Shown one piece after another: positions 1 to 64,000 of a stretch of 64,000 nt of DNA. The DNA lies in the NCBI RefSeq assembly GCF_011045215.1, contig NZ_CP049201.1; one strand, given 5' to 3'. How positions within the stretch are numbered: the stretch's first letter is position 1; each line of letters starts with the position of its first letter. This DNA comes from Escherichia coli. GTDB taxonomy: Bacteria > Pseudomonadota > Gammaproteobacteria > Enterobacterales > Enterobacteriaceae. The notes under the pieces are model-generated. The model saw nothing but the letters and a program-made list of their open reading frames with translations. It did not search any database and was not told the DNA's origin. The translations under genes were made by a program, and so were the position numbers.

Positions 1-281
1 ATTGCGAGCGGGAAGAAATTCGGTAAGTCATCATCCCGTCATAGCCGCCAGAGATACTGGAAGACGGTAACTGGCCCGGCAGAGACTGGCCGACCTGCGC
101 CTGCGAGGTCATGCGCAGATATTTCTGATAGACCATCAAATCACTGGAACTGATTTTTACCGCTGGAGCACCACCAGCCAGGACTTCAAACGCCCCGGAA
201 GCCATGCTCTGTTGCACGATCATTTCCGGCAGCACCATTGACGGCGACACAATAGTAGTCGCAGGAGTAAATGCGCTCATT
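1..281 (-). CDS. phage structural protein, N-terminal part (possibly major capsid); truncated by window edge
   Basis: Minus-strand ORF starting at ATG (278-280 complement), translation begins MSAFTPATTIVSPSMVLPEMIVQQ and runs off the window; sits after the protease/scaffold and head protein genes in the late operon. Confidence 0.3.
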
Positions 282-294
282 AATTAATATCCCC

Positions 295-912
295 TTAAAT
301 TAAAAACAGGCCGCACGGTTTGCCGATTTCCCAGACAACGTTACCGCCATCCTCTTTTTTCACCGTCAGGTTTCCGTCAACTGAAACCATCAGCAGCTTA
401 ATATCCACTTTCGGATTAGCGCCGGGTGATCCCGAATAAACATCAACCATGTTTTTCGTCAGATCCCACACAAAACCACTGGCAGCAACGGTGTTATTGC
501 CATCAGCCAGCGCAACAACTTCTGCACTGACAGGGAGAGGAATGCGGGCACCTGAGCCAACGCGGTAATAGTGAACAAAGCCACCCGCAAGATATAACGG
601 CACCGGATTATCCGGCGTGGTAATGCCATGAAATGCCTGATTAAAGACCGTAAAGGCGTTACATGCGTTTTGTGTAGCCTGCTTAATTACCGCGCCGTTA
701 ACGCTGTCTTTCGCGGGAGCAATGCACTCCATAATGCCAACGCCACCCCATACCGGTTCAGTGATTTTGCTGTCCAGTCGACCGGAGCAAAGTTGCAGAC
801 GAATTGCCGGATCATCCTGCGCATCCCCCTGCATCAGCCCACGGGATTCGACGTTAAAAAGGCCAACAAATGCTCCACGGTTTTTAAACGGATGAAAATT
901 AATATCAGCCAT
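295..912 (-). CDS. phage head protein (decoration- or capsid-associated), 205 aa
   Basis: ORF in head module between the scaffold/protease gene and the next structural gene; function assigned by position only. Confidence 0.4.
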   Translation of the reverse strand: MADINFHPFKNRGAFVGLFNVESRGLMQGDAQDDPAIRLQLCSGRLDSKITEPVWGGVGIMECIAPAKDSVNGAVIKQATQNACNAFTVFNQAFHGITTPDNPVPLYLAGGFVHYYRVGSGARIPLPVSAEVVALADGNNTVAASGFVWDLTKNMVDVYSGSPGANPKVDIKLLMVSVDGNLTVKKEDGGNVVWEIGKPCGLFLI

Positions 913-2227
913 TGTTCAGGCTCCCTTGAGTGTTAATTTTTGCCAGACGACGCCCCGGAATTTTGAAAGCACTCAGCCAGACGTTCGGATCGCCCTGATA
1001 TTCAGTAATGCGACGCCCGGCTTCATCGTTGCGGATACGTTTATGCAGTTGCCCCTGCCTACTCATCATTTCTTTTTCGATGGACTGACGGGCGGCACTG
1101 AAAATTGCGTCCTCAAGCACAGCCAGCGTTGCAGAATCCGCAATCGCGCGAATATTGACGTCCTTATGTGCCGGAGAGTGTTTCTGCATAGCGATTAGCG
1201 CACGCTTGCGGTAGTCCAGCGCATTTTCACCAGAAAACGGTGCTGGCGCGTTTTTACCGCAGGCACTGAATGCGGAGTCGGCTTTTGCCTGCGCTTCTGC
1301 CAGGGCAGAGTCATTGCGTTCTTTTTCTGCCTCCTCGTCAGCCTTACGCTGTTCTTCCGCTTCGGAATCAGCCTTTGCTTTCTCCTCAGCGTCTTTGGCT
1401 GCCGCCTCGTCAGCTTTGGCTTTTTCTTCCGCCTCCTTTGCCGCAGCTTCATCAGCTTTACGCTGTTCCTCTGCTGCTTCATCGGCTTTGGCCTTTTCTT
1501 CGGCCTCTTTTTTCGCCAGCTCTTCAGCATCCGCCCGCGCTTTGTCCCGCTGTTCCAGTGAGTCCATGCGCGTGACGACTCCATCGATTTTCTGATTAAT
1601 GCCGCTCAGGGCATCATTCACCACCCCCTGTAACAGGGCCTGGAGTTCTTCTTTTTCCATCTCAATTTCACCTGTATTTGTCACTTCAACCCCTGCGGGG
1701 ATCCGGTCTTTATCCCACACGCCCAACGAGCCGTGGTCTTTCGTCACCAGGGCGATGTGATCAACAAGGAAAGGAACGCCTTCGATTAAAAAATTGGTGT
1801 CACCTTCCTGTACTTCCACATTTCCTGATGTGCTGTTGAACACCACCGACGGGCTTGTCGAAACATCCCCCTCAGTGATTTCTTCAACAATGCTCTGGAG
1901 GTAAACGCGGCACACCGCCCATACCTCATCACCCCGGATATACGGCAGCATGACGCTACCAACGATCCGCGATTTAAAATCCTCCTCCGTCAGAACTGCG
2001 TCGTCAGGATGGTTTGCGATAACCGGAAGGCCATTGCATCGCCTTAAAAACTCCTCGTTCAGATAGAGCTTTGGATCACGCCAGACGTGCTCTTTCAGCC
2101 CGGCGCGATAGGCAAGCCCGGTTCCGGTTATGCGCAAATTCACCAGCCACATGTTGGAGAATTTCACCGGAGACGGTACGGTTCCGTCCCTGATGCGTTC
2201 TGCCACTTCAAGCTCGGTTAAACTCAC
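905..2227 (-). CDS. prohead protease / scaffold-like protein with internal Ala/Glu/Lys-rich coiled-coil repeats, 440 aa
   Basis: Position directly after portal and head-morphogenesis genes; central low-complexity region of EEKAKADEAA-type repeats typical of scaffold domains. Confidence 0.4.
   Translation of the reverse strand: MSLTELEVAERIRDGTVPSPVKFSNMWLVNLRITGTGLAYRAGLKEHVWRDPKLYLNEEFLRRCNGLPVIANHPDDAVLTEEDFKSRIVGSVMLPYIRGDEVWAVCRVYLQSIVEEITEGDVSTSPSVVFNSTSGNVEVQEGDTNFLIEGVPFLVDHIALVTKDHGSLGVWDKDRIPAGVEVTNTGEIEMEKEELQALLQGVVNDALSGINQKIDGVVTRMDSLEQRDKARADAEELAKKEAEEKAKADEAAEEQRKADEAAAKEAEEKAKADEAAAKDAEEKAKADSEAEEQRKADEEAEKERNDSALAEAQAKADSAFSACGKNAPAPFSGENALDYRKRALIAMQKHSPAHKDVNIRAIADSATLAVLEDAIFSAARQSIEKEMMSRQGQLHKRIRNDEAGRRITEYQGDPNVWLSAFKIPGRRLAKINTQGSLNNG
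1314..1560. repeat. in-frame tandem degenerate repeat (about 27-30 nt units) encoding (A/E/K)-rich heptad-like repeats
   Basis: Direct reading: repeated gctttggc/ttcttccgcctc motifs; translated as AEEKAKADEAA repeats inside the 905-2227 ORF. Confidence 0.7.
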
Positions 2228-3041
2228 GTTTGCCCTTCTCCGTTAAAAATTCGTCGGGTAGTTTCTGAGGGGCGTAGATCGGCAGTGCATCGCAACTGCA
2301 ATAAACCTCCTCCCCGGCAGCAGTGATTTCGTCATAAAAACCATATACGGGCTTAATCAGCCCCTGCTCCAGCGCCCACGAATCGCGGAGGAGATAAATT
2401 TTCTCGTCGCGCTCTTTGTGGTCCTGTCGGTATTTGTAGCCCGGACGCCGCCAATTCGAATGCCAGCGCAGAGCAATCGCTCCACTCTGAACAGCCAGCA
2501 GATACTTAACGTTGCTTGCCAGCTTATGCCCCTGGTCAATTGCCACCCGACGACTGATAAAATCCATATCCTTCACGGATTTCTGAAACCCGGCCTTCAC
2601 TTCCCGGCGATCAATTTCGCTCACCCCGTCAGGCGGAATGGACGTAACCCAACCCTGAAAACGCTGTATGGTTTTCTCGATGGCCTGTTCTCGGTTGAGT
2701 TTTATCAGGTTGGCACTGGCGAAAATTCGCCTGTCGAGTTCCTTGCGAAACTCAGGTTTCAGTTTTTCAACAGTGATTTTTTTAGGGCCGTCAGGAGGCT
2801 GATCCCGTAATGCCCCGCCGTCGATGACAAGACGGCTGTAGATAGCGGTGAGGTGTTTTCTGGCTACGGTATCATCAGGGGTTTCTCGCTGAGCGGCTAC
2901 ACGGAGTTTCCGGCACCATTCGAGCAATGATTTTTCGCTATCCCACCCGTGATTTACGTAGTAGTTAACGGCATCCGTCAGAACCTCATACAGCGTCCTG
3001 ATCCGTTTCTTCTTCCTCACCGCCCGGCTGGAAATTGCCAT
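2208..3041 (-). CDS. phage head morphogenesis protein (Mu F / SPP1 gp7-like minor head protein); start uncertain
   Basis: ORF immediately downstream of portal in late operon; track ORF (2208-3179) overlaps portal so an internal start is assumed. Confidence 0.35.
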   Translation of the reverse strand: MAISSRAVRKKKRIRTLYEVLTDAVNYYVNHGWDSEKSLLEWCRKLRVAAQRETPDDTVARKHLTAIYSRLVIDGGALRDQPPDGPKKITVEKLKPEFRKELDRRIFASANLIKLNREQAIEKTIQRFQGWVTSIPPDGVSEIDRREVKAGFQKSVKDMDFISRRVAIDQGHKLASNVKYLLAVQSGAIALRWHSNWRRPGYKYRQDHKERDEKIYLLRDSWALEQGLIKPVYGFYDEITAAGEEVYCSCDALPIYAPQKLPDEFLTEKGKREFNRA

Positions 3042-4425
3042 CAGGCGTCTCCTGCTTCGGTGGTTCATAATTCGCCAGCGCGTCCACATCAATGATGAGT
3101 GGAGCTTCGCCATAGGTTTGCGTGGCATTAACAAGGCTTGCCAGCCATTCAGTGACGGCGGCACGGTTTTCAGGATCAACCTGTGGCGACACGGCAGAGA
3201 AAAGTGCTATCGCCTGTTGAATCACTTTACTGTCGCTTTCCCGGCGTTTGTCCGGCGACTCCTCCACCAGCTCCTGCCATGTCGCGGTAAATTCACGTCG
3301 CCACTGGTAAAACGTGGTTTTATAGTCATCAGTTATGATGTCCGGGTAATCATTTTTCAGCGACTGATAAAATTCCTCGTTCCAGGCGATGTACTGCACC
3401 AGGCGTTCGAAATAATCCATCACGGGTTCAATCTGCTGGCGTACACCATCGATATACTGGCTGATGGCTTTCGAATCTTCGGTCCCCTCACCGAAACCAT
3501 TCGAAAAGGCTTCCTCTTTGATGAGGATCGCCGGAACGTCACTCCCTGACGCAATATCGGAAATAATATTGTCGCGTGCAGCGTTTAGCGCACCATCGAT
3601 GTTTTGTAGATTTAGCGAGGTAACGTCCTCATCCTTCCCGATACTAAGCACACCTTTATTTTTTGCCTCTTTGACGTTTTCCCTTTTTCGTCCCGTGGCG
3701 GCAGCCATGATCCCGTCAAGTTTCGAACCGTACTGCACAACTTTAGCTACCAGTACGCCCGCCTTCTGGCTGACGAGATCATTCGCCTCCATCGTGTTGA
3801 TATAGGATTTCAGGGAATAAAGAACGCGCTGAAACACACTTCGTCCGGTGAATCCGAACGATGAACTCTGAAACTCCAGATAAATCGGTGTGCCGTTGAA
3901 GATTTTCAGTGTGCGTGACGGATGCCAGTCTTTCCCACCAATCTTCAGTTTTTTATTGGCTTCCTGGAAAAACGGGCTGTTGGGGTTCTGGTCAGTCACC
4001 ATCGAACCGGAAGCGTTCAACGGGTCCCACGCGTTGATATACACGTCATCTTCTGTCAGTCCGAACGTCGGAAGCGGTTCACGACATGGAACGCTGTCGG
4101 TGCCCACGCCGATCGCTGCAGCACCGTAGCAACGAGACAGAAAAAACAGATTTTTAATCTTCTCGTTGACCTTCATGCGTTCCCATACCTCCTGAAAACG
4201 CCTCACAACCCTCTCGTCAGGGTCTGTCTCCACGTTATACTGGCGCGGCTTACACATCGCCATCAGTATGGGTTTTTCGACAAGTTTTCCGCCCAGAGGA
4301 TGGAATTGCCACAGCTGCTTACACAATTCATAGCCAATGTCGGTTCCCGGCTGAATTTCTTCAGCCTCAAGAATACGCATCAGTGCCGAACCGAGGCCGC
4401 CAGTAATCTCGATCTCTGCCATCAA
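2986..4425 (-). CDS. phage portal protein, 479 aa
   Basis: Large ORF directly downstream of terminase large subunit with acidic C-terminus; canonical position of portal. Confidence 0.55.
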   Translation of the reverse strand: MMAEIEITGGLGSALMRILEAEEIQPGTDIGYELCKQLWQFHPLGGKLVEKPILMAMCKPRQYNVETDPDERVVRRFQEVWERMKVNEKIKNLFFLSRCYGAAAIGVGTDSVPCREPLPTFGLTEDDVYINAWDPLNASGSMVTDQNPNSPFFQEANKKLKIGGKDWHPSRTLKIFNGTPIYLEFQSSSFGFTGRSVFQRVLYSLKSYINTMEANDLVSQKAGVLVAKVVQYGSKLDGIMAAATGRKRENVKEAKNKGVLSIGKDEDVTSLNLQNIDGALNAARDNIISDIASGSDVPAILIKEEAFSNGFGEGTEDSKAISQYIDGVRQQIEPVMDYFERLVQYIAWNEEFYQSLKNDYPDIITDDYKTTFYQWRREFTATWQELVEESPDKRRESDSKVIQQAIALFSAVSPQVDPENRAAVTEWLASLVNATQTYGEAPLIIDVDALANYEPPKQETPDGNFQPGGEEEETDQDAV

Positions 4426-4439
4426 AAATATCCTGATTT

Positions 4440-5768
4440 TTACAACTCCGCGTAATTACCGTGCGCGATGATCAATCCATAGGTGTAACAATCGAAAAGG
4501 TCATCAGCACGTTTATGCGCGTCTTTGTCTGCCAGGTGGAACCCGGCGATTTGTTTGATGAGGTGGTTTGCGGTTGTGCGCTTGAATGAAACGGTTTTGT
4601 CGTAAGCCTCGCGGGTAATTTTGCATTTACCCTGGTAATGGTGGCTGGAAGCCAGCACCGCGCGCTCGTCTTTCCCTTTGCTGGTTAACGCTGATTTAAT
4701 CGGCGTCATATCCCAGCCTTCGGTTTCCGCTTTCTGGTTGAGGATTGCGCCCATTGCGGCATCCTCCATGAATACCCCCTGACTCCCCAGGCGCGGGCGG
4801 CAGAGTTGCGCCAGCCGCTCGAGGTTGTCATAAACACCGGGGATATACTCAGGAAGCAGCGACGCTTTAATTTGCGTCACATCCCAGTCGATAACGGTCA
4901 GTTTCGGCTCATCGGAATACGTGGACTCATACGCGAAGTAAACCACGCCTGTCCCGTCGTTCTCCGTCCCGCCTTTCAGCGCCGTATCCATTACCGCAAA
5001 AATCATGTCGCAGTGTCGCGGCATCTCAACCGGCTGGCCATCCACCAGCAGCTTATCGACATCGAGTAACGCGTCTTTGGACCAGTCTACGAACTCTGCA
5101 AGATATTCCTGCTGCCAGACGCGCGGATCGGATTTCTTCTCCGTTTCCTCCAGTTCTTCTTTCGGAATATACGGATTCGATGAAGTTGGCGCATGGTGCA
5201 TAACAAATCCCAGGGATTCATCGTGGCATATCGCGTAGAAAAAATTGCTCTCGTCGATACCGTTTGGTGTGGAAAATACCCACGCACAGCCGCGGTAATC
5301 GACAAGCGTCGGGCGTATCGCTCGGGGCCAGATTTCCTCGAGCATTTCCGGCGATTTAGTGAATGCGGCCTCATCAATCAGCACAGCGTGATATTTACGC
5401 CCACGCCCGGCCAGTTTGTTATTGTCCGTTACCCAAAAGTCGATGCGCCCCCCATTACGGAGAATGATGCGCTTTTCATTTTTTGACTGACTGAGGATCA
5501 GCGGTTGCAGAACGGCGCTAATTTCATCCCAGATTTCCTGGTACTGGCGGTATTGCGCGGTAAAAATCCCCACCCTACCCGCGATAAGTTGCCCGGTGGT
5601 AGGAACGGCAAATTTCCGCGTAGCGAAACTGGTAGCGATGTTCACCAGCATCACCGTTTTACCCCAGCGACGACCACAGCATACCGCGTGGAAGCGTTCC
5701 TCTATTGCCGCCGTCCATGCAGCTATTTGCCCCTCATGAGGTTTTGGGAGGTAGATTTCAATCGACAT
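4440..5768 (-). CDS. terminase large subunit, 442 aa
   Basis: Walker A-like motif CGRRWGKT near N-terminus, acidic nuclease-like C-terminal half; follows the small-subunit gene with a 4-codon overlap. Confidence 0.75.
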   Translation of the reverse strand: MSIEIYLPKPHEGQIAAWTAAIEERFHAVCCGRRWGKTVMLVNIATSFATRKFAVPTTGQLIAGRVGIFTAQYRQYQEIWDEISAVLQPLILSQSKNEKRIILRNGGRIDFWVTDNNKLAGRGRKYHAVLIDEAAFTKSPEMLEEIWPRAIRPTLVDYRGCAWVFSTPNGIDESNFFYAICHDESLGFVMHHAPTSSNPYIPKEELEETEKKSDPRVWQQEYLAEFVDWSKDALLDVDKLLVDGQPVEMPRHCDMIFAVMDTALKGGTENDGTGVVYFAYESTYSDEPKLTVIDWDVTQIKASLLPEYIPGVYDNLERLAQLCRPRLGSQGVFMEDAAMGAILNQKAETEGWDMTPIKSALTSKGKDERAVLASSHHYQGKCKITREAYDKTVSFKRTTANHLIKQIAGFHLADKDAHKRADDLFDCYTYGLIIAHGNYAEL

Positions 5769-6849
5769 TATCCACTCCCGGCATCGGCAGAGAGTTGTGG
5801 ATAATTATTTCGTTATTCTCACCACCCACGCCTTTTTTGAGGTTTTCAATCTCAGTGCGCAGCTTTTCGTTGCGAAGCCTCAGTCCTTCAAGCTCCAGAT
5901 CATTGCGACTGTCAGTTGCACCACCAGCAGAACTTCCTTTCGTCGCCATTATCAGCTTGATAAGTTCGCGCCGGGCGGCAGCCTTATCCTCCAGCAGGAT
6001 CTCAACACCAAATTTCCCGAGCTTTGCCCCTGCATATAATTGTCGCGCATCCCCATCAAGCAGAGTGGTATCAGCCATATAAAGCTGTCCCGTTCCCTCA
6101 CCGCAGCACTTCGGACAATCCGGATTGGGTATGGCGTTATCAACAAAGCCGAGGCCTCCATATTCCGGCTCGGGTTTGCCATCTCTGGAGGCCTGTGCCG
6201 CTGCCTTATCGAATTCTGCAATATCACGCCACTGGTAGAGGTGATTCTCGCCCCAGCAATAACGGCAGTTAACACGGCGAAATTGTGCCAACTGATTGGG
6301 GTCGGCCTGGACAATGGCCATCAACTGACTCACCAGTAAATCCAGGTCTGCGGTATAGCGTTTCTGATACTGATTGCGGAAGTAGCTGATAGCACGATAA
6401 ACCCTGGCATTTCTAAGCATACGGCTGGCGTTGCTGTTAGCTGTCGCACCTTGCCCCTCATAACCAGCCAGTCGGTATGCCTCTGTCGGCTTTTTCCCCT
6501 GAGCAACAAGCATCGCAAACTTAGCCTGCTGGTCAGAAATGCCGAATTCATCGGGGCAGAACGAAAATTCCTCCGCGTCGCCCTCATTCAGGCACGCATC
6601 GGATACTGGCTTTTTTTTCTGAGATTTTCCGTTCCGCTTTTGCGCAGTCTGCGCAGATTTTTTCTGCGCACTTTGTTGCGCAGTTTTGCGCATTTCTGTC
6701 TGCGCATTTTTCGGAGGTTTTTTGATGTAACGACGGGCTGTTGCGTAATTCAGTCCCCTTGCCTCACACCATGCCACCGGGGATACACCGGAGCGGGTGT
6801 ATTCAGCAATATATTCCTGCTGCAACGCCCCCCAGTCCGGTCTGCTCAT
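5758..6849 (-). CDS. terminase small subunit-like protein, 363 aa
   Basis: N-terminal HTH-like region, basic Lys/Gln-rich linker, position immediately upstream of terminase large subunit. Confidence 0.5.
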   Translation of the reverse strand: MSRPDWGALQQEYIAEYTRSGVSPVAWCEARGLNYATARRYIKKPPKNAQTEMRKTAQQSAQKKSAQTAQKRNGKSQKKKPVSDACLNEGDAEEFSFCPDEFGISDQQAKFAMLVAQGKKPTEAYRLAGYEGQGATANSNASRMLRNARVYRAISYFRNQYQKRYTADLDLLVSQLMAIVQADPNQLAQFRRVNCRYCWGENHLYQWRDIAEFDKAAAQASRDGKPEPEYGGLGFVDNAIPNPDCPKCCGEGTGQLYMADTTLLDGDARQLYAGAKLGKFGVEILLEDKAAARRELIKLIMATKGSSAGGATDSRNDLELEGLRLRNEKLRTEIENLKKGVGGENNEIIIHNSLPMPGVDNVD

Positions 6850-6852
6850 TAG

Positions 6853-7062
6853 TTAGTCCTGATTTTTATCCACCCTGAGTAGTTCACGCAGGGCAAAGGC
6901 ATCCCCTTTTCTGGCAAGCTTAAACAATGCCGCCCGTAGTTCGGCTTCACCTTTCGCTCTGCCCTTACGGATGGATGCGTAAAAATCTGTCATTGCTTCC
7001 CGATTTTCTTTCAGTCGGTTCAGATCAACATCCAGAACGTCAGCGATTTGTTGTGCAGTCAT
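6853..7062 (-). CDS. small HTH-like phage protein (about 69 aa from internal Met)
   Basis: Short ORF between GT-A-like gene and terS; alpha-helical basic sequence; start chosen to avoid overlap with upstream gene. Confidence 0.3.
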   Translation of the reverse strand: MTAQQIADVLDVDLNRLKENREAMTDFYASIRKGRAKGEAELRAALFKLARKGDAFALRELLRVDKNQD

Positions 7063-7990
7063 CCGGCACGCTGCCAGAGACTCGACTTTCGAATACGGAA
7101 TCATTTGTCACCCCCATTGATATGCAGGGTGTCTTCTTCCTGTATTTTTCGTGAAGGATTTTTACTGCAGCGTTGTTCCAGGTGACCTGATGGTGAATGC
7201 GTTTATGGCTGGCCCCCATCAGTGAGATTTTTACGCACGAGGGCGCATACATGACGGAGTAAAAACTTTTAACGTAGGTTCCGGAATCCAGATACAGCTC
7301 GGTCATTCCGCCGCTGTTTTTCTGCGTCTGTTTCTGCCCTAACTGGACAGCACCGATCGTCATAAACAATTCACCACAGCGACCGAGATTCGTGTACGTA
7401 TTCACATCCTCGTTAATGCGCCCCATGAATGAGAACGGTCGATCAACCGAACAGATAAAGCTGTTCATTGCCTTGCGTTTCACCCACGAAGCATGGCCGC
7501 CATTGTCACCAAGAAAATCCCCGCCCTGCGACATAGCGATGGAAAGCGCAGGTATTGATTCGTAGTACGCCAGCATTTCAGAAAGGATCGCATCCAGTTT
7601 TCTTATCGGGAAATAGGCCTGGTCATAGTTGCGATCCACCCGAAACTGAAACTCGTGATAATCATCATCGAGCTGAATGAAGTATTTACACCCGACCAGT
7701 TTTGCCAGGTCGAAACAGGCATTACGGGCGTAAAAAATTGAGCGGCGATCACCGAAATTATCGGCTTCGTCAAAACGACTGGCTATATCGGCTTTGGAAA
7801 ACACCAGCACCTGTTCACCAAATTCAGCTATGTACTGATGCCGTGTCTTATCTTCATCATCAACAACGATAAAAATTTTCCCGGTATAGCCAGCACGACG
7901 CAACGTCCGGTAAGTCAGAACTTTGTCCGGTCGCCCGTGAGTCAGAATAAAGGCGCAAAAATCATCACGCATATTCCTCCTCCCCGCCAT
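7040..7990 (-). CDS. hypothetical protein with GT-A-like (nucleotide-diphospho-sugar transferase-like) motifs, about 310 aa
   Basis: N-terminal FILTHGRPD...IFIVVDDED and a later LDDDY (DXD-like) motif resemble GT2-type glycosyltransferases; translationally coupled to the upstream ParB-like gene. Confidence 0.35.
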   Translation of the reverse strand: MAGRRNMRDDFCAFILTHGRPDKVLTYRTLRRAGYTGKIFIVVDDEDKTRHQYIAEFGEQVLVFSKADIASRFDEADNFGDRRSIFYARNACFDLAKLVGCKYFIQLDDDYHEFQFRVDRNYDQAYFPIRKLDAILSEMLAYYESIPALSIAMSQGGDFLGDNGGHASWVKRKAMNSFICSVDRPFSFMGRINEDVNTYTNLGRCGELFMTIGAVQLGQKQTQKNSGGMTELYLDSGTYVKSFYSVMYAPSCVKISLMGASHKRIHHQVTWNNAAVKILHEKYRKKTPCISMGVTNDSVFESRVSGSVPDDCTTNR

Positions 7991-8753
7991 GCATGATCTC
8001 CACCATACGCTGCGTCATCCGGACAAAACCATTTTCGATGGCTTGCTGATAATCAATGATCACCAGTGCCGACTCCTCAAAAAGGCCCTGAATTTCAGCG
8101 GGGGCGTGAGCGTAATAGTCTGCAATTCTGCTGAAATTAAACACCGTGTGGCGTTCTGCCGCGCACAGGAGGAATTTTTCGATATCAGGCTCAAGGGACG
8201 CCGTACGTATCCGGCTGACCAGCTCCTGAGTTTTCGTATCGTCGTACAGTTCACTGATATCCGGTTCATCCCCTGACGGCTCATAAACAGGCGTATCAAT
8301 TTTCGTCGTGTACGGCTCATCCTCATTCGCTGTACCTGGCAAAACATCCGTTAATAGTTCGTCAATTTCTGTCGGGCAGAATCCTGTCAGGGAGATATCA
8401 AAATCAGCATTGATTAGGTCCGACAGCTCCATCCGTAACAGATCTTCATCCCAGCCAGCACTCATCGGCAGGCGATTATCAGCCAGGCGGTACGCCTTTT
8501 TCTGATCATCCGTCAGACCAGACAGAACAATGACCGGAACCGAATCCATTTTGAGCGCCTCAGCCGCCATAACACGCCCGTGCCCCGCAATAATTTCACC
8601 CTTTTCATCAATCAGCACCGGATTTGTCCAGCCGAATTGCTTAATGCTTTCAACCAGCTGTGTCACCTGTTCAGGAGAGTGTGTCCTTGCATTGTGCACA
8701 TACGGAGACAACTCTTGTAACAGTCGATAGACAATATTCAATTTTTCGCTCAT
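7965..8753 (-). CDS. ParB-like nuclease domain protein, 262 aa
   Basis: ParB/Srx-type N-terminal domain (…VHNARTHS…IIAGHGR motif); start at the ATG preceded by a GAGG Shine-Dalgarno. Confidence 0.6.
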   Translation of the reverse strand: MSEKLNIVYRLLQELSPYVHNARTHSPEQVTQLVESIKQFGWTNPVLIDEKGEIIAGHGRVMAAEALKMDSVPVIVLSGLTDDQKKAYRLADNRLPMSAGWDEDLLRMELSDLINADFDISLTGFCPTEIDELLTDVLPGTANEDEPYTTKIDTPVYEPSGDEPDISELYDDTKTQELVSRIRTASLEPDIEKFLLCAAERHTVFNFSRIADYYAHAPAEIQGLFEESALVIIDYQQAIENGFVRMTQRMVEIMHGGEEEYA

Positions 8754-9226
8754 ACAACCTCGCTTTATGAATAAAAAACTAACAGCAGCCAGTGGAGAGC
8801 ATTTATCATTAACATTTACAGATAAGATGACGTACATCATTGAAACGCCATTAAGCTATATACCTGCAGCATTTGTAGTTGCACTCCGCAACTCTGCGAC
8901 TACGGTTATAAAAGCATTGGCAACTTTTGCCACCGGCAAATCTTCCATGGATTTCCTCTGCCGGTTTTTTATTTTCGTCGATGCATAACATTGCATTTAC
9001 ATCAATACCGTCTATTGTCATAAGTATGTTGTACCGATGCTCGGGTGATATTGGCGGTCTTCGCCAGCCGGTTCTGTGTAGTTGCTCCCTGTGACCGGTT
9101 TTTTATTTCTCACATTACAGCAGCCCCTCACCAAAGGGCTGCTGTAATGCCTGCTGTTACTCACAAATCAGACCATCATGATCACCGCTCATCCCTGGAC
9201 TGTTCCCGCAGTCGGAGTTTTGTTTT

Positions 9227-9508
9227 TCATTTACTGGTATGAGTTCTGCATCGGGCTATTTCATTCCGGGCCTTACTGTCACCGCGACAGATACAACGCA
9301 CCGTGTCTCCGGTCAGCGTGGTAATGTAAGCCTCATCCTCTTTTTCTACCGAAATACATGGAATATCCCAGCCCCGGCAATACTCAATTTTTGCTGCCAA
9401 GTGAGTGTCACGCGGATAGAACTCCAGACGATACATATCCCCCAGGACATGCACTTCCTCAACCTGACGGCCATCTTTAGTTACCGTTATTTTTTTCAGT
9501 GCGTACAT
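9227..9508 (-). CDS. Cys-rich hypothetical protein, 93 aa
   Basis: ORF with GGAGG Shine-Dalgarno 7 nt upstream of the internal ATG (MYALKK...), located just after a terminator-like hairpin downstream of the endolysin. Confidence 0.4.
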   Translation of the reverse strand: MYALKKITVTKDGRQVEEVHVLGDMYRLEFYPRDTHLAAKIEYCRGWDIPCISVEKEDEAYITTLTGDTVRCICRGDSKARNEIARCRTHTSK

Positions 9509-9575
9509 ACGTACCTCCGTTCTTTCGTTTTTTGAGTAATAAAAAAGGCCGCCACAGCGACCTTTGCCAGTACGT

Positions 9576-10121
9576 TTACAAACCAACGCGCGCTTTCATC
9601 CAGCCATAGACAAACGACTCATTGGCCTCGCGTTTCTCTGCCAGCTCCAGATAACGCTCGCCCTGCGTACAGTTCAGGGCTTTCACCAGTACCAGTTCAC
9701 CATCCCTGCTGCGATTTTTCAGATATGCCCGTAACGCATTAAGAGTACGCGGCCCGATGCGTCCATCTGCATCCATATCCGGATAGAGTTTCCCGCGCAG
9801 GTTGAAAACGTTCAGCCAGCGTTGAAGCATTCTGGACGCCACAGTTGGCCCCATGTTCACGCCCGTATCGCACAACTCTGAGGCAATATCCGGAGACAGG
9901 TTCGCAACCAGGTCGAATCGTGGTCCGTACCAGTAGTCCGCCTCGAGTATTTCCAGCGCCTGCTCACGCGTCAGGTCACGCATATCGCCATGATAACCGT
10001 GTGCGCGGGCAACTTTTTCAGTAATGCCCCATCTGGTCGGTCCACCTTTATCATCCGGATGATTGATGTAACCGCCCTCTTTTCCCAGAATTTCGTCAAA
10101 AATTTCATCTTTCGACTTCAT
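9576..10121 (-). CDS. endolysin, GH108-like lysozyme with peptidoglycan-binding domain
   Basis: Motifs EGGYINHPDDKGGPTRWGIT (GH108-like) and a C-terminal PG-binding-like region; downstream of two membrane-protein genes. Confidence 0.65.
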   Translation of the reverse strand: MKSKDEIFDEILGKEGGYINHPDDKGGPTRWGITEKVARAHGYHGDMRDLTREQALEILEADYWYGPRFDLVANLSPDIASELCDTGVNMGPTVASRMLQRWLNVFNLRGKLYPDMDADGRIGPRTLNALRAYLKNRSRDGELVLVKALNCTQGERYLELAEKREANESFVYGWMKARVGL

Positions 10122-10122
10122 A

Positions 10123-10413
10123 TCAGCGCCTTCGTAATACAAGGATTTTTGATACGTTCCCGCGTGCTCGTATCACCAGCACGCAGAACACCAGGTTAAT
10201 CAGGACGACCAGCCAGTTACCGGGTGGAAAGCGACCACACAGATAACAAAGCGGCGCAAAGGCATAAAGCAGCATCAGCAGCCAGGCCAGCCACGACATC
10301 AGCGGTTTATGTCTCGACTCACCACGACGATAAAAAAAGAGCGTCAGCACGATAACCGTGCTTAACACCACATTCAGTAATCCGGGAAGGTTACTTAACA
10401 TTACCGCCTCCAC
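10123..10413 (-). CDS. holin-like small membrane protein, 96 aa
   Basis: Two to three predicted hydrophobic helices and a basic C-terminus; immediately upstream of the endolysin. Confidence 0.45.
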   Translation of the reverse strand: MEAVMLSNLPGLLNVVLSTVIVLTLFFYRRGESRHKPLMSWLAWLLMLLYAFAPLCYLCGRFPPGNWLVVLINLVFCVLVIRARGNVSKILVLRRR

Positions 10414-10780
10414 CCCGCAGACGGGAGAACAGCCCGGATACCAGCGATGCGATATCCTGCTGGTGGATGAATGAGAGAATCTTCACTGACACCACCGATA
10501 CCAGTACCGCACAAAGCGCGTCGAGAGATGTGCTGTGGAGATTCAGTTTTTCAACCAGGTAAGACGCCATCACATCCGCCCCCAGCACGCCAACAATGAA
10601 CGACACCAGAAAATGCGCTGCCACACGCCAGACAGAAATCTTCTGTGGTATCGTGGCCACAAACAGCGCCCCTGCGAATGCACCAAACACAATCCCGAAA
10701 TCCGTTCCGGTAAACAGCCCGAATACCGTCGCCCCGCCGAGCGCCGCAGCCGTGCCGGAACCGGATAAGGGTTCAGACAT
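10391..10780 (-). CDS. holin (three predicted TM helices), 129 aa from MSEPLSG
   Basis: Internal ATG preceded by a GGAG Shine-Dalgarno; three hydrophobic segments; first gene of the lysis cassette. Confidence 0.5.
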   Translation of the reverse strand: MSEPLSGSGTAAALGGATVFGLFTGTDFGIVFGAFAGALFVATIPQKISVWRVAAHFLVSFIVGVLGADVMASYLVEKLNLHSTSLDALCAVLVSVVSVKILSFIHQQDIASLVSGLFSRLRGGGGNVK

Positions 10781-10796
10781 ACTTTTTCTCCTGTCA

Positions 10797-10822
10797 ATAA
10801 AAAAGGGCCTCTGTCGGCCCGT
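10797..10822 (-). terminator. terminator-like hairpin immediately upstream of the holin RBS
   Basis: gggcc-tctgtc-ggccc stem-loop followed on the minus strand by a T-run. Confidence 0.4.
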
Positions 10823-10856
10823 AAAAAAACACCCCGTCAAAGGCACCCGCAGATAC

Positions 10857-10900
10857 CTTTTGTGTGGTGTTATCTGGTGTTTTCTGGTGTGGTGTGTGCA
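10857..10900. repeat. GT-rich (TGGTGT)n-like degenerate repeat, CA-rich and G-poor on the transcribed minus strand
   Basis: Direct reading: ttttgtgtggtgttatctggtgttttctggtgtggtgtgtg. Confidence 0.6.
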
Positions 10901-10946
10901 GGACACAGATGTGAAAAAGGTCCGCTGGTACGAACCCTGTATATGG

Positions 10947-10975
10947 ATAAAAAAATGCCCGTCAGGAGACGGGCC
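10947..10975 (-). terminator. rho-independent terminator-like hairpin
   Basis: gcccgtc-agga-gacgggc stem-loop followed on the minus strand by a run of 7 T. Confidence 0.5.
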
Positions 10976-11277
10976 AGAGCATTCATCGTGTAGTAATAGA
11001 ATTATATTTATATATGGTCGCCACCAGAATGAGTCGTCAACCTACAAAGCCATCCTGGCTTACTGTACGTGTGCGCATGGAACAGGTAACGACTCATTCT
11101 GCTAACGACGTTTACAAGTAATAATCACATACCATTATGTAATACAAAAAAAAGCAGCACTGAAACTGTAACCGTTCAGATATTACAGCATGAAGAAAAA
11201 CAATAGTACCTACAAAGCTGTTCTCCGCGAAAATTCGCCAGTGCTGATAAAGCTATGCCTCGTTTGTTTTACAGGAG

Positions 11278-11349
<72 letters not shown>

Positions 11350-11352
11350 ATA

Positions 11353-11428
<76 letters not shown>

Positions 11429-12036
11429 GTTGGTTCCTCGGGAGTGAGATGAGATGCCCCGATACATAATGTATCATTCCCTCGGAACCACAAAAATAAT
11501 ACTAATAAATAATCAGGATGCAATATTTACCAACTATGTAATTGTAAATTTGTTTGAATAAAAAAATTACTAAACACGCCATACCCCCCTAAAAAGGGGG
11601 TCGTAATAATATAAGTGATACTAAACATCACATTACTAAATACATTGTATTAAGCTGGCGACCCGATGCGTAATCCCTTGATATTAAAAACTCCAAACAA
11701 AATCAGAATGCCATCTAAATACACAAAAAGCTGGCTTCACACCACCCTGTATGTGAACGCAGAACTCATCACCCCACGCGCTTTCGCAGCCAGTACACAA
11801 CCTGTGTCAAACGCTGGCAGATGAACAATGAAACTGCCAGCACGGTCACCTATCTTAGTTCGCGTCTCGCATTCTGCTTGATAATAAGTTTCCCGTTCTT
11901 CTCTTATTGTGCATTTCTCAGTTTATCTGTCAGTAGCATTTTGACATACCAATAATTCCTGTCGAGAAAATCAGTGAGCTAAAAAACCGTATTCACAGCC
12001 TCGGGCACGTTTAACGTACCGCACCACTTTTCGGGC

Positions 12037-12062
12037 GTAAAAAAACCCGCATTAAGCGGGTT
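12037..12062 (-). terminator. rho-independent terminator just downstream of the Q-like gene (tR'-like)
   Basis: acccgc-ttaat-gcgggt stem-loop followed on the minus strand by 7 T; lies about 80 bp after the Q-like stop. Confidence 0.55.
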
Positions 12063-12144
12063 TTCAGGTGTCCATGTCTGCTATACGCCTCGTGATACAG
12101 CTTTACGAAGCGTACCAAAATTGAAGCAGTTTGTACGTAAAAAA

Positions 12145-12687
12145 TCAAGCCATTTTTTGAGCAAATGATTCTCGCATGGGAATGTATAGCGCATACTCAG
12201 CAACAGCCAACCAATTAGCAATTCGCTTTTCGCATGTGCTAAAACACCACTCTGGGTGTGCATCATTTAGCAATTCAGCCATTTTTCGCTTAGTCATCCC
12301 CCGCCCCTCATAGCGTTGCCGGAGAATACAAATCAATCCCGGATGATCCGCCATAACTTCGCCAATAACTCTGTCGATTATTAATGCCTCTGAATCGGCA
12401 CAATGTGCCAGCCAGCTCTTTTGCTTGCCGTTAATCATATCCCGCAAAAAAGCCTCAAGTTCAGGCTTGTCCAGACCTGCTTTTTTCATCCTCCGGAGCG
12501 CCTCGTTAATTGCCGTTTTTGTCAGCTTTTTAGAGGTCAACATCTGGTTAAACATATTCCCTGTCTTACCGCCACCAATATACGACCAGCGCCCCCACAT
12601 ACGCAGTTTTCCCTGAATCCAGACACTTTCCAGCGTAGTGAGACGAAGGTGTTCTCCGCTTTTTCCTGTATTCGTTGGGTAAATCAC
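12145..12687 (-). CDS. putative late-gene antiterminator (Q-like), about 180 aa, GTG start
   Basis: Last gene before a promoter-terminator region, the tRNAs and the lysis cassette; GTG start with AAGGAGG Shine-Dalgarno 7 nt upstream; assignment is positional. Confidence 0.4.
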   Translation of the reverse strand: MIYPTNTGKSGEHLRLTTLESVWIQGKLRMWGRWSYIGGGKTGNMFNQMLTSKKLTKTAINEALRRMKKAGLDKPELEAFLRDMINGKQKSWLAHCADSEALIIDRVIGEVMADHPGLICILRQRYEGRGMTKRKMAELLNDAHPEWCFSTCEKRIANWLAVAEYALYIPMRESFAQKMA

Positions 12688-12974
12688 AAATATCCCTCCT
12701 TTCTCCAGATTTCTTGTGTGCGAAAAACACCTTCTGCATGCATCAGGCGCAATTCTTCTTTGGTGTAATCGATGGTTTTTACTCTCCCGTCGATTAAATC
12801 GTGGCACGAGCTACAGGCAATCGCCGCCTGCATATCGTGTGGTTTTGTCGCTGTTCCACACGTCCCCGCCAGCCTGTAATGTGCCAGCACAGACGTTCCG
12901 GGATTGTGATTGCAGTAGCCAGGAATTCTGACCTGGCACATCTGGCCCCGCGCCGCTTTACGCAAATTCACCAT
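12684..12974 (-). CDS. DUF1364-family protein (YbcO-like putative nuclease), 96 aa
   Basis: Cys-rich motifs CQVRIPGYCN...HYRLAGTCGT...IACSSCHD as in lambdoid YbcO/NinG-region proteins. Confidence 0.55.
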   Translation of the reverse strand: MVNLRKAARGQMCQVRIPGYCNHNPGTSVLAHYRLAGTCGTATKPHDMQAAIACSSCHDLIDGRVKTIDYTKEELRLMHAEGVFRTQEIWRKEGYL

Positions 12975-13585
12975 TACGCAAACTCCAGCAGCTGCGCGGC
13001 CACATTTTCGACTTGTTCCGGAGAGGAAAATTTACGGAACAGGATCCAGTTCCACAGCACATTCAGTACAGATTTATAAACCTGCTGAAACTCGGTTTCG
13101 TCCATATTCGCAAACGCGATTGATTTCGCCCTGCGCCCACGGCTACCATCCGGATAAAAATGCTCGGTGTAAAATCCGGCCTGAATGATTACCCACTCGC
13201 GGAAAGCGTCAAATGACTTAAGCAATGCCGTATCCCGGGTTCTGCGTGTCGCAACTGTATTCAGATATTGCTCTGCGGCTTCGCTCAGAGCTGGCGTATG
13301 TTCCCGGCCTACTGATTCACACAGGTAATCAACGAATCCTGATACCATTTCTCGTTCTCGAGGTGTGATCGCCCCACCGATCGGAGTCCAGTAATCGAAT
13401 CCCAGTTGCAGGAGTTTGAAAAAACGCTTGTGGAATGCGTAGTTACGCACACGCTTAAAGTCTGCGTGTATCCACTCACCTATTTTGATTTGATACAGAA
13501 AATCGCAACTCTCCGGCGTCGCCGGGAGAAGTAATCCGGAAGAGGTTTGTTTGACCAGTTGTATATGCGCCATTGCTTTCTCCAA
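12974..13585 (-). CDS. nin-region hypothetical protein (DUF1367-like), 203 aa
   Basis: ORF in the nin-like block upstream of the Q-like gene; family assignment is a recollection, not verified. Confidence 0.35.
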   Translation of the reverse strand: MEKAMAHIQLVKQTSSGLLLPATPESCDFLYQIKIGEWIHADFKRVRNYAFHKRFFKLLQLGFDYWTPIGGAITPREREMVSGFVDYLCESVGREHTPALSEAAEQYLNTVATRRTRDTALLKSFDAFREWVIIQAGFYTEHFYPDGSRGRRAKSIAFANMDETEFQQVYKSVLNVLWNWILFRKFSSPEQVENVAAQLLEFA

Positions 13586-13632
13586 TAGCGCTGTAGGTTG
13601 CCAGGTGTTCAGGCTGGCTTACGAATTATAAC

Positions 13633-13806
13633 TCATTCCCAAACTACCTTGAAACCGAGCCTTTCCAGGTATTCAATGAATGCCTCGATAGATAAAATTA
13701 CATGATCATCAGGAATTAACGTTGCGTAGATAACTTCCCCATTCTCAACGCGCACAGCATAGAGGCCATTTTCACTAAAAATTTCACGCAATTCTTCGAT
13801 TTTCAT
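13633..13806 (-). CDS. small hypothetical protein, 57 aa
   Basis: Internal ATG (MKIEELREIF...) preceded by an AGGA Shine-Dalgarno. Confidence 0.3.
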   Translation of the reverse strand: MKIEELREIFSENGLYAVRVENGEVIYATLIPDDHVILSIEAFIEYLERLGFKVVWE

Positions 13807-13970
13807 CAGCAGAATCCTTCTGGATAAATAACTTTCCCCTGTTTGGGGGCCATCCCTCTTCTCCCTGCGCGCCAATCAAGTAATGAGATTCTATTTCCCC
13901 CGTAATTAGCCTCAAGAACAACAAATCACAAAAACACAAAAAGCCTGTTTGATTAAAAATAATCGTAACA

Positions 13971-13992
13971 AAAAACCCGTCGAAGCGGGTTA
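13971..13992 (-). terminator. rho-independent terminator downstream of the hok-like gene
   Basis: aacccgc-ttcg-acgggtt hairpin followed on the minus strand by a T-run. Confidence 0.5.
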
Positions 13993-14059
13993 AGTACGGG
14001 GGCGTTGAAGATGCCTGACACATCAGAGGTGGCGGGAGATTTCTCTCCCGCCAGGTCTC

Positions 14060-14197
14060 TTACTCCTCAGGTTCGTAAGCTGTAAAGACAGCGACCTCCG
14101 TCTGACCGATTCGGATTTGTACCTCACAGAGGTCTTTCCTCGTTACCAGTGTCGTCACTATGACGGTTAAACAGATGACGATCAGGACGATTAACAT
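14060..14197 (-). CDS. hok: Hok/Gef-family type I toxin (RelF/HokD-like), 45 aa; not in the supplied ORF track
   Basis: Translation MLIVLIVICLTVIVTTLVTRKDLCEVQIRIGQTEVAVFTAYEPEE has the Hok signature: hydrophobic helix, then LCE...EVAVF...YE. Confidence 0.8.
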   Translation of the reverse strand: MLIVLIVICLTVIVTTLVTRKDLCEVQIRIGQTEVAVFTAYEPEE

Positions 14198-14654
14198 CAC
14201 CTTTTGCTACTTTATAGCCTGCTATGCCTTTCATGCATTCTTGGCTATACTAACCTTATACCTACAACACGAGAGACGCAGAAATGACCGTTCATGGCAT
14301 ATCAACAGGCAGTATCGTTCACTTACGTGAAAAAGATGGAGAATGGCTCGTAGTGCACATTCTTAATGACGACATTGTATATGTCCTCAAAAATGCAGAT
14401 TCAGGTGAAGAAATAAAAGTCACTCTTCAAGACATCAATACACCCAATAAATAATCCCTCCACAATCCCACGGGGGGTATTGTTCTTCTTATCATCACAA
14501 CCGCATCACACCACCAATTGCTCATTGCAGACAACACCCCAGCCATGCTACTCCTAAACGGTTTTATAGTGCTATAGCCCCGGATGTCTGTTGTCGTCAA
14601 CAGACATAACAAGCTAAAATAACAACACTCCCCAACAACGAAGGACTTAATACC

Positions 14655-14942
14655 ATGGCTCAGGTCTATTTTGATACTCTGAAATTCGTTGAAACCCTAG
14701 AAGCCGCCGGAATGCCTGCAGCACAAGCTCGCGCCATATCTGCTGCAGTAAAGGATTCTCACGAAGCGGCAGAAGTCGCTACAAAGCGCGACCTGAACGA
14801 TGTTAAAACTGAACTAAAAAATGACATTGCTGCCATTGATGCAAAAATTGATAAACTCACCCTGCAACTGACTGTCAGATTTGGCGGGATGCTCGTCGTT
14901 GCTGTTGGCGCACTGGCAGCCATCATGAAGCTACCTCTTTAA
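14655..14942 (+). CDS. DUF1640-like coiled-coil protein with C-terminal hydrophobic segment, 95 aa
   Basis: Plus-strand gene inside a minus-strand operon; AAGGA Shine-Dalgarno; followed by its own terminator. Confidence 0.5.
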   Translation: MAQVYFDTLKFVETLEAAGMPAAQARAISAAVKDSHEAAEVATKRDLNDVKTELKNDIAAIDAKIDKLTLQLTVRFGGMLVVAVGALAAIMKLPL

Positions 14943-14973
14943 AAAACCAGCCCTAATGGGCTGGCTTTTGTTA
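14941..14973. terminator. bidirectional rho-independent terminator
   Basis: ccagccc-taat-gggctgg hairpin flanked by an A-run upstream and a T-run downstream on the plus strand. Confidence 0.55.
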
Positions 14974-15050
14974 TCCCCAGCAGAAAATCGAATACACCAC
15001 CAGCGCCACCGCCATCGCAATTCCTGCCGTTGTGAATGCTTCAGGCCAGG

Positions 15051-15413
15051 TCATCGTAAAACATCCTCCACGCTTGTCAGTCCGTTTCGCTCCAGGTAGT
15101 CCATCGCCTTATCCGGCAATTTGCAGTCCGGCTTCGCTTTCCTCAGTTGCCAGGCTAACTGCTTTACCTGCATAGTTAACTCGTCGACCAGACGCTGATA
15201 CCCCACTGGTTTGTATTCATAAAATTTACCAACTGGCGCTGCTGCCAGCGATTGCAGTGCAATTTCCAGAACAGCAATATCCATCTTATATGCGCGAATG
15301 AGGTCATGGTCGATTGTGCCTGGTATGCACAGTCTCTGTGATTCAATAGCCTCCTCTGCGTGGGCTATTAACTGCTCTTTGGTAAACCGTTCTTCTTTGG
15401 TCAAAGTCGCCAT
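15051..15413 (-). CDS. hypothetical phage protein, 120 aa
   Basis: ORF in the nin-like block; no recognisable motif. Confidence 0.4.
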
Positions 15414-15587
15414 TTACTCTTCCACTTCGTCTTTTATTTCGTAAATTGAGTAATTGCAGTGATTAAAGAAAACATCAATTGCCTCGTTTTCTATTTCCTC
15501 AGGAGTCGCATCATCATCCACTTCAAATACATCTTCACGCACGTTACCAACAATCCTCGTTTCGATAACTATTTTGAATTTTCGCAT
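15414..15587 (-). CDS. small acidic hypothetical protein, about 57 aa
   Basis: Internal ATG (MRKFKIVIETR...); start uncertain. Confidence 0.3.
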   Translation of the reverse strand: MRKFKIVIETRIVGNVREDVFEVDDDATPEEIENEAIDVFFNHCNYSIYEIKDEVEE

Positions 15588-15713
15588 TGTCTTACCGCCC
15601 TTTCGGGCGGCCTCCTGATGTTTTGAGGGTGCAGAAATCCCTCCGGTTAAGGATTTAATAAAAATCACTTCTGATTTAAATTTCAGTGTCTTATTGTCAG
15701 TTTGTTTATCGCT

Positions 15714-16025
15714 TTATGCCTGAACCTTATTTCTCATCCATACACAAACCGGGCCGTCTTCCGTGTCATGAATGGAGCCAATAAACCACCCATCACCCTC
15801 TGGTCGTTCCGGCTCCCATGCGGAAATATCAGGACCATCCGCATCCGGATTAAAATCATCTTCATCCATTGCGCGAATGGTCCACTGAAGATTATTCGCC
15901 TTCATCCAGGCATTAAATTCTTCCGTCGAAATATACTCCCGGCCATCACAAAATTTTTCATATTCAGGATGTATCCAGCAGCCATATGCATCACGTTCTA
16001 CCGGCATTTCTTTGATTTCGTTCAT
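15714..16025 (-). CDS. hypothetical acidic phage protein, about 103 aa
   Basis: ORF in the nin-like block; internal start MNEIKEMPVERD assumed. Confidence 0.35.
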   Translation of the reverse strand: MNEIKEMPVERDAYGCWIHPEYEKFCDGREYISTEEFNAWMKANNLQWTIRAMDEDDFNPDADGPDISAWEPERPEGDGWFIGSIHDTEDGPVCVWMRNKVQA

Positions 16026-16038
16026 AACATTAACTCCA

Positions 16039-16221
16039 TTAAAATAATGCAAAACAAATTAACCACACCACTACAACCGATGCTATTAACACCCTGATTG
16101 CAAACAGTGGACTGATATGTCGAAAAGGATTTTCCCAGATAATAAAAGCCGCTGCCAGAAATGCACTGATCAGGAAAACAATAACAAACAGCTCAATTTT
16201 GATTATCCAGAACATATTCAC
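16039..16221 (-). CDS. small membrane protein, 60 aa
   Basis: Two hydrophobic helices; stop codon overlaps the upstream gene. Confidence 0.3.
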   Translation of the reverse strand: MNMFWIIKIELFVIVFLISAFLAAAFIIWENPFRHISPLFAIRVLIASVVVVWLICFALF

Positions 16222-16508
16222 TGCATCGCCTTCTGTAAAATAACCGCATGCCCCAGCTTCTCCGCCAGTGCCAGTTCTGCCCTAGCACCTGCCGACCGCT
16301 GCCAGTCTTTCAGCATGTAAATCGCATCCACGCAGCGAATCATTGCCATGCAAATATCCATGTAGTGCGGCTGCGTCAGTCCGTCCGGAAGTACTGCCGG
16401 ATTTAAGACTGTGTGCCCATCCCGTTTCAGTTCCTCTTCCGCCTTGTGGAACGCCTCACGGTTGAAATTTTCATAGCCCGTCATTGGACCGGCGATATAA
16501 ACCCTCAC
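16218..16508 (-). CDS. DUF4406-like protein (nucleoside 2-deoxyribosyltransferase-like fold), 96 aa
   Basis: MRVYIAGPMTG...N...AF motif typical of the DUF4406 / deoxyribosyltransferase-like family. Confidence 0.5.
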   Translation of the reverse strand: MRVYIAGPMTGYENFNREAFHKAEEELKRDGHTVLNPAVLPDGLTQPHYMDICMAMIRCVDAIYMLKDWQRSAGARAELALAEKLGHAVILQKAMQ

Positions 16509-16786
16509 TCCAGAACCCTCCTGTTGAAATAAACGTAGTTATTCACTGTGCGCAACGGCATTCCGAATTTTCTGGCAATTTCTCTCCTGGACACGCCACG
16601 CTGATGCAACTGTCGCACCAGCTCAATATCGCTCTGCGGATATTTTGTTGACTGGTGATAATCACCACGCAACATCATGCCGATACCCAGTTCCCGTGCT
16701 TTCGCCCTGACCGCCGGCTCACTACGACCAATCAGACTGCCGATGCTGTCGACTGTCATCGTTCCCGCACACTGCCGGAGCACCAT
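16505..16786 (-). CDS. HTH DNA-binding phage protein, about 93 aa; start uncertain
   Basis: Two HTH-like segments (SIGSLIGRSEPAVRAKARELGIG and VSRREIARKFGMPLRTV). Confidence 0.35.
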   Translation of the reverse strand: MVLRQCAGTMTVDSIGSLIGRSEPAVRAKARELGIGMMLRGDYHQSTKYPQSDIELVRQLHQRGVSRREIARKFGMPLRTVNNYVYFNRRVLE

Positions 16787-16824
16787 GATTTCAGCCCTGC
16801 ACCACTTCTTCCAGCCACTCACCG

Positions 16825-17604
16825 CTACCGTTCTCCGGTGGCGATAATCTGTCTGACAATATCCTTGTGCCTGTACAGTTCCCGCAGCGCCGCGCAGACT
16901 CGCTCCCACTTCCGGACATGATTTTTCGCCCGACGCAGTTCGCGGTTTGCCATATGCAGTGATGGTAAAACCAGGTCATCAGCTCGCGTTTCAGTAAACG
17001 ATGGCAGCGAATGCACAATGTCCGCCACAGTTTCTGTTTTAATATCTTCCTGTGTTGCAGCCTCCTGTACTGGTAACGCAACACATGCAGGTTGAGGAAA
17101 GGCTTTACCATCAGTTTCCGCTACCGATGCAGCTTTCGGCTCTGCTGGTAAATTATCGCCCGGCATGCAGTAACGAAATTTACCGTTCTGATTAACGCGA
17201 ATCAGACGACCTTTACTGATTGCCATTGCCAGCGTTGAAGCCACTTTGCGTGATGTGGTGCCGAAAAACGTAGCCAGTTCATCCGCCGTTTGTGGGCCAC
17301 GTTGTTCAATCGTCGCAGTTAAATCGCACTCCGAAATTTTCGCGACTGTTGCCGTGGCGGTTTCTTCCGGCAGTTCTGCCTGCTCTGGCTGTTCCTGCTG
17401 AACGTTGTTATCAGCCACACGCCAGGTGTATACGCTTTTATCAACGAAACCAGCCTTTTTCAGTTCCCACAGCTCGTTCAGTACCTCTTCACGACTGATA
17501 TCAAGTCGCGCAGCCAGTTCTACCGACGTGGCTTTTCCCATTGCTTTCAGTGCGTCAAAAACAGTCTCCATTAAAATTTCCTCCCGGTAAAAATCACTTC
17601 GCAA
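16825..17604 (-). CDS. hypothetical phage protein (YdaW / DUF1627-like position), 259 aa
   Basis: N-terminal winged-helix-like region; directly downstream of the DnaC-like gene as ydaW is in Rac. Confidence 0.4.
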
Positions 17605-18340
17605 TTCCTAGCTGGACGACATTCGGACGCCAGCTCTCCCAGTTAAAATTCACCCATCGCCCGCCGTTCATGGTCATGCGATCCATAATCCTCTCGCCGA
17701 GCAATGTTTTCATGGCCTCATAGTTCAGGTTTGTCAGCATCCCCACGCTGCGCATCGACGCTGTCCGGCGATCAACAATCTGGTGCAGCACCACCAGCTC
17801 GTTTTTTGTCTCGCGCTGAATGCCAATTTCATCAAGAACCAGCAGATCCACTTCGCACAGTTCCCGCAAAAATTTTTCGCCTGATTTCCCGTCGTCATAG
17901 CTGGCGTGTAGAGCACTCATGACATCAGCCACGGTAACCACAATCACTGTCTGGCCATCTTTCAGCAGGCGATTCCCGATTGCCGCCGCCAGATGGTTTT
18001 TTCCGGTACCAGGTTTTCCGCTGAACGCAAAATTTGTACACCCGGTCATCAGTTCATCAGCGATAGATTTCGCCTGGCTCAACGCGTATCGCTGGCCGTC
18101 GTTCTGCACCAGGTAATTCGCAAACGAGCATTTGCGGTGCAACAGCTGGATGCCGGAGCGATTCAGGATTTTTTCCACCCGCAACTGACGATTCTGACGG
18201 TTGATCTCCTCACAACGTTTCTGGCCTTCTACAAGTTGCCACTCGCGCCACTCCGCCACCGTCCTGAATGGCGCGGTTACATGTGACGGGGCCAGTCTGC
18301 GGATACGTTCCAGAACGCCGCCTGTCGCAATATTTTTCAT
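17594..18340 (-). CDS. ydaV: DnaC-like replication helicase loader (IstB-type AAA ATPase), 248 aa
   Basis: Walker [16 protein letters not shown] and Walker B LLVLDEIG; downstream of the O-like gene; length matches Rac YdaV. Confidence 0.7.
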
Positions 18341-18346
18341 GGTCAG

Positions 18347-19153
18347 TTACCCCCTGAAGCCTGGCGGGATCGCACTGTCCGGCAACGAGACGGTGTTAAC
18401 CTGTCGAGGCAGCATCTCCGGTCGAACGCCTTTCGGTGCGAACAAACCCTGGTATTCATTGGCGATGCTGTGTCGAATCACCTGCTCAGGGGTAAAACCC
18501 TGCTGGCGGAATTTTTCCAGTTCCCGTATCGCCCCGTTAGCGCCCTGCTCTGTTCGAATCGGTTTTCGCAATGCCTGGCGAAATTCAACCCACTCACGCC
18601 AAAGCGAGACAGAAATCCAGTTCGGCAAAGCAATATCCAGAGGGTCAAACTTTTTGACACCTCGATTCCCCCGGGGGGGATTTAGGGGGGGATCTGTTTT
18701 TAGATCTTTATCTGTATCTTTATTAGTTGCCTTTGTGTTGGCATCATGTTCAAACACTGCTCCAACTTCTGTTTGAACACCTGTTAAATTTCTCTCTTGT
18801 TTTGTTTGAACATCTGCTTCCTTTCTGCTTCTTCTGGCCTGAACAGATGCTTTTCCGGCGGCTGATTTTTTGGTTAATTTTTCCCTGACTGAAGCCAGAT
18901 CTTCCTCAATCCGAAGATGCACCCATTCGTCGCCGTTATCGCAAAAAAACTCCCGCAAGGATGGTTCAACATCAGCCCATCGCTCGTTAGTCAGACGAGC
19001 AATTTTTGCCAGCCTGTTTTTGGGTATTGGCTTTCCTGTTTGCCAGTAATTGAACATCAGCAACAAATACGCACCGTGCTCCTCTGCTGACAAATGCATG
19101 GTGTCAGCCAAGTAATCAGCTATGTACAGTTGCATATATGGTAATGCGGCCAT
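18347..19153 (-). CDS. ydaU: replication initiation (O-like / DUF1376) protein
   Basis: N-terminal YMQLYIADYLADTMHLSAEEHGAYLLLM motif; position upstream of the DnaC-like loader; start taken at internal MAALPYMQ. Confidence 0.55.
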   Translation of the reverse strand: MAALPYMQLYIADYLADTMHLSAEEHGAYLLLMFNYWQTGKPIPKNRLAKIARLTNERWADVEPSLREFFCDNGDEWVHLRIEEDLASVREKLTKKSAAGKASVQARRSRKEADVQTKQERNLTGVQTEVGAVFEHDANTKATNKDTDKDLKTDPPLNPPRGNRGVKKFDPLDIALPNWISVSLWREWVEFRQALRKPIRTEQGANGAIRELEKFRQQGFTPEQVIRHSIANEYQGLFAPKGVRPEMLPRQVNTVSLPDSAIPPGFRG

Positions 19154-19232
19154 AACTGCCTCATCTGGTGCCGAACCTTCCTCCGGATATAATCTGTGAT
19201 TCCCCAATCAACAGAACCAAAGGAGGTTCGAC

Positions 19233-19484
19233 ATGTCTTTTACATTTGATAAGTCTGCTCCATTCCCCCAAAAATTTTGGGTGGACAGTATTACTGGAAC
19301 CGAGTCAAAAATTTTTAGCACCTCAGGAATGCTCAATCGCGGAGGAGTAAAAATACTTGCCCAGGAATTCCATACACAGGAACTAAATTACGGGGCTTAT
19401 CACAAACTGGAGTTGATAATGGATGCAACCCAAATTGATGAACTGATCGTTGCCCTACAAAAGCTAAAAGAAAAGATGTCATAA
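19233..19484 (+). CDS. hypothetical protein, 83 aa, opposite strand to the surrounding operon
   Basis: Strong Shine-Dalgarno AAAGGAGG 6 nt upstream of ATG; stop abuts the stop of the convergent minus-strand gene. Confidence 0.45.
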   Translation: MSFTFDKSAPFPQKFWVDSITGTESKIFSTSGMLNRGGVKILAQEFHTQELNYGAYHKLELIMDATQIDELIVALQKLKEKMS

Positions 19485-19787
19485 TCACCCCCTAAAAATT
19501 ACGTGGCGCAGCGGTTGAGCTTTGCTGTAGTCGATCTCATCGCCATACTCAATATCAAGAGCTTGTCCCTGCGCCAGTTCCATCCACCGAATGTGATCTG
19601 CGGCTTTTTCTTTATCTTTGATATTGATGAACAACAGCGTTGACGAGGGATACCCGTTAACAAGATGGCGATGCAGAGAGAGTCGTATCGCATACCAGGC
19701 AACATTTCGGGCTATACGCTGAAGCAATGTTTCGGCTTCCAGTGTTTTAAGTCGGTATTTTTTCAGTTCATATTTTTCCATCACCAC
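19485..19787 (-). CDS. hypothetical protein, 100 aa
   Basis: ORF with AAGGTGA Shine-Dalgarno; lies between the ydaT-like and O-like genes where Rac has none. Confidence 0.4.
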   Translation of the reverse strand: MVMEKYELKKYRLKTLEAETLLQRIARNVAWYAIRLSLHRHLVNGYPSSTLLFINIKDKEKAADHIRWMELAQGQALDIEYGDEIDYSKAQPLRHVIFRG

Positions 19788-19793
19788 ATCACC

Positions 19794-20216
19794 TTAATGA
19801 ACAACAACAGAATCGCCGGACGAACCGCCGCCGCTGAAATGCGCTTTACGGTAAACGGCCTGGACTGCGTCATCATGCGCATCAATTGCCGTACTCAGTG
19901 CGTCCTGTGCCGCAAGTAATGCCCGTCGTTCCAGGGTATCGAAGATGCTGAGTCGGTGGCGCAGCTCGCGCGGAAGGATTGCCAGAATTGCTGGGATCAG
20001 CTTCTGAATTTTTTCTCTTTGCGTTTTCGTTTCACCTTTCAACCAACGGTGATAGATATTCTGCTGATTGTTCCAGTCCTTGCCTGGTACCAGGGGCAAT
20101 TCGCCGCCCCCCTGGCGCAGATATTCTTCAGTAATTGCATTGGCTACCCATGCCTGCCCTTTTTCGGCTGCCAGGGCTAACAGCACTGATTCGATGTGCT
20201 CATGCCTGATTTTCAT
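19794..20216 (-). CDS. ydaT: YdaT-like protein, 140 aa
   Basis: Second gene of the cro-side operon divergent from the repressor; length and position match Rac YdaT. Confidence 0.55.
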   Translation of the reverse strand: MKIRHEHIESVLLALAAEKGQAWVANAITEEYLRQGGGELPLVPGKDWNNQQNIYHRWLKGETKTQREKIQKLIPAILAILPRELRHRLSIFDTLERRALLAAQDALSTAIDAHDDAVQAVYRKAHFSGGGSSGDSVVVH

Positions 20217-20502
20217 GAATCAACTCCTGTGCATTTTGTGTGTTAGTCTTACATCCAACAGGTAAACCATCGGTCGGATTCGGGTAGATATCAGGCCGAA
20301 GTTCATGAGGTGTAACCTCGAAATTCGTAGCCTCAGCGATACGCAATACCTTTTCGGGGCTTAACTGACTACGGCCAGTAGCTACGAGGCTAATCATTGA
20401 TTGCGAACAACCAGCGAGCGCGGCCAAACAAGACTGTCGTACACGATTTTTTTTCAAATATTCATCTAATGTCATAAGGGTCACCTTAGTAATGCCTGTC
20501 AA
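20200..20502 (-). CDS. ydaS: Cro-like HTH regulator (YdaS-like), about 100 aa
   Basis: HTH motif SCLAALAGCSQSMISLVATGRSQLS; divergent from the repressor gene across a 77-bp AT-rich region. Confidence 0.55.
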   Translation of the reverse strand: MTGITKVTLMTLDEYLKKNRVRQSCLAALAGCSQSMISLVATGRSQLSPEKVLRIAEATNFEVTPHELRPDIYPNPTDGLPVGCKTNTQNAQELIHENQA

Positions 20503-20579
20503 AATATTAACTATATTAATTTATATGATCAATACCCATATCAGTTTGAGATTATGAGTTGTGTTCATAAAATGGTGGT
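20503..20579. promoter_or_regulatory. divergent promoter/operator region between the repressor and cro-like genes
   Basis: 77-bp AT-rich intergenic with repeated ttaactatattaa-like half-sites between divergent HTH regulators. Confidence 0.4.
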
Positions 20580-21044
20580 ATGAGAAGAAAACGCGAAGAA
20601 ATCGCATCGCCAGAAGCTACGCAGCGTCTGCGCGCAGTCTGGGATGCAAAAAAAAGAGAGCTCAAACTGACTCAGGAGCTTGCTGCTGAGCTGATGGGCT
20701 TTGAGACTCAATCCACAGTTAGCCACTATCTCAACGGAAAGGCTCCACTAAACACTGATGCAGCATTAAAATTCGCTGTATTACTAAGAGTTAAGCCTGA
20801 AGAGTTGAGGCCTGATTTAGCTGATCTGATGAATTACGTCCGTTCTTCAGGAACTTATGACGAAAGTTTCGAAGGCGAAGGTTGGCGGATGGTTAACAAG
20901 CAACAAGCTGATTTACTGGATCTTTTTGAAATCCTACCCGAATCAGAAAAAGCAAAACTAATCGAAAGGCTTAAAGGTCAGAATGAACTCTACAAAGAAG
21001 CGTTTGAAAAGATGCTGGCAGCTCAGAAACGCATGAAGAAATAG
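20580..21044 (+). CDS. racR: prophage repressor with cI-like N-terminal HTH and no LexA-type peptidase domain (RacR-like), 154 aa
   Basis: HTH segment LKLTQELAAELMGFETQSTVSHYLNG resembles lambda cI N-domain; C-terminus is a short helical domain; followed by a terminator. Confidence 0.6.
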   Translation: MRRKREEIASPEATQRLRAVWDAKKRELKLTQELAAELMGFETQSTVSHYLNGKAPLNTDAALKFAVLLRVKPEELRPDLADLMNYVRSSGTYDESFEGEGWRMVNKQQADLLDLFEILPESEKAKLIERLKGQNELYKEAFEKMLAAQKRMKK

Positions 21045-21063
21045 CTCCCGCAACCTCGTAACT

Positions 21064-21090
21064 AAACCGCCATTTTTGGCGGTTTTTTTG
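21064..21090 (+). terminator. rho-independent terminator after the repressor gene
   Basis: aaaccgcc-atttt-tggcggttt hairpin followed by a run of 7 T. Confidence 0.6.
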
Positions 21091-21162
21091 TCCCCTCTGC
21101 CCCCTCACCTTACTTTTTTATCAAAAAAAACACTAAAAATTTCATTACGATAGTGCATTTTT

Positions 21163-21189
21163 ATCAACAAAATGCATATTTATGTTGAT
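21163..21189. promoter_or_regulatory. operator-like palindrome in the putative early-left promoter region
   Basis: ATCAACA-n13-TGTTGAT inverted repeat in AT-rich DNA upstream of the first early-left gene. Confidence 0.3.
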
Positions 21190-21279
21190 CACTCATATGA
21201 ATATAACTAATATTATTGCAGAAGTAGCACGGCGCTGTAGGTTTTAGTTCCGCCACCCGGCGTTAAGGGGAGAGATAAG

Positions 21280-21585
21280 ATGACATTTACTCAGGGTATT
21301 GACCCGCTAGAAACGAATAATGCTGTATTTTGTCTGGCGTATGAATTGTCTGTACAGGCATCAACAATGGCAAAGGAAAGAGAGCTAACTCCAGGGCAGG
21401 CACGTCTCGCACTGGAACTCGCCAGCCGGGTATCAGTAGCAAAAAAAATCGCACCAGCCGTAATGGCACGAAACCTGGCTGATGCAATTACAGATCTCAG
21501 GTCACTACAACCATACAATTATCATGTCGAAGAGGTATTAGAAAAATTAATCGCTGCTGCCGACGCCATCATTGATGAACTGTAA
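21280..21585 (+). CDS. hypothetical protein, 101 aa, first gene of the early-left operon
   Basis: AAGGGGAGAG Shine-Dalgarno; occupies the position of N in lambda but is not Arg-rich. Confidence 0.4.
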   Translation: MTFTQGIDPLETNNAVFCLAYELSVQASTMAKERELTPGQARLALELASRVSVAKKIAPAVMARNLADAITDLRSLQPYNYHVEEVLEKLIAAADAIIDEL

Positions 21586-22195
21586 TAATTGATATGCGGG
21601 AATTTCTATTCCTGAGAGATGCATTTTTCACGCCCGGACAACGCCCGGCAATTGCCAGATTCAGTTTTTCACGCTGCTCTGGCGTAAGAAGTTTAACAAG
21701 TTCTTCAAGAACAAGCGCGGTAGCCTCTAATCTGGCGGAAAGATAATCAATATTTTTGTGTTGAGATTGAATAGGCATAAGCAATTCCTTACTGGTTGTG
21801 TGAGAGCGCCAGTATACCACCGAGCCTGAAGTGGTAAAAAAAGACAAGCACACAACACGAAAGCGTACGGAGGAGGTGTTTTTCCCTTAGAAGGCTTGTC
21901 GTTAAATTTCTTCGACCGTGCGCTTCCGGTTGTGAATAACAACATTGCTGTGTGTAGTCTTGGCGGCATCAGTTTTTTCTTGAAGTTCGGCTGATGTCCG
22001 CCCTTTTTAAAGTGAATTTTGTGATGCGGTGAATGCGGCTCAGCGCACGCGGAACAGTTAAAAGGCCAGTTGACCTCCGTATTGGTTCTTATGGGTGGGT
22101 TCTCTGTATCCGGCGTTAATTGTTAACTGGTTAACGTCACCTGGAGGCACCAGGCACCGCATCGACAAAATTCATTTGTGAAAATGGAGATAATT

Positions 22196-22417
22196 ATGAT
22201 TGCTCATCACTTCGGAACTGATGAAATACCACGTCAGTGTGTGACTCCTGGCGATTATGTTCTTCATGAAGGTCGGACATATATCGCCTCAGCAAACAAT
22301 ATTAAAAAGCGAAAACTTTATATTCGTAGCCTGACTACAAAAACATGCATTTCTGACTGCATGATTAAAGTCTTCCTCGGTCGTGATGGTTTACCTGTAA
22401 AGGCGGAGTCATGGTGA
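22196..22417 (+). CDS. kilR: KilR-like cell-division inhibitor, 73 aa
   Basis: [35 protein letters not shown]...; length and position match Rac KilR. Confidence 0.7.
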
Positions 22418-22587
22418 TGACTAAGAAAATAAAATGTGCTTACCACCTTTGCAATAAAGGAATTGAAGAAAGCAAAAGCATTAAAAGACCACTTCATTTC
22501 ATGCGTGGAGTTATCCCAACGACGGAAATGAAAAAATATTGTAGTGAAAATTGTGCCGAAAAAGACCAGATGGCACACGAACTCTAA
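22417..22587 (+). CDS. ydaE: YdaE-like small Cys-rich protein, 56 aa; not in the ORF track
   Basis: ATG overlaps the kilR stop (TGATG); translation [56 protein letters not shown]. Confidence 0.7.
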   Translation: MTKKIKCAYHLCNKGIEESKSIKRPLHFMRGVIPTTEMKKYCSENCAEKDQMAHEL

Positions 22588-22661
22588 TTAACTGACTATT
22601 CGAAACTGAATTTATGCCAGCAATGGCAGGGATTCTTTCAACCTTAAAAAAGGAAACAGCA

Positions 22662-22961
22662 ATGCACAAGCATATTAAATGTGAAATTGAACTTGATGTT
22701 ATTAACGATTCTCTCGCCGAATTTAAATGCGGGAATACATTACATGGTTTTATTCAGATTTCCCAAAAAGAAAACATTACGGTAATTATTGATGGTGGTT
22801 ACGTTCTGGGAACATTTGATTGTGATGCATGTGCCCTTAAAGAAGTCGCATTACTCGCAGCTCGTATTGAAGAGGCTGACAAGAAATACGGTATCAGTTA
22901 TCAACGACTGAAAGAACTCTCTTATATCGCATCATCAGTTCATTTCTTTTATGCAATCTGA
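22662..22961 (+). CDS. racC: RacC-like protein, about 99 aa
   Basis: Position between ydaE and the recE-like gene as in Rac; start taken at MHKHIKCEIE. Confidence 0.5.
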   Translation: MHKHIKCEIELDVINDSLAEFKCGNTLHGFIQISQKENITVIIDGGYVLGTFDCDACALKEVALLAARIEEADKKYGISYQRLKELSYIASSVHFFYAI

Positions 22962-22985
22962 ATCTGAGTTGAGGTTAAAAAAATA

Positions 22986-24887
22986 ATGAGCATAAAACAA
23001 CACTTCCTGTTACGGAAAGCGAAAAAATCATCCGGTGAACCTGACGCAGTTCTGTGGGCAAGCGACGATCTCGAATCGACCAGTGCCACTCTGGACTACC
23101 TGATTGTTAAGTCAGGTAAAAAACTGAGCAACTATTTTAAAGCTGTTGCTACGAATTTTCCTGTCGTTAACGACCTGCCCCCAGAAGGGGAGATCGATTT
23201 TACGTGGTGTGAACGCTATCAACTCGGCAAGGACTCCATCACCTGGGAACTAAAACCAGGTGCAGCACCAGACGACGTTCACCATCAGGAGAATATCCCG
23301 GAAACTGAAGAACTGGCTGGAGACCAGGAAGAAAACGCGCAGGCGGACGCTCACGGGGATTGCCAGGATTGCGAAGTTCCTGTAGCCACACTCAGTCTTA
23401 CTCATCGTTTCCTTCATCTCTTCTTTTTCGGTCAGATGGAAGGTGGAAAATACAGTAGTCACGCCACGCCGGAACAGCGCAATACCGTCATCCGGATGGA
23501 GCTGGATACGGAGGACAGCTACCTCCAGAGTCTGCTTACAGCAGTACGCTCTCATCCTGAACTGGATAAGCTGACAAACCACCATCTTGGCAGACTGGCG
23601 GAGTCTGTATCCAGAGTGTTTACCCACACAGAAACCCGTTGCATCAGCCCCGCTGAATTCGACAAATTCATTTCCACCTGGATGAAAACTGATTATCTGG
23701 ATCAGGGATTACTGACAAAAGAATGGGCGAAGGGAAACTGCGTATCTGAAATCAATCGCACCCCGTCGGGCGCTAATGCCGGTGGCGGTATCCTTACCGA
23801 CCGTGGAGAAGGTTTTGTCCATGATGATGCATCAGTAGCGCGTGACGTAGCCGCTGGCGTACTGGCACGTTCAATGGATATCGATATTTACAATCCACAT
23901 CCAGCACACGCTAAACGTATTGGGGAAATTGTCGCTGAAAATAAACCGCCATTTTCTGTTTTTTTCAGCAAATTCATCACCATGCCTGGCCACAAGGATT
24001 TCTCCCGCGCCATCGTGGTTGCGTCCGTGAAAGAAGCGCCAGTCGGTATAGAGGCTACCCCACACCATGTCACTGAATATCTGAACAGGGTGCTGACTGA
24101 AACCGATCATGCCAACCCTGATCCGGAAATCGTGGATATTGCCTGCGGTCGCTCCTCTGCCCCGATGCCACAGCGTGTAACAGAAGAAGAAAAACCGCAA
24201 CCATCTTGCGCAATGGCAGATGAACAGGCAACGGCTGAAACAGTGGAACCGGATACAAGTGAACATCATCAGGACACGCAGCCGCTGGATGCCAAGTCAC
24301 AGGCCGATGCGAAATATCAGAAACTGCGGGAAGAACTCCATGAAGCCCGGAAAAACATTCCGCCCAAAAATCCTGTCGATACAGACAAAATGCTGGCAGT
24401 CCATCGCGGTGAGTTCGTTGAAGGAATTAGCGACCCGAATGATCCGAAATGGGTGAAGGGAATTGAAACCCGCGATTCTGTGAACCAGAACCTGCCAGAA
24501 ACGGAAAAAACCAGTCAGGATGTGAAACAACCTGAGCCAGTAGTGCAACGGGAACCGGAAATAGTCTGCACCGCCTGCGGTCAGAGCGGTGGCGGCAACT
24601 GCCCTGATTGTGGCGCGGTGATGGGCGACGCAACATATCAGGAAACATTCGATGAAGAGAATCAGGCTGAAACTCAGGAAAATGATCCGGAGGAAATGGA
24701 AGGCACTGAACCATCATTAGAAAAACTCGACTGGAAAAGACAAGTGGTGATTGCGGCTGTTTATGGTTTGTGTGCGAATCCTGCAGGTATAGCCTCAGCG
24801 CCATTAATTCCGGGTATTGCAATGATGATTGCCAACAAGCTTGAAAATTTTGGGGTGACGGATGATGAGCACATACCCGATTTTTGA
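22986..24887 (+). CDS. recE: RecE N-terminal region homolog lacking the C-terminal exonuclease domain, 633 aa
   Basis: N-terminus [26 protein letters not shown] and internal blocks ([50 protein letters not shown]) match my recollection of Rac RecE residues 1 to about 600; ORF ends where the gam-like gene begins. Confidence 0.55.
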
Positions 24888-25161
24888 TCGCATTGAAGAG
24901 CTGGCATGGTCACGCCACTACCAGCAGATCGTTCGCGAAGAAAAAGAAACGGAGCTGGCAGACGACCTGGAAAAAGGTCTACCCCAGCACCTGTTTGAAT
25001 CGCTCTGCATCGACCATTTGCAACGCCACGGTGCCAGCAAACAGGCAATCAGTCGCGCATTTGATGACGATGTTGAATTTCAGGAACGCGTGGCGGAACA
25101 CATCCGGTACATGGTTGAAACCATTGCTCGTCACCAGGTTGATATTGATTTGAAGGTATAA
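24862..25161 (+). CDS. gam: Gam-like RecBCD inhibitor (short form), 99 aa
   Basis: [45 protein letters not shown]...HQVDID closely matches lambda Gam. Confidence 0.8.
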
Positions 25162-25166
25162 AACAA

Positions 25167-25952
25167 ATGAGTACAGCACTTGCAACACTGGCCGGGAAGC
25201 TGGCTGAACGTGTCGGCATGGATTCTGTCGACCCACAGGAACTGATCACCACTCTTCGCCAGACAGCATTTAAAGGCGATGCCAGCGATGCGCAGTTCAT
25301 CGCATTGCTGATCGTCGCCAACCAATACGGCCTTAATCCGTGGACGAAAGAAATTTACGCCTTCCCTGATAAGCAGAACGGCATCGTTCCGGTGGTGGGC
25401 GTTGATGGCTGGTCCCGCATCATCAATGAAAACCAGCAGTTTGATGGCATGGACTTTGAGCAGGACAATGAATCCTGTACATGCCGGATTTACCGCAAGG
25501 ACCGTAATCATCCGATCTGCGTTACCGAATGGATGGATGAATGCCGCCGCGAACCATTCAAAACCCGCGAAGGCAGAGAAATCACCGGACCGTGGCAGTC
25601 GCATCCCAAACGAATGTTGCGGCATAAAGCCATGATTCAGTGTGCCCGTCTGGCCTTCGGATTTGCTGGTATCTATGACAAGGATGAAGCCGAGCGCATT
25701 GTCGAAAATACCGCATACACTGCAGAACGTCAGCCAGAACGCGACATCACTCCGGTTAACGATGAAACCATGCAGGAGATTAACACTCTGCTGATCGCCC
25801 TGGATAAAACATGGGATGACGACTTATTGCCGCTCTGTTCCCAGATATTTCGCCGCGACATTCGCGCATCGTCAGAACTGACACAGGCCGAAGCAGTGAA
25901 AGCTCTTGGATTCCTGAAACAGAAAGCCACTGAGCAGAAGGTGGCAGCATGA
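25167..25952 (+). CDS. bet: Bet (Red-beta) single-strand annealing protein, 261 aa
   Basis: Near-identical to lambda Bet over its length ([37 protein letters not shown]...). Confidence 0.9.
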
Positions 25953-26629
25953 CACCGGACATTATCCTGCAGCGTACAGGGATCGACGTGAGAGCTGTCG
26001 AACAGGGGGATGATGCATGGCACAAATTACGGCTCGGCGTCATCACCGCTTCAGAAGTTCACAACGTGATAGCAAAGCCCCGCTCAGGAAAGAAGTGGCC
26101 TGACATGAAAATGTCCTACTTCCACACCCTGCTGGCTGAGGTTTGCACCGGTGTGGCTCCGGAAGTTAATGCTAAGGCGCTGGCCTGGGGAAAACAGTAC
26201 GAGAACGACGCCAGAACCCTGTTTGAATTCACTTCCGGCGTGAATGTTACTGAATCCCCGATCATCTATCGCGACGAAAGTATGCGCACCGCCTGCTCTC
26301 CCGATGGTTTATGCAGTGACGGCAACGGCCTTGAACTGAAATGCCCGTTTACCTCCCGGGATTTCATGAAATTCCGGCTCGGTGGTTTCGAGGCAATAAA
26401 ATCGGCTTACATGGCCCAGGTGCAGTACAGCATGTGGGTGACGCGAAAAGATGCCTGGTACTTTGCCAACTATGACCCGCGTATGAAGCGTGAAGGCCTG
26501 CATTATGTCGTGGTTGAGCGGGATGAAAAGTACATGGCGAGTTTTGACGAGATGGTGCCGGAGTTCATCGAAAAAATGGACGAGGCACTGGCTGAAATTG
26601 GTTTTGTATTTGGGGAGCAATGGAAATGA
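25949..26629 (+). CDS. exo: lambda-type Exo (Red-alpha) 5'-3' exonuclease, 226 aa
   Basis: Near-identical to lambda Exo ([40 protein letters not shown]...). Confidence 0.9.
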
Positions 26630-26856
26630 GCGCAGCCACAAAGCTCACAGGAGAAAAACCAGTGCGATACACAAAAATTAAACCATGTCCATTTTGTGGT
26701 TGTCCATCAGTAACGGTGAAAGCCATTTCAGGATATTACCGAGCGAAGTGTAACGGATGCGAATCCCGAACCGGTTATGGTGGAAGTGAAAAGGAAGCAC
26801 TCGAAAGATGGAATAAACGAACCACTGGAAATAATAATGGAGGTGTTCATGTATAA
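26620..26856 (+). CDS. ralR: RalR-like restriction-alleviation protein / type I toxin
   Basis: [48 protein letters not shown] matches Rac RalR. Confidence 0.7.
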
Positions 26857-27037
26857 AATTACCGCCACTATTGAAAAGGAAGGTGGCACTCCTACTAACT
26901 GGACAAGATATTCAAAATCTAAACTAACGAAATCAGAATGCGAAAAAATGCTCTCAGGTAAAAAAGAAGCGGGCGTTTCCAGAGAGCAGAAAGTAAAACT
27001 GATAAATTTTAATTGCGAGAAACTTCAGTCCTGGTGA
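26837..27037 (+). CDS. ydaC: YdaC-like small protein; start uncertain
   Basis: [23 protein letters not shown]...; position between ralR and xis as in Rac. Confidence 0.5.
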   Translation: MEVFMYKITATIEKEGGTPTNWTRYSKSKLTKSECEKMLSGKKEAGVSREQKVKLINFNCEKLQSW

Positions 27038-27136
27038 ATTGCATTGTATTCAAATTAAAACTTCATAGCTGATTATTAATAATCAACATCGGGCGTCAAT
27101 TTCAGTCTAACATTGGCGCCTGCCAGAGGTGATGCG

Positions 27137-27352
27137 ATGGCACAAGTAATCTTTAATGAAGAGTGGATGGTTGAATACGGCCTGATGCTTCGCACTGGTC
27201 TGGGGGCCAGACAAATTGAAGCATACCGCCAGAACTGTTGGGTGGAAGGCTTCCACTTCAAACGAGTATCTCCTTTAGGGAAGCCAGACAGTAAGCGAGG
27301 GATTATCTGGTACAACTATCCAAAGATAAATCAGTTTATCAAAGACTCATGA
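27137..27352 (+). CDS. ydaQ: excisionase-like protein (YdaQ/XisR-like), 71 aa
   Basis: [32 protein letters not shown]...; immediately upstream of integrase. Confidence 0.65.
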
Positions 27353-27353
27353 T

Positions 27354-28589
27354 ATGTCTAAATTACCAACAGGTGTCGAGATTCGAGGTAAATACATTCG
27401 CATCTGGTTCATGTTTCGAGGAAAACGATGCCGGGAAACATTGAAAGGCTGGGAGGTTACTAACAGTAACATTAAAAAAGCCGGGAATTTAAGAGCGTTG
27501 ATAGTTCATGAAATCAATTCCGGTGAATTTGAGTATTTAAGACGTTTCCCCCAGTCCGGCACTGGGGCAAAAATGGTGACAACTAGGGTCATAAAAACGT
27601 TCGGGGAGCTTTGTGATATCTGGACAAAAATTAAAGAGACAGAGTTAACAACAAACACAATGAAGAAAACGAAATCACAATTAAAAACACTCAAGATAAT
27701 AATTTGTGAGAGTACCCCGATATCGCATATTCGTTATAGCGATATCTTAAACTACCGGAATGAACTGCTGCATGGAGAAACGCTTTACCTGGATAATCCA
27801 AGATCCAACAAAAAAGGAAGAACCGTGCGCACAGTTGATAACTATATCGCCCTACTCTGTTCGCTGTTACGTTTTGCGTATCAGTCGGGATTTATATCAA
27901 CCAAACCATTTGAAGGAGTAAAAAAATTACAGCGAAACAGAATAAAGCCTGACCCGTTATCTAAAACAGAATTCAATGCATTAATGGAAAGTGAAAAAGG
28001 ACAGAGCCAGAACTTATGGAAATTTGCCGTTTACTCAGGACTTCGTCACGGGGAACTGGCAGCTCTGGCGTGGGAGGATGTGGATCTCGAGAAGGGAATT
28101 GTGAATGTCAGAAGAAACCTGACGATACTTGATATGTTCGGTCCCCCAAAAACAAATGCCGGGATCCGGACAGTAACACTACTGCAGCCTGCTCTTGAAG
28201 CACTGAAGGAGCAATACAAACTGACCGGACATCATCGCAAAAGCGAAATCACCTTTTATCATAGGGAGTACGGCAGAACCGAAAAGCAAAAACTGCATTT
28301 TGTTTTCATGCCCAGGATGTGTAACGGAAAACAGAAACCTTATTACTCGGTAAGCAGTTTGGGTGCGAGATGGAATGCAGCAGTAAAACGTGCTGGTATT
28401 CGCCGCCGTAATCCGTACCATACGCGGCATACTTTTGCCTGCTGGCTGTTGACGGCAGGAGCGAACCCGGCGTTTATAGCCAGCCAGATGGGGCATGAAA
28501 CTGCGCAGATGGTGTATGAAATTTACGGTATGTGGATTGATGACATGAACGACGAACAGGTAGCCATGTTGAATGCGCGGTTATCGTAA
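27354..28589 (+). CDS. intR: tyrosine-type site-specific integrase (IntR-like), 411 aa
   Basis: C-terminal catalytic region with R...HTRHT...Y residues; last phage gene before ttcA. Confidence 0.85.
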   Translation: MSKLPTGVEIRGKYIRIWFMFRGKRCRETLKGWEVTNSNIKKAGNLRALIVHEINSGEFEYLRRFPQSGTGAKMVTTRVIKTFGELCDIWTKIKETELTTNTMKKTKSQLKTLKIIICESTPISHIRYSDILNYRNELLHGETLYLDNPRSNKKGRTVRTVDNYIALLCSLLRFAYQSGFISTKPFEGVKKLQRNRIKPDPLSKTEFNALMESEKGQSQNLWKFAVYSGLRHGELAALAWEDVDLEKGIVNVRRNLTILDMFGPPKTNAGIRTVTLLQPALEALKEQYKLTGHHRKSEITFYHREYGRTEKQKLHFVFMPRMCNGKQKPYYSVSSLGARWNAAVKRAGIRRRNPYHTRHTFACWLLTAGANPAFIASQMGHETAQMVYEIYGMWIDDMNDEQVAMLNARLS

Positions 28590-28640
28590 TTGCAAAGTTT
28601 GCCCCCAATTTGCCCCATTTAGTACCAGAGAACTGAAATA

Positions 28641-29576
28641 ATGCAAGAAAATCAAAAGAATACGAAGAAAGAGATATACAATCTGAACAAATTACAAAAA
28701 CGCCTGCGTCGTAACGTGGGCGAAGCCATTGCTGACTTCAATATGATTGAAGAAGGCGATCGCATCATGGTTTGCCTCTCCGGGGGTAAAGACAGCTATA
28801 CCATGCTGGAGATTCTGCGCAATTTGCAGCAAAGCGCGCCAATCAATTTTTCGCTGGTGGCTGTTAACCTCGATCAAAAGCAACCGGGCTTCCCGGAACA
28901 CGTTCTGCCCGAGTATCTTGAAAAGCTGGGCGTTGAGTACAAGATTGTTGAAGAGAACACTTACGGTATCGTGAAAGAGAAGATTCCAGAGGGCAAAACC
29001 ACTTGCTCACTGTGTTCTCGGCTACGTCGCGGTATCCTTTATCGCACCGCAACGGAACTGGGGGCGACGAAGATCGCGTTGGGCCACCATCGTGACGATA
29101 TCCTGCAAACGTTGTTCTTAAATATGTTCTACGGCGGTAAGATGAAAGGTATGCCTCCGAAACTGATGAGCGATGATGGCAAACATATCGTTATTCGTCC
29201 GCTGGCCTACTGCCGCGAGAAAGATATTCAGCGATTTGCCGATGCAAAAGCGTTCCCGATTATTCCGTGCAACCTGTGCGGTTCACAGCCTAACCTGCAA
29301 CGTCAGGTGATTGCTGACATGTTGCGTGACTGGGATAAACGTTATCCAGGGCGTATCGAGACGATGTTCAGCGCGATGCAGAATGTGGTGCCGTCGCATC
29401 TGTGCGATACCAACCTGTTCGATTTCAAAGGCATCACCCACGGTTCTGAAGTGGTTAACGGGGGTGATCTTGCGTTTGATCGCGAAGAGATCCCACTACA
29501 ACCGGCGGGCTGGCAGCCAGAAGAAGATGAAAATCAGTTGGATGAGTTACGGCTGAATGTGGTTGAAGTGAAATAA
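28641..29576 (+). CDS. ttcA: tRNA 2-thiocytidine(32) synthetase TtcA
   Basis: PP-loop SGGKDS and CxxC motifs; 311 aa. Confidence 0.9.
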
Positions 29577-29584
29577 CCCGGATA

Positions 29585-29695
29585 GCGCCCGATGCGCAAG
29601 CGTATCGGGCTACTCTAATGGAGGCCGGATAAGACGCGGCCAGCGTCGCATCCGGCAATCCCGAATAAGATGTTTACTCTTGCACCCGGCAATTC
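29585..29695. repeat. REP-like palindromic units in the ttcA-dbpA intergenic
   Basis: gccggataagacgcg...cgcatccggc imperfect palindromes. Confidence 0.5.
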
Positions 29696-29704
29696 AACAT
29701 TTCA

Positions 29705-31078
29705 TTATTTTAATAACCGCACCCGGCACGTTTTTCCTTTAATCTTCCCGCCCTGTAACTGTTTCCATGCTTTATGAGCAACAGCCTGACGGACCGCGAC
29801 ATAGACATGCGCCGGATGCACGGCGATTTTGCCAATATCTGCGCCATCAAGCCCGATATCTCCTGTCAGTGCACCTAATACATCACCCGGGCGCATTTTG
29901 GCTTTTTTCCCGCCATCGATACACAACGTTGCCATTTCTGCTTCCAGCGTCGCAATGGAACTATTAGCTGGCGGCGTTTGCCAGTTAAGTTTTATCTGCA
30001 ACATGTCAGAAATGATATTGGCCCGCTGTGCTTCTTCCGGAGCACAGAAACTGATCGCCAGACCGCTATTTCCTGCACGAGCTGTACGACCGATGCGATG
30101 TACATGAACTTCAGGGTCCCACGCCAGCTCAAAGTTCACCACCAGCTCAAGCGATTTAATATCCAGACCACGCGCAGCAACATCAGTCGCGACCAGTACA
30201 CGGGCGCTACCGTTAGCAAAACGTACCAGGGTCTGATCGCGATCGCGTTGCTCCAAATCGCCGTGTAATGACAATGCACTTTGCCCTACTTCATTCAGCG
30301 CGTCGCAGACAGCCTGGCAATCTTTTTTGGTATTGCAAAACACCACGCAAGAGGATGGCTGATGCAAGCTTAATAACCGTTGCAACAGAGGAATTTTGCC
30401 TTTGCTGGATGTCTCATAAAATTGTTGTTCAATGGGTGGCAAAGCATCTGTTGAGTCAATTTCAATCGCCAAAGGATCGCGTTGCACTCGTCCGCTGATT
30501 GCAGCGATGGCTTCCGGCCAGGTTGCCGAAAACAGAAGCGTCTGTCGAGATGCTGGCGCAAAACGGATGACATCATCAATGGCATCGCTAAATCCCATAT
30601 CCAGCATGCGGTCGGCCTCATCCATCACCAGCGTATTCAACGCATCCAGTGATACCGTGCCTTTTTGCAGGTGATCCAGCAAACGCCCCGGCGTTGCCAC
30701 GATAATATGCGGCGCATGTTGCAACGAATCACGCTGCATACCGAACGGTTGACCACCGCACAACGTCAAAATTTTGGTATTTGGCAGAAAACGCGCCAGC
30801 CGACGCAATTCACCTGCCACCTGATCCGCCAGTTCACGCGTAGGACACAGCACTAAAGCCTGGGTTTGAAATAGCGACGCATCAATTTGCTGTAACAAGC
30901 CGAGGCCAAAAGCCGCCGTTTTGCCGCTGCCGGTTTTCGCCTGCACGCGAACATCTTTTCCGGCAAGGATCGCCGGAAGCGCGGCGGCCTGCACCGGCGT
31001 CATGGTTAAATAACCCAACTCATTAAGGTTCGTGAGTTGGGCGGGAGGCAAAACATTCAGGGTAGAAAAAGCGGTCAC
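29705..31078 (-). CDS. dbpA: ATP-dependent RNA helicase DbpA
   Basis: DEAD-box motifs (AKTGSGKT, DEAD, SAT). Confidence 0.9.
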   Translation of the reverse strand: MTAFSTLNVLPPAQLTNLNELGYLTMTPVQAAALPAILAGKDVRVQAKTGSGKTAAFGLGLLQQIDASLFQTQALVLCPTRELADQVAGELRRLARFLPNTKILTLCGGQPFGMQRDSLQHAPHIIVATPGRLLDHLQKGTVSLDALNTLVMDEADRMLDMGFSDAIDDVIRFAPASRQTLLFSATWPEAIAAISGRVQRDPLAIEIDSTDALPPIEQQFYETSSKGKIPLLQRLLSLHQPSSCVVFCNTKKDCQAVCDALNEVGQSALSLHGDLEQRDRDQTLVRFANGSARVLVATDVAARGLDIKSLELVVNFELAWDPEVHVHRIGRTARAGNSGLAISFCAPEEAQRANIISDMLQIKLNWQTPPANSSIATLEAEMATLCIDGGKKAKMRPGDVLGALTGDIGLDGADIGKIAVHPAHVYVAVRQAVAHKAWKQLQGGKIKGKTCRVRLLK

Positions 31079-31338
31079 AATCTATTCTCGTGGTCATCGA
31101 CGCAAAGTTAGCAGGCGCGTATCCTCGCAGATCTACGCTCACGATGCGACAATTTAATCGGTTCTTCATCGGGTGGTGGGTCAGGCATGGGTTGCGGGCG
31201 AGGGATCGGATCGGGCACTGGAACAGGATCGCCAGGAATCGGTTCAGGGACAGGAATTTGCAAATAAATAAGTGTCGTCATATTTCCCTCTGGTCATTGG
31301 GTGGACTCTTAAAGGGTAGACGCTGATAAATAACAGGC

Positions 31339-31459
31339 AAAAAAAAGCCGACTCATCAAAGTCGGCGTCGTACGAATCAATTGTGCTATGCAGTAATTCA
31401 AAAAAGGAAGTAAGACAATATGGAGCGCAACGCCCATCGCTTGACGTTGCATTCACCTG
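31339..31459 (-). ncRNA. fnrS: FnrS small RNA
   Basis: Reverse complement reads GCAGGTGAATGCAACGTCAAGCGATGGGCGTTGCGCTCC...GACGCCGACTTTGATGAGTCGGCTTTTTTTT with terminal hairpin; lies between zntB and dbpA as expected. Confidence 0.75.
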
Positions 31460-31555
31460 CAAGAGAGATATTGCCCTGAATGGGTAGAGAGTTTATTGAC
31501 TTCGCTCAAACTTTGCGGCGTTTTTGTATACAGACAGCCGGAAAAATTGCTTTTG

Positions 31556-32560
<1,005 letters not shown>

Positions 32561-32793
32561 TTATTTTGTAGTCTAGCCTTCTGGCCCTGTTACGCAACAT
32601 CTCATCACCCCATTACCCTGAAATGATTAATAAAATTCTGTCTAAATTGAATACAAAAAGCAAAATGCTTTTCCGTATACAAACCGTGTGAAGTGTTAAA
32701 TAGCGTCTATCATTATCAGAATTATCTGATCATATGACGTGGCTTTTTTGCGATCGGATAGCAACAAAAATTGATAAAAATAATGGGATCTCA

Positions 32794-34026
32794 ATGATTA
32801 CGCACAACTTCAATACCCTGGACTTACTCACCAGTCCTGTCTGGATCGTTTCGCCCTTTGAGGAACAGTTAATTTATGCCAATAGCGCGGCGCGACTGTT
32901 GATGCAAGACCTCACGTTTAGTCAGCTACGAACCGGTCCCTATTCCGTCTCCTCACAAAAAGAACTGCCGAAATACCTCTCCGATCTGCAAAACCAACAC
33001 GATATTATCGAAATCCTCACTGTTCAGCGTAAAGAAGAGGAAACAGCATTAAGCTGTCGGCTTGTTTTGCGAGAGCTGACAGAAACAGAACCGGTGATTA
33101 TTTTCGAAGGTATCGAAGCGCCGGCAACGCTGGGGTTAAAAGCCAGTCGCTCGGCAAATTATCAGCGCAAAAAACAAGGTTTTTATGCGCGCTTTTTTCT
33201 GACTAACTCTGCACCAATGTTGTTGATTGACCCGTCACGAGATGGACAAATCGTCGATGCTAACCTCGCCGCGCTCAATTTCTATGGTTATAACCATGAA
33301 ACGATGTGCCAGAAACATACCTGGGAAATAAATATGCTCGGGCGTCGCGTCATGCCTATCATGCATGAAATTTCGCATTTACCCGGCGGTCATAAACCTT
33401 TGAATTTTGTTCATAAACTGGCGGATGGATCTACTCGTCATGTGCAGACCTATGCCGGACCGATTGAAATTTATGGCGACAAGCTCATGTTATGTATTGT
33501 GCATGATATTACTGAGCAAAAACGGCTGGAGGAGCAGCTGGAACATGCTGCTCACCATGACGCGATGACCGGATTACTGAATCGGCGACAGTTTTATCAC
33601 ATTACGGAACCAGGCCAAATGCAGCATCTCGCCATCGCTCAGGATTACAGCTTGTTGCTCATCGACACCGATCGTTTTAAACACATTAACGATCTCTATG
33701 GGCATTCTAAAGGTGATGAGGTGTTATGTGCCCTCGCCCGCACCCTCGAAAGTTGCGCTCGCAAAGGCGATTTGGTGTTTCGTTGGGGAGGCGAAGAGTT
33801 TGTCTTATTGCTACCAAGAACCCCACTGGATACCGCGCTTTCGCTGGCTGAAACTATCCGCGTAAGCGTGGCAAAAGTGAGTATTTCGGGCTTACCACGC
33901 TTTACCGTCAGCATTGGTGTGGCGCATCACGAAGGAAATGAAAGCATCGATGAACTGTTTAAACGCGTTGATGATGCTTTGTATCGGGCGAAAAATGATG
34001 GACGCAACCGCGTGCTGGCGGCATAA
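32794..34026 (+). CDS. dgcM: diguanylate cyclase DgcM (PAS-GGDEF)
   Basis: GGEEF motif (RWGGEEFVLLL) and PAS domains; start at internal MITHNF. Confidence 0.85.
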   Translation: MITHNFNTLDLLTSPVWIVSPFEEQLIYANSAARLLMQDLTFSQLRTGPYSVSSQKELPKYLSDLQNQHDIIEILTVQRKEEETALSCRLVLRELTETEPVIIFEGIEAPATLGLKASRSANYQRKKQGFYARFFLTNSAPMLLIDPSRDGQIVDANLAALNFYGYNHETMCQKHTWEINMLGRRVMPIMHEISHLPGGHKPLNFVHKLADGSTRHVQTYAGPIEIYGDKLMLCIVHDITEQKRLEEQLEHAAHHDAMTGLLNRRQFYHITEPGQMQHLAIAQDYSLLLIDTDRFKHINDLYGHSKGDEVLCALARTLESCARKGDLVFRWGGEEFVLLLPRTPLDTALSLAETIRVSVAKVSISGLPRFTVSIGVAHHEGNESIDELFKRVDDALYRAKNDGRNRVLAA

Positions 34027-34046
34027 GCCGCGGATGCGTCTCGAGA

Positions 34047-34610
34047 TCAACGACTGCGCTTAGCGTGGCGCTCCCAGTTTTCTTGCTTCGCCTGCGCCGT
34101 TTTACGTAGTGCGACGTAACACGCCCCGCTGCCGCCATGATGCGGTAGCGCGGTGCAATATGCCTGAACATCATCAAATTCGGTCAACCAGCGCGCCACA
34201 TAGCTGCGGACAATATTGGCATGCGATTTATCTTCCCGCCCTTTACCATGAATAATCAGCACATTACGCAAACCATCCGCCAGGGCTTGTTGAATAAAAC
34301 TGAACACCATTTTGCGGCACTCTTCCACCGGCTGGCGCAAAAGATTCAGGCTCGCCTGTTGCGGATATTTACCACTGCGCAGCTTATCCAGCACCCCATG
34401 TTGCAACCCTTCCCGCCGAAACTCCAGCGGCTGACTTAGCGGGATGATGTCGAGAAATCCGGTGGTGAGGAAATTATCAAGCTGCAGCGTGTCGATACGC
34501 TGCGGCGCACGTTGGTTACGCGTTGGATGCCAGTGGACATCGGTAGCACGTTTCAGCGGCTGGACATCTTCCATGGCGTCAAGAAACAACGATTTGTCGT
34601 CAAGGTTCAT
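34047..34610 (-). CDS. smrA: Smr-domain DNA endonuclease SmrA (YdaL)
   Basis: 187 aa; C-terminal Smr domain (LIIHGKG). Confidence 0.8.
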   Translation of the reverse strand: MNLDDKSLFLDAMEDVQPLKRATDVHWHPTRNQRAPQRIDTLQLDNFLTTGFLDIIPLSQPLEFRREGLQHGVLDKLRSGKYPQQASLNLLRQPVEECRKMVFSFIQQALADGLRNVLIIHGKGREDKSHANIVRSYVARWLTEFDDVQAYCTALPHHGGSGACYVALRKTAQAKQENWERHAKRSR

Positions 34611-34837
34611 GTTACATCCTCCCGCAATTAAGAGCGCGATATGATAACCAGACCGGGTCGGTCCAACAACGTATTACCCAAAATTCCAGTAATAAGTTCC
34701 AAATATTGCCGATATTTTAAGCAAAATGCTTATGCATGATTATTCATTCACGATATTAATAATGTAACTTATATTTTCGTGAAATCTGTCACTGAAGAAA
34801 ATTGGCAACTAAAGGTTAAAACCGTTATAACACAGTC

Positions 34838-34933
34838 ACCGGCGCAGAGGAGACAATGCCGGATTTAAGACGCGGATGCACTGCTGTGTGTACTGTAGAG
34901 TCTGGCGGATGTCGACAGACTCTATTTTTTTAT
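34838..34933 (+). ncRNA. mcaS: McaS (IsrA) small RNA
   Basis: ACCGGCGCAGAGGAGACAATGCCGGATTTAAGACGCGGATGCACTGCTGTGTGTACTGTAGAGTCTGGCGGATGTCGACAGACTCTATTTTTTTAT between smrA and abgR. Confidence 0.7.
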
Positions 34934-34939
34934 GCAGTT

Positions 34940-35848
34940 TTAACTTTGCAGATAGCCGCATTCTCGCCGGAATTGCGTGATTAATGACGCGGTCAGTGGT
35001 GTCTGGCGACTATCACGCCGCTGAATCAAATAATAGGCCGCTTTCGGTAAAATTTCGCTAACCGGCAACATCACCAGCCCCTGTCCGTGCAAGGGATCGC
35101 AGCCCATTTCTTCAGGCAGTATGCTGAGAAAATCGCTTTTTGCCACCAGACTGATACAGGCTGAGAACGTCTCGCAGACTACACCGACCTGTGGCGTTTG
35201 CGCCTGATCGTCAAGCAATTCACTCAACTGTTTGTAGTAGCTGCCGTGTGGCGTCGGCATTGTCCAGCTGTAATCCAGTAACTGTTTGATCGAACGGGCA
35301 CCAATGGCGGGGTGTCCCGGGCGGCAAAAGATCGCGAATTGCTTTTCCAGTAATTTCTCAAAAGTAAATTCGTGGTCGTACGGTCCCTGATAATAGGTAT
35401 TGATGGTGAAATCCAATTCTCCCTGACGCAATTCATTAATCATCGACACCAGTTGCCCTTCCATAATGCGTACTTTTACCTGCGGATGCTGCTGATGAAA
35501 ACGAGATATGACAGCTGGCATCAGACTGCGGGAAATACTGGCCCCCATGCCGATATTAATCTGCCCTGCCAGTTGCCCTTGTCGTTGGCGAATATCCTCT
35601 TGGGCTGCGCGCAGCTCTTCAAGAATAAGACTGGCGTGCTGATAAAAACTTTCACCGGCATCAGTTAACGTCACGCCTTTACTACGGCGAAAAAAGAGTT
35701 GCGCCGCTAACCCTTCTTCCAGCTCCTGAATAGATTTACTCAGTGCCGGTTGCGACATATTCAACATTCGGCTCGCTCCGCGAATGCTGCCCTGACGAGC
35801 CACTTCAACAAAAGCCCGAATTTGATGAATTTTTACCTGAAAAGCCAT
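34940..35848 (-). CDS. abgR: LysR-type regulator AbgR
   Basis: LysR HTH N-terminus; divergent from abgABT. Confidence 0.85.
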   Translation of the reverse strand: MAFQVKIHQIRAFVEVARQGSIRGASRMLNMSQPALSKSIQELEEGLAAQLFFRRSKGVTLTDAGESFYQHASLILEELRAAQEDIRQRQGQLAGQINIGMGASISRSLMPAVISRFHQQHPQVKVRIMEGQLVSMINELRQGELDFTINTYYQGPYDHEFTFEKLLEKQFAIFCRPGHPAIGARSIKQLLDYSWTMPTPHGSYYKQLSELLDDQAQTPQVGVVCETFSACISLVAKSDFLSILPEEMGCDPLHGQGLVMLPVSEILPKAAYYLIQRRDSRQTPLTASLITQFRRECGYLQS

Positions 35849-36023
35849 GACGCCACCGATAACCGTTATTTATCAGACCAAAGAAACTGGCATCTACTTT
35901 AATGCAGATGATTGTGTCAGGGTGATTTATGAACGGTTAAAACTGTGAAAAATCAGTTAGTGATAAGTAAAAACTATCGCTACGTGAACCGGGTCACACT
36001 TTTCACTGATGACGGGAAAGGTT

Positions 36024-37334
36024 ATGGAGTCTTTGAATCAATTTGTTAATTCGCTTGCCCCAAAATTATCGCACTGGCGACGTGATTTTCATCACTATGC
36101 AGAGTCTGGCTGGGTGGAATTCCGCACTGCCACCCTTGTTGCGGAAGAATTGCACCAGCTCGGCTATTCACTGGCGCTGGGTCGCGAAGTAGTTAATGAA
36201 AGTAGCCGGATGGGATTACCTGATGAATTCACTCTACAACGCGAATTCGAGCGCGCTCGTCAACAGGGTGCGCTAGCACAATGGATTGCGGCTTTTGAAG
36301 GTGGTTTCACTGGTATCGTCGCCACCCTGGATACCGGTCGCCCCGGTCCGGTGATGGCTTTCCGTGTCGATATGGACGCGCTGGATCTCAGTGAAGAGCA
36401 GGATGTCAGCCATCGCCCCTACCGCGACGGTTTTGCGTCATGTAACGCCGGAATGATGCATGCCTGTGGTCATGATGGACATACCGCCATTGGGCTTGGG
36501 CTGGCGCATACCCTTAAACAGTTCGAGTCCGGGCTACATGGCGTCATCAAACTGATTTTTCAGCCTGCAGAGGAAGGTACGCGTGGCGCGCGGGCGATGG
36601 TCGATGCAGGTGTAGTGGATGATGTTGATTATTTTACTGCCGTGCACATTGGCACTGGCGTACCTGCGGGCACCGTGGTGTGCGGCAGTGATAATTTTAT
36701 GGCAACCACCAAATTTGACGCGCACTTCACCGGGACCGCCGCTCACGCAGGCGCAAAACCAGAAGACGGTCACAATGCCTTGTTGGCGGCAGCACAAGCA
36801 ACTCTTGCACTACATGCAATCGCCCCGCACAGCGAAGGAGCTTCCAGAGTAAACGTGGGCGTTATGCAGGCAGGAAGCGGTCGTAATGTTGTTCCTGCCT
36901 CGGCGTTGCTGAAAGTGGAAACACGCGGGGCCAGCGAGGTCATTAATCAATATGTTTTTGACCGTGCACAACAAGCGATTCAGGGCGCAGCAACCATGTA
37001 TGGTGTCGGCGTTGAAATTCGTCTGATGGGTGCAGCTACCGCCAGTTCTCCTTCGCCGCAATGGGTCGCATGGTTGCAAAGTCAGGCGGCTCAGGTCGCG
37101 GGGGTCAATCAGGCCATTGAACGTGTCGAAGCGCCTGCGGGTTCCGAAGATGCCACATTAATGATGGCCCGCGTGCAGCAACATCAAGGGCAAGCCTCCT
37201 ACATGGTGTTTGGCACACAGCTGGCGGCAGGTCATCACAACGAAAAATTCGATTTTGACGAGCAGGTTCTCGCTATTGCCGTCGAAACGCTGGCGCGCAC
37301 CGCGCTCAATTTTCCCTGGACGCGAGGTATCTGA
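36024..37334 (+). CDS. abgA: p-aminobenzoyl-glutamate hydrolase subunit A (M20 peptidase)
   Basis: M20 family motifs (HACGHDGH); operon with abgB and abgT. Confidence 0.85.
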   Translation: MESLNQFVNSLAPKLSHWRRDFHHYAESGWVEFRTATLVAEELHQLGYSLALGREVVNESSRMGLPDEFTLQREFERARQQGALAQWIAAFEGGFTGIVATLDTGRPGPVMAFRVDMDALDLSEEQDVSHRPYRDGFASCNAGMMHACGHDGHTAIGLGLAHTLKQFESGLHGVIKLIFQPAEEGTRGARAMVDAGVVDDVDYFTAVHIGTGVPAGTVVCGSDNFMATTKFDAHFTGTAAHAGAKPEDGHNALLAAAQATLALHAIAPHSEGASRVNVGVMQAGSGRNVVPASALLKVETRGASEVINQYVFDRAQQAIQGAATMYGVGVEIRLMGAATASSPSPQWVAWLQSQAAQVAGVNQAIERVEAPAGSEDATLMMARVQQHQGQASYMVFGTQLAAGHHNEKFDFDEQVLAIAVETLARTALNFPWTRGI

Positions 37335-38779
37335 TGCAGGAAATCTATCGTTTTATCGACGATGCGATTGAAGCCGATCGCCAACGTTATACCGATATTG
37401 CCGATCAAATCTGGGATCATCCAGAAACACGTTTTGAAGAGTTCTGGTCAGCGGAACATCTGGCTTCGGCGCTGGAATCTGCAGGCTTCACCGTTACCCG
37501 CAACGTAGGCAATATCCCAAATGCCTTTATTGCTTCGTTTGGTCAAGGCAAACCGGTCATCGCCCTGCTGGGAGAATATGACGCCCTGGCAGGTTTAAGT
37601 CAGCAAGCTGGTTGCGCGCAACCTACATCCGCGACGCCCGGTGAAAATGGTCACGGTTGCGGACACAATTTGCTGGGAACCGCCGCCTTTGCCGCTGCAA
37701 TAGCCGTCAAGAAATGGCTGGAACAATATGGGCAAGGCGGCACGGTGCGCTTTTATGGTTGTCCTGGCGAAGAAGGCGGCTCGGGTAAAACGTTCATGGT
37801 TCGCGAGGGGGTATTTGATGATGTGGATGCGGCACTTACCTGGCACCCGGAAGCCTTTGCCGGTATGTTCAATACCCGCACGCTGGCAAACATTCAGGCA
37901 TCATGGCGCTTTAAAGGGATCGCAGCACATGCCGCGAATTCCCCTCATTTGGGACGCAGCGCCCTTGATGCCGTAACGTTGATGACCACTGGCACCAACT
38001 TCCTCAACGAACATATTATTGAAAAAGCGCGCGTACACTATGCCATCACAAATAGCGGCGGGATCTCGCCCAACGTGGTCCAGGCGCAGGCAGAAGTGCT
38101 TTATCTTATCCGCGCCCCCGAAATGACCGACGTGCAGCATATTTATGATCGGGTCGCCAAAATCGCCGAAGGTGCGGCATTGATGACCGAAACCACGGTT
38201 GAATGCCGCTTCGACAAAGCCTGTTCCAGTTATCTCCCGAATCGCACCTTAGAAAATGCCATGTACCAGGCCCTATCCCATTTTGGTACCCCGGAATGGA
38301 ACTCCGAAGAACTGGCTTTTGCGAAACAAATTCAGGCTACGCTCACCTCCAACGATCGGCAAAACAGTCTGAATAATATCGCCGCAACCGGTGGCGAAAA
38401 CGGCAAGGTTTTTGCACTACGTCATCGTGAAACGGTACTGGCGAATGAAGTCGCTCCATATGCCGCCACCGATAACGTGCTTGCGGCATCGACTGATGTC
38501 GGCGACGTCAGTTGGAAACTGCCTGTTGCCCAGTGTTTCAGCCCCTGTTTTGCCGTCGGTACACCGCTACATACGTGGCAACTGGTTAGCCAGGGGCGAA
38601 CATCTATTGCTCATAAAGGAATGCTGCTGGCGGCGAAAACTATGGCAGCAACCACAGTCAATCTCTTCCTTGATTCAGGGCTATTGCAAGAATGCCAACA
38701 AGAGCATCAGCAAGTAACGGACACGCAACCGTATCACTGCCCTATCCCGAAAAACGTGACACCGTCACCTTTAAAATAA
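37334..38779 (+). CDS. abgB: p-aminobenzoyl-glutamate hydrolase subunit B (M20 peptidase)
   Basis: M20 family motifs (GCGHNLLG); start overlaps abgA stop. Confidence 0.85.
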   Translation: MQEIYRFIDDAIEADRQRYTDIADQIWDHPETRFEEFWSAEHLASALESAGFTVTRNVGNIPNAFIASFGQGKPVIALLGEYDALAGLSQQAGCAQPTSATPGENGHGCGHNLLGTAAFAAAIAVKKWLEQYGQGGTVRFYGCPGEEGGSGKTFMVREGVFDDVDAALTWHPEAFAGMFNTRTLANIQASWRFKGIAAHAANSPHLGRSALDAVTLMTTGTNFLNEHIIEKARVHYAITNSGGISPNVVQAQAEVLYLIRAPEMTDVQHIYDRVAKIAEGAALMTETTVECRFDKACSSYLPNRTLENAMYQALSHFGTPEWNSEELAFAKQIQATLTSNDRQNSLNNIAATGGENGKVFALRHRETVLANEVAPYAATDNVLAASTDVGDVSWKLPVAQCFSPCFAVGTPLHTWQLVSQGRTSIAHKGMLLAAKTMAATTVNLFLDSGLLQECQQEHQQVTDTQPYHCPIPKNVTPSPLK

Positions 38780-38809
38780 CAACAACAACGCAAACACAAC
38801 AACCGAGGA

Positions 38810-40342
38810 ATGCCCATGAGTATGTCATCCATACCGTCGTCCTCCCAATCCGGGAAGCTCTATGGCTGGGTCGAAAGAATTGGTAACAAGGTTCCCCATC
38901 CTTTTCTGCTCTTTATCTATTTGATTATCGTACTCATGGTGACGACGGCAATTTTGTCGGCCTTTGGCGTCAGTGCGAAAAACCCGACCGATGGTACGCC
39001 GGTGGTGGTGAAAAACCTGCTCAGTGTGGAAGGATTACACTGGTTTTTACCCAATGTTATTAAAAACTTTAGCGGTTTTGCTCCACTTGGTGCGATCCTG
39101 GCGCTGGTTTTAGGTGCCGGTCTGGCGGAGCGCGTCGGCTTACTGCCAGCACTAATGGTTAAAATGGCATCGCATGTTAATGCCCGCTACGCCAGTTATA
39201 TGGTGCTGTTTATTGCTTTTTTCAGCCACATTTCTTCCGATGCGGCGTTAGTGATCATGCCACCGATGGGTGCGCTGATTTTTCTGGCGGTGGGCAGGCA
39301 TCCAGTTGCAGGTTTACTGGCTGCCATTGCAGGCGTAGGTTGCGGCTTTACGGCTAATTTACTGATTGTCACAACCGACGTGTTGCTGTCGGGGATCAGC
39401 ACGGAAGCGGCGGCTGCGTTCAATCCGCAAATGCACGTCAGTGTAATTGATAACTGGTATTTTATGGCCAGCTCCGTAGTCGTACTGACGATTGTTGGCG
39501 GCCTGATAACCGACAAAATCATCGAGCCACGGTTAGGTCAATGGCAGGGAAACAGCGATGAGAAACTGCAGACATTGACCGAAAGTCAGCGTTTTGGTTT
39601 ACGCATAGCAGGTGTCGTATCGCTACTTTTTATTGCTGCGATTGCGCTGATGGTGATCCCGGAAAACGGGATATTGCGCGATCCGATTAATCACACCGTG
39701 ATGCCATCACCCTTTATTAAAGGTATCGTGCCACTGATCATTCTTTTTTTCTTTGTTGTCTCGCTGGCTTATGGCATCGCTACCCGCACAATTCGACGTC
39801 AGGCGGATTTACCGCATTTAATGATTGAACCGATGAAAGAGATGGCGGGATTTATCGTGATGGTTTTTCCCCTCGCCCAGTTTGTCGCCATGTTTAACTT
39901 GAGCAACATGGGGAAATTCATCGCCGTGGGGCTGACCGATATACTGGAAAGTTCAGGGCTTAGCGGCATCCCGGCGTTTGTCGGTCTGGCGTTGCTTTCC
40001 TCTTTCTTATGCATGTTTATTGCCAGCGGTTCCGCAATCTGGTCGATTCTGGCCCCCATTTTCGTACCAATGTTTATGCTACTTGGCTTTCACCCGGCAT
40101 TTGCGCAAATCCTCTTTCGTATTGCCGACTCATCCGTATTGCCTTTAGCGCCGGTATCTCCTTTTGTTCCACTGTTTCTTGGATTCCTGCAACGCTACAA
40201 ACCAGACGCGAAACTGGGTACTTACTATTCGTTAGTCTTGCCCTATCCGCTTATCTTTTTGGTGGTATGGCTGCTAATGTTGCTGGCGTGGTATCTTGTT
40301 GGTCTGCCGATAGGTCCGGGGATTTACCCACGTTTGTCTTAA
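38810..40342 (+). CDS. abgT: p-aminobenzoyl-glutamate transporter AbgT
   Basis: Polytopic membrane protein, about 510 aa. Confidence 0.85.
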
Positions 40343-40352
40343 GAGAGAACGG

Positions 40353-40868
40353 ATGCTGAGATTACTTGAAGAAAAAATTGCCACGCCACTGGGTCCACTG
40401 TGGGTGATTTGCGATGAGCAATTTCGTCTGCGGGCGGTTGAATGGGAAGAGTACAGCGAACGCATGGTGCAGCTGCTGGACATCCATTATCGCAAAGAAG
40501 GCTATGAGCGCATTTCTGCCACCAACCCAGGCGGTTTAAGCGACAAGCTTCGTGATTATTTTGCCGGTAATCTTAGCATTATTGATACGCTTCCCACTGC
40601 CACAGGGGGGACGCCATTTCAGCGCGAAGTCTGGAAAACACTACGCACTATCCCCTGCGGGCAGGTAATGCATTACGGCCAACTGGCTGAACAATTGGGC
40701 CGCCCTGGCGCGGCGCGTGCCGTTGGTGCGGCAAACGGATCGAATCCCATCAGCATCGTCGTACCTTGCCATCGGGTTATTGGCCGAAACGGCACCATGA
40801 CCGGATATGCAGGCGGAGTTCAGCGAAAAGAGTGGTTATTGCGCCATGAAGGTTATCTTTTGCTGTAA
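40353..40868 (+). CDS. ogt: methylated-DNA--protein-cysteine methyltransferase Ogt
   Basis: Active-site PCHRV motif. Confidence 0.9.
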
Positions 40869-41062
40869 ACATTAAACAATTTGTGCCAGCTTGTTCACAC
40901 TTTTATGTAAAGTTACCCTTAACAACTTAAGGGTTTTCAAATAGATAGACATATATTTACATCTAATATCGGAATTCTCTGCTGTTAAGGTTTGCTTAGA
41001 CTTACTTGCTCCCTAAAAAGATGTTAAAATTGACAAATATCAATTACGGCTTGAGCAGACCT

Positions 41063-41815
41063 ATGATCCCGGAAAAGCGAATTATACGGCGCATTCAGTC
41101 TGGCGGTTGTGCTATCCATTGCCAGGATTGCAGCATCAGCCAGCTTTGCATCCCGTTCACACTCAACGAACATGAGCTTGATCAGCTTGATAATATCATT
41201 GAGCGGAAGAAGCCTATTCAGAAAGGCCAGACGCTGTTTAAGGCTGGTGATGAACTTAAATCGCTTTATGCCATCCGCTCCGGTACGATTAAAAGTTATA
41301 CCATCACTGAGCAAGGCGACGAGCAAATCACTGGTTTCCATTTAGCAGGCGACCTGGTGGGATTTGACGCCATCGGCAGCGGCCATCACCCGAGCTTCGC
41401 GCAGGCGCTGGAAACCTCGATGGTATGTGAAATCCCGTTCGAAACGCTGGACGATTTGTCCGGTAAAATGCCGAATCTGCGTCAGCAGATGATGCGTCTG
41501 ATGAGCGGTGAAATCAAAGGCGATCAGGACATGATCCTGCTGTTGTCAAAGAAAAATGCCGAGGAACGTCTGGCTGCATTCATCTACAACCTGTCCCGTC
41601 GTTTTGCCCAACGCGGCTTCTCCCCTCGTGAATTCCGCCTGACGATGACTCGTGGCGATATCGGTAACTATCTGGGCCTGACGGTAGAAACCATCAGCCG
41701 TCTGCTGGGTCGCTTCCAGAAAAGCGGCATGCTGGCAGTCAAAGGTAAATACATCACCATCGAAAATAACGATGCGCTGGCCCAGCTTGCTGGTCATACG
41801 CGTAACGTTGCCTGA
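41063..41815 (+). CDS. fnr: fumarate/nitrate reduction regulator FNR
   Basis: N-terminal Cys cluster (CAIHCQDC), CRP-family HTH; start at internal MIPEKR rather than the track's upstream ATG. Confidence 0.95.
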
Positions 41816-41966
41816 TTTTTCCGCATAACTCACTATCCTTCTGTCATATCATTAAATTTTTCTGATTTATTGATCTGGCAGAAGGTTCATCACTGTTTCA
41901 TTCACCAGATATGGGTTAATCTTTTAATTACAAACTGCGTTGACAGTTGTTGTAAGGAGACCCTGT

Positions 41967-42917
41967 ATGGCTATGTATCAGAACATGCTCGTTGTTATCG
42001 ATCCTAACCAGGACGACCAACCAGCATTGCGGCGAGCTGTTTATTTACATCAACGGATTGGTGGCAAAATTAAAGCCTTTTTGCCGATCTATGACTTCTC
42101 ATACGAAATGACCACCCTGCTCTCCCCGGACGAACGTACCGCTATGCGTCAGGGCGTCATCAGCCAGCGTACAGCCTGGATCCACGAGCAGGCAAAATAT
42201 TATCTCAATGCTGGCGTTCCCATTGAAATTAAAGTGGTCTGGCATAACCGTCCTTTCGAAGCCATCATTCAGGAAGTGATCAGCGGCGGGCACGATTTGG
42301 TGCTAAAAATGGCGCACCAACATGACCGTCTGGAAGCGGTGATTTTTACGCCAACGGACTGGCATCTGTTACGCAAATGCCCAAGCCCGGTGTGGATGGT
42401 GAAAGACCAGCCGTGGCCGGAAGGAGGTAAGGCGCTGGTGGCGGTGAATCTCGCCAGTGAAGAGCCGTATCATAATGCGCTCAATGAAAAACTGGTCAAA
42501 GAGACGATCGAACTGGCAGAACAAGTCAACCATACCGAAGTTCATCTGGTTGGCGCTTACCCAGTAACGCCAATTAATATCGCGATTGAACTGCCGGAAT
42601 TTGATCCGAGCGTTTATAACGATGCCATTCGTGGGCAACATTTGCTGGCAATGAAAGCCCTGCGGCAGAAATTCGGCATTAATGAAAACATGACGCACGT
42701 AGAAAAAGGTCTGCCAGAAGAGGTGATTCCTGATTTGGCGGAGCACTTACAGGCGGGGATTGTGGTTCTGGGCACGGTAGGACGCACCGGTATTTCAGCA
42801 GCATTCCTCGGCAACACGGCGGAACAGGTGATTGATCATCTTCGCTGCGATCTGTTAGTCATTAAACCTGACCAGTATCAGACACCCGTTGAACTGGATG
42901 ACGAAGAAGACGATTAA
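41967..42917 (+). CDS. uspE: universal stress protein E
   Basis: Tandem Usp domains; start at [10 protein letters not shown]. Confidence 0.9.
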
Positions 42918-42966
42918 CGACTCTTCAATAACTGACAAGGCCCGAGTTATCGGGCCTATTTTTTAC

Positions 42967-43224
42967 TTACTGCTGTTCGCCGCCAAGGAAATAAATTCCC
43001 AACGGGATTGCCAGCAACACAGTAAAGACCAGGCTATAAACAAAAATCATCGATGACTGAATCACATACATTGATGTCGTCCACTCAGACAGCGGAATAT
43101 TGTACTGTTCTATAACGCCGCCGATAGTCGCGCGAGTCACAACCGACGCCGCAATAATGAAAACCGCCAACAAACCAAAGAGAAATTTCTTCCCTTTCGC
43201 TGACTTCAGTTTCGCCATAATCAT
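42967..43224 (-). CDS. ynaJ: small inner membrane protein YnaJ
   Basis: 85 aa, two TM helices. Confidence 0.7.
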   Translation of the reverse strand: MIMAKLKSAKGKKFLFGLLAVFIIAASVVTRATIGGVIEQYNIPLSEWTTSMYVIQSSMIFVYSLVFTVLLAIPLGIYFLGGEQQ

Positions 43225-43467
43225 GATGTAATCCTTGTGCAGACAAATTTCTTGTTACCTAAACGTAACAATACCATGACATTTCACCGTTGTCTGCTCT
43301 GAAAACCTCACCTCTTAGCTGGATTTACAATCAACGCATTGATTAGTTAGCTAATGTTGCTACTTCCTTCCCTGACTATTGATGATCTGAATGAATTGTC
43401 GCGGTAAAATAGCCCCGCCAGGGGTTTCCGGCATGACGACAATTATCTGGAGGAGCCTGATAAAACA

Positions 43468-44499
43468 ATGATCGCTGAACTGTTTACAAATAATGCGCTT
43501 AATCTGGTCATTATTTTCGGTAGCTGCGCAGCATTGATTCTGATGAGCTTTTGGTTTCGCCGCGGAAATCGTAAAAGAAAAGGTTTTTTATTCCATGCGG
43601 TGCAATTTTTAATCTACACCATAATTATCAGTGCTGTTGGTAGCATTATTAATTATGTTATAGAAAACTATAAACTCAAATTTATCACCCCAGGCGTTAT
43701 CGATTTTATCTGTACGTCCCTGATTGCGGTTATTCTGACGATTAAGCTATTTTTGCTGATTAATCAGTTTGAAAAACAGCAGATTAAAAAAGGTCGCGAT
43801 ATCACCAGTGCGCGGATTATGTCGCGCATTATCAAAATCACCATTATTGTGGTGCTTGTTCTGCTTTATGGCGAACATTTCGGCATGAGCCTTTCTGGCT
43901 TGCTGACCTTTGGTGGTATTGGTGGTCTGGCTGTCGGTATGGCCGGCAAAGATATTCTGAGTAATTTCTTTTCCGGGATCATGCTCTATTTCGACCGTCC
44001 TTTCAGTATTGGCGACTGGATCCGTTCACCGGACAGAAATATCGAAGGTACAGTAGCGGAAATTGGCTGGCGAATTACCAAAATTACGACCTTTGATAAT
44101 CGTCCATTGTACGTACCGAACTCGCTGTTTTCGTCGATCAGCGTAGAAAACCCAGGACGAATGACCAACCGCCGCATTACCACGACCATTGGTTTACGTT
44201 ATGAGGATGCGGCAAAAGTGGGCGTTATTGTCGAAGCCGTACGTGAGATGCTGAAAAATCACCCGGCCATCGACCAGCGACAAACCTTACTGGTTTATTT
44301 CAACCAGTTTGCTGACTCGTCATTGAATATTATGGTTTATTGCTTTACCAAAACCACGGTATGGGCTGAGTGGCTTGCTGCACAGCAAGACGTTTATTTG
44401 AAGATTATCGATATTGTGCAGTCACACGGCGCGGACTTTGCCTTCCCCAGCCAGACACTGTATATGGATAACATTACACCGCCGGAACAGGGTCGCTAA
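43468..44499 (+). CDS. ynaI: MscS-family mechanosensitive channel YnaI
   Basis: Multi-TM N-terminus and MscS beta-domain region. Confidence 0.85.
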
Positions 44500-44549
44500 A
44501 TCAGACATCACTGGCGTTATCCACAAGGGTAACGCCAGTTCCCATCACA

Positions 44550-46163
44550 TCAATGCTTCACAATATACATAGTCCGACTGTACGCCACATCTTCAGGGTT
44601 ATTAATGGGATAACCTTTCAGCCACGGTTTGATTAATCGTCCATTGGTATATTGATAAATTGGTGCAATCGGTGCTTGCTCCATGAGGATTTTTTCTGCC
44701 GCGTTGTAATCGGCATTACGCGCTTTAACGGTATTTTCCGTCGATGCCTGGGCCAGAACTTTGTCGTATGCCGGATTGTTAAAGCGTGAAATATTTCCTG
44801 AATGCGTTGACGTTAATAATGTCAGGAAAGTGGATGGTTCATTATAATCCCCCACCCATGAGGCGCGGATAACATCAAAATTGCCGGTGTTACGGCTATC
44901 GATATAGGTTTTCCATTCCTGATTTTGCAATTTAACATCTACGCCAAGGTTCTTTTTCCACATCGATGCTACAGCAATCGCAATTTTTTGATGGTTTTCT
45001 GAAGTGTTATACAAAAGCGTCAGCTTCAAGGGTTTTTGCGGACCATAACCAGCTGCGCTCAACAAAGTTTTTGCCTGCGCATTCAGTTCTTCCTGACTCA
45101 TTTGTTCAAACGGCGAAGGTTCCGGCGTAAATCCGGCGGTAACATCTGGTGTAAAATGCCACGCTGGCTTTTCGCCCGTCCCTAATACTTTTTCGGTCAT
45201 CAGGCGGCGATCTATCGTCATACTTAATGCCAGACGAACGCGCTGATCTGCCGTCGGCCCTTTTTGCGTGTTAAACGCATAATAATAGGTCCCGAGCTGC
45301 GGCGGCGTATAAACCTGCCCCGGAATATCCTTCAACAGCTTCTGATACATATTTTTCGGGAAGGATTCGGTGATATCAATATCCCCCGCGAGGTAACGCT
45401 TAGTGGCTGCGGATTCCTGATTAATTGGCAGGAAGGTCACTTTTTGCAGTACCGTTTTGGCGTTATCCCAATAATGGGTATTCGGTACCACGACCAGTTT
45501 TTCATTGACTACGCGCTCTTTAAGAACATAAGCGCCATTGCCGATCAGATTTCCGGGTTTCGTCCACTCTTTACCGCTTTCTACGTTGGCTTTTTGCACC
45601 GGGAAGAAGGCAAAGTTAGCGGTTAAATTCACAAACCACGGCAACGGTTTATCAAGCTGAATTTTCAAAGTATGGGCATCAACTGCGGTGACGCCAAGCT
45701 GGTCAGGCGTAGCTTTACCATCAATAATCGCCTGTGCGTTGTTGATTCCCGCCAGCGCGGCAAACCATGCAAATGGCGATAGAGTTTTCGGGTCCACCAG
45801 ACGCTGCCAGCTGTAGACAAAATCTTGCGCCGTTACCGGTGTGCCATCCGCCCATTTTGCGTTATCGCGCAGGGTAAAAGTCCAGATACGGTTGTCATTA
45901 CTTTTCCACTGAGTCGCAACGCCGGGGACAATTTCCCCTTTCTCGTTCTGATTCACCAGTCCTTCAAACAGATCGCGAATGACCTGAATCTCTGGCAGGC
46001 CCACGGCTTTAGCGGGATCCAGCGACGCAGGCTCATCTTTAATGTGGCGCACCAGCTCCTGCTTCTCTGCCAGTACTGTGCCGCTCGGAACTTCTGCAGC
46101 ATACGAAAGAGAAATGCTGCTGACCAACAGCGCACAACACGTGACTGAAACAGAGTGCTTCAT
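44550..46163 (-). CDS. mppA: periplasmic murein tripeptide-binding protein MppA
   Basis: Signal peptide and OppA-like SBP family; start at MKHSVSV. Confidence 0.9.
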   Translation of the reverse strand: MKHSVSVTCCALLVSSISLSYAAEVPSGTVLAEKQELVRHIKDEPASLDPAKAVGLPEIQVIRDLFEGLVNQNEKGEIVPGVATQWKSNDNRIWTFTLRDNAKWADGTPVTAQDFVYSWQRLVDPKTLSPFAWFAALAGINNAQAIIDGKATPDQLGVTAVDAHTLKIQLDKPLPWFVNLTANFAFFPVQKANVESGKEWTKPGNLIGNGAYVLKERVVNEKLVVVPNTHYWDNAKTVLQKVTFLPINQESAATKRYLAGDIDITESFPKNMYQKLLKDIPGQVYTPPQLGTYYYAFNTQKGPTADQRVRLALSMTIDRRLMTEKVLGTGEKPAWHFTPDVTAGFTPEPSPFEQMSQEELNAQAKTLLSAAGYGPQKPLKLTLLYNTSENHQKIAIAVASMWKKNLGVDVKLQNQEWKTYIDSRNTGNFDVIRASWVGDYNEPSTFLTLLTSTHSGNISRFNNPAYDKVLAQASTENTVKARNADYNAAEKILMEQAPIAPIYQYTNGRLIKPWLKGYPINNPEDVAYSRTMYIVKH

Positions 46164-46498
46164 AAGTTTCCCTCTAACCGACATTAAAATTGATGCGTAA
46201 TTATTTGTTTCGCCTTAAAGAAATGCAAACAACTTCCATCAAAAAAGTGACACAGGAAGCATAAAATGTTTTATGTATCAATATATTAAATCAGATTTAG
46301 TGTAAATAATAGACGCCAAAATGCGGCAAAGCACATAGAACACCGAACACTACGTTCGGGCTTCGCACGTTCAAACCAGTTTTCGGTATCATAATCAGCA
46401 TCTGTCGCCATTGTACGAAGAATAAAAATAACCAAAACGTTGAAAGGAACTGAGAATACGTTAAGAGAAGAATTAAATTAATGTATCAGCAAGTAGTG

Positions 46499-47398
46499 CT
46501 AAACAGCACCTTTATACTTCAGCCTATCTATAAATAATGAGAATGCCGAGCCAGCATGTCGACGGTGTGGATAGTACAGGTGATAACCGGGTAAATCTGG
46601 TGTGAATTTATCCAAAACACGTATCAGTTTTTTTTCTTTAATAGCCCGCTCAACCTGATCATAAGGTAGATACGCCAATCCATGCCCATCAATTGCAGCA
46701 TCAATGATCAGGTCTATCGTATTCAGTAAAAGCTGACCTTCCATGCGAACACGAACTTCACGTCCACCGCGTATTAATCTCCAGCGATTTGCTGTACCCG
46801 ATGTGGGAAGATACAAATTAATTGCCTGATGATCTATTAATTGTGACACTGACGTTGGAACACTTCGGCGAGAAAAATAATCCGGTGAGCCAACAATAGC
46901 CATTGGTATATCTGGCCCGATTCGAATGGCGATCATATCTTTATCCATCTCCCCACCCAGACGGACGCCTGCATCAAAACGTTCAGAAACGACATCGGTC
47001 AAACCATAATCAATGGTGAGCTGAATATCAATTTCGGGATGCGATTTCAGGAATGTGCGCATTGCTGGTAACAATATCGTTTTTGCTGCATGTTCTACAG
47101 TAGTAATACGTATTGTCCCGGATGGGCGGTTCTGCAGATCGCTCAGGGATGCCAGGGCTGAATCTATGTCATGCAACATAGGGCCAAGAACAGACAAAAG
47201 ATGCTCGCCCGCTTCAGTTGGTGCAACGCTGCGCGTGGTTCGGGTCAGAAGCCGCAATCCCAATCGTTCTTCTATACGGCGCACTATCTGGCTTAAAGCT
47301 GACTGCGCCATGCTCAGGCGGGCTGCTGCGCGAGTGAAGCTACGCTCCTCTGCAACGACGACAAACGCCATCAGATCAGCGATTTCTTCACGCTTCAT
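46499..47398 (-). CDS. pgrR: LysR-type regulator PgrR (YcjZ)
   Basis: LysR HTH N-terminus; position between mppA and ycjY. Confidence 0.75.
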   Translation of the reverse strand: MKREEIADLMAFVVVAEERSFTRAAARLSMAQSALSQIVRRIEERLGLRLLTRTTRSVAPTEAGEHLLSVLGPMLHDIDSALASLSDLQNRPSGTIRITTVEHAAKTILLPAMRTFLKSHPEIDIQLTIDYGLTDVVSERFDAGVRLGGEMDKDMIAIRIGPDIPMAIVGSPDYFSRRSVPTSVSQLIDHQAINLYLPTSGTANRWRLIRGGREVRVRMEGQLLLNTIDLIIDAAIDGHGLAYLPYDQVERAIKEKKLIRVLDKFTPDLPGYHLYYPHRRHAGSAFSLFIDRLKYKGAV

Positions 47399-47535
47399 TC
47401 AGTATCTCCATACAATCTATTAATCATTTAAATGATAGGTCTAATCATGATTTTGGGTCTAATCAACTTAATGATCAATATCTATAGTGATATCACCAAC
47501 CGTTAAAACGAACCGACAACTCCATGAGGAACGGA

Positions 47536-48456
47536 ATGATGAATAATAAAGTCAGCTTCACTAACAGCAATAATCCAACCATCTCTTTGTCTGCAGTGAT
47601 CTATTTCCCTCCAAAATTTGATGAAACCCGTCAGCATCCGGCAATTGTGGTATCTCACCCAGGTGGGGGCATTAAAGAACAAACGGCCGGAACTTATGCC
47701 GAAAAACTGGCGGAAAAGGGATTTGTCACTATTGCTTATGACGCATCTTATCAAGGTGAAAGTGGCGGCGAGCCGCGTCAGTTAGAAAACCCATACATTC
47801 GTACTGAAGACATCAGTGCCGTGATTGATTACCTGACAACGCTTTCTTATGTCGACAATACCCGAATTGGTGCGATGGGAATTTGTGCCGGTGCAGGATA
47901 TACAGCCAATGCTGCAATTCAGGATCGCCGCATCAAGGCCATCGGTACCGTTAGTGCGGTCAATATTGGTTCGATGTTCCGTAATGGTTGGGAAAACAAT
48001 GTGAAATCTATTGATGCCCTGCCATACGTTGAAGCTGGTTCAAACGCCAGAACCAGCGATATTAGCAGCGGAGAATACGCCATTATGCCACTGGCACCAA
48101 TGAAGGAGTCCGATGCGCCGAACGAAGAACTGCGTCAGGCCTGGGAGTATTACCACACCCCTCGCGCGCAGTATCCAACAGCACCGGGTTACGCTACTTT
48201 GCGCAGCCTTAACCAGATTATTACCTTTGATGCTTACCATATGGCGGAAGTGTACCTGACTCAGCCGATGCAGATTGTGGCGGGCAGCCAGGCAGGGAGC
48301 AAATGGATGAGTGACGACCTGTACGATCGAGCATCAAGCCAGGATAAACGCTATCACATTGTTGAAGGCGCAAACCATATGGATCTTTATGACGGCAAAG
48401 CCTATGTGGCTGAAGCAATTTCAGTATTAGCTCCGTTCTTTGAGGAAACTCTGTAA
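47536..48456 (+). CDS. ycjY: alpha/beta hydrolase YcjY
   Basis: Dienelactone hydrolase-like fold motifs; start at MMNNKV. Confidence 0.8.
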   Translation: MMNNKVSFTNSNNPTISLSAVIYFPPKFDETRQHPAIVVSHPGGGIKEQTAGTYAEKLAEKGFVTIAYDASYQGESGGEPRQLENPYIRTEDISAVIDYLTTLSYVDNTRIGAMGICAGAGYTANAAIQDRRIKAIGTVSAVNIGSMFRNGWENNVKSIDALPYVEAGSNARTSDISSGEYAIMPLAPMKESDAPNEELRQAWEYYHTPRAQYPTAPGYATLRSLNQIITFDAYHMAEVYLTQPMQIVAGSQAGSKWMSDDLYDRASSQDKRYHIVEGANHMDLYDGKAYVAEAISVLAPFFEETL

Positions 48457-48526
48457 TGAAACATATTCAAATCCGCAATAGTGATATGGCCTGGCATATT
48501 GCTGCCAATAATCTGGGATAAGTTTC

Positions 48527-48709
48527 ATGAAAAATGTACTGATTCTTGGTGCTGGCGGTCAGATAGCCCGCCATGTGATTAATCAACTGGCAGATAAGCA
48601 AACCATTAAACAAACTTTATTTGCCCGTCAGCCAGCAAAAATCCACAAACCCTATCCAACTAATAAAATACAAACAACTTCCGGCAAAAAGGTGATACAA
48701 GATCGATGA
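48527..48709 (+). pseudogene. ymjC: truncated NAD(P)-binding (NmrA/epimerase-like) gene remnant, ymjC-like
   Basis: Only the Rossmann N-terminus (MKNVLILGAGGQIARHV) is encoded before a stop. Confidence 0.4.
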
Positions 48710-48790
48710 CATAGCGTTGAAGAAAAGGATTTGATAATCCGCAAAATTTGCACAACACTGCCTGTAATACTTCCTGAACCAGAGACGATC

Positions 48791-49519
48791 ATGACCGTAA
48801 CCCGCCCACGCGCCGAACGCGGCGCATTTCCGCCCGGAACAGAACATTACGGACGTTCATTATTGGGCGCGCCGTTAATCTGGTTTCCGGCCCCTGCAGC
48901 CAGTCGCGAAAGTGGTTTGATTCTGGCTGGCACTCACGGTGATGAAAACTCTTCGGTCGTCACGCTCTCCTGTGCTCTGCGGACTTTGACACCTTCTTTG
49001 CGCCGCCATCATGTGGTGCTGTGTGTGAATCCTGACGGCTGCCAGCTGGGGTTACGGGCCAATGCTAATGGTGTGGATTTAAACAGAAACTTTCCGGCGG
49101 CGAACTGGAAGGAAGGTGAAACGGTTTATCGCTGGAACAGCGCCGCTGAAGAACGTGATGTCGTATTACTGACTGGTGACAAACCTGGCTCCGAACCTGA
49201 AACCCAGGCGCTGTGCCAGCTTATACACCGCATTCAACCTGCCTGGGTGGTCTCATTCCACGATCCACTGGCCTGTATTGAAGATCCCAGACACAGCGAA
49301 TTAGGCGAATGGCTGGCTCAGGCGTTTGAATTGCCTCTGGTAACCAGCGTCGGTTATGAAACGCCTGGCTCTTTCGGCAGTTGGTGTGCAGATCTCAACT
49401 TGCATTGCATCACCGCAGAGTTTCCGCCCATCTCCTCCGACGAAGCCAGCGAAAAATATCTCTTTGCGATGGCAAACTTGCTGCGCTGGCATCCTAAAGA
49501 TGCAATTCGCCCGTCGTGA
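48791..49519 (+). CDS. mpaA: murein peptide amidase A (gamma-D-Glu-Dap amidase)
   Basis: M14-like HxxE zinc motif (GTHGDENSS); start at MTVTRP. Confidence 0.85.
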   Translation: MTVTRPRAERGAFPPGTEHYGRSLLGAPLIWFPAPAASRESGLILAGTHGDENSSVVTLSCALRTLTPSLRRHHVVLCVNPDGCQLGLRANANGVDLNRNFPAANWKEGETVYRWNSAAEERDVVLLTGDKPGSEPETQALCQLIHRIQPAWVVSFHDPLACIEDPRHSELGEWLAQAFELPLVTSVGYETPGSFGSWCADLNLHCITAEFPPISSDEASEKYLFAMANLLRWHPKDAIRPS

Positions 49520-50459
49520 ACTGAAGCGCCGGTTCCACATCTACCGCCAGCCAGGTCGGTCCGTCAAGATCGGCGAAACTGACCTGCGGCACCAGCGGTA
49601 AAGCGGCGCTAATGGCACGAGAGGTACACAACATGCAGCCCAGCATCAGACTGAAACCTTGTGCACGCGCTTCAGTCGCCAGCGCCAGCGCTTCCGTCAG
49701 ACCCCCGGTTTTATCGAGCTTAATATTAACCATCTCATAGCGCCCTTTCAGCGCCTTCAAATTGCTACGAGTATGACAACTTTCATCAGCACAAATCGGC
49801 AACGGATGAATAAAATTCTCCAGCGCCGCATCGTCCTGCGCAGGAAGCGGTTGTTCAAGCATCGCAACGCCTAAATCCGCCAATAGCTGGCAACGTGCCG
49901 CCAACCCTTCTGCACGCCAGGATTCATTTGCATCAACGATCAGCGTGGTATCGGGCACAGCTGTGCGAATTGCCACCATCCGCTCACTGATAAGATGGTT
50001 ATCCAGCTTCACTTTCAGTAATTTCGCGCCGGCCTGCCAGAGTGTTGATGCACTATTGGCCATCTGATCAGGCGTACCGATGACTACCGTCTGTGCAGTG
50101 ATAACTGTCTCGGGAAGCGTTATGCCGATCAAATCAGCCAGCGATTGCTGCTGTTTTCGCGCGGCCAGATCCCACAATGCACAATCCAGCGCATTACGTG
50201 CTGCGCCGGCAGGGAGAATTTTTTGCAACTCCTCCCGTGTCAGCCCTTTCTCTAATTGCGGCACGACGCTCATAATTTGCGCCATTACCGAGGCATCACT
50301 TTCTCCATAACGCGGATACGGCGTGCATTCGCCGGTGCCTTTAATACCCTCTTCTTCCAGTTCAACCACCACCACGCGCGCTTCACTGCGACTTCCCCGG
50401 GCAATCACAAACGGGGTATGTAAGGGCCAGGCTTCCTCAAATACCTTAACGGTTCTCAT
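49494..50459 (-). CDS. ycjG: L-Ala-D/L-Glu epimerase YcjG (enolase superfamily)
   Basis: Enolase-superfamily KxK and metal ligands; start at MRTVKV. Confidence 0.85.
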   Translation of the reverse strand: MRTVKVFEEAWPLHTPFVIARGSRSEARVVVVELEEEGIKGTGECTPYPRYGESDASVMAQIMSVVPQLEKGLTREELQKILPAGAARNALDCALWDLAARKQQQSLADLIGITLPETVITAQTVVIGTPDQMANSASTLWQAGAKLLKVKLDNHLISERMVAIRTAVPDTTLIVDANESWRAEGLAARCQLLADLGVAMLEQPLPAQDDAALENFIHPLPICADESCHTRSNLKALKGRYEMVNIKLDKTGGLTEALALATEARAQGFSLMLGCMLCTSRAISAALPLVPQVSFADLDGPTWLAVDVEPALQFTTGELHL

Positions 50460-50577
50460 CTTTACTCCTTGGTGTCGCGGTGGTCTGCGGATTAAGCGCA
50501 AATAGCGTTTGCTGTGTTATTGACAGTTAGCATAAACTAGGTGTGACGTTAACTATATGTAAACAGGAAAGATAATC

Positions 50578-51084
50578 ATGTCACAAACCGTTCATTTCCA
50601 GGGCAACCCGGTTACAGTCGCCAATTCCATCCCGCAGGCGGGTAGCAAAGCGCAGACTTTTACTCTCGTGGCAAAAGATCTGTCTGACGTCACCCTCGGT
50701 CAGTTTGCGGGTAAACGCAAAGTGCTGAACATTTTCCCGAGTATTGATACCGGTGTTTGCGCCGCATCAGTACGTAAGTTTAACCAACTGGCAACCGAGA
50801 TCGACAACACCGTTGTGCTGTGTATCTCTGCCGATCTGCCGTTCGCCCAGTCTCGTTTCTGCGGCGCAGAAGGTCTGAACAACGTTATCACCCTCTCCAC
50901 TTTCCGTAACGCTGAATTTCTGCAAGCCTACGGTGTGGCAATTGCTGATGGCCCACTGAAAGGTCTGGCAGCGCGTGCCGTTGTGGTTATTGACGAAAAT
51001 GACAATGTGATTTTCAGCCAGCTGGTGGATGAAATCACCACCGAGCCGGATTACGAAGCAGCTCTGGCTGTACTGAAAGCATAA
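50578..51084 (+). CDS. tpx: thiol peroxidase Tpx
   Basis: 168 aa with peroxidatic Cys motif (TGVCAASV). Confidence 0.95.
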
Positions 51085-51088
51085 GTTA

Positions 51089-51122
51089 ATATGCCTGATG
51101 GTGTTGCACCATCAGGCATATT
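51089..51122. terminator. palindromic hairpin between convergent tpx and tyrR
   Basis: atatgcctgatggtg-ttgc-accatcaggcatat perfect stem-loop. Confidence 0.4.
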
Positions 51123-51127
51123 CGCGC

Positions 51128-52669
51128 TTACTCTTCGTTCTTCTTCTGGCTTAAGCCATATTCCCGCAACTTATTGGCAATCGCGGTATGTGAAACGCCG
51201 AGACGTTTTGCCAGTTTGCGCGTGCTGGGATAATTGCGATAAAGCTGGGTTAATACCGAGCGTTCAAAACGGCTGGTGATTTCGTCCAGCGAACCTTCCA
51301 TCGCATCTTCGCCCACGGCTACCGTTGCAGCGTCATAATCCGGCAACAAAATATCCTGTGGACGCAGCTCATAACCGTCCAGTTGTGTCAGTGCGCGATA
51401 GATAGCGTTCTTTAACTGCCGCACATTTCCCGGCCACGCATAACGCGTAAGTACAGTATTCAGGTCAGCGGCCAGTTTCGGACGCGGCACGCCCTGCTCG
51501 TCGGCAAAGCGGGCGACGAACAGCTCAGTTAACGGCATGATGTCCTGCGGACAGTCACGTAGCGGCGGCAGATTGAGCGTCAACACGTTCAGACGATAAT
51601 AGAGATCTTCACGGAACATGCCTTTTTGCACCAGTTCGACCAGATTCTTCTGCGTAGCGCAAATCACCCGCACATCGACATGCACCTCATGGTCTTCGCC
51701 AACCCGACGGAAAGTGCCATCATTAAGAAAACGCAGTAATTTCGCCTGCATCCGTGGTGACATCTCACCTATTTCATCCAACAGCACCGAACCACCGTTC
51801 GCCTGCTCAAAGAATCCTTTCTTCCCTTCCGGAGCATGACCAAACAGCTCACTCTCGACCGCATCTTCCGGTATAGACGCACAGTTCAGCGCCAGGTAAG
51901 GTTTGCTCGCTCTTGGGCTTGCCTGATGGCAGGCGTAGGCAAAAAGATCTTTACCTGTACCTGTGTCACCCGTAATCAGCAGCGGCGCGCTTAGCATCGC
52001 CAGTTTCTGCGCCTGTTCGACAACATGCTTCATTTTCGGGCTGACAGCGACAATTTGACTGAAGGCGCTGACGTCCTGGGCGGCGACATTTTGCAACTGA
52101 CGGCCCATACGAATCGTTGATCGCAACATCACCACCGCACCTGTCAGGACGTGTTGATCATTTTCATCCTGAAGATAAACAGGCGTAATCTCCATCAGGA
52201 AGTTCTGTCCATTAATAACAACATGCTCGTTATGGGAATCTTGCGGTTCGCTTTCCAGCCAACGTAAAAAATTAAAGCCGTTAATCAATTGTGCGGCGGT
52301 ATGGTTGCGCAGGCGATCCAATTTTTGCCCAAAAAGCTGACAGCTCGCCGGGTTCGCCATATCCACTTTGCTTTTCATATCGACAGAGAGCACAGGTTCA
52401 GGCAACGCCTCCAGTAACGCGCTCAACGCCAGATGCTCACGTTCGGAAGGCATCCACGGGACAGTACGCACATCGGTAACACCTGCAATACGGCGTATTT
52501 CGGCCATCAGACTGCTGAAACTCTCAAACTCCAGTTCAGCAAAATTGAGGTAGATTCGCCCAATGGGGTCAATTTCAATACCGCGTAAATCAATGCCTCT
52601 TAGCACGAGTAGATCGAGTAATTCGCGGGTCAGACCGAGTCGGTCTTCACAAAAGACTTCCAGACGCAT
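51128..52669 (-). CDS. tyrR: transcriptional regulator TyrR
   Basis: ACT-PAS N-terminus, sigma-54-type AAA+ central domain (GDTGTGKD), C-terminal HTH; start at MRLEVF. Confidence 0.95.
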   Translation of the reverse strand: MRLEVFCEDRLGLTRELLDLLVLRGIDLRGIEIDPIGRIYLNFAELEFESFSSLMAEIRRIAGVTDVRTVPWMPSEREHLALSALLEALPEPVLSVDMKSKVDMANPASCQLFGQKLDRLRNHTAAQLINGFNFLRWLESEPQDSHNEHVVINGQNFLMEITPVYLQDENDQHVLTGAVVMLRSTIRMGRQLQNVAAQDVSAFSQIVAVSPKMKHVVEQAQKLAMLSAPLLITGDTGTGKDLFAYACHQASPRASKPYLALNCASIPEDAVESELFGHAPEGKKGFFEQANGGSVLLDEIGEMSPRMQAKLLRFLNDGTFRRVGEDHEVHVDVRVICATQKNLVELVQKGMFREDLYYRLNVLTLNLPPLRDCPQDIMPLTELFVARFADEQGVPRPKLAADLNTVLTRYAWPGNVRQLKNAIYRALTQLDGYELRPQDILLPDYDAATVAVGEDAMEGSLDEITSRFERSVLTQLYRNYPSTRKLAKRLGVSHTAIANKLREYGLSQKKNEE

Positions 52670-52816
52670 GGGAACCTTCACCTGAAAAAAGAACAATTAA
52701 TATGATGATATGACACTATTTGAATAGCAGGAAGGTTTCTGTCAACAATCATTGACACAAAGACGGAAAAACGGGCACTTCGGCGTAAAGATATCCGGTC
52801 AGCACCCGATATTGCA

Positions 52817-53878
52817 TTATTTTTCGCTGGGCGTTTTGCCTTTTTGCAGCGTTTCTTTCACCTGACCGATAAGCTGACGACGGAAATCCCCGAGGCGAGG
52901 TTTGTCATCGTCAATCCACGGCAGCGGGCGGCAAAGCTCCATAGCTTTAATCCCCAGTCGTGCCGTCAGAAGTCCTGCACCAATCCCCTGAGCTGCGCGG
53001 GTAGACAAACGAGCAGCGAGATCTTGCGACATCCAGTCCATTCCCACTTCGCGCACCAATTCGCTGGCTCCGGCGAAAGCGATATTCAGCAATACCAGCT
53101 TGAACAGGCGCAAACGGCTGTAATATCCCAGTTCAATGCCATACAGCGTGGCGATGCGATTAATCAAACGCAGATTGCGCCAGGCGATAAATGCCATATC
53201 CACCAGCGCCAGCGGGCTGACCGCAATCATCAACGTTGATTCAGCTGCTGAGCGGCTGATTTCGCGCCGCGCCTGGGCATCTAAAACCGGCTGGACCAGA
53301 TGAGCATACAGGCTGACCACTTCACGATCGTTCTGCGTTTCATGGATTGAGGCATACCAGCGTTGCAGCGCTGGATGAGACTGATCAATACCCGCCTGCT
53401 GCGCCAGTTTTTCGCAAAATGCGCGGCCTTTGCCCGTGCCGTGGCTGTGCAACAAATCGCGCGCTTCGTCGCGTTCATGGGCGCGCTGTCGCAAGCGCCA
53501 TAAGCGCCGCCACTCTGTTACCACAGAACCTACGCCAGCGCCGATAATCAATGCCCCAGCGGCACATCCACCCAGCGCCACCCAGTCCTGAGTTTGCCAG
53601 GCATTCATTGTCCACTGTACACCCTGCCCGACAACGCTTGCGCCAAACAGAGCCAGCCCGCCCATCACCATTTTGCGCCACAGGCTGCGTTTCGGACGTA
53701 ACGCTGCGTCCATTACCGCTTCGACTTGCCCCTCTTCTTCCTGCGCTTCGTCGAGCGTGGCCGGGGCAAAATTTTGCGCCTGATTTTCGTCAAAGGTCTG
53801 CTGCGCCCTGAATTTTGGATTCTGTTCGACCTCCAGCGGACCGTCGAAATCAATACGTGGTTTTAACGGTTCGGTCAT
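52817..53878 (-). CDS. ycjF: UPF0283 membrane protein YcjF
   Basis: 353 aa; stop/start overlap with ycjX. Confidence 0.8.
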
Positions 53879-55269
53879 CGCAATTTATCTCCTATTAAAA
53901 ATTCCAGCGCGGCATCAAGACGAATATGCGGCAGCGGTTTGTCGACATCCATCACCTGCGGGCGAAACGCTTCAAACTGGAACCCTTGCTTGTCCCAGAA
54001 CGCCTGACCGGGCAAACGCGCAGGAACTTCACCGGGGTAAACGGTGAGAGGCGCACCATCGCTGAGCCGGTTACCGCGCAATGCCGGAATTTTCTCGCCG
54101 TTGACGTCAATAATGCCGCTGGTGGTCGCCTGCACCGAGGCCAGCCCCAGGCAATCCATACTAATCCCTTCAAACGCCGCATTTTGCCAGGCATCCTGAA
54201 TCAGTTGTTGCAGTAATGAAACCATATTGGCGTGCTGATCGACCGTTACATGGTCCGCTTTCGTCGCGGCAAACAGCAGTTTGTCGATAACCGGCGAGAA
54301 TAAGCGGCGAAACAGCGTGCGCTGCCCGTAGTGGAAACTTTGCATTAGCTGCGTCAGTGCCAGACGCATATCATTAAATGCCTGTGGCCCACTGTTGAGA
54401 GGTTGCAGGCAATCCACCAGCACAATCTGGCGGTCAAAGCGCAGAAAATGATTCTTATAGAACCCCTTCACCACTTTCTCGCAGTAATAATTAAACCGCT
54501 CGCGCAGCATTCCGGCATTGGTATGCTTATCGGCCTGCGCCAGTTTGGACTCACCCCAGGCATCGACATCCGGCCACGGGAAGAATTGCAGCGCGGGCGC
54601 ACCTGCCATATCTCCCGGCAAGACAAAGCGCCCAGGCTGAATAAAGTGCAGCCCCTGCTGTTTACAGTGGTGGAGATAATCGGTCCACGCGGCGGCAATG
54701 TCTGCCAGCCGGTTTTCGTCGGCAGGCGCTAGCGGGTCAAGTCCTTCGCACATCATTCGCCATTTCGCCGACCATTCGCCGCGCTGACCATTGAGTAAGC
54801 CCGTCATCTGGCGCGACCAGCTTAAGTAATCCTGCGCCAGCATCGGCAGGTCGAGCAACCATTCGCCGGGATAATCCACAATTTCCAGATACAGCGTGGA
54901 GGTATCCTTAAAGTGGCGCAGCAGCGAATCGTTCGATTTAAAACGTAACGCCAGGCGAATTTCACTGACGCCGCGCGTAGGCGTCGGCCAGGCGGGAGGA
55001 TCACCATATAACTGCGCCAGTCCTTCATCATAGGTGAAGCGCGGAATGCCAAAGTCACGCTGGGGAATGCGTTTTACGCCCAGCAGGCGCTCTTCACGCA
55101 CCGCACTTAACAGCGGCAAGCGTGCTCCGGCATGAATATTAAGCATCTGATTAACCATCGCGGTGATAAATGCTGTTTTGCCGCTGCGGCTAAGTCCGGT
55201 TACAGCGAGGCGCAGATGTCTGTCGACACCCCGATTCACCAGCGCATTAAGTTCATTTTTAAGTCGCTT
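53875..55269 (-). CDS. ycjX: P-loop NTPase YcjX
   Basis: Walker A GLSRSGKT; start at MKRLKN. Confidence 0.8.
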
Positions 55270-55426
55270 CATTGCTGTCCTGTGCTGCTCTGAAGACCAG
55301 AAAAAAATCATTCATAAGGATATGAATGTGGGGGCCAGGCCATTGATTATCAACTACCCGTGTTGTCATCGACGGGCGAACTCCATAAGATGTGCAGCAT
55401 TCACGTTCGGACGGAGTTCCTGACCT

Positions 55427-56425
55427 ATGTCCCCTACTATTTATGATATTGCCAGGGTTGCAGGCGTATCAAAATCCACCGTATCACGCGTGCTGAATAA
55501 GCAAACCAATATCTCCCCGGAAGCGCGCGAAAAAGTGTTACGGGCCATTGAAGAATTACAGTATCAACCAAACAAGCTGGCCCGCGCGCTGACCTCTTCG
55601 GGTTTTGATGCCATTATGGTGATTTCTACCCGTTCGACCAAAACTACGGCGGGTAATCCGTTTTTCTCTGAAGTTTTGCATGCCATCACCGCCAAAGCTG
55701 AAGAAGAAGGTTTCGACGTGATATTGCAGACGTCGCACACCCCGGCAGAAGACTTACAAAAATGTGAAAGCAAAATTAAGCAGAAAATGATTAAAGGCAT
55801 TATTATGCTAAGTTCGCCAGCGGATGAGTCATTTTTTGCCCAACTTGATAAATACGATATTCCTGTGGTGGTGATTGGCAAAGTTGAAGGTCAATATGCC
55901 CATGTTTATTCTGTCGATACCGATAATTTTGGTGACAGCATTGCGTTGACCGATGCGTTAATTGAAAGTGGACATCAAAATATTGCCTGTCTGCATGCAC
56001 CGCTTGATGTCCATGTTTCAGTGGATCGGGTAAATGGTTATAAGCAGAGTCTGGAAGATCATAATATTGCAGTGCGTGATGAATGGATTGTTGATGGCGG
56101 TTATACCCATGAAACAGCACTGCAAGCAGCACGGCAATTATTAAGTCAGTCACCGTTGCCTGAGGCAGTGTTTGCCACTGACAGCCTGAAATTAATGAGC
56201 ATTTATCGTGCGGCGGCAGAGAAAAACATTGCTATTCCGCAGCAGTTAGCGGTGGTGGGTTATAGCAATGAAACGCTGTCATTTATTTTAACGCCTGCAC
56301 CGGGCGGCATCGATGTTCCGACGCAGGAGTTAGGTCAACAAAGCTGTGAGTTATTATTCCGCTTAATTGCCGGAAAACCGTCACCACAAAATATTACCGT
56401 TGCCACGCATATGACGCTGAAATAA
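55427..56425 (+). CDS. ycjW: LacI-family transcriptional regulator YcjW
   Basis: N-terminal HTH ([18 protein letters not shown]) and periplasmic-binding-like fold. Confidence 0.8.
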
Positions 56426-56439
56426 ATACCAGCGACCTT

Positions 56440-56525
56440 GCCTGAATGCCGGATGCGATGCTGGCGCATCTTATCCGGCCTACATTTATAGATCGGATAA
56501 AGTACTCGCGCCGCATCCGGCAATT
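56440..56525. repeat. REP-like palindromic units
   Basis: gccggatgcg...cgcatccggc motifs between ycjW and ompG. Confidence 0.45.
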
Positions 56526-56535
56526 TAGCCCATTA

Positions 56536-57441
56536 TCAGAACGAGTAATTTACGCCGACACCTGCATAATGGAATTTATCGCTGCCGCCTTCGTCGTGAT
56601 CCTGCCACTCAAACGCGTATTCCAGCGAAATGGAAAGACCATTCTGGAAATCATAACCGTAAAATAAACCAACACGGTTAAAATCATGGCCTTCACGTTC
56701 AATATCATCCTGCCAGTCCCAGTTACTCCAGCGATCCAGCCCAATGCGCGTATACGGCGTCACCGAGTGGTTGCCGAGCGTCAGCGGCAAATAGGCGCGA
56801 ATTTCTTGCGTGGAAAACTCACCGTTATTGCGGCTGTCGTCCATATTGAAGCCGCGCTCGAGATAATAGTTCACTCGCAAAGCAACCGTTTCGTTGAAGG
56901 TATATTGCAGACCTGTTTCCGTTTCGACACGGGTATCAGCGTAACCGGTCGTGTTCAAATCGTTGGCAAATTTATACATCGACAACCAACCGTTGAAACG
57001 TAGATCGTCAGTCAGTTTCACATCCCAGTCTGGCGCGATTTTCCAGCGCTGCATATTCGCCGTGTCTTTACCCGGTTCATCAACGTAGTGATAACCATAA
57101 TTACGGAAACCGCCGGTCAGACCGAAACTGAAATCATCGCTTTCGAGGAACTGATAATGCACCTCCAGCTCCGGGCGATCAAACCACGTTCCACGTTTAC
57201 CCGCGCTATAATCTACCGGCCCTTCCTGATAATAGGCCAGAGAAATTCTCCACGGCCCGTTGGCGGCATTAAAATAGACAGAAGGCTCCGCCAGCCCATC
57301 CATATCTTCGCCATAACCCTCGACGTTTTCTATTTCGTACATCGCGCCGATATTAAAGTGCCAGTCGTTCTTTTCCTCGGCCTGTGCGCAGGCCATTCCC
57401 GCACACATCACCAGTGCGGTACAGGGTAATAACTTTTTCAT
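56536..57441 (-). CDS. ompG: outer membrane porin OmpG
   Basis: Signal peptide, beta-barrel pattern, C-terminal F; 301 aa. Confidence 0.9.
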   Translation of the reverse strand: MKKLLPCTALVMCAGMACAQAEEKNDWHFNIGAMYEIENVEGYGEDMDGLAEPSVYFNAANGPWRISLAYYQEGPVDYSAGKRGTWFDRPELEVHYQFLESDDFSFGLTGGFRNYGYHYVDEPGKDTANMQRWKIAPDWDVKLTDDLRFNGWLSMYKFANDLNTTGYADTRVETETGLQYTFNETVALRVNYYLERGFNMDDSRNNGEFSTQEIRAYLPLTLGNHSVTPYTRIGLDRWSNWDWQDDIEREGHDFNRVGLFYGYDFQNGLSISLEYAFEWQDHDEGGSDKFHYAGVGVNYSF

Positions 57442-57485
57442 TATTGTTCCTTGTATTATCCTGAGGGAATGCCTTCCCCCTGTAT

Positions 57486-58568
57486 TTAGCGAATTGCTAT
57501 TTCCGTTTCTGCATCAAAGAAATGACATTTCGTCATATCAAAATGAATAGTGATATTTTCTCCTGCATGATAATCATTTAACGCACCAGCACGGACCACT
57601 AACTCGTGCCCCCCAACCGTGGTGTAGAGCATAAATTCCGCACCGGTTAATTCTGCCACGCTAATTTTGGCGGAAATGTTATTTTCCTCTTGCGCGTCCG
57701 GATGAATATCTTCCGGGCGTATTCCCATCACGATGGGCTTATGCAAACTTTCCTGTGTTTTCAGAACCGCTAATTTCTCTTCGGGAATGGTTAATTTAAG
57801 CGTTTCCGTAACGAATTTATCGCCATCGATCGTGCCGCGAATAAAATTCATCGCTGGTGATCCAATAAATCCGGCAACAAACATATTCGCGGGTTGGTTA
57901 TAAACGGTTTTCGGCGCACCTACTTGCTGAACAATCCCGTCTTTCATAATCACAATCCGCGTCGCCATGGTCATCGCTTCGGTCTGATCGTGGGTCACGT
58001 AGATCATGGTGGTGTTCAGTTTCTGATGCAGCTTGCTGATCTCTGCGCGCATTTGTACGCGCAGCTTGGCATCAAGGTTAGAGAGCGGTTCATCCATTAA
58101 AAACACGCCCGCATCGCGCACAATCGCCCGCCCGAGCGCCACACGCTGGCGTTGCCCGCCGGAAAGCGCGCCCGGCTTGCGTTTCAGGTACTCACGCAGG
58201 CCGAGAATTTGCGCCGCCCAGTTCACCCGCTCATCAATCACCTCTTTGGCGATTTTTTGCATCTTCAGGCCAAACGCCATGTTGTCGTAAACCGTCATAT
58301 GCGGATACAACGCGTAGTTCTGGAACACCATTGCGATATTGCGTGCTTTGGCTGGAACGTCATTCATTCGTTTGCCGTCGATCAACAGATCGCCGCCGCT
58401 GATCTCCTCAAGCCCGGCAATCATGCGCAGGGTGGTCGATTTACCGCAGCCCGACGGGCCGACAAATACGATGAACTCTTTATCGGCAATTTCCAGGTTG
58501 AAGTCCTTCACCACATGCACCTGGTTATCGTAGATTTTTTGAATATGTTGTAACGAAAGCTGAGCCAT
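57486..58568 (-). CDS. ycjV: ABC transporter ATP-binding protein YcjV (intact 360 aa reading frame)
   Basis: Walker [10 protein letters not shown], signature LSGGQRQR, Walker B LMDEPLS, MalK-like C-terminal domain. Confidence 0.8.
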
Positions 58569-58581
58569 GTTGATTCCTTTG

Positions 58582-59241
58582 CTATACGTTTTGCCAGAAG
58601 GCCGATAACCGCGACCAGGTCAGGGAGTCCGTTGAAGGCAACAGTAATTGCGCCCCGGTTAAGCCCGCGCCGATCCCCACCGAGCGCATACCGCTGGCGT
58701 TAATGGCGTCAATGCCCGCCTGCGCATCTTCAATGCCGATACATGCCTGCGGCGGCACGCCCAGCCCGGCACAGGCAGCGAGAAAGATTTCCGGATCCGG
58801 TTTCGAGTTTTTAAGTTGGGAAGCATCCGCGCAGAAGGTGAAAAACTCGCGTAGCTCCAGCGCCGCTAAAATCGTCGGCGCATTCAGGGAGACAGAAGCC
58901 AGCCCTACCGGGATCTGCTGTGCGCGGAGATCTGCCAGCAAAGGCCGGATCCCCGGCAGAACGGCATTAACCGTCAGTTCGCGCAGTGAGTGGACGTAGA
59001 GCAGATTTTTGCGATACGCCAGTTGCGCCCGCTCCTGCGAGTTAAAGTCGCCCTCTTTGCCCCCGTATTGCAGAATGCGCCGCAGAGACTCATCGCGGCT
59101 AATCCCTTTTAGGGATTCGTTAAACTGCGCATCAATGCTGATGCCAATTTCAGCGGCAATCTGCTGCCACGCCTGGAAATGCAGATGCGCGGTATCGGTG
59201 ATTACACCATCCAGATCGAAAATTACCCCTTGCAGTTTCAT
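58582..59241 (-). CDS. ycjU: beta-phosphoglucomutase YcjU
   Basis: HAD motif DLDGVITDT near N-terminus. Confidence 0.85.
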
Positions 59242-61505
59242 TCATCCTCCTGATGTGTGGTAGCGGTCCCATTGAAGGGCAAAATAAAATCACCCAAACA
59301 GAAAACAGATTCTTCAGCCACGGATATAAGCTGCCCGTTCAAACGCAGTGAAACGGGCGCAGAAGTTCGAATCGCAATACGCTGCGCGTCGAGCGTGACC
59401 TGTAATTCGCAGCCCTGCCAGAACAGAGGGAAAGACAACTGTTGCCACTGCTCAGGTAACGCCGGATTGAGATGCAATTCACCGTCACGCACGCTCACCC
59501 CGGCAAAACCCTGAATCGCCCCCAGCCAGATAGCGCCAGTTGCGGCAGCATGGATACCATCATCACAACTATGCGGATCAGCACCAAGATCGATTTCAGT
59601 CCCCTCGCGCCAGAACTGATAACTTTGGGTCAGCAGGCCACAGCGTGCGGCAACAATGCCGTGGATTGCTTTACTCAGTGAAGAGTCGTGAATGGTGCGC
59701 GGTTCATAAAATTGCAGATTGGCAAGACACGATGCCGCTGAGAACTGCTCCGGCAGCATGTAATTGAGCATCACCACATCAGCTTGTTTGAGGATTTGCA
59801 TCTCGTTCACTTCTGCGCGTGAATAATCCAGCAGAATGGTTTGCTTCCCCGCCGCCGCTTTGTATTTCGCCAGATTAATCGCCGGCTTAGCCATAAGCGA
59901 ATCATCCTGCGGCAAAACGCCGTCGGGCTGAATTTCTGGCAGCCGCAGTTCTTTAAGGAACATTTCGGCGCGATGGATAAACGCATCGTCGCTACAGCCA
60001 AACTGGCGGGCAATACTCAGCGCCTGCTGGACGTTGTAATACGCCATATAGCTGGTGAAGGCGTTATTATTGACATGTTCGGTATATTCGTCAGGCCCAA
60101 TAACATCATGAATTTCCAGACGGTCGTTAACCCTCACCGCGCGGCTAATCCAGAACTTTGCAGTTTCCAGAAGTAGCGCCATGCCTTCATGCGCAATGAA
60201 ACTTTCATCCCCCGTGGTCTGCCAGTATTGAATAACCGCCCAGGCGATATCGGCCACCAGATGATGTTCCGCCTGCGCCGAGGCCACTTTTTGCCGCAGC
60301 CCGGTGCGAATGTTAATGGCGGCAAATTCCGGCGTCTCTTCTTCGCCGCTGCGCGCGCTTTCCCACGGAAATAGCGCGCCCTGCCAGCCGTTGCGTCGCG
60401 CTTTCTCCTGCGCGCCTGGCAAGTTGTGCCAGCGATAACGCAGTAAACTTCGGGCAACCGTCGGATCGCTAAACAGATGAAACGGTAACAAAAATACTTC
60501 TGTATCCCAGAAAACGTGGCCTTTGTAGCCTTCGCCGGTTAAGCCTTTTGCCGCAATGCTGCTGCGCTCGTCGTGGGCAGGCGTCATGATGCGCAGATGA
60601 TAAAGCGCATAATCTAACGCTTGCTGATCGTGCGCTTCGCCGCCATTTACCGTGATACGACGTTTCTGCCACCATTGACGCCAGTTTTCTGTTGATACTG
60701 CAAGAAGTTGGTCGTAACTCTGCTGCGCGCACATTTCAAGCTGGCGAAGCGACGCGCTGCCCCACTCGTCTAAAACGGCTTGCCTGTCATCCCGCCAGTC
60801 GATCCACACCAGTTTTTGCAACGTCACTGTCTCGCCTGCATGAAGCTGCGCACTGGTATGTTGCTGCAAACGGCGCTCTTTGGCGGTATAGCATTGCTGC
60901 ACATCACCGCTCACCATACAGCAACAGCTGATGGCCACATCACTGCGTCCATCCTGGGTGGTGTAGATCCCCTGCATCAGATGCTGACCAAACACCCGCA
61001 CCTGGGTTTCGTCGAGATGTTGGCGACCGTGGTTGGTTTGCGTGGCGTCGATACCTGTTGAAATCAGCACTGACGCGTCGGCGTCCAGTGGCGTAATAGT
61101 GATTTCCAGCGCAATGAGCGGCAGTTGGTCTGCCGACACAAAGCGACGGCTGGCGATGGTGTAACCTGCGCCGTTGCTGGTACGCCAGACAACGTTGCGG
61201 CGTAATTCGCCACTGGCAAAGTCAAGCTCACGCTGCCAGGCTTCGTGGGATAACGAGAAAACCTCACCATTTATGGCAATCTCCATCCCCAAGATATCAG
61301 GCAGGTTCACCAGTTCGTTGATTTCACCTTTTCCCGCCCGATGATACAGCCCCGCCAGATACATCCCTCGCGTCTGGCGCGTGTAATCTTCTTCATGGCT
61401 GGCGCGAAGCCCAAGATAGCCGTTCCCCTGCGCCATCAGCGATGCATACTTGTTCAGGGTATGCTGGCTGAAATGGGGTTCTGATAACGTTACTGGCCTG
61501 GTCAT
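59238..61505 (-). CDS. ycjT: GH65 disaccharide (kojibiose) phosphorylase YcjT
   Basis: 755 aa; GH65 family size and operon context. Confidence 0.8.
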
Positions 61506-62557
61506 AATTCCACACGCGTCCCTGTTTCTGCGGATTGATAAAACGCCGCCACCAGTTGCTGGATGATGTACCCCTGCTCGGCGTCGGCTATCATCACGGG
61601 CTTGCCCTGTACGTGATTGATAAAGGCTTCCATGCTGCGCAAATGGCGGTTGTCGTCTGCCATTTCCCGTTGCATCAGCGTCATTAATTCACCGTTGTTA
61701 TCGGTGTAGATATGTGCTGGAAACAGCGTCGCACCGGCTTTATCACCACAAAAGCTGACGTTCATAATCGACTGTTCGCGGATGTTGAGCGCAAATGACG
61801 TTTCCAGCCACAGAATGCCGCCGTTATGAAATTCAATGGTGCCAAACAGCGAATCTTCGACGCTGTAAGTTGCCGGATCCCACTCGCCAAACTGACCGCA
61901 GCTCTTTTGCGGGCCGATCTTTTGAAAGCTATGCGCATTCACGCTTTTCACCGCCGGAAAGCCCAGCACATACATCGCCGCATCCAGCATATGAATACCG
62001 ATGTCGATCAGCGGGCCACCGCCCTGCAGTTCTTTATTGGTAAAGACACCCCAGCCGGGAACGCCGCAGCGACGCAGGGCGCGGGCGGTGGTAACGTAAA
62101 TCTCTCCCAAAACGCCGTTGGTCACCTGTTCACGCAGCTGTTGCGTATCGAGCGCAAAACGATGGTGAAAGTCGTAGGCCAGCACCTTGCCCTGTTTGCG
62201 CGCGGTATCGCACATTTCCCGCGCCTGTTCTGGCGTCATGGCGGGCGGTTTTTCGCACATCACATGGCAGCCCGCTTCCAGCGCCATCAGGGTATGTTCG
62301 TAATGAAAACGGTTAGGTGAGCAGACGCTAACCACATCAGGTTTCACCGCCAGCAGCATGGCCTGCGGATCGTCCCACACGGATGCATTCCCGTATTTTT
62401 CTGCCAGCGCCTGCGCCTGGGAAAGGCGGCTGTCACAGACAGCCACCAGTTCCAGATCGTTGCGGGTGCAGTAGTACGAAGCATGAACCTTATCCGCCAC
62501 CTGGCCTGCGCCTATTATCGCGACCCGCAGTGGAGAGCTTGTCATTGCACTTTTCAC
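61502..62557 (-). CDS. ycjS: Gfo/Idh/MocA-family oxidoreductase YcjS
   Basis: N-terminal Rossmann (VAIIGAGQVA). Confidence 0.8.
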   Translation of the reverse strand: MKSAMTSSPLRVAIIGAGQVADKVHASYYCTRNDLELVAVCDSRLSQAQALAEKYGNASVWDDPQAMLLAVKPDVVSVCSPNRFHYEHTLMALEAGCHVMCEKPPAMTPEQAREMCDTARKQGKVLAYDFHHRFALDTQQLREQVTNGVLGEIYVTTARALRRCGVPGWGVFTNKELQGGGPLIDIGIHMLDAAMYVLGFPAVKSVNAHSFQKIGPQKSCGQFGEWDPATYSVEDSLFGTIEFHNGGILWLETSFALNIREQSIMNVSFCGDKAGATLFPAHIYTDNNGELMTLMQREMADDNRHLRSMEAFINHVQGKPVMIADAEQGYIIQQLVAAFYQSAETGTRVEL

Positions 62558-62566
62558 AAAGACCTC

Positions 62567-63355
62567 TTAGCAGGTACGCAACCAGGTCAACGAATCACGG
62601 TACGCCTGGGCAGGATCTTCTGCCCGGATACGCCCTTCATACACCACATAACCCTGATAGTTATCGGCGCGCAGCTGTTCAAACAGCGCGTGGAAATCGA
62701 GGGTGCCGCTGCCCGGCTGGTAACGATGGTTATCGGCAATATGCACATGACCGAGCAAGTCGCGGTTGTCATGCAGCGCCTGCGCCAGGTTATCTTCTTC
62801 GATGTTCATGTGATAGAAATCGCCGATAATCTGCACATGTTTAAGATTGTTTTCGACGATGTAACGACGAGCATCGGCGAGGGTGTTGATCATATGATCC
62901 TGATAGCGGTTTAACGGTTCGAGATACACCACGGTTCCGGTACGCGCGGCGACCTGTTCCAGTACGCGCAGGGAATCACTCACCATTTTGCGGTCGCCGT
63001 CCAGGCTACGCGGCGAGGTCATCGGCGGTAAGCGGAAGGTAAACATGCCCCATGCTGCCGGAACGACGATACCTTTACCCCCCACTTCTGCCAGCGCTTC
63101 GAGAATGCGTTCGATCTGCTTTAAGCCATTAAGACGACGCTCTTCGATAAAGTCACCAATCCAGCCGTCATAGCCGCCGCAGGCGGTGGTCACCGGTAAA
63201 CCGGTTTCTTTGATCGCCGCTTTGACTTCTTCGATGTTGTTGACCAGCAGTTTGCCGTCAATCTCAAAACCATCGAAGCCCATCTCTTTGATATAACGAA
63301 ATTTCTCCAGAATATTTTCCGGAAAGAATGCCTGATTCTGTGTGCCTATTTTCAT
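62567..63355 (-). CDS. ycjR: sugar phosphate isomerase/epimerase (TIM barrel) YcjR
   Basis: 262 aa from MKIGTQNQAF; track ORF is N-terminally over-extended. Confidence 0.8.
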   Translation of the reverse strand: MKIGTQNQAFFPENILEKFRYIKEMGFDGFEIDGKLLVNNIEEVKAAIKETGLPVTTACGGYDGWIGDFIEERRLNGLKQIERILEALAEVGGKGIVVPAAWGMFTFRLPPMTSPRSLDGDRKMVSDSLRVLEQVAARTGTVVYLEPLNRYQDHMINTLADARRYIVENNLKHVQIIGDFYHMNIEEDNLAQALHDNRDLLGHVHIADNHRYQPGSGTLDFHALFEQLRADNYQGYVVYEGRIRAEDPAQAYRDSLTWLRTC

Positions 63356-63372
63356 TTTTTCATTCCTTTGAA

Positions 63373-64000
63373 TTAAAACGTAACGCCCATTTTGATGCTC
63401 TGTTCCGGATGCTGATCGACATACTGCATGTAGCTTTCCGGGCTGTTGGCAAAGGTCACTACCGGGTCGATTAAATCTTCGCAATTGAGATAACCGTTCA
63501 TCAGCAGTTTCCAGCAGGTTTCTTCAATACGCTTACGGCTCCAGCGCGGATAATCCGGGTTCGGTTCGCTGCACGCGCGGGAGAAAACAATTTTGGCGTT
63601 ATTGAAATGCGCTTCGCGTCCGAGGTTAAAACCTTCAGCAAATGGTTTGGCAAACGCGACATAGGAGATGGTGCCGCCGTAGGCCAGACCGCGCAGTGCC
63701 GACTGCAGCGCGTCGGCGTAACCGCTGGTTTCGATAATCACATCGGCACCCTGCTTGCCGGTCAGCGTTTTGATCTCTTTGCCTACGTCAGTGCCAATGG
63801 GATTAAGGCAGAAATCCGCACCGTGACGACGAGCAATATCACAACGATGGGCAATAGGATCGACGCCAATTACCACCGACGCGCCAGCGCGTTTAGCCAG
63901 TTGGATGGCAATTTGACCGATCGCGCCAAGCCCTACCACCACTACAAAATCCCCTACGCGTACGTTGGCATCGCGAACGCCACTCATGGCGAACTGCGCC
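63373..64000 (-). CDS. ycjQ: zinc-type alcohol dehydrogenase-like YcjQ, C-terminal part (5' end beyond window)
   Basis: Rossmann GxGxxG (VVGLGAIG) of an MDR dehydrogenase; reading frame runs off the window end. Confidence 0.75.
   Translation of the reverse strand, partial: AQFAMSGVRDANVRVGDFVVVVGLGAIGQIAIQLAKRAGASVVIGVDPIAHRCDIARRHGADFCLNPIGTDVGKEIKTLTGKQGADVIIETSGYADALQSALRGLAYGGTISYVAFAKPFAEGFNLGREAHFNNAKIVFSRACSEPNPDYPRWSRKRIEETCWKLLMNGYLNCEDLIDPVVTFANSPESYMQYVDQHPEQSIKMGVTF

What the first reader, a model, noticed from the sequence alone, without database searches (positions are those of the whole stretch)
11025..11101. 13-bp perfect inverted repeat flanking a 51-nt loop just downstream of the tRNAs
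CAGAATGAGTCGT (11025-11037) pairs perfectly with ACGACTCATTCTG (11089-11101). The element lies in transcribed late-leader DNA and could form a long-stem hairpin: a processing site, an sRNA, or a protein recognition site.
Basis: seen in the sequence. Interest (0 to 1): 0.35.

Follow-up and report, generated by a model that had tools for sequence, protein, structure and literature searches.

The report
Conserved RNA hairpin in prophage late leader
The inverted repeat is real and encodes a long RNA hairpin that many E. coli lambda-like prophages keep, by compensating mutations, between their tRNA genes and their lysis genes; it belongs to no described RNA family, and it most likely marks a site where the late transcript is cut or stabilised.

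Summary
CAGAATGAGTCGT (11025-11037) pairs perfectly with 11089-11101, and 0.02-0.09 such repeats are expected by chance in the window. It is the core of a roughly 25-bp stem-loop (11017-11109).

The stem works as RNA on the minus strand, which is the Q-dependent late-operon strand:
- The minus strand folds at -45.9 kcal/mol, the plus strand at -37.2.
- In 30 distinct homologues from E. coli prophages, 94.6% of stem cells pair and 12 of 21 pairs carry compensatory changes.
- G-U pairs outnumber A-C mismatches 71 to 15.

The "51-nt loop" is not a loop: the stem continues into it and carries two small hairpins.

In every locus sampled, the hairpin follows a second conserved structured RNA, a four-way junction ending in CAGUGCUG plus a U-run (11146-11246). 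What lies downstream of the hairpin varies: a short terminator-ended RNA here, an STnc100/EcOnc27-like sRNA elsewhere.

No Rfam family and no paper in the searched library matches the hairpin. It is not a terminator, a tRNA, an ORF, a dispersed repeat or a Pas sRNA.

The function is inferred, not shown. The most likely role is an RNase III-type processing or stability site in the late leader. Rivals are the 5' domain of a small RNA and a protein-binding RNA. I rate it a new member of a known kind, of moderate interest.

The parts
11089..11101 (-). 5' arm of the core helix in the RNA (CAGAAUGAGUCGU, read on the minus strand).
   Evidence: The GAAUG box is conserved in all A-G variants.
11025..11037 (-). 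3' arm of the core helix in the RNA (ACGACUCAUUCUG, read on the minus strand).
   Evidence: The CAUUC box is conserved.
11017..11109 (-). The whole stem-loop. From the base upwards: an outer 7-bp helix (two G-U pairs), a G/G mismatch, a 15-bp continuous helix, a bulged U and a 4-bp helix. The top carries two small hairpins. Helical length is about 25 bp.
   Evidence: Minimum-free-energy fold, RNAalifold consensus, covariance-model match at 11014-11113 with 91.4 bits, and pair counts.
11045..11082 (-). Apical, variable part of the hairpin. It forms two small hairpins in this variant, and this variant also carries a 5-nt insertion relative to types B-E.
   Evidence: This region differs between types and is not supported by covariation.
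11146..11246 (-). Upstream partner, here called the Y element. It is a four-way-junction RNA closed by CAGCACUG (11246-11239) pairing with CAGUGCUG (11162-11155), followed by a run of 8 U (11153-11146).
   Evidence: 22 consensus pairs, 11 with compensatory changes, and the GCACUG/CAGUGC closing stem invariant. Apart from a few unrelated motif matches, every CAGUGCU..U-run motif found upstream of the holin is followed by a family hairpin.
11277..11428 (-). Phage tRNA-Thr(UGU) at 11353-11428 and tRNA-Gly(UCC) at 11277-11349, upstream in the same transcription direction.
   Evidence: ARAGORN and Rfam tRNA matches of 69.8 and 65.4 bits.
10949..11016 (-). Downstream module. It comprises an A/U-rich linker, the conserved GAUGAAUG (10987-10980), and an intrinsic terminator (stem 10974-10957, U-run 10955-10949). 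A perfect TATAAT (11006-11001) could start a separate RNA of about 50 nt.
   Evidence: Terminator scan. The module is conserved in types A-D. Rfam matches are weak and below threshold: AgvB 22.4 bits and STnc100 20 bits. The promoter is inferred from the sequence only.
11121..11129 (-). Candidate extended -10 element (TGTGATTAT). It would place a transcription start 4-5 nt before the base of the hairpin. Relevant only to the rival reading in which the hairpin is the 5' domain of an sRNA.
   Evidence: Read from the sequence. The promoter scan did not call it, and its geometry is not conserved between types.

Best explanation
The repeat encodes a strand-specific RNA stem-loop of about 25 bp, made when the late operon of this lambda-like prophage is transcribed (minus strand of the window). 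It is the second half of a conserved two-part structured-RNA module: a four-way junction ending in a U-run, then the long hairpin. The module sits after the phage tRNA genes and before several further terminators and the holin gene.

The most likely mechanism runs as follows. RNA polymerase reads through the U-run, mainly Q-modified polymerase during lytic growth. The hairpin then forms and serves as a double-stranded-RNA processing and stability site, with host RNase III as the obvious enzyme. Cleavage would separate the tRNA/four-way-junction part from the downstream RNA. It would leave a base-paired 3' end on the upstream product. It would also set the 5' end of the downstream terminator-ended small RNA and of the lysis-gene message.

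Shown: the repeat exists, the structure is on the late strand, and the structure is under selection. It is always linked to the upstream element, and it belongs to no described family.

Inferred: that it is cleaved, by which enzyme, and what cleavage achieves.
For: - The repeat is real and unlikely by chance.
- The fold is significant, and the minus strand folds better than the plus strand. The same holds for all 13 close variants, by 4-14 kcal/mol. It holds most strongly for the distant F variants, about -43 against -18.
- Covariation in 30 distinct sequences: 94.6% of cells paired, 12 of 21 pairs with compensatory changes, score 0.463 against 0.226 in shuffles (0 of 500 reach it) and 0.04-0.19 when partners are slid.
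- G-U pairs (71) far exceed A-C mismatches (15).
- Even the conserved GAAUG/CAUUC box shows compensatory changes in further variants, e.g. GGAUG/CAUCC and GAAUA/UAUCC.
- The helix length matches the roughly 22 bp that RNase III accommodates, and RNase III substrates have a preferred base-pair pattern (PMC6212723). A conserved stem sequence is therefore compatible with this reading.
- No U-run follows the hairpin, so it is not a terminator.
- No conserved promoter lies between the upstream U-run and the hairpin. In F variants the hairpin starts inside the U-run, so the hairpin is made by read-through transcripts.
- The hairpin is constantly linked to the upstream element, while three different kinds of downstream module occur. 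That pattern fits a boundary or processing element.
- In relatives, the Rfam STnc100 model begins inside the hairpin's 3' arm.
Against: - No cleavage data exist for any member of the family.
- I could not score the stem against the RNase III base-pair preferences, because the matrix was not available.
- The strong sequence conservation of the core could instead reflect a sequence-specific protein.
- In phage 933W/Sp5, the STnc100-family sRNA EcOnc27 runs at about 235/247 nt. That is longer than the 206-nt Rfam model, which suggests its short 5' hairpin stays in the mature RNA rather than being cut.
- -10-like hexamers lie a few nucleotides upstream of the hairpin base in types A-D. If real, the hairpin could be the 5' end of a primary transcript.
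- Most of the covariation separates two deep clades (A-E against F-G), so the number of independent events is smaller than the cell counts suggest.
Confidence: 0.45

Rival explanations
1. The hairpin is the 5'-terminal structural domain of an independently transcribed small RNA of about 165 nt. It would start near 11113 and end at the terminator at 10949-10974. The hairpin would protect this RNA from 5'-end-dependent decay. The working part would be the single-stranded linker containing GAUGAAUG.
For: - The unit of hairpin, roughly 45-nt linker and terminator is conserved in types A-E.
- -10-like elements (TGTGATTAT in the window, TATCAT in type C) sit about 7 nt before the base of the stem.
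- EcOnc27/STnc100 in Sp5 appears to keep a short 5' hairpin, since its northern size exceeds the Rfam model.
- sRNA pairs at this site are known in at least eight Sakai prophages (PMC4104026, PMC7873438).
Against: - The promoter scan did not call these sites.
- Their spacing and -35 regions are not conserved.
- In F variants there is no room for a promoter, because the hairpin begins in the preceding U-run.
- The hairpin travels with the upstream element, not with any one downstream body.
Confidence: 0.2
2. The hairpin is a sequence-specific binding site on the RNA for a phage or host protein. Candidates are a factor that modifies the transcribing polymerase, as the put RNAs of HK022 do, or one that controls stability or translation of the late message. 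The conserved GAAUG/CAUUC box would be the recognition element.
For: The core box is much more conserved than the rest of the stem. This holds across variants whose flanks are about 70% identical or not alignable. A single-base bulge is conserved next to the core helix in types A-E.
Against: - No candidate protein co-occurs. The family is found with different Q types, different holins and different neighbours.
- The box itself tolerates compensatory changes.
- Part of its apparent invariance comes from how sequences were retrieved (pattern, regular expression).
- Q-modified polymerase already ignores terminators, so a second antitermination device would be redundant.
Confidence: 0.12
3. The repeat acts at the DNA level. 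It would be an operator or recombination site recognised as two half-sites, a cruciform, or the terminal repeats of a small mobile insertion.
For: The 13-bp arms are perfect in DNA. The plus strand also folds significantly.
Against: - G-U pairs (71) against A-C (15) show that only one strand's pairing is maintained, and the antisense strand of F variants folds at about -18 against -43.
- There is one copy per prophage, always in the same context.
- Spacing of 51 nt between half-sites does not suit a dimeric DNA-binding protein; this rests on my own knowledge.
Confidence: 0.04
4. The conserved AUG in the 5' arm starts a small leader peptide (29 aa here, MSRYLFHAH...), and the hairpin regulates its translation.
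For: An AUG is part of the conserved box in all variants, and the N-terminal residues look similar within types A-E.
Against: The ORF length runs from 5 to more than 29 aa, with early stops in many variants. The peptides of A-E, F and G are unrelated. No Shine-Dalgarno sequence lies upstream, and the AUG is buried in the most stable part of the helix.
Confidence: 0.02
5. The repeat is a chance or historical palindrome with no present function.
For: Nothing specific.
Against: The chance expectation is 0.02-0.09 per window. The stem is conserved, with compensatory changes, across sequence types whose flanks have diverged.
Confidence: 0.02

Closest known systems
RNase III processing hairpins of phage polycistronic transcripts (T7 R1.1-type sites; lambda N-leader and sib sites)
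   Same: A long, nearly perfect RNA helix of about two turns, with a small bulge or mismatch. It lies between functional units of a phage transcript and is not followed by a U-run. Its length matches the roughly 22 bp that RNase III accommodates (PMC6212723; the phage examples are from my own knowledge).
   Different: No cleavage has been shown and there is no sequence similarity. Here the hairpin is permanently coupled to an upstream four-way-junction RNA and sits inside a run of terminators in a Q-dependent leader.
STnc100 (Rfam RF02076) = EcOnc27 = sRNA103, the sense-strand Hfq-binding sRNA between the late promoter and the lysis genes of Stx and other lambdoid prophages
   Same: It occupies the same genomic niche and the same strand. 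In F and G relatives, an STnc100-like body follows the hairpin directly, and the Rfam model starts inside the hairpin's 3' arm. Phage 933W has a short hairpin at the same place.
   Different: The hairpin itself lies outside the Rfam model. The window has no STnc100 body: the match is 20 bits against a threshold of 47, and the GGGAGGCACCCG motif is absent. STnc100 bodies also occur without the long hairpin.
AgvB/AsxR anti-sRNAs (RF02702, RF02703) of EHEC prophages
   Same: The RNA downstream of the hairpin (10950-10999) has the same layout: a short variable 5' part, a small helix, and a GCCCG...CGGGC terminator. It gives a weak AgvB match (E = 0.024 when 201 nt are searched). A perfect TATAAT sits at the right distance upstream.
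   Different: The score is 22.4 bits against a threshold of 56. AsxR is antisense to the late operon (PMC4104026), whereas this RNA is sense. The comparison concerns the neighbour of the hairpin, not the hairpin.
Precursor of 24B_1 (EcOnc53), the 80-nt hairpin of Stx phage phi24B that is cut to a 20-nt RNA
   Same: It is a hairpin of about 80 nt encoded by a lambdoid phage, made after induction and reported to be processed (PMC4426718, PMC10732415).
   Different: It lies at a different locus (between lom and vb_24B_43). I could not compare the sequences directly, and no small product is known here.
Transcribed repeat hairpins (ERIC/IRU elements of enterobacteria, Correia elements of Neisseria)
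   Same: Imperfect palindromes that fold in mRNA. Correia elements are cut by RNase III (my own knowledge).
   Different: Those are dispersed in many copies and either orientation. This element is single-copy per prophage, has a fixed orientation and context, and shows strand-specific pairing.

Membership tests
RNase III processing site | A double-stranded RNA helix of about 22 bp on the transcribed strand. | tested here: met
   The window hairpin has 7 + 15 + 4 bp with one mismatch and one bulge. F variants have 9 + 19 bp. The structure is conserved by covariation. The length criterion comes from PMC6212723.
RNase III processing site | The base-pair pattern of the proximal, middle and distal boxes, and absence of antideterminant pairs. 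| not tested
   The scoring matrix (Table S4 of PMC6212723) is not held in the library.
RNase III processing site | rnc-dependent cleavage leaving 2-nt 3' overhangs. | not testable with these tools
   This needs RNA-end mapping in rnc+ and rnc- hosts, or an in-vitro cleavage assay.
STnc100 (RF02076) | A match to the covariance model at or above 47 bits. | tested here: not met
   The match is 20 bits at 10945-11026, and it covers only the linker and terminator.
STnc100 (RF02076) | The conserved body, including GGUGAAUCCCC... and CGGGAGGCACCCG. | tested here: not met
   The motif is absent from the window. It is present in 24 distinct contexts among the fetched loci.
AgvB/AsxR anti-sRNA (RF02702/RF02703) | A match at or above 56 bits (AgvB) or 63 bits (AsxR). 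| tested here: not met
   The matches are 22.4 and 14.5 bits, at 10950-10999 on the late (sense) strand, downstream of the hairpin. AsxR, by contrast, is antisense to the late operon (PMC4104026).
Intrinsic terminator | A G+C-rich stem followed directly by a U-run. | tested here: not met
   The hairpin is followed by GGUGGCGACCAUAUAUA. The scan calls terminators only at 10974-10957 and 10820-10805.
tRNA or tRNA-like gene | A cloverleaf recognised by ARAGORN or the Rfam tRNA model. | tested here: not met
   Only the two tRNAs at 11277-11428 are found. There is no tRNA match at 11014-11113, even at E up to 10.
Pas sRNAs (PasA/C/D of EPEC) | Sequence similarity to the pas loci of E. coli E2348/69. 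| tested here: not met
   BLAST of the whole leader against the three pas loci gives only chance matches of 13-17 nt, and the covariance model finds nothing credible there.
Dispersed repeat or miniature mobile element | Many copies at unrelated sites, either orientation, no strand-specific pairing. | tested here: not met
   There is one copy in the window. Copies are always upstream of lysis genes on the late strand. G-U pairs number 71 against 15 A-C mismatches.
put-type polymerase-modifying RNA (HK022) | Two stem-loops just downstream of a promoter that make the polymerase resistant to terminators. | not testable with these tools
   The architecture differs: one long stem, more than 1 kb downstream of the Q gene after which the late promoter is expected. 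Function would need read-through assays.

The most novel reading that the evidence does not exclude
The four-way junction plus long hairpin is an undescribed two-part structured-RNA module of lambdoid late leaders, present in roughly 5-8% of complete E. coli genomes. It would couple small-RNA biogenesis to Q antitermination. Only read-through transcripts would form the hairpin. Its cleavage would then release the upstream tRNA/junction RNA and create the 5' end of the downstream Hfq-binding sRNA (STnc100/EcOnc27 family, or the short RNA in this window). That would explain why sRNA genes cluster between the late promoter and the lysis genes.
Probability: 0.2. Interest if true: 0.6.

Novelty: new member of a known kind. 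Interest (0 to 1): 0.42.

Why it matters
Lambdoid prophages of pathogenic E. coli carry Hfq-binding small RNAs between the late promoter and the lysis genes, next to toxin genes. Reviews state that the reason for this arrangement is unclear (PMC7873438). This work defines a conserved, covarying and unannotated RNA structure at the upstream edge of that sRNA site. It is tied to a second conserved structure and to the phage tRNA genes.

If the hairpin is a processing site, it gives a concrete and testable route by which these sRNAs, the phage tRNAs and the lysis message are separated and stabilised during induction. Both motifs are also missing from Rfam 15, the release searched here, and could be added to genome annotation.

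Tried and rejected
- **Known RNA family.** Rfam gives nothing for the hairpin in the window or in relatives, even at E up to 10. The only matches are to microRNA-precursor models, which reflect the hairpin shape.
- **Literature by sequence.** No relevant paper in the library holds either arm.
- **Pas sRNAs.** The location looked promising, but there is no similarity, and PasA lies on the opposite strand.
- **Membership in STnc100 or AgvB.** Both are below threshold and concern the neighbouring RNA.
- **Small ORF.** Not conserved.
- **Promoter inside or next to the hairpin.** Sigma-70-like hexamers exist, but their geometry is not conserved. I found no sigma-54 GG-N10-GC arrangement by eye.
- **Trans target for the arm within the window.** None.
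- **Alternative pairing.** GAUGAAUG in the linker could pair with the 3' arm, but over only 5 bp, and the motif is absent in type E.
- **Sequenced phages.** BLAST of the window element finds nothing. Distant variants occur in only two records, SerU-LTIIb and vB_EcoS-683R6.
- **Other genera.** The holin-based scan of one genome per species returned five loci. Only a borderline hairpin turned up, in Citrobacter braakii (E = 0.05).
- **Scoring against RNase III preferences.** The matrix was not available.
- **Phage hit H4.** It turned out to be the host thrU-tyrU-glyT-thrT operon, which is irrelevant.

Full report
**1. The observation**

The sequence holds CAGAATGAGTCGT at 11025-11037 and its exact reverse complement at 11089-11101, 51 nt apart. 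The repeat finder extends the arms to 21 nt (11017-11037 and 11089-11109) at 86% complementarity.

A perfect inverted repeat of at least 13 bp with a loop of 100 nt or less occurs at only three places in the 64-kb window. The expectation is 0.02 from shuffles and 0.09 analytically.

**2. Context**

On the minus strand the order of features is as follows:
- DUF1367, YbcO and a DUF1133/Q-like antiterminator (12145-12807)
- a terminator-like hairpin at about 12036-12062
- a long leader
- a 17-bp hairpin (11431-11490)
- tRNA-Thr (11353-11428) and tRNA-Gly (11277-11349)
- a structured region ending in a run of 8 U (11146-11246)
- the hairpin (11017-11109)
- an A/U-rich linker and a terminator (10974-10957 plus U-run)
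- two or three more terminator-like hairpins
- the holin (start at 10780), a second holin and a GH108 endolysin

This is the late-operon leader of a lambdoid prophage. RalA, FnrS and McaS elsewhere in the window place it in an E. coli chromosome at a Rac-type locus.

**3. The structure is RNA, on the late strand**

The minus strand folds at -45.9 kcal/mol (z = -5.6) and the plus strand at -37.2. The difference comes from G-U pairs, which become A-C mismatches on the other strand.

The "51-nt loop" is not a loop. The helix continues with U-G and A-U pairs, a bulged U and four more pairs, and it carries two small hairpins on top.

**4. Relatives**

- Three complete E. coli genomes carry a 99% identical copy.
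- About two dozen carry versions 70-80% identical.
- A pattern scan of viral contigs gave 25 more loci.
- Together these make 13 distinct sequences of five types, A to E. In every one the late-strand fold is more stable than the antisense fold, by 4-14 kcal/mol.
- RNAalifold predicts 28 pairs, 7 of them with compensatory changes.

I built a covariance model from these and searched 80 loci that had been retrieved only through the neighbouring holin protein. It found much more distant members, types F and G, always on the late strand and always upstream of the lysis genes. These keep little beyond the GAAUG/CAUUC box, yet they form 28-bp stems rich in G-U. The sense strand folds at about -43 kcal/mol and the antisense at about -18.

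On 30 distinct sequences, a named stem of 21 pairs gives these counts:
- 94.6% of cells are paired.
- 12 pairs carry compensatory changes.
- The covariation score is 0.463. Shuffles give 0.226 (0 of 500 reach the observed value), and sliding the partners gives 0.04-0.19.

Counting by register gives 590 Watson-Crick pairs, 71 G-U and only 15 A-C. Further variants show compensatory changes even inside the box, such as GGAUG/CAUCC and GAAUA/UAUCC.

Two caveats apply. Much of the covariation separates two deep clades. The apparent invariance of the box is partly built into how the sequences were collected.

The F type alone is found in 434 of 5426 complete E. coli genomes. Of these, 285 cover at least 80% of a query that includes the hairpin, and 40 places are on plasmids.

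**5. What it is linked to**

In all sampled loci the hairpin follows the motif CAGUGCU(G)-U-run, either directly (types F and G) or within about 40 nt (types A to E).

That motif is the 3' side of a second conserved structure, a four-way junction. Its closing stem, GCACUG/CAGUGC, is invariant, and its three arms covary: 11 of 22 pairs carry compensatory changes. It usually follows tRNA-Gly.

The sequence downstream of the hairpin varies between loci:
- a short linker plus terminator in the window and in types A to E
- an STnc100-like body in many F and G loci, with the Rfam model starting inside the hairpin's 3' arm
- a third kind of terminator-ended sequence in others

STnc100 bodies also occur without a long hairpin, for example in 933W, which has only a short one. 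The hairpin therefore belongs with the upstream element, and it marks the boundary to exchangeable downstream small-RNA modules.

**6. What it is not**

- Not a terminator: no U-run follows it.
- Not a tRNA.
- Not in any Rfam family.
- Not a Pas sRNA.
- Not a coding ORF: the ORF from the conserved AUG runs from 5 to more than 29 aa and is unrelated between types.
- Not a dispersed repeat.
- Unlikely to be a DNA-level site, given the strand asymmetry.

**7. Mechanism**

No conserved promoter lies between the preceding U-run and the hairpin, and in type F there is no room for one. The hairpin is therefore made by polymerases that read through. During lytic growth these are Q-modified polymerases.

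A helix of about 25 bp matches what E. coli RNase III accommodates (about 22 bp). RNase III substrates also have a preferred base-pair pattern (PMC6212723), which could account for the conserved box.

I therefore favour a processing and stability site. It would separate the tRNA/junction part from the downstream RNA, leave a paired 3' end upstream, and define the 5' end downstream. This step is inferred, not shown.

The main rival is that the hairpin is the 5' domain of a primary small RNA of about 165 nt:
- For: -10-like hexamers sit just before the base of the stem in types A to D. EcOnc27 in Sp5 runs at 235/247 nt, longer than the 206-nt Rfam model, so it probably keeps its short 5' hairpin.
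- Against: the F-type geometry leaves no room for a promoter, and the promoter spacing is not conserved between types.

A sequence-specific RNA-binding protein cannot be excluded.

**8. Comparison with known elements, and verdict**

The hairpin works most like the RNase III sites of phage transcripts. It shares its niche with STnc100/EcOnc27 and the AgvB/AsxR sRNAs (PMC4104026, PMC7873438). As a processed phage hairpin it resembles the 24B_1 precursor (PMC4426718, PMC10732415). It fails the membership tests for every named RNA family. I file it as a new member of a known kind: a conserved cis-acting phage RNA hairpin.

It is of moderate interest, for two reasons. It comes as a two-part module that nobody seems to have described. 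It also sits exactly where prophage sRNAs of pathogenic E. coli are made.

Noticed in passing
window 11146-11246 (minus strand): A conserved four-way-junction RNA lies between tRNA-Gly and the hairpin. Its closing stem GCACUG/CAGUGC is invariant, its three arms covary (11 of 22 pairs with compensatory changes), and it ends in a U-run. It is not in Rfam. It may be a branched terminator or a stable RNA derived from the tRNA trailer.
   Followed up: partly
window 10949-11006 (minus strand): A perfect TATAAT (11006-11001) sits about 7 nt before a terminator-ended stretch of about 50 nt. That stretch gives a weak AgvB match (22.4 bits; E = 0.024 in a 201-nt search). It could be a short anti-sRNA-like transcript on the late strand.
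   Followed up: partly
window 11431-11490: A 17-bp inverted repeat with 26 nt between the arms ends 2 nt before the 5' end of tRNA-Thr on the minus strand. It may be a processing or promoter-proximal structure for the tRNA pair.
   Followed up: no
window 10805-10935 (minus strand): This stretch holds a CA-rich tract with direct repeats ACACCAGA(A/U)AAC (about 10865-10905), two or three terminator-like hairpins, and then the holin ribosome-binding site. The last 100 nt before the holin are conserved in 528 of 5426 complete E. coli genomes.
   Followed up: no
window 26855-27033 (-), 31343-31460 (-), 34838-34933 (+): Rfam matches above threshold to RalA (antitoxin RNA of the Rac prophage), FnrS and McaS. 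The window is therefore an E. coli chromosome segment with a prophage at a Rac-type locus next to core genes.
   Followed up: no
window 9113-9149 and 51088-51122: These are the only other perfect inverted repeats of at least 13 bp in the window. The first has a 14-bp stem and 9-nt loop, downstream of the lysis genes. The second has a 16-bp stem and 3-nt loop, just after a stop codon. Neither has an obvious U-run.
   Followed up: no
L125 about 1800-2860 (Leclercia adecarboxylata MAG); L119 1403-1489 and 3303-3389 (phage SerU-LTIIb); L111 1785-1874 and 2567-2657: The Leclercia contig carries four STnc100-like bodies in tandem, each with its own terminator and no long hairpin. The LT-IIb phage and L111 carry the hairpin plus STnc100-like unit twice.
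   Followed up: no
E. coli plasmids: Forty of the 573 matches to the F-type hairpin region lie on plasmids, for example NZ_CP065971.1 (128 kb) and NZ_CP083264.1 (102 kb). These may be phage-plasmids.
   Followed up: no

Follow-up and report, generated by a model that had tools for sequence, protein, structure and literature searches.

The hokD-type locus of the window, the whole 64-kb stretch of Escherichia coli DNA that was analysed, is most probably an inert relic of a common prophage hok/sok module (rough probability 0.88). This reading is based on what the locus has lost: a promoter, leader and antitoxin of its own, the ribosome-binding site and the original start codon are all missing, and in addition it carries an early stop codon. 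A deletion of about 200 bp stripped the module of its 5' control half, and in the toxin frame the Shine-Dalgarno sequence is gone, the ATG has turned into ATA and codon 3 reads TAG. Of the old hok mRNA only the 3' two-thirds with their structures are left over, i.e. the coding part for the transmembrane and periplasmic segments, a hairpin, the fold-back inhibitory element (fbi) and the terminator (Table 1). Judging from these lesions the remnant should make no toxin, and with neither a toxin nor an antitoxin to oppose it there would be no post-segregational killing and no prophage maintenance; at most, induction may lead to passive transcription of the locus within the prophage early operon. 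The preliminary description had proposed a role in exactly these two processes, which depend on a toxin that can be expressed and an antitoxin that is unstable; the copy shows neither.

The kinds of damage have a parallel in R1 hok. [quoted passage not shown] Each class of lesion in the window matches such suppressors.

Table 1. Position, strand and basis of the features at the hok remnant and its borders (window coordinates)
Feature	Position	Strand	Basis or remark
Intrinsic terminator of the ancestral hok transcript	13964-13991	minus	terminator scan, alignment
fbi (fold-back inhibitory) element, 3' end of hok mRNA	13998-14010	minus	alignment with intact loci
8-bp hairpin directly 3' of the hok stop	14031-14052	minus	conserved; alignment and folding
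Residual 45-codon Hok/Gef frame and stop (ancestral hokD codons 7-51)	14060-14197	minus	ORF list, Pfam, HokD alignment
mok-like 36-codon frame	14124-14234	minus	ATG 14234, TGA 14124
Disabled first six ancestral hokD codons	14198-14215	minus	alignments, codon table, tblastn
Deletion junction, 17 nt	14225-14241	minus	pairwise and multiple alignments
Small divergent 56-aa ORF (MTVHGISTGS...)	14284-14454	plus	far side of the deletion

The residual Hok reading frame and its start

The 45-codon frame extends from an ATG (14197-14195), preceded by an in-frame GTG at 14200, to a TAA (14062-14060). It encodes the peptide MLIVLIVICLTVIVTTLVTRKDLCEVQIRIGQTEVAVFTAYEPEE, which is letter for letter the translation quoted in the preliminary description. 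The proposed membership in the Hok/Gef family with HokD/RelF as closest relative was confirmed as well: Pfam PF01848 (HOK_GEF) matches the peptide with 75.8 bits (E 1.9e-21, profile positions 2-42 of 42; curated cut-off 22 bits), and 41 of the 45 residues are identical to residues 7-51 of K-12 HokD. The NCBIfam model NF007279 does not discriminate, because genuine K-12 HokD (48.5 bits) stays below its cut-off of 73 just like the 45-aa frame (43.9 bits). The translation has kept the hydrophobic helix, the polar C-terminal domain and both conserved cysteines (VICLT, DLCEV), and each of its four amino-acid changes is found singly in full-length alleles. The identical ORF of strain C5 is deposited in RefSeq as WP_072278258.1 ("Hok/Gef family protein"). 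A tblastn search of the 64-kb window, in which the peptides besides HokD were used as approximate probes only, retrieved no other hok-like sequence.

The frame does not begin where a hok gene begins. We aligned five intact hokD-type loci in hok sense, namely those of phage Rac from E. coli 442/2 (MN652886), the chromosome of E. coli strain R1, the Qin prophage of K-12 (hokD), E. coli M1 and JNE120393. In this alignment the hokD homology of the window runs on for six further codons upstream of ATG 14197, and the tblastn alignment with HokD spans all 51 codons (14215-14063). The 45-aa frame is thus, as judged by alignment, the tail of the 51-codon hokD frame, a point that the preliminary description had missed. 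Within the first six codons, codon 1 has changed from ATG to ATA (14215-14213), codon 3 from CAG to TAG (14209-14207), and a GCG has become GTG (14200-14198). The basic N-terminal sequence MKQQKA of HokD accordingly lies outside the remaining frame, which was found without a hok start codon of its own.

The ribosome-binding site has also gone. The Shine-Dalgarno sequence AGGAGA, which is located 8 nt 5' of the ATG in every intact locus aligned, is missing in the window. In the intact loci the duplex predicted with the 16S rRNA 3' end has an energy of -7.4 to -8.5 kcal/mol and a spacing of 8 nt, compared with -3.3 to -4.3 kcal/mol for the candidate starts of the window, whose spacings of 0, 1, 16 or 18 nt are unusable; the value for ATG 14197 is -3.9 kcal/mol at 0-nt spacing.

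Many prophage HokD-type database entries have a length of 70 aa and begin, in the same frame, 19 codons before the canonical ATG (MLVTYRLPLTDRKVKEKQA-MKQQKA...). These entries probably reflect an extension of the gene call into the leader and not a real product.

The deletion junction and the 5' control half

Two blocks of unambiguous homology delimit the deletion, one pairing the window from 14242 upwards with the M1 locus from 2507 upwards, the other pairing the window up to 14224 with M1 up to 2288. Between them, pairwise and multiple alignments place 17 nt in the window opposite 218 nt in M1. These 218 nt hold the hok promoter, tac, ucb, the mok initiation region, sok/sokT and the hok Shine-Dalgarno sequence, and the region 5' of the intact hok mRNA start (GGGUGCUUG...) likewise belongs to them. 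The gene order of M1 and JNE120393, i.e. the small divergent ORF, the hok promoter and leader with sok, and hok, is preserved in the window. The leader of R1 contains tac, ucb, the mok Shine-Dalgarno sequence and start, and the Sok target, and sok is encoded antisense to this leader (PMC9841398). Leader elements and sok are absent from the window because the leader segment is deleted. According to the alignments, it is a deletion of ~200 bp that took the hok promoter, the leader, tac/ucb, the mok translation start and sok together with its target. Fragments of 4-5 nt at the junction align with the -10 region of M1 and were considered as a retained hok promoter; we treated them as alignment noise.

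Covariance searches led to the same picture. The Rfam model RF01794 (sok) spans the leader of the hok mRNA, whose 5' end is GGGUGCUUGAGG, as far as the hok AUG, roughly 175 nt, and matches just upstream of hok in the strain R1 chromosome (116.1 bits), M1 (111.5 bits), MN652886 (111.1 bits) and JNE120393 (105.6 bits). The M1 match (positions 2274-2449 of that locus) lies within the stretch missing from the window. The model finds nothing in window positions 12000-16500 at E<=1, and at the gathering score it finds nothing either in the full 64 kb or in strain C5, which carries the same allele. Its silence in the window is meaningful only because the same model detects the four intact relatives. 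A displaced copy of the tac/5'-leader motif was found nowhere in the 64-kb window at up to 3 mismatches. Scans revealed neither a sigma-70-like promoter nor a terminator on the plus strand of 14198-14300, and on the minus strand no promoter-like site is directed into the hok remnant. The Sok-like antisense RNA that had been expected in 14198-14300 finds no counterpart there, given the deleted segment, the silent RNA model and the lack of a plus-strand promoter or terminator in the scan.

A mok-like overlapping frame had been predicted for the same region, and an ORF of this kind does exist (Table 1), but its ATG 14234 was created at the deletion junction and its early end results from a CGA>TGA change at 14126. 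No Shine-Dalgarno sequence was found upstream of it and no Pfam match within it. The genuine mok start of MN652886 is located 58 nt upstream of the hok ATG, and the homologous position falls inside the deletion; by position, the frame at ATG 14234 is not homologous to the mok start.

The hexamer TATACT (14246-14251) was weighed as a promoter of an antisense RNA. It cannot yield an RNA antisense to the toxin start, because it is directed away from hok, toward the small ORF. Its sequence is conserved in M1 and JNE120393, and it may represent the -10 element of the 56-aa ORF.

Prophage neighbourhood and spread of the allele

The window harbors a Rac-type prophage with RalA (26855-27033, 217 bits) and YdaU-/YdaV-like replication genes, together with genes for DUF1367 (IrsA-type), YbcO and DUF1133 (Q-like) proteins. 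The hok remnant has the orientation of the replication and nin/Q genes that flank it, and two plus-strand ORFs separate it from the early genes upstream. No hok is annotated in K-12 Rac, just as the preliminary description had stated. The conclusion drawn there, that the locus is accessory cargo, does not follow: K-12 Rac is a truncated cryptic prophage that ends shortly after ydaW, without the whole nin/Q region, and the record of phage Rac (MN652886) shows mok/hok between the replication genes and rem-irsA-ybcO-q, the same position as in the window.

We surveyed 5426 complete E. coli genomes with megablast. The hok body was found at 9096 places in 4517 of them and the leader segment at 8546 places in 4236, while the deleted form is confined to 8, all matching the whole query. 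Among the matches listed outside these eight genomes, the hokD-like ones end at window position 14223. On account of the mok/hok position in MN652886 and the frequency of the leader, hok/sok is normal equipment of Rac-type phages and the copy in the window is a rare broken one. Of the eight genomes, those with host data are all of cattle origin (cow, bovine, bovine faeces, calf).

The broken allele is uniform in its lesions. The same deletion, ATA and TAG were observed in nine of nine other copies inspected (five complete genomes, four IMG/VR contigs). A pattern scan of IMG/VR for window-specific substitutions returned four loci, all with deletion, ATA and TAG, and thus no intermediate allele; in a protein search, full-length alleles share at most two of the amino-acid changes of the window, and none shares all. 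The exact 45-aa protein is recorded on 332 contigs; a variant that differs in one residue is found on 142. Two nin-region backbones carry the deleted allele, one with DUF1367/YbcO/DUF1133 and one of the DUF968 type, which is indicative of spread by recombination between prophages. Coding polymorphisms among the remnant alleles concern ancestral codons 36 (I/T) and 32 (V/I), and both are non-synonymous.

Between 13972 and 14223 we counted 13 lineage-specific substitutions in 252 nt, 12 of them G:C>A:T transitions. An accelerated decay or hypermutation of the remnant does not follow from this pattern, because the intact JNE120393 allele exhibits a comparable load and bias at a similar branch length (10 such changes, 7 of them G:C>A:T). 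On this ground the excess of G:C>A:T looks like a general regional bias and not like a special event. The flanks of the remnant are mosaic and unsuited to a comparison of divergence inside and outside.

Several neighbours deserve mention in their own right. Relatives of segment 14236-14456 with ~75% identity are present in 11 other complete genomes, where they form a small plus-strand ORF that is annotated as hypothetical in several cases. In the two examined, M1 and JNE120393, a relative of the 56-aa ORF is located divergently upstream of an intact 51-codon hok. The frame of this ORF has stayed open despite indels of one and two codons between the window and its relatives; no Pfam or NCBIfam match was obtained for it. 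Downstream of hok, rem (13633-13806, minus strand) is a remnant or fusion whose first 26 residues match Rem and whose rest is unrelated. PGAP classifies rem of strain C5 as a partial pseudogene, and a rem-like gene is intact on the other backbone with the same hok deletion (YC21-F17 and relatives). Upstream, a 95-aa CCDC90-like ORF (14655-14942, plus strand; 30.7 bits, just under the Pfam cut-off) is oriented opposite to the early operon. It is part of a ~500-bp segment that is missing at this position from M1 and JNE120393, and it may therefore be a small inserted (moron-like) gene. Rfam matches in the window comprise RalA (minus strand), FnrS, McaS and two tRNA genes, those other than RalA at 31343-31460 (minus), 34838-34933 (plus) and 11278-11428 (minus). 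In the RalR/RalA pair of Rac, RalA is the antitoxin RNA; its presence means that of another RNA-antitoxin system the prophage has kept the antitoxin RNA at least.

The retained 3' end, alternative readings and known systems

Could the 45-aa peptide nevertheless act as a toxin without a partner? It might be translated from ATG 14197 on early-operon read-through, solely after induction, a stage that would call for no antitoxin, and contribute to membrane damage or lysis timing. The open frame with its transmembrane helix and cysteines, the in-frame ATG (ancestral Met7), the shared orientation with the flanking replication and nin/Q genes and the persistence of the allele on several hundred contigs and two backbones are all compatible with such a role. 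We nevertheless regard it as improbable. ATG 14197 has no usable ribosome-binding site when its duplex energy and spacing are compared with those of the intact loci, the basic N-terminus is lost, the two plus-strand ORFs separate the remnant from the upstream early genes, and both polymorphisms within the ORF change the protein. Moreover, Hok translation is mok-coupled in this family and in R1 needs translation of mok up to the hok initiation region (PMC9841398); the mok initiation region is missing in the window. There is a slim chance that 45-aa Hok is still made from antiterminated early transcripts, either by leaky initiation at ATG 14197 or by coupling to the 36-codon frame, and serves as an antitoxin-free membrane toxin restricted to induction. 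If true, a type I toxin would have come under the control of the phage repressor, replacing control by an antisense RNA.

The 3' end of the old mRNA is retained and invites a second alternative. Its terminator, correctly recognized in the preliminary description, consists of a hairpin with a T run (13991-13974) that falls on the 3' end of the intact hok loci in the alignment, and its stem is one pair shorter due to a G>A change at 13980. The fold-back elements survive only in part: fbi is kept with substitutions at two of its 13 positions (14009, 14001), but tac and ucb are deleted, and with them the 5' partner of fbi. In the intact loci the 5' end GGGUGCUUGAGG is complementary to CCUCAACGCACCC (tac/fbi pairing). 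The 8-bp hairpin shows a compensatory double change from G-C to A-T (14037 and 14046), which hints at a continued structural constraint. The remnant RNA as a whole folds well below shuffled controls (z = -3.6). These structures might have been reused, independently of the toxin, as a terminator of the prophage operon or as an RNA-stability element, and the compensatory change, the folding and the retained terminator would suit this proposal. Strong folding is, however, expected from the hok mRNA ancestry and is no sign of function, so that inheritance suffices without a new role. In two other copies of the allele (L013, L014) the hairpin is altered internally or at its base, and two paired changes among ~17 substitutions could be due to chance (rough estimate ~0.04). 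We thus assign reuse of the 3' end a very small likelihood. Neither this proposal nor that of an orphan toxin is given no weight at all, because of the open frame, the substitutions shared singly with full-length alleles, the contig counts, the two backbones and the hairpin change.

A functional type I system, in which Hok is translated via the mok-like frame, restrained by a Sok-like antisense RNA from 14198-14300 and stabilizes the prophage by post-segregational killing, is next to negligible as an explanation, since, despite the family match and the 3' terminator, several findings speak against it, namely the deleted leader/sok segment, an RNA model that is silent here and exceeds 105 bits in four relatives, the lost ancestral start codon and Shine-Dalgarno sequence with a stop at codon 3, a junction-born ATG 14234 without Shine-Dalgarno sequence whose frame ends after 36 codons, and the lack of a plus-strand promoter or terminator in 14198-14300.

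If the locus is the inert relic proposed here, its biological significance is small and the practical point is one of annotation. The annotated product and the decay of chromosomal hok loci as a phenomenon were already known: hok modules occur commonly among E. coli prophages, the decay of chromosomal loci has been described since the 1990s, and Pedersen and Gerdes 1999 is the source cited in PMC12214031 for the inactivation of the K-12 loci. Collection records name the 45-aa frame "type I toxin-antitoxin system Hok family toxin", and counting such relics as functional systems inflates the toxin-antitoxin content in surveys of prophages and defence systems. As the locus illustrates, live type I loci are told apart from relics most quickly by an RNA model for which intact relatives serve as positive control.

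The comparison with known systems places the copy between intact modules and other truncated loci. The intact modules of MN652886, M1, JNE120393 and the strain R1 chromosome have the same hok body and 3' end as the window and share the prophage position between ydaV/ydaW-type replication genes and rem/irsA/ybcO/Q, but they carry the ~175-nt RF01794 leader and a 51-codon hok with Shine-Dalgarno sequence and ATG, all of which the window lacks. The hok/sok system (parB) of plasmid R1 belongs to the same protein family, and its 3' mRNA architecture is alike by homology via the hokD group. The identity between R1 Hok and the window is only ~50% over 38 aligned residues, an approximate value. R1 possesses functional Sok, mok, tac/ucb/fbi/dcb and post-segregational killing.

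The closest sequence is hokD (relF) of the K-12 Qin prophage, with 41 of 45 identical residues and the same 3' UTR, fbi and terminator. Of the chromosomal hok loci of K-12, all but hokB are considered to have been inactivated through IS elements or rearrangement, hokD through rearrangement (PMC12214031). Both K-12 hokD and the copy in the window are 5'-truncated, have lost the sok/mok leader and reside in a defective or lambdoid prophage, with rem downstream, of which only a remnant is left in the window. They differ in the extent of the damage, since K-12 hokD retains the Shine-Dalgarno sequence (AGGAGA), the ATG and all 51 codons, whereas the window copy has neither Shine-Dalgarno sequence nor ATG and is interrupted by the stop at codon 3. 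They also differ in their neighbours: K-12 hokD lies downstream of relBE and adjoins relE, and the copy in the window adjoins the small divergent ORF.

Follow-up and report, generated by a model that had tools for sequence, protein, structure and literature searches.

The minus-strand block of small genes at positions 15051-16786 is likely to be an exchangeable cargo segment of the early rightward operon that leads from the replication genes to Q in a Rac-type lambdoid prophage of E. coli. Within the window, the 64,000-nucleotide stretch of DNA that we analysed, we confirmed six tightly packed ORFs of 93, 96, 60, 103, 57 and 120 amino acids (here denoted F93, E96, D60, C103, B57 and A120), and the original prediction of six small minus-strand ORFs between replication and Q was right in both coordinates and location. 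Its description as a cluster of six genes stands only in part: the six ORFs are real, while a seventh, the 27-codon ORF mini27, had been left uncounted and the word cluster overstates functional linkage. As we picture it, the segment would be bounded upstream by DUF1627/ydaW and downstream by mini27 and an intrinsic terminator, with six to seven small genes that are translationally coupled or closely spaced and whose arrangement suggests that, once the prophage is induced or a cell infected, they are transcribed together with the replication genes. Five modules (F-E, D, C, B with its leader, and the A tail with mini27) would be swapped independently among prophages, and their overall role may be a non-essential modulation of host or phage development.

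Gene content and limits of the block

On the replication side the block is preceded by DUF1376 O-like, IstB/DnaC-like and DUF1627 genes, assigned by Pfam, and on the other side it is followed by a Q-like DUF1133 gene. YbcO, DUF1367 and Q-like genes are found further downstream, outside the six-gene finding. The DUF1627 (YdaW-type) gene, which is context and not part of the finding (16825-17604, minus strand; Pfam DUF1627, 5.4e-96), forms the conserved upstream boundary of the variable block. It is found upstream of the block at all E. coli loci examined except one (L015), in which the position is taken by a DUF977 gene and an HTH gene, and it is also present in 55 of the 120 IMG/VR contigs carrying mini27.

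The packing is operon-like. F93 (16505-16786) overlaps E96 (16218-16508) by 4 nucleotides and E96 overlaps D60 (16039-16221) by the same length; D60 and C103 (15714-16025) are 13 nucleotides apart, and B57 (15414-15587) is adjacent to A120 (15051-15413), all on the minus strand. The sole real gap in the block, of 126 nucleotides, separates C103 from B57. Pairwise comparison with homologous loci gave pN/pS values of 0.08-0.48 for A120, B57, C103, E96 and F93, and five of the six proteins have a family match in Pfam or PHROG. Judged by these sequence comparisons, the six ORFs are more than chance and purifying selection acts on all of them. The 99.8% identical E. coli RefSeq record NZ_AP042701 annotates five of the six, leaving out D60. 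An NCBIfam scan of the six proteins returned nothing useful, and Rfam, run over the whole window, had no match inside the six-gene block. Longer forms of three ORFs (F, 134 aa; C, 112 aa; B, 84 aa) were rejected because the extensions overlap the upstream gene or their frame is not conserved. An antisense ORF of 131 aa (15702-16097, plus strand) was treated as spurious, the substitution patterns fitting the minus-strand frames.

D60, the least secure of the six, is probably the gene of a protein with two transmembrane helices. Its GTG start overlaps the stop codon of E96 (58 aa are counted from the ATG), an SD-like GAAGG is located 7 nucleotides before the GTG, and the ORF exactly fills the 192-nucleotide space between E96 and C103. 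The product has a GRAVY of 1.85 and two hydrophobic segments that give a clear two-helix hydropathy profile. D60 has one diverged homologue, an 82%-identical copy at locus L006 (80% at the amino acid level) that stands behind another gene; the reading frame is preserved across 12 synonymous codon differences, and pN/pS is 0.28-0.35. These observations have to be set against a somewhat unlikely reading in which D60 is not a gene and this stretch is a 183-nucleotide spacer or RNA element, open by chance. Such a reading would fit the lack of annotation in the complete RefSeq genomes examined (L001-L004 included), the small number of protein clusters (four out of 5.8 billion), of which P0003 and P0004 are frameshifted at the C-terminus, and the DNA of D60, which is 100% identical at loci where the flanking genes are 91-96% identical. 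Rfam, which showed no match over D60, argues against an RNA element. The ORF is also rare, being found in only 15 of 5426 complete E. coli genomes, and some NCBI records call it 'hypothetical protein'.

The block is closed by mini27 and a terminator, parts of it that the first reading of the sequence had missed. The conserved ORF mini27 (14971-15054, minus strand) encodes a single hydrophobic helix. Its start codon and the stop codon of A120 overlap (ATGA), a GGAGG lies 10 nucleotides upstream, and both the SD sequence and the overlap are kept in two unrelated upstream contexts. Queried with 251 nucleotides that took in the A120 tail, mini27 and the terminator, 1277 of 5426 complete E. coli genomes gave a match; in many of them the match was confined to the micro-ORF (93-96% identity), which there follows non-homologous DUF551 genes. 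Among 120 IMG/VR contigs chosen by exact match to the mini27 core, 112 have an intact 27-aa ORF. Most codons show synonymous variation; gene calls include mini27 as a 27-aa protein in 79 contigs, and in Shigella it is fused to DUF551. We infer that both D60 and mini27 are translated, presumably as small inner-membrane peptides; standard annotation usually skips these two small membrane ORFs. In about a quarter of complete E. coli genomes mini27 marks the end of the variable block, and a conserved role for it in regulation or at the membrane is a smaller possibility.

The bidirectional intrinsic terminator (14947-14964, assigned to neither strand), detected by a terminator scan and RNA folding, reads AAAAGCCAGCCC-AUUA-GGGCUGGUUUUUU and folds at -19.8 kcal/mol into a 12-bp stem with a U-run (z = -2.9). 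It ends both the minus-strand block and a converging plus-strand gene at 14655-14942; at other loci, different terminator-like sequences follow mini27. The segment past the terminator is a moron-type area, which holds hok here and ParDE or methyltransferases in other strains.

Exchange of genes between related prophages

The region is hypervariable, as the original prediction had proposed. Of 5426 complete E. coli genomes, 6 have the exact six-gene arrangement and 2877 have some part of it, and 11 annotated E. coli or phage loci hold different gene sets between the same flanks. In 55 IMG/VR viral contigs containing both flanks we counted 19 presence/absence combinations of the six genes, with cassette lengths of 1.1-3.5 kb, and all six were found together in only two contigs, indicating that these are independently exchanged accessory genes and not a system. 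F93 and E96 are adjacent and overlapping at several loci, so this pair may be functionally linked; elsewhere E follows DUF977.

The closest comparison is with Rac-SA53 (KU052037) and Rac-type prophages, which share with the window the order dicA/dicC-type switch, ydaT, replication genes, ydaW, variable small-gene block, hok, DUF1367, ybcO and Q. Within the Rac-SA53 block, rac19 is a DUF4406 gene whose product is 91.5% identical in amino acids and rac22 is a C103 homologue (76.7%), whereas lygF (DUF977) takes the position of F93, and an ead gene together with rac21 takes that of D60. B57 and A120 are missing from it and IS1 is present; no function has been described for any gene of its variable block. 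Close homologues of A120 (86% aa identity) and B57 (72%) lie in a different setting, the early-left (exo-xis) region of the Stx phage ArgO145, among ead/Ea22-like genes.

The block occupies the same replication-to-Q position as the nin region of lambda, P22 and Sf6, and like it consists of many small, non-essential, mosaic genes with internal terminators (PMC5630979). The genes themselves are different: none of the six proteins matched the Pfam families of NinB, NinG, RusA or other lambda Nin proteins at E<=0.01, in line with the earlier statement that classical nin genes are not represented. The block is a typical mosaic lambdoid accessory segment, near-identical copies of which are already in public genomes, and as found it matters little. 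The variable slot is cleanly defined, from DUF1627 to the micro-ORF and terminator, and can be mined systematically for accessory genes.

Predicted properties of the encoded proteins

For all six proteins, close homologues that have been characterised are missing, as are the well-characterised housekeeping relatives that would have spoken against the original prediction. Its assignments of a 60-aa membrane protein, a DUF4406 protein and an HTH protein were borne out by hydropathy, by Pfam, and by HTH_23 together with PDB entry 2lvs, respectively.

E96 starts at a GTG that overlaps the stop codon of F93, with AGGAGG upstream, and belongs to Pfam DUF4406 (128 bits against a cutoff of 22; profile positions 1-90 of 91). 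Its structure model, which is confident, suggests a minimal N-deoxyribosyltransferase/DNPH1/MilB-like protein of the NDT-type Rossmann-like alpha/beta fold, a fold that NDTs have in common with TIR and ThsB domains. E78 aligns with the Glu of the G-T-x-x-E motif in TbPDT (2a0k) and in a CMP N-glycosidase (4jen), which we take to be the nucleophile of both, and is kept in 56 of 58 DUF4406 members. Y4 of the VYIAGP segment corresponds to the Tyr (Y-x-A-G) with which strand 1 ends in 2a0k, where the segment reads IYIAGP; among the 58 sequences this column holds Y in 49 and F in 7. S72 is invariant (58/58) and aligns with a Ser of 4jen and an Asp of 2a0k. The Asn taken as the triad residue of TbPDT appears to align with C53 in the profile alignment, and the nearby D51 is present in only 23 of the 58 sequences. 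The catalytic triad of NDTs has been defined, and hydrolases are reported to lack the charged 5'-OH ligand found in transferases (PMC12884076).

Since E96 keeps the catalytic Glu and Tyr together with a hydrolase-type Ser, our best guess is a nucleotide N-glycosidase, a minimal NDT-superfamily hydrolase resembling DNPH1, MilB and DmtZ. The most likely activity, to which we assign roughly even chances, would be hydrolysis of the N-glycosidic bond of a 5'-phosphorylated nucleotide and not deoxyribose transfer. Where 52 of the 58 relatives have a Gly, this allele has an Asp, and because of this atypical residue E96 may be a binder or perform other chemistry. It is also smaller than DNPH1/Rcl, MilB/BlsM and DmtZ (96 aa versus about 135-165). 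DUF4406 proteins are ~60 residues shorter than NDTs, without the NDT C-terminal segment; unlike DNPH1/Rcl, MilB/BlsM and DmtZ they appear to have no conserved middle Asp/Asn, and they have invariant residues of their own (F20, P41 and Y49). The family is large, with about 11,000 clusters at 50% identity, and in the literature searched DUF4406 proteins receive incidental mentions only, no activity being shown for any of them.

F93 is a basic protein (pI 10.6) that resembles a two-HTH DNA binder and is predicted to bind DNA through both units. Its start is ambiguous, an ATG at 16786 giving 93 aa and an ATG at 16759 giving 84 aa; RefSeq calls it 'DNA-binding protein' and chooses one or the other start depending on the genome. 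Pfam HTH_23 scored 25.2 bits against a cutoff of 24.6 with the 134-aa form of the ORF, other HTH families remaining below cutoff, and the protein matches phrog_323 'transcriptional regulator' (4.6e-26). pN/pS is 0.30-0.37. An alignment with 2lvs, a 105-aa two-HTH protein, covers both HTH units and the linker (E 6.3e-5). The entry, titled only 'putative uncharacterized protein' in the PDB, is presumably the archaeal CRISPR-repeat-binding protein Cbp2. Being only distantly related to F93 and unrelated in its biology, it supports the architecture of F93 only and no target.

C103 and B57 are small and very acidic. Proteins of this type usually act by binding another macromolecule, and the two are perhaps macromolecule binders as well. 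C103 (pI 4.2) is a phage protein that is spread over unrelated phage types in many Proteobacteria. It carries a near-invariant C-terminal motif, W-x-P-x-x-P-x-G-D-G-W-F-I-G-S-I-H-D-T-E-D-G-P-V-C-V-W, and its structure model, which is confident, appears to have no known fold relative; ten longer proteins with C103-related segments contained no informative Pfam domains as fusion partners. B57 (17 D+E against 6 K+R, pI 4.2) belongs to Pfam DUF7167 (3.4e-9; 37.1 bits against a cutoff of 24.4) and to phrog_1997 (2.2e-21), with pN/pS of 0.28-0.47. The frame of its 84-aa, GTG-extended form is not conserved at other loci. B57 has no sequence relative in the PDB, and DUF7167 was not mentioned in the literature searched.

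B57 is preceded by a conserved leader (15595-15616, minus strand) in which AGGAGG (15616-15611) is followed by the hairpin CCGCCC-GAAA-GGGCGG (15610-15595), ending 7 nucleotides before the ATG. The 141-nucleotide intergenic region that contains it folds with z = -2.95. The leader travels with the gene at six loci, including the exo-xis region of ArgO145; across the six, the hairpin shows no compensatory changes.

A120 is helical and probably contains a coiled coil (designed coiled coils were matched by residues 74-94), which is predicted to be combined with a promiscuous C-terminal tail. It matches phrog_660 (3.3e-37), best in its C-terminal stretch, and no Pfam family, Ead_Ea22 included; pN/pS is 0.29-0.48. 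The last ~48 residues are a tail common to many otherwise unrelated prophage proteins. In a large database the tail alone (~40% coverage, ~80% identity) is joined to DUF551, Ead_Ea22 and other N-termini, and the last 48 aa are 52% identical to one PGAP 'ead/Ea22-like' protein. Lambda Ea22 was rejected as a model of A120 (BLASTP E 25; no match to the solved Ea22 C-terminal domain). A pro-lysogenic role has been reported for Ea22 (PMC10834534); it cannot be transferred to A120, which has no detectable similarity to lambda Ea22.

Other readings of the block

The original prediction placed the genes in a known hotspot of anti-defence and host-takeover genes, but our results point to neither role specifically. 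The literature consulted does not describe the region so: nin genes are reported to be diverse, dispensable in the laboratory and incompletely understood in function, and no anti-defence hotspot is mentioned (PMC5630979). That the block is an anti-defence island, with at least one small protein inhibiting a host immune system, is speculation and in our judgement unlikely. The acidic B57 and C103 could act as protein or DNA-mimic inhibitors, and E96, with its TIR- and ThsB-related fold, could destroy a nucleotide-derived immune signal or substrate; the genes are early by position, small, non-essential-looking, patchy and rapidly exchanged, and C103 crosses phage types. None of this is positive evidence, as the same features fit any accessory gene. 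PADLOC, which covers defence genes only, left five of the proteins without a match and gave F93 just a 17-bit HTH-level match, and the literature on the nin region and on prophage deoxyribosyltransferases contained no counter-defence link. It is doubtful, too, that F93 and E96, perhaps with others, aid phage DNA synthesis, for example by acting on the dNMP pool by analogy with DmtZ, a phage NDT-like enzyme able to act on dAMP (PMC12884076). Theirs would then be a housekeeping role and not one in conflict. Immediately upstream of the genes are the replication genes and DUF1627, and DUF4406 is present in 516 phage records, frequently under the name nucleoside deoxyribosyltransferase, with some matches lying under features named dCMP deaminase, MazG-like pyrophosphohydrolase or exonuclease. 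However, most related prophages with the same replication genes lack E96 and F93, the neighbouring genes examined include none of a modified-base pathway, and the fusion partners of DUF4406 in 38 longer proteins carry no informative Pfam domains and none of nucleotide metabolism.

The two small hydrophobic proteins, D60 and mini27, and perhaps others, might instead be expressed in the lysogen from promoters of their own, altering the envelope or blocking superinfection, and the adjoining moron-type segment would suit such exclusion or fitness factors. We consider this very unlikely. A promoter scan found 7 promoter-like sites where 6.0 were expected, a chance level that makes no case for independent moron promoters, and both ORFs overlap the preceding stop codon, which indicates coupled translation within the operon. 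The cargo-segment reading leaves two testable leads in large uncharacterised families, a DUF4406 nucleotide N-glycosidase and a new fold in the C103 family. It would be a long shot for DUF4406 to prove a minimal nucleotide N-glycosidase of temperate phages in conflict with the host, where it could for example break down an immune signal derived from nucleotides, or a nucleotide that is toxic or modified, or for an acidic orphan to prove a new inhibitor of host defence. C103, whose predicted fold is without a solved relative and whose SIHDTEDGP motif is invariant, is the stronger inhibitor candidate.

Layout and mosaicism of the six-ORF block

A lambdoid prophage lies in the E. coli chromosomal DNA of the window, and the RalA antitoxin sRNA (26855-27033, minus strand; Rfam, 217 bits) marks it as Rac-type. 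Rfam matches to the chromosomal sRNAs FnrS (31343-31460, minus strand) and McaS (34838-34933, plus strand) show the start of the chromosomal flank. The prophage shares its backbone with phage Rac-SA53, and among public sequences that of E. coli OkiPb01716 (NZ_AP042701) comes closest, with 99.8% identity across 1951 nt. On the minus strand, a YdaT-family gene is followed by a DUF1376 O-like gene (18347-19207), an IstB/DnaC-like loader (17594-18340), a DUF1627/YdaW gene (16825-17604) and six small ORFs. Beyond these lie, in order, a converging plus-strand gene, hok, DUF1367, YbcO/DUF1364, a DUF1133 Q-like gene (12145-12807, minus strand) and two minus-strand tRNA genes (11278-11428), tRNA-Gly and tRNA-Thr by annotation of a near-identical genome.

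The observation of six small minus-strand ORFs at 15051-16786 is confirmed and extended. They are F93, an HTH protein (16505-16786), E96, a DUF4406 protein (16218-16508), D60, a putative membrane protein (16039-16221), C103 (15714-16025), B57 (15414-15587) and A120 (15051-15413), the numbers giving lengths in residues. F93/E96 and E96/D60 overlap by 4 nt (GTGA), 13 nt separate D60 from C103, B57 and A120 are adjacent, and most starts have a Shine-Dalgarno-like sequence. RefSeq annotates five of the six in NZ_AP042701. Comparison with homologous loci gave pN/pS values of 0.08-0.23 for C103, 0.13-0.18 for E96, 0.30-0.37 for F93, 0.28-0.47 for B57 and 0.29-0.48 for A120.

The six genes are not one system. 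Among 5426 complete genomes, 2877 carry some part of the block and six the exact arrangement. The hypervariability proposed in the original prediction was borne out by eleven annotated loci with the same flanks and different gene sets, and by 55 IMG/VR contigs, namely those with both DUF1627 and the micro-ORF described below, where the interval between these two spans 1.1-3.5 kb and the six genes occur in 19 presence/absence combinations (the complete set in only two). Alternative contents of the slot include DUF977/LygF, DUF4752, DUF4014, DUF551, HNH endonuclease, SAM methyltransferase and Ea22-like genes. Stx phage ArgO145 carries close homologues of A120 and B57 in its exo-xis (early-left) region, and the last ~48 residues of A120 are joined to many unrelated N-termini. 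The same mosaic behaviour is long familiar from genes of the nin region, which are reported to be diverse, dispensable under laboratory conditions and little understood (PMC5630979). The best-supported reading is that the block is a cargo slot of the early-right operon, whose accessory genes are exchanged independently of one another.

A micro-ORF and terminator closing the block

The list of six genes was correct and incomplete, missing a micro-ORF and a terminator. The A120 stop codon sits inside ATGA, whose ATG starts a hydrophobic ORF of 27 codons, mini27 (14971-15054, minus strand), with GGAGG 10 nt upstream and a textbook bidirectional terminator after it (14947-14964). Mini27 is far more widespread than any one of the six genes. 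Of 5426 complete genomes, 1277 matched a 251-nt query comprising the A120 tail, mini27 and the terminator; in many, O157:H7 among them, the match is limited to mini27 (93-96% identity). There it directly follows a non-homologous DUF551 gene, which likewise finishes with ATGA and supplies an AGGAGG of its own. The ORF is intact in 112 of 120 IMG/VR contigs; most codons show synonymous variants, and the sequence downstream is of several kinds. Because these contigs were chosen by exact match to the mini27 core, the conserved core cannot itself count as independent evidence. The Shine-Dalgarno sequence and ATGA overlap, kept in unrelated contexts, are independent evidence. Gene calls on 79 contigs include mini27 as a 27-aa protein. 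The 121-aa "DUF551 domain-containing proteins" of Shigella share its 90% cluster, so mini27 appears to be fused there in frame to the upstream DUF551 gene.

Products of the six genes

E96 is a strong match to Pfam DUF4406, a family that comprises about 11,000 representative clusters (E<=1e-3) and appears in 516 phage records, for which nucleoside deoxyribosyltransferase is the usual label. In the PDB, the family profile reached CMP N-glycosidases and TbPDT (E 0.0013), pairing Y4 with the Tyr of strand 1, E78 with the conserved Glu in G-T-x-x-E, and S72 with the hydrolase Ser, where the transferase has Asp. Among 58 DUF4406 relatives S72 is invariant and E78 nearly so. The superfamily triad is Tyr/Asp(Asn)/Glu, and hydrolases have uncharged residues in place of charged 5'-OH ligands (PMC12884076); by these alignments E96 fits the pattern of a putative nucleotide hydrolase. 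As caveats, no conserved residue corresponds to the middle member of the triad, E96 is ~60 residues shorter than NDTs, and codon 68 (16305-16307) is Asp in the window allele and OkiPb01716, Gly in other E. coli alleles and in 52 of the 58 relatives. Lying four residues before Ser72, the Asp change may alter the predicted activity. The literature on DUF4406 yielded no activity for any member. The sole characterised phage enzyme of the wider superfamily that the analysis found was DmtZ, a dAMP hydrolase/phosphodeoxyribosyl transferase (PMC12884076).

The original interpretation, of a hypervariable region where anti-defence and host-takeover genes accumulate, was partly supported: the accessory genes are variable, and nothing in this analysis points specifically to anti-defence. 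Defence-system models gave no meaningful match, and literature on the nin region and prophage deoxyribosyltransferases gave no link. An anti-defence role for at least one gene is unlikely, and E96 has about the same likelihood of being a helper in nucleotide metabolism. We regard the cargo slot as an ordinary mosaic stretch of accessory genes, which offers a few modest leads that can be tested.

D60 is the doubtful member of the six, yet probably a real gene. It occurs in 15 of 5426 complete E. coli genomes, is unannotated in all four inspected, and is represented by only four clusters among 5.8 billion database proteins, two with a frameshifted C-terminus. Its product has two clear hydrophobic helices. 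The single diverged homologue, behind a DUF977 gene on a metagenomic contig, stays in frame, with 12 codons changed synonymously and 14 non-synonymously (pN/pS 0.35, or 0.28 over the stretch aligned by BLAST). D60 DNA (16039-16221) is 100% identical in the homologous loci L002 and L003, and the flanking E96 and C103 show ~91-96% nucleotide identity; this sharply bounded mosaic patch suggests recent exchange of that segment alone.

F93 is basic, and its alignment covers both HTH units of PDB 2lvs. Its homologue in locus L005 (NZ_CM168017; 5265-5582 of the locus; 68% aa identity), named "HAD family hydrolase" by PGAP, looks like a misannotated HTH protein. C103 belongs to an unnamed family (phrog_1372; 137 clusters) whose 45 phage records span very different types, with a near-invariant C-terminal motif; its confident predicted model (pLDDT 88.4) found no relative among solved structures. 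B57 (DUF7167) is very acidic, and its AGGAGG-hairpin-AUG leader is conserved wherever it occurs. A120 was rejected as a relative of lambda Ea22, to which it has no similarity, although proteins sharing its tail bear the label "Ea22-like".

Neighbouring genes

Between the YdaT-like and O-like genes lies a 100-aa minus-strand ORF (19485-19787) with no Pfam match. At this point the closest genome carries another replication module, with replication protein P and a DnaT-like gene, placing a module boundary nearby. The converging 95-aa plus-strand gene (14655-14942), hypothetical in RefSeq, shares the terminator with the block; its N-terminus weakly matches CCDC90-like/DUF1640 (E 3.3e-7, under cutoff), and its C-terminus is hydrophobic. 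A 56-aa plus-strand ORF (14284-14454) has no family match. Just past the terminator is a Hok/Gef-family type I toxin gene (14060-14200, minus strand; Pfam HOK_GEF, 1.9e-21), beside which no Sok-like antisense RNA reached the Rfam gathering threshold. ParDE or a cytosine methyltransferase occupies this site in other strains, so it looks like a second, moron-type variable slot.

Follow-up and report, generated by a model that had tools for sequence, protein, structure and literature searches.

The immunity and early region of lambdoid prophages is among the best-studied of regulatory circuits. In lambda, the PRE-cI establishment transcript and the oop antisense RNA (cII-O) are read against PR in the neighborhood of cII or O, and no protein is encoded by the leftward transcripts in this stretch. 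In Rac-type prophages, whose YdaS, YdaT and RacR are currently under experimental dissection, YdaS and YdaT are analogues of Cro and CII, and a PRE analogue with a YdaT-box (TTGATT-N6-AATCAA) has been experimentally defined at the ydaS/ydaT junction (PMC8630535, PMC9986795, PMC11879457). Accessory genes of prophages, such as the morons of HK97 and lambda and the contents of the P2/P4 hotspots (for the latter, PMC9122126), show presence/absence polymorphism in collinear prophages, conserved flanks around interchangeable and mostly uncharacterised small cargo genes, and AT-rich cargo that is oriented independently of the surrounding operon.

The locus described here has each of these last properties in common with morons and hotspots. 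Unlike them, it is set within the operon of early regulatory and replication genes, where the CII-analogue gene and the replication gene, or else cro and cII, flank it; its cargo is counter-transcribed from a translation start set within a conserved 70-bp palindrome; no flanking terminator is present; and the cargo, in the case that concerns us, is a fixed pair of genes straddling both strands. In position and orientation it matches the leftward transcripts of lambda, and antisense overlap with early genes is unavoidable here too. The oop RNA, however, has no sequence or Rfam similarity to the palindrome, and the Rac-type PRE, unlike that of lambda, is located elsewhere. That the pair is a module of two genes, conserved and mobile, within a variable slot we regard as close to certain.

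The window, by which we mean the whole 64,000-nt stretch of the Escherichia coli contig NZ_CP049201.1 that was analyzed, lies at the Rac chromosomal locus, since RalA, FnrS and McaS are also found inside it. Around the pair, the minus strand carries the early genes of a Rac-type prophage, with ydaV (DnaC-like, 17594-18340), a ydaU-type replication gene (DUF1376, primosomal-like, 18347..19153) as the right flank, ydaT (19794..20216, encoding the 140-aa CII analogue) as the left flank, and ydaS (20200-20502); a racR-like repressor gene is on the plus strand at 20580-21044. ORF83 occupies 19233..19484 on the plus strand, starts with ATG and encodes 83 aa, annotated as hypothetical protein WP_000010975.1. 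ORF98 occupies 19485..19781 on the minus strand and runs co-directionally with ydaS-ydaT-ydaU, and ORF83 is counter-transcribed relative to the early operon.

An earlier note on this DNA, made from its letters alone, had placed an 83-codon frame at 19233-19484 (+) and a minus-strand frame ending at 19485, and both assignments proved correct. So did its observations that the two stop codons abut exactly (TAA at 19482-19484; TCA, which is TGA on the minus strand, at 19485-19487) and that ORF83 has a strong Shine-Dalgarno sequence, namely AAGGAGG (19220-19226) with 6 nt between it and the ATG. As for the gene on the minus strand, it is present as the note had it, but the proposed 100-aa product from GTG 19787 is better replaced by one of 98 aa. 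ATG 19781 is the most likely start because AAGGTG lies 8 nt upstream of it, and just 2 nt from GTG 19787, and because the RefSeq annotation (PGAP) and all homologues begin at the N-terminus MEKYELK.

The same note had Rac without a gene at this place. Comparison with Rac-like prophages bears this out: in K-12 MG1655, 12 bp alone separate ydaT and ydaU, and in other prophages the slot is filled by other cargoes. To call the pair an insertion is apt relative to K-12 only, as a cargo slot with the palindrome is also present in about 500 E. coli genomes. Among 5426 complete E. coli genomes, the direct K-12-type ydaT-ydaU junction occurs in 746 and the exact cassette of the window in 18. K-12 ydaU has a divergent 5′ end at which homology to the window stops inside the palindrome, and for this reason the K-12 state may represent a deletion. 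The GC content of ORF83 (39.3%) and ORF98 (45.5%) compares with 48-53% for ydaT, ydaU and ydaV, and a scan for terminators came up empty both within the two genes and in between.

Immediately ahead of ORF83 is an imperfect palindrome of about 70 bp (19166..19235, assigned to neither strand), hereafter the block, which is separated by 12 nt from ATG 19153, the start of the ydaU-type gene. The sequence of its core, 19166-19235, is TGGTGCCGAACCTTCCTCCGGATATAATCTGTGATTCCCCAATCAACAGAACCAAAGGAGGTTCGACATG. One arm holds both the Shine-Dalgarno sequence of ORF83 and its ATG (19233-19235), and within the interior are a TATAAT hexamer (19188-19193) and, at 19196-19211, the inverted repeat GTGATTCCCCAATCAA. 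Prophages with another cassette and another replication gene match the window over 91 bp (19150-19240) at 98% identity; the core accompanies ORF83 in all contexts, and in the block variants examined the distance from Shine-Dalgarno to ATG is optimal and hardly varies. The block was found in about 500 of the 5426 complete E. coli genomes, and its invariant core, AGAACCNNAGGAGGTTCGACAT, in at least 120 IMG/VR contigs. That ORF83 begins within a conserved palindrome, one common to many cargo genes, escaped the first reading of this DNA.

As RNA, the block is predicted to fold more stably on the strand opposite its cargo. The window copy gave -32.5 kcal/mol (z = -3.5) on the operon strand and -23.2 kcal/mol (z = -2.45) on the cargo strand. 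Across 41 block variants, the mean minimum free energies were -31.7 kcal/mol in the operon sense versus -24.3 kcal/mol on the cargo strand; in 40 of the 41 the former fold was the more stable, and consensus pairs were kept in 97.1% versus 78.8% of cells. Pairs are better kept in the operon sense because the variation runs through G-U pairs; a clear double change was seen at one pair only, and covariation support is weak. A search of Rfam returned no family at 19160-19240 even at E ≤ 5, and none at gathering score. If the 5′ arm were transcribed on the cargo strand, the Shine-Dalgarno sequence and the AUG would be locked in the hairpin, and a transcript initiated at the internal TATAAT would lack the 5′ arm, leaving the ribosome-binding site free. 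This hexamer is perfect in the window-type block, but its -35 is poor, it was not called by a consensus promoter scan, and it is degenerate in many other block variants.

Three assignments of the block to known elements were considered and rejected. It is no intrinsic terminator for transcription of the early operon, as the hairpin is not followed by a U-tract. Binding of YdaT at the inverted repeat is unsupported: the spacing is N4 and not the N6 of the experimentally defined site, the match count in the window falls below chance expectation, and the repeat is missing from other block variants, that of CP-933P included. Nor is the block the PRE of Rac-type prophages, as the junction of ydaS and ydaT is where PRE and the YdaT-box have been placed. 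In the window, a YdaT-box-like inverted repeat, CTGATTTTCATGAATCAA, is found at 20206..20223, where it spans the ydaT start codon and lies outside the cassette.

Because open reading frames of at least ten unrelated families start at the block ATG, we conclude that the block is the head of a hypervariable, counter-transcribed cargo slot, in which ORF83 and ORF98 represent one two-gene cargo. The cargoes comprise the ORF83 family; the ECs1072 family (NF033230), found in O157:H7 prophages including CP-933P; phrog_4753 (97 aa); a 151-aa family, that of the L002 type; phrog_36733 (131 aa), which has an N-terminal hydrophobic helix; the weakly BssS-like phrog_10846 (83 aa); and several singletons. 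ECs1072 has the same slot, strand and head block as ORF83, Shine-Dalgarno and ATG included, yet the two have no BLASTP similarity, ORF83 has no NCBIfam match, and an ORF98-family partner was present in 0 of 15 ECs1072 loci. Homology of ORF83 with the BssS-like cargo and with cargoes of 75 and 88 aa was considered, and at hhalign E values of 0.07-0.4 these were treated as unrelated. At a few loci (L105 and the second copy in L014), the block has ATA in place of ATG or heads a short ORF only, and some block-headed ORFs overlap a better-supported gene on the opposite strand. Literature searches on the block sequence, the slot, ECs1072 and either family of the pair found no description or functional study and, as far as they show, an element that launches interchangeable counter-transcribed genes in mid-operon has no earlier description.

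Both members of the pair are real proteins under purifying selection, as judged from their substitution patterns and from conserved homologues with shared motifs. When the window copy was compared with two diverged copies, one from a Citrobacter freundii prophage (L004) and one from a metagenomic contig (L008), ORF83 had a dN/dS of 0.21-0.34 and ORF98 one of 0.08-0.14, each the lowest among the six frames. Homologues of ORF83 measure 78-86 aa and extend down to 35% identity, with the frame open in all; those of ORF98 form 21 clusters from Escherichia, Citrobacter, Enterobacter and Yokenella, and the range for both families reaches about 30-35% identity. The ORF83 family is marked by an N-terminal MxFTFDKxxP...FWVDS and a C-terminal helix QIDELIxxLQxLKExM, and the ORF98 family by ETLxQRIARNxAWYAxR and a C-terminal PxPxxHVIFRG, its 21 clusters sharing the invariant helix ETLIQRIARNVAWYALR and the terminal PVPLHHVIFRG. 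Both products (83-98 aa) are predicted to be soluble and hydrophilic, with GRAVY values of -0.2 and -0.47 and without a membrane segment; ORF83 has a near-neutral pI of 6.1, and ORF98 is basic (pI 9.2).

The families are confined to prophages of Enterobacteriaceae. A deep profile search with ORF83 against 1.84 billion representatives added only five further small homologues; three matches to long repeat proteins (E 3e-5 to 9e-4, over short stretches) were set aside as low-complexity, and a peptide-pattern scan for the ORF83 family was fruitless, as no stretch is conserved enough. The earlier note had looked to profile searches for a known identity, and they supplied none: neither protein, nor the divergent family members searched, had a meaningful match in Pfam, PHROGs or NCBIfam, and sequence profile searches against PDB gave nothing meaningful for either family. 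In PADLOC (PADLOC-DB 2.0), ORF83 had no match and ORF98 only a marginal one to HEC-05 (E = 0.0024, with 46 residues aligned to a model of 583 positions). A tblastn search with both proteins against 50,697 GenBank phage records found no match. AlphaFold2 models built on the two family alignments had pLDDT values of 50 and 51 and were unusable; with values of about 50, no biochemical activity can be assigned from structure. ORF83 and ORF98 thus define two new small protein families, and we found no published description of either.

The two families travel together. A convergent ORF98-family neighbor is present in 21/21 non-identical ORF83-family loci, which represent about 10 lineages below 90% identity, and an ORF98-family gene in 0/66 loci that have other cargo at the same place; the association persists down to 30-50% identity, and the pairing is not due to chance. 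The convergent 3′ ends abut in most of these loci and overlap by 21 nt in L012. Two genomic contexts were observed. In the window and in L004, L011, L013, L016 and L019, the pair lies between ydaT and a replication gene, which may be ydaU-type, DnaT-type or of other kinds. In L012 and L015, which are lambda-like prophages with a canonical cII (PF05269), it lies between cro and cII. Exceptions exist for each partner: the most divergent ORF83 homologue, in L014, is without ORF98, and ORF98-like genes, partly tandem paralogues, occur without ORF83 in L018, L020/L021 and L105. Between the families, allele identities show little correlation. Relative to the window, L013 has an ORF98 at 94% and an ORF83 at 45%, and L015 and L016 have ORF83 in common at 73% with ORF98 at 39%. 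Recombination therefore separates the alleles of the two genes. Since pairing at the family level persists despite this shuffling, the data favor a functional link that would be without allele specificity, and they argue against allele-specific co-adaptation between the two proteins.

The position of the pair invites comparison with the lysis-lysogeny switch. In both contexts, ORF83 is oriented like the repressor gene and ORF98 like the lytic operon. In L015 and L012, the sole perfect TTGC-N6-TTGC falls in the opening codons of cII, on the ORF83 strand some 40 nt upstream of the block, and in L015 it is followed by GATAAT. TTGC-N6-TTGC is the lambda CII-site consensus, and to judge by sequence this arrangement is that of lambda PRE, placed directly upstream of the block. 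At such loci, a CII-activated transcript would pass through the block, read ORF83 in the sense direction and ORF98 and cro in antisense, and continue to cI. In Rac-type prophages the YdaT-box is at ydaS/ydaT, and the module is consequently off the PRE-analogue transcript.

The interpretation we favor, though at somewhat less than an even chance, is that of an accessory pair in an early-operon slot whose members are antagonistic and tied to lysis-lysogeny or to prophage maintenance. Antagonism between ORF83 and ORF98 is put forward as a hypothesis. In its fuller form, which is possible but doubtful, an undescribed and widespread cargo site with its start in an RNA hairpin would deliver ORF83 together with the repressor to oppose a lytic factor, ORF98. 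The lytic early transcript would supply ORF98, encoded after ydaT in the window and after cro in lambda-like prophages, as an early lytic-side factor. ORF83 would be produced with transcription in the repressor direction, from PRE in lambda-like phages and, in the Rac-type variant of the window, from the weak predicted promoter whose TATAAT is inside the block. Because the stops abut with no terminator between them, the ORF83 transcript and that of ORF98 and ydaT or cro are expected to be mutually antisense, and ORF83 may act against ORF98 through convergent transcription and the pairing of the two RNAs, and possibly also as a protein. The palindrome itself probably has a role in the early mRNA as well, such as a site of cleavage by RNase III or of other processing in front of the following early gene. 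Several observations speak against this proposal: the Rac-type PRE analogue is upstream of the module, the internal -10 has a poor -35 and degenerates in many block variants, a transcript begun upstream of the block would have its Shine-Dalgarno and AUG sequestered, allele identities of the partners hardly correlate, and either family is, if rarely, found by itself.

The earlier note had suggested a moron, and several attributes agree with this, namely absence from K-12, a slot that swaps cargo, the AT-richness of ORF83 and its counter-transcription with a strong ribosome-binding site. Of the usual marks of a moron, differing base composition and presence/absence are found here, and a downstream terminator of its own is not. 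The description of an opposite-strand moron suits ORF83 and fails for ORF98, which belongs to a recurrent, co-directional early-operon family of lambdoid prophages; in this, half of the pair answers to the conserved lambdoid early genes that the note had named as evidence against its reading. As to function, the note suggested a toxin-antitoxin, abortive-infection or superinfection-exclusion module, and we consider it unlikely that the pair is such a defense or addiction system expressed from the lysogen. Cargo swapping in an AT-rich slot does recall known prophage defense hotspots, as represented in PMC9122126; the hydrophobic N-terminal helix of the alternative cargo phrog_36733, the strict linkage of the two genes and the marginal HEC-05 match of ORF98 lean the same way. 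The suggestion was not borne out by PADLOC, Pfam, PHROGs or NCBIfam, none of which gave a meaningful match, nor by the proteins, which are soluble rather than hydrophobic and have no membrane segment. The genes are convergent and form no operon, ORF98 belongs to the early lytic transcript and is predicted to be silent in the lysogen, alleles are shuffled between partners, and each family is also found solo in a few loci, which would be at odds with an obligate toxin-antidote pair, although ORF98 accompanies ORF83 at 21/21 loci. Type I toxin-antitoxin systems with a convergent 3′ overlap, such as txpA/RatA, consist of a small hydrophobic toxin and a non-coding antisense RNA, unlike the hydrophilic ORF83 and ORF98 of 83-98 aa, which both evolve as proteins. 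A type II system such as paaR2-paaA2-parE2 of CP-933P (PMC8630535) likewise consists of small linked genes in a lambdoid immunity region, but the present pair is convergent in every locus, has no recognizable toxin or antitoxin domain, has partners that can each occur alone, and has one of them on a repressed lytic transcript.

The uncorrelated allele identities, the recombination between the genes, the ORF98-like paralogues without ORF83 (L018, L020, L105) and the ORF83 homologue without ORF98 (L014) would also be expected if two functionally independent genes sat in adjacent slots and their pairing reflected shared descent with limited recombination. We judge this rather unlikely given the 21/21 versus 0/66 association across some 10 lineages and down to 30-50% identity, and given that the pairing is seen in two contexts though the adjacent cargo is freely exchanged among at least ten families. 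A quite improbable alternative makes ORF98 a CIII-like inhibitor of the FtsH protease that stabilizes YdaT or CII, with ORF83 an unrelated neighbor. The ORF98 gene comes directly after ydaT or directly before cII, and its invariant helix ETLLQRIARNV resembles the lambda CIII core ESLLERITRKL; the two have in common a short amphipathic helix of the form E-[ST]-L-[LI]-[EQ]-R-I-[TA]-R-[KN], and hhalign pairs exactly these 16-18 columns at E = 0.01 for a single comparison. The hhalign probability is only about 4%, however, over no more than these columns, and a resemblance of this length is short enough for chance. ORF98 and its homologues had no PHROG match at E ≤ 0.1, and hence none to phrog_550, the CIII family (Lambda_CIII in Pfam), and no Pfam match. 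Lambda CIII differs further in length, in its location in the PL operon and in lacking the conserved C-terminal HVIFRG motif, and profile-level homology is absent. Still more improbable is that ORF83 is non-functional, the palindromic RNA or DNA element alone being conserved and the ORFs from its ATG by-products. Blocks with ATA or a short ORF only (L105 and the second copy in L014), block-headed ORFs that overlap a better-supported opposite-strand gene, and a hairpin favored on the strand opposite the cargo would fit such an explanation. It is countered by an ORF83 frame that stays open over 78-86 aa in all homologues down to 35% identity and keeps its motifs, by a dN/dS lowest in that very frame, by the optimal and near-invariant Shine-Dalgarno-ATG spacing, and by other cargoes that are independent curated families (NF033230, phrog_4753, phrog_36733, phrog_10846).

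Through the block and the counter-transcribed genes that it launches, antisense transcription and additional proteins would join the lysis-lysogeny switch. ORF83, ORF98, ECs1072, phrog_4753, phrog_36733 and the BssS-like protein are candidates for prophage-host or phage-phage functions. Some records of the slot are mis-annotated, with the opposite strand called in place of the block-headed cargo.

The palindromic block of about 70 bp that lies 5′ of ORF83, the 83-aa plus-strand gene (block within window positions 19150-19240), is common to prophages whose cargo at this site is unrelated. Among the matches listed, it also occurs at loci L002, L003, L009, L010 and L038-L156. At least 10 ORF families begin at its ATG, and it is present in approximately 500 of 5426 E. 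coli genomes. Because of this range of cargo and of genomes, we conclude that the block marks a general hypervariable slot and is not peculiar to the cassette formed by ORF83 and the convergent 98-aa gene, ORF98.

In three loci (L071, L086 and L115) the ORF that starts at the block ATG is an alternative 83-aa cargo belonging to phrog_10846, which weakly resembles the biofilm regulator BssS over its full length (NF008958, E = 1.6e-5, under the curated cut-off). Divergent candidate paralogues of ORF98 adjoin the block in L018 (4285-4599), L020 (3484-3840) and L105, where they overlap ORFs of 72-75 aa begun at the block ATG. Locus L014 carries two copies of the block in tandem. The first (1257-1322) heads P0022, the most divergent ORF83 homologue; the second (1629-1698), in which ATA replaces ATG, lacks a cargo and lies directly against the stop codon of ydaT.

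When the Rac prophage of K-12 MG1655 (locus L157, 2620-2653) was compared with the window (19154-19171), homology was lost within the block, at a point 33 nt past the annotated start of K-12 ydaU; the K-12 protein therefore has an N-terminal extension of divergent sequence. Instead of being ancestral, the K-12 junction may have arisen by deletion from an ancestor that carried the slot.

If a cargo ORF headed by the block overlaps one on the opposite strand, annotators differ over which of the two to call. At L002, the cargo ORF (3084-3539, plus strand) overlaps a 137-aa ORF (3304-3717, minus strand); RefSeq calls the latter, and the record for phage pPE4 (L003) calls both. In phage EKP1 (L158), an unannotated plus-strand ORF running from 2568 resembles phrog_4753, and the annotated 110-aa gene that overlaps it (2630-2962, minus strand) has no PHROG match. 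The strand calls at L002 and EKP1 look like mis-annotation. The host assignments of three records also look doubtful: 'Actinobacillus phage vB_Apl-pPE4' (PP818812.1) has an enterobacterial Rac-type block and ydaT module, 'Elizabethkingia phage EKP1' (OM284015.1) has an enterobacterial Rac-type block, and a contig of 253 bp labelled 'Acinetobacter baumannii' encodes the ORF83 homologue P0011.

The start codon of ydaT lies within an inverted repeat that resembles the YdaT-box, CTGATTTTCATGAATCAA (window 20206-20223). This repeat matches the activator site determined by experiment for the PRE analogue of Rac and CP-933P. Another, GTGATTCCCCAATCAA (window 19196-19211), has YdaT-type half-sites but N4 spacing. 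Its counterpart in the Citrobacter freundii prophage L004 is a perfect TTGATT-CCCC-AATCAA; the repeat is missing from other block variants and was not notable in a statistical test.

Elsewhere in the window, a tRNA-Gly(tcc)/tRNA-Thr(tgt) pair (11277-11428) lies on the opposite side of the early region from the host sRNAs RalA, the RalR antitoxin (26855-27033), FnrS (31343-31460) and McaS (34838-34933).

Follow-up and report, generated by a model that had tools for sequence, protein, structure and literature searches.

Organization of the immunity region

The region from 19794 to 21091 of the 64-kb stretch of Escherichia coli DNA analysed here (the window) comprises ydaT, a gene encoding a Cro/YdaS-like protein, a 104-bp operator region, a repressor gene and a terminator (Table 1). 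It belongs to a prophage whose right side includes int, ttcA and dbpA and whose left side carries replication, nin, Q, lysis and terminase genes, the left end lying beyond the window. From its sequence, the element is a heteroimmune Rac-type lambdoid prophage at ttcA, and it looks complete. Its immunity type is present in 74 of 5,426 complete E. coli genomes. A preliminary description of this DNA had read the region as an immunity switch, and this reading is borne out: the genes are where it had placed them, and the operators and promoters predicted around them have a lambdoid layout.

Table 1. Predicted features of the immunity region and of the rem locus (positions in the window unless residues are indicated).
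Feature	Position	Strand	Remarks
ydaT, putative CII-analogue transcription factor, 140 aa	19794-20216	-	96% identity to K-12 YdaT; Pfam PF06254; PHROG 163
Putative Cro-analogue, YdaS-family HTH protein, 91 aa from ATG	20200-20475	-	Pfam YdaS_toxin, PHROG 35
YdaT box CTGATTTTCATGAATCAA	20206-20223		Predicted; one mismatch to TTGATT-N6-AATCAA
Right operator/promoter region	20504-20573		Predicted sites 20505-20521, 20524-20540, 20553-20569
Candidate P_R	TTGATC 20532-20527, 17 nt, TAATAT 20509-20504	-	Read from sequence
Candidate repressor promoter	TTGAGA 20546-20551, 16 nt, TAAAAT 20568-20573	+	Scan, 10 of 12
Prophage repressor, putative CI analogue, 154 aa	20580-21044	+	Pfam HTH_3, E 2.9e-9
Lambda-CI-type HTH domain of repressor	about residues 11-89
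Flexible linker of repressor	residues 90-106
DicA-type C-terminal helical module of repressor	residues 107-153
Intrinsic terminator of repressor gene	21064-21091	+	9-pair stem (21064-21085), 5 G-C pairs, T run
Left operator/promoter region	21162-21213	+	Predicted sites 21162-21178, 21181-21197, 21196-21212
Candidate P_L	TTGATC 21185-21190, 17 nt, TAATAT 21208-21213	+	Hexamers read from sequence
Second YdaT-box-like palindrome CTGATTATTAATAATCAA	27069-27086		One mismatch; 50 nt upstream of xis ATG (27137)
Short-form Rem homologue, 57 aa, candidate antirepressor	13633-13806	-	Slot just downstream of hok
Promoter-like site upstream of rem homologue, TTGAGG, 16 nt, TAGAAT	13888-13915	-	Consensus match only
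hok terminator	13974-13991		Precedes the rem promoter-like site

A CI-type repressor carrying a DicA-type C-terminal module

The HTH domain of the repressor is of the lambda-CI type, as previously proposed. Residues 12-82 match the lambda-CI-type PDB entries 3kz3 and 1lmb (phmmer, E 4e-8 to 2e-7, the former value for 3kz3), the top fold matches of the AlphaFold model correspond to the lambda cI N-terminal domain (Foldseek, target-normalised TM 0.71-0.82), and a CI protein of a Stx phage, which bears an S24 peptidase domain, is 52% identical to the repressor over residues 15-89. The resemblance ends there. No S24 peptidase was matched by Pfam in the repressor even at a maximum E-value of 10, whereas the same scan detected S24 at 2e-28 in the related Stx-phage CI, used as a positive control. 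The S24 domain adopts a beta fold; the model of the repressor is entirely helical (mean pLDDT 80). Beyond the HTH domain only about 70 residues remain, neither an Ala-Gly nor a Cys-Gly dipeptide occurs in the 154 residues, and the 33 database homologues all contain HTH domains only. It is therefore hardly credible that a divergent peptidase is hidden in the C-terminal part and that the repressor is RecA-sensitive after all, the kinship of its N-terminal domain with those of cleavable CI proteins being the one point that we found in favour of such cryptic self-cleavage. The preliminary description had inferred a repressor devoid of an autocleavage domain, had raised a hidden peptidase as the observation to look for, and had concluded that induction would require an antirepressor or another route; no such peptidase was detected, and the conclusion stands as far as can be predicted from the protein.

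The C-terminal 50 residues match DicA (NCBIfam, E 1.6e-8). In the DicA model NF007257 this match, which is restricted to these 50 residues, scores 34.4 bits, below the curated cut-off of 101, and BLASTP aligns DicA with residues 105-154 only (30% identity, 66% positives). A LLxLFxxLPxSE motif is common to at least four groups of heteroimmune repressors encoded beside the same ydaT. These comparisons show the repressor to combine a lambda-CI-type DNA-binding domain with a predicted DicA-type helical module that replaces the S24 peptidase.

Predicted operators and promoters

The repressor gene is flanked by six predicted 17-bp sites of the form TATGA-N7-TCATA, arranged in two clusters of three. 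When at most one mismatch is allowed, this pattern occurs six times in the 64 kb, and four of these occurrences fall in two control regions totalling about 340 bp. The sites of the 104-bp intergenic region overlap both candidate P_R and the candidate repressor promoter, and the left-hand cluster overlaps candidate P_L. The hexamers and the spacing of P_L and P_R are identical; they lie below the threshold of the promoter scan. Both hexamers of P_R and the -10 hexamer preceding the repressor ATG are conserved in six diverged relatives, and the whole promoter layout, including the position of the latter hexamer immediately 5' of the ATG, is conserved in relatives from E. coli, Hafnia and Phytobacter. 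Since this -10 hexamer is separated from the ATG by 6 nt, the arrangement implies that the repressor mRNA would be leaderless, as in lambda cI and PaaR2. At the level of the sequence, the locus thus presents the lambdoid immunity layout, with divergent repressor and cro genes, repeated operators between them and a second cluster at the leftward early promoter.

YdaS- and YdaT-family proteins in the positions of Cro and CII

The two genes divergent from the repressor encode members of the YdaS and YdaT families, in agreement with the preliminary description. The Cro-like protein matches Pfam YdaS_toxin (E 2.2e-10, 40.6 bits for a cut-off of 30) and PHROG 35 (E 6e-28). It is 42% identical to K-12 YdaS over just 50 residues and shows no similarity to DicC; judging from its sequence, it is a distant member of the YdaS family rather than an orthologue of YdaS. 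The ydaT product matches Pfam YdaT_toxin (E 5.5e-11), PHROG 163, annotated as 'CII-like activator' (E 4.5e-36), and the solved YdaT structures 8bt1 and 3c4r. The similarity drawn earlier with the RacR-YdaS-YdaT trio of K-12 holds for YdaT, which is an orthologue with 96% identity, but neither for the repressor, which is unlike RacR, nor fully for the Cro-like protein with its limited similarity to YdaS. Since the trio differs in this way from that of K-12, the essentiality of racR is not simply transferable to heteroimmune Rac-type prophages.

The ydaT ATG falls in the spacer of the predicted YdaT box, which is itself embedded in the 3'-terminal part of the cro-like gene. The footprinted K-12 YdaT box ATGATTCATGAAAATCAA occupies the same position (PMC11879457). 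Within the 64 kb, a single further YdaT-box-like site with at most one mismatch was found, the palindrome upstream of xis; it is identical in K-12 Rac and is a possible analogue of P_I. Another YdaT-box-like site, at 13949-13966 near rem, was rejected, having two mismatches and being unconserved in relatives.

A short Rem homologue as candidate antirepressor

The search for an antirepressor that the preliminary description had proposed yielded a candidate inside the window, a 57-aa homologue of Rem. Rem is the known antirepressor of DicA, whose targets it derepresses 165-fold (PMC10448788). The N-terminal 27 residues of the homologue are 67% identical to K-12 Rem, the two proteins align end to end save for an internal gap of about 28 aa, and the homologue falls in the PHROG of Rem itself (PHROG 340, E 9e-18). 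Pfam PF27490, which precomputed annotation names 'Rem', is present on all homologues of the 57-aa protein. The structural model of this protein is only moderately confident (pLDDT 74) and suggests an alpha-beta-beta-alpha layout, for which no match with E<1 was obtained in the PDB. In the annotation of the NCBI pipeline, all that is left of the gene is a pseudogene fragment of 26 codons.

Among 55 informative loci sharing a YdaT at least 96% identical, a Rem homologue is present in six of the seven with this repressor family, always in the short form, and in only two of the 48 with other repressor types, both times in the long form (Fisher p 6.5e-6, calculated on loci that are not independent). 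For the seventh, no Rem homologue occurs within 10 kb, and none was found in the 13 informative RacR-type loci examined. The pairing persists across different intervening replication modules, consisting of DUF1376/IstB-type genes in the window and of DnaT-like/P-type genes in RM9088 and OkiPb01716. Strain ABU 83972 shows it as well, in a different prophage, and so do Hafnia alvei and Phytobacter, with repressors 78% and 54% identical, respectively. Part of this co-occurrence could stem from shared descent of linked modules. On the basis of homology and pairing, the 57-aa Rem homologue probably acts to switch off the repressor. Being located downstream in the direction of P_R transcription, rem might do no more than strengthen, as a delayed-early gene, an induction that has already begun.

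We looked for a LexA box with a matrix derived from 16 E. coli SOS boxes, which themselves score 13.2-26.8 bits. None was found in the window, where the best site, located in a coding sequence, reaches 12.0 bits. The strict pattern CTGT-N8-ACAG occurs once (14588-14603), which is about the chance expectation, and this site scores poorly on the matrix. LexA control of the window rem, like that of the neighbouring plus-strand ORF, was consequently dropped, since nothing in the window attains 13.2 bits. In Phytobacter, the predicted rem promoter (TTGCAC-17-TATAAA) is followed by a perfect LexA box, TACTGTTATTATATACAGTA, scoring 23.9 bits. From sequence, rem appears to be LexA-controlled in Phytobacter and to have a conserved leader but no LexA box in E. 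coli and Hafnia. Two other candidate elements upstream of rem were rejected: an upstream ORF of 15 codons, whose terminal TGATG falls at the rem start, is seen in the window but conserved neither in K-12 nor in ABU 83972, and an RNA element is represented by a weak isrK match only (25 bits for a gathering score of 50), the conserved leader folding no better than shuffled sequences (z 0.42).

A model for induction and its alternatives

We propose, with a probability of about 0.6, that the locus is a switch wired like lambda cI-cro-cII, with a repressor that does not cleave itself and whose induction proceeds via the 57-aa Rem homologue. By analogy with related switches, the repressor would bind the TATGA-N7-TCATA sites, shut off P_R and P_L and regulate its own synthesis. 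P_R would drive the cro-like gene and ydaT, then continue to the replication genes, and P_L would drive the kil/recombination genes and int. The YdaS-like protein would serve as Cro and YdaT as CII, binding the box over its own start codon to fire an antisense promoter toward the repressor gene and perhaps acting also at the second box, upstream of xis-int. Homology and co-occurrence suggest that induction bypasses RecA-stimulated cleavage, the Rem homologue, encoded outside the immunity region, binding and inactivating the repressor as Rem does with DicA and GfoA/GftA with the Gifsy repressors.

The preliminary description had also likened the trio to a toxin/antitoxin circuit, and in an explanation of this kind the YdaS-like protein and YdaT would be toxins, with a repressor that mainly silences them and whose loss kills the cell. 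This framing stems from two 2017 papers reporting that K-12 racR is essential and that overexpression of ydaS/ydaT is toxic (PMC5700373, PMC5700377); it survives in the Pfam names YdaS_toxin and YdaT_toxin, and YdaT does cause filamentation and death of a subpopulation (PMC11879457). It is outdated, because the literature since 2018 treats YdaS and YdaT as analogues of Cro and CII, respectively, and contests the toxin reading (Jobling, 2018, PMC5917428; Jurenas et al., 2021, PMC8630535; Wons et al., 2025, PMC11879457). Any lysogen is expected to die upon loss of its repressor (PMC5917428), YdaT acts as an activator that binds DNA at a defined box, and YdaS and YdaT of CP-933P displayed no toxicity and behave as Cro and CII analogues (PMC8630535). 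In the present prophage, moreover, the repressor is not RacR, and the two genes occupy the exact cro and cII positions of an apparently complete element with predicted O_R/O_L operators and promoters. Addiction by toxins therefore seems to us an improbable explanation. Nothing in the sequence speaks for a type II toxin-antitoxin module, and the Pfam toxin names are a legacy.

A switch without dedicated inducer deserves more consideration, even if we regard it as rather unlikely. The repressor state would flip stochastically or through instability of the repressor (heat, proteolysis, nucleoid proteins), and the Rem homologue would do something else. Such behaviour is described for the Rem-independent part of DicA/DicC: the DicA targets are turned on spontaneously, without Rem, in about 1% of cells, and urea or heat also turn them on without Rem (PMC10448788). 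The PaaR2/YdaS switch is likewise bistable and does not respond to mitomycin C (PMC8630535), and the lack of a detectable LexA box in the window fits with this possibility. The linkage of short-form Rem to the repressor family across genera and intervening modules argues against it, as do the LexA-controlled rem promoter predicted in Phytobacter and the expectation that an apparently complete prophage retains an induction route. The antirepressor might instead be supplied by another prophage of the cell, as in the crosstalk between Gifsy-2 and Fels-1, or by the part of the prophage outside the window. Antirepressors acting in trans are documented (PMC3121763), the left end of the prophage is indeed outside the window, and RM9088, whose repressor is 100% identical, has a Rha-family regulator in the P_L operon that is missing from the window. 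However, a candidate that looks cognate is already present in cis, and the ORFs at 12974-16909 and 21280-28589, when scanned, yielded no domain of the Ant, KilA-C, Rha or Bro type; we thus consider an external source to be improbable as well.

A more specific form of the proposal that the Rem homologue inactivates the repressor is that a distinct repressor family has short-form Rem (57-63 aa) as its cognate antirepressor, with a rem input rewired between lineages, a suggestion that we put forward tentatively and at somewhat less than even odds. The antirepressor would then be received by the portable LLxLFxxLPxSE module or by the conserved linker that precedes it.

Relationship with characterised switches

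The switch is of a known kind, to which this immunity type is an uncharacterised addition. DicA-DicC of the K-12 prophage Qin (Ragunathan et al., 2023, PMC10448788) is similar in that its repressor is likewise short, non-cleavable and equipped with this C-terminal module; a cro-like gene diverges from the repressor gene, downstream of which lies another repressed promoter, and a Rem-family gene adjoins hok in the nin region. The Cro-like protein is DicC there and of the YdaS family here, and K-12 Rem is the long form, whereas the Rem of the window lacks about 28 internal residues. RacR-YdaS-YdaT of K-12 Rac (Wons et al., 2025, PMC11879457; Krishnamurthi/Bindal, 2017) is found in the same prophage type, with the same ttcA site and gene order, an orthologous YdaT and a box over its start codon; DNA homology to K-12 Rac runs from this box to the ydaT stop codon. 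RacR and the repressor give no significant BLASTP alignment (E 4.6), and the operators differ, so the two prophages should be heteroimmune. K-12 Rac is furthermore a 23-kb remnant, whereas the prophage of the window looks complete.

PaaR2-YdaS-YdaT of CP-933P (Jurenas et al., 2021, PMC8630535; Prolic-Kalinsek et al., 2023, PMC9986795) resembles the present switch by its CI-like repressor without peptidase motif, translated from a leaderless mRNA, and by a YdaS acting as Cro and a YdaT acting as CII on the box TTGATT-N6-AATCAA, roles that we infer here as well; by analogy, bistable behaviour is expected here too. In CP-933P, a toxin-antitoxin pair follows the repressor, which is not the case here, and the operator sequence differs. 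With the solved CP-933P YdaT structure, the YdaT of the window gives no more than a phmmer match at E 9e-8, K-12 and CP-933P YdaT being about 30% identical (PMC11879457). The GfoR/GtgR systems of the Gifsy prophages (Lemire et al., 2011, PMC3121763), with which 186 Tum and N15 AntC can be grouped as following the same two-module logic, also associate a short repressor resembling the CI N-terminal domain with a small antirepressor, whose gene follows a terminator and lies beyond the immunity region. The Gifsy antirepressors are LexA-controlled, an arrangement similar to that of rem in Phytobacter, unlike the window with its lack of a LexA box, and no sequence similarity was detectable between the Gifsy repressors and that of the window in a search of the phage collection. 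Finally, lambda CI and Stx-phage CI share with the repressor a homologous N-terminal domain, three-site O_R and O_L and a leaderless-type promoter arrangement, but carry an S24 self-cleavage and oligomerisation domain in place of the 50-aa helical module.

Implications

The labels 'toxin YdaS/YdaT' are misleading and call for caution in annotation. One CI-type DNA-binding domain can carry either a self-cleaving peptidase or a DicA-type tail. Enterobacterial prophages, which often carry genes for toxins or virulence factors, commonly have non-cleavable repressors; for one such repressor, the locus offers a specific and testable partner, the Rem homologue now annotated as a pseudogene fragment. 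If the proposed role of this protein is correct, E. coli Rac-type prophages of this immunity type would answer to a non-SOS signal.

Immunity region of a Rac-type prophage

The element, borne on E. coli chromosomal DNA, occupies the Rac attachment site; it is a lambdoid prophage of the Rac type and looks complete within the extent covered by the window, beyond which its left end falls, whereas K-12 Rac is a 23-kb remnant. Re-reading the genes from the sequence confirmed the coordinates and sizes first assigned to the immunity switch (see Table). Replication genes (DUF1376, IstB-like), DUF1627, a nin region, hok, a Q-like gene and lysis, terminase and head genes lie to its left. A P_L-type operon lies to its right (kilR-like, ydaE, an N-terminal-only RecE and lambda-type gam/bet/exo), followed by xis and int and then by the host genes ttcA and dbpA.

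Our preliminary description had likened the three regulators to those of K-12 Rac. This likeness is close for YdaT (96% identity), distant for the cro-like protein (42% identity with YdaS over 50 residues) and absent for the repressor, in which BLASTP detected no similarity to RacR. DNA homology with K-12 Rac runs exactly from the YdaT box to the ydaT stop codon, indicating that ydaT and its binding site are conserved as a cassette. Both flanks differ from K-12 Rac, one bearing the repressor, cro and operators and the other the following gene. Judging from these alignments, the prophage is a heteroimmune relative of Rac. Its immunity type is present in 74 of 5,426 complete E. coli genomes, in every case chromosomal and in single copy, and a version with 70% identity is found in phage Rac-SA53.

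The early-left operon has a mosaic make-up: of RecE, its 633-aa protein has the N-terminal Exonuc_VIII domain alone; lambda-type gam comes next, then a gene of the RecT family at the position of bet and one for a YqaJ-type exonuclease, a set that stands in place of the recE-recT pair of Rac. The ORF directly after P_L is found with several immunity types and is thus not specific to the window repressor. The conserved ORF immediately downstream of ydaT recurs, 97-98% identical, in many Rac-type loci that represent several immunity types, and is absent from K-12 Rac.

Table. Features of the immunity region and of other parts of the prophage.
Feature	Position	Strand	Description
tRNA genes	11277-11428	-	Prophage-borne Gly(tcc) and Thr(tgt), between Q-like and lysis genes
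Short Rem ORF	13633-13806	-	57 aa, Shine-Dalgarno sequence; beside hok
isrK match	13970-14051	-	Rfam, weak (25 bits, gathering score 50); between hok and rem
Palindrome and lone ORF	14585-14942		10-nt arms, ATGTCTGTTG-tcgt-CAACAGACAT
Lone ORF	14655-14942	+	95 aa; hairpin after ORF
ORF after ydaT	19485-19787	-	~98-100 aa; no Pfam, PHROG or NCBIfam match
ydaT	19794-20216	-	140 aa; YdaT_toxin, PHROG 163 'CII-like activator' (family scans)
cro-like HTH gene	20200-20475	-	91 aa from ATG; YdaS_toxin, PHROG 35 (family scans)
YdaT box	20206-20223		TTGATTCATGAAAATCAG
Predicted P_R	20532-20504	-	TTGATC-17-TAATAT, read from sequence; toward cro
Putative operators	20505-21, 20524-40, 20553-69		TATGA-N7-TCATA, between divergent genes
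Repressor gene	20580-21044	+	154 aa; HTH_3 sole family match (family scans)
Intrinsic terminator	21064-21085		Followed by T run; after repressor gene
Putative operators	21162-78, 21181-97, 21196-212		TATGA-N7-TCATA, just beyond repressor terminator
Predicted P_L	21185-21213	+	TTGATC-17-TAATAT, read from sequence; toward early-left operon
ORF after P_L	21280-21585	+	101 aa; no family match
Convergent ORF	21569-21853	-	94 aa; no family match
Early-left operon	22986-26629		Mosaic
YdaT-box-like site	27069-27086		CTGATTATTAATAATCAA; 50 nt upstream of xis ATG (27137)
xis and int	27354-28589		Right of P_L-type operon

A non-cleavable repressor of composite architecture

[quoted passage not shown] The nearest N-terminal relative in the phage collection, a Stx-phage CI (52% over residues 15-89), has an unmistakable S24 peptidase beyond this region (E 2e-28). 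Over its last 50 residues, the window repressor instead matches the DicA C-terminus (NCBIfam E 1.6e-8; BLASTP 30% identity, 66% positives), with a score of 34 bits that lies under the NCBIfam DicA cut-off of 101 bits. All 33 database homologues passing E<=0.001 (from E. coli, Salmonella, Hafnia, Enterobacter, Phytobacter and Dickeya) contain HTH domains only and measure ~150 aa when complete. The suggestion that the repressor lacks an autocleavage domain is borne out by the all-helical model and by the lack of any S24 match, even at E<=10, and a cryptic peptidase is excluded to the extent that sequence and fold prediction allow. The repressor lies outside the S24 family, is neither RacR nor, by the NCBIfam cut-off, DicA, and counts as a new, hitherto uncharacterised representative of the non-cleavable lambdoid repressors, a known class. 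All non-RacR repressors adjoining ydaT of this type share a C-terminal LLxLFxxLPxSE motif, consistent with a portable module that serves oligomerisation or acts as a receiver.

The divergent cro-like and repressor genes are separated by 104 bp. Allowing at most one mismatch, the 17-bp motif TATGA-N7-TCATA occurs six times in 64 kb, four of them inside the two control regions (~340 bp in total). The putative operators overlie the -35, spacer and -10 of both P_R and P_L, whose hexamers and spacing are the same; both promoters score below the threshold of the promoter scan and are therefore put forward as predictions. The scan did find a repressor promoter (TTGAGA-16-TAAAAT, 10/12) with a -10 hexamer ending 6 nt ahead of the ATG, implying a leaderless mRNA, as experimentally shown for lambda cI and PaaR2 (PMC8630535); this layout would be common to the window, lambda and CP-933P. 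The P_R -10 and -35 and the position of the -10 before the ATG are conserved in six relatives with repressor identity down to 54%, among which the operator half-sites vary. A fixed promoter layout with varying operator half-sites is the usual pattern of heteroimmune phages.

YdaT as a probable CII-like regulator

The cro-like gene has a good Shine-Dalgarno sequence in front of its ATG and overlaps ydaT by 17 nt. In K-12, the footprinted YdaT box ATGATTCATGAAAATCAA overlaps the ydaT start codon and drives a reverse promoter that increases racR expression (PMC11879457), and the YdaT homologue of CP-933P activates a P_RE analogue (Jurenas et al., PMC8630535). The window box occupies the same place with one mismatch, in the final codons of the cro-like gene. 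By analogy, YdaT would have a CII-like role here as well; its target promoter must lie in cro DNA non-homologous to K-12, where none was identifiable with confidence. The palindrome upstream of xis, also with one mismatch, is identical in K-12 Rac; apart from these two, no sequence in the 64 kb comes within one mismatch of the box motif. It could be a counterpart of the CII-dependent P_I of lambda; xisR, integrase and excisionase are not mentioned in the 2025 YdaT paper (PMC11879457).

The trio of K-12 Rac had been likened to a toxin/antitoxin-type circuit, in which the repressor would hold YdaS and YdaT in check as toxins. The essentiality of RacR and the toxicity of overexpressed YdaS/YdaT in K-12 speak for this idea (PMC5700373, PMC5700377), but Jobling pointed out that the repressor and early regulators of any lysogen behave so (PMC5917428), the CP-933P proteins showed no toxicity and Cro/CII-like behaviour (Jurenas et al., PMC8630535), and Wons et al. 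term YdaS/YdaT transcription factors (PMC11879457). We consider a toxin role unlikely; since repressor loss harms the host of any active prophage, repressor deletability would not discriminate.

A short Rem as candidate antirepressor

Gifsy repressors are not cleaved; small antirepressors under LexA control inactivate them, and the genes for these lie behind a terminator outside the immunity region (PMC3121763). DicA has no Ala-Gly site; its antagonist Rem, which is encoded beside hokD in Qin, gives 165-fold derepression (PMC10448788). As the window repressor carries a DicA C-terminal module, we searched the slot beside hok. The 57-aa ORF found there, a candidate within the window for the antirepressor envisaged in the preliminary description, is 67% identical to K-12 Rem over residues 1-27, belongs to PHROG 340 (E 9e-18) as does Rem itself (E 4e-21), and aligns with Rem end to end with one internal gap of ~28 residues. 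All its homologues are assigned to Pfam PF27490, 'Rem' by name, in precomputed annotation. In close relatives, RefSeq annotates only the first 26 codons of the ORF, as an incomplete pseudogene, although it is intact and 98-100% identical.

We examined 80 viral-contig loci with YdaT of at least 96% identity, sorting the 55 informative ones (with enough flank) by repressor type and by the gene after hok. Short-form Rem homologues accompany the window repressor family (97-100% or 70% identical) in 6 of 7 loci. No Rem homologue occurs with the RacR type (0/13) or the 139/129-aa type beginning MEKENEK or MKTIAEQ (0/19), and long forms occur with the 139-aa type beginning MVHEDK (1/15) and in the single DicA-like (93% identical) locus. 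The association of Rem with the window repressor family versus all others gives a Fisher p of 6.5e-6, which overstates the evidence since the loci are related. More telling is the pairing across independent settings: it is kept despite differing replication modules in between (DUF1376/IstB-type in the window, DnaT-like/P-type in RM9088 and OkiPb01716), in a different prophage of ABU 83972 (repressor 70%, rem DNA 91% identical), in Hafnia alvei (repressor 78% identical, 59-aa Rem) and in Phytobacter (54%, 63-aa Rem). From these comparisons we give a probability of about 0.5-0.6 that the short Rem is the cognate antirepressor of the window repressor. The C-terminal module alone does not predict Rem, since a Rem-family gene accompanies only some motif-bearing repressor types.

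With the MEKENEK/MKTIAEQ type, a conserved PHROG 1813 ORF of 70-83 aa with no assigned function (loci L020-L075 and similar) fills the slot after hok in 19/19 informative loci and may be that type's own antirepressor. In its C-terminal half, the short Rem weakly resembles the C-terminal region of a Rha-family protein of RM9088 (L002 15088-15186; 33% over 33 aa, E 3e-4) and Hafnia KilA-N proteins (L088 2546-3433 and L089 3335-4234; E 2e-3 to 4e-3), which hints that Rem-like segments may exist inside larger regulators too.

Control of rem

In Phytobacter ursingii (L091 1531-1760), rem follows a TTGCAC-17-TATAAA promoter and a near-consensus LexA box TACTGTTATTATATACAGTA, exactly the Gifsy design; this box scores 23.9 bits on a matrix built from LexA boxes, close to the upper end of the scores of those sites. 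The same matrix detected no LexA box at rem of E. coli and Hafnia, which share a conserved leader (GCGCGCAGGGAGAAGAGGGATGG...) with no significant fold. The isrK match between hok and rem takes in the hok terminator and is probably this hairpin only; in Gifsy-1, an antirepressor gene is found downstream of IsrK. Further upstream, a palindrome that includes CTGT-N8-ACAG, with a poor LexA-box score, overlaps a promoter-like site and precedes an ORF whose product is CCDC90-like at its N-terminus and hydrophobic at its C-terminus; the whole looks like a separately regulated moron.

The window system would operate along the lines of DicA/DicC/Rem and Gifsy, and has YdaT in common with Rac. The switch itself will not surprise specialists; modestly new are the chimeric domain make-up of the repressor, its pairing with a short-form Rem and the LexA wiring of rem by lineage.
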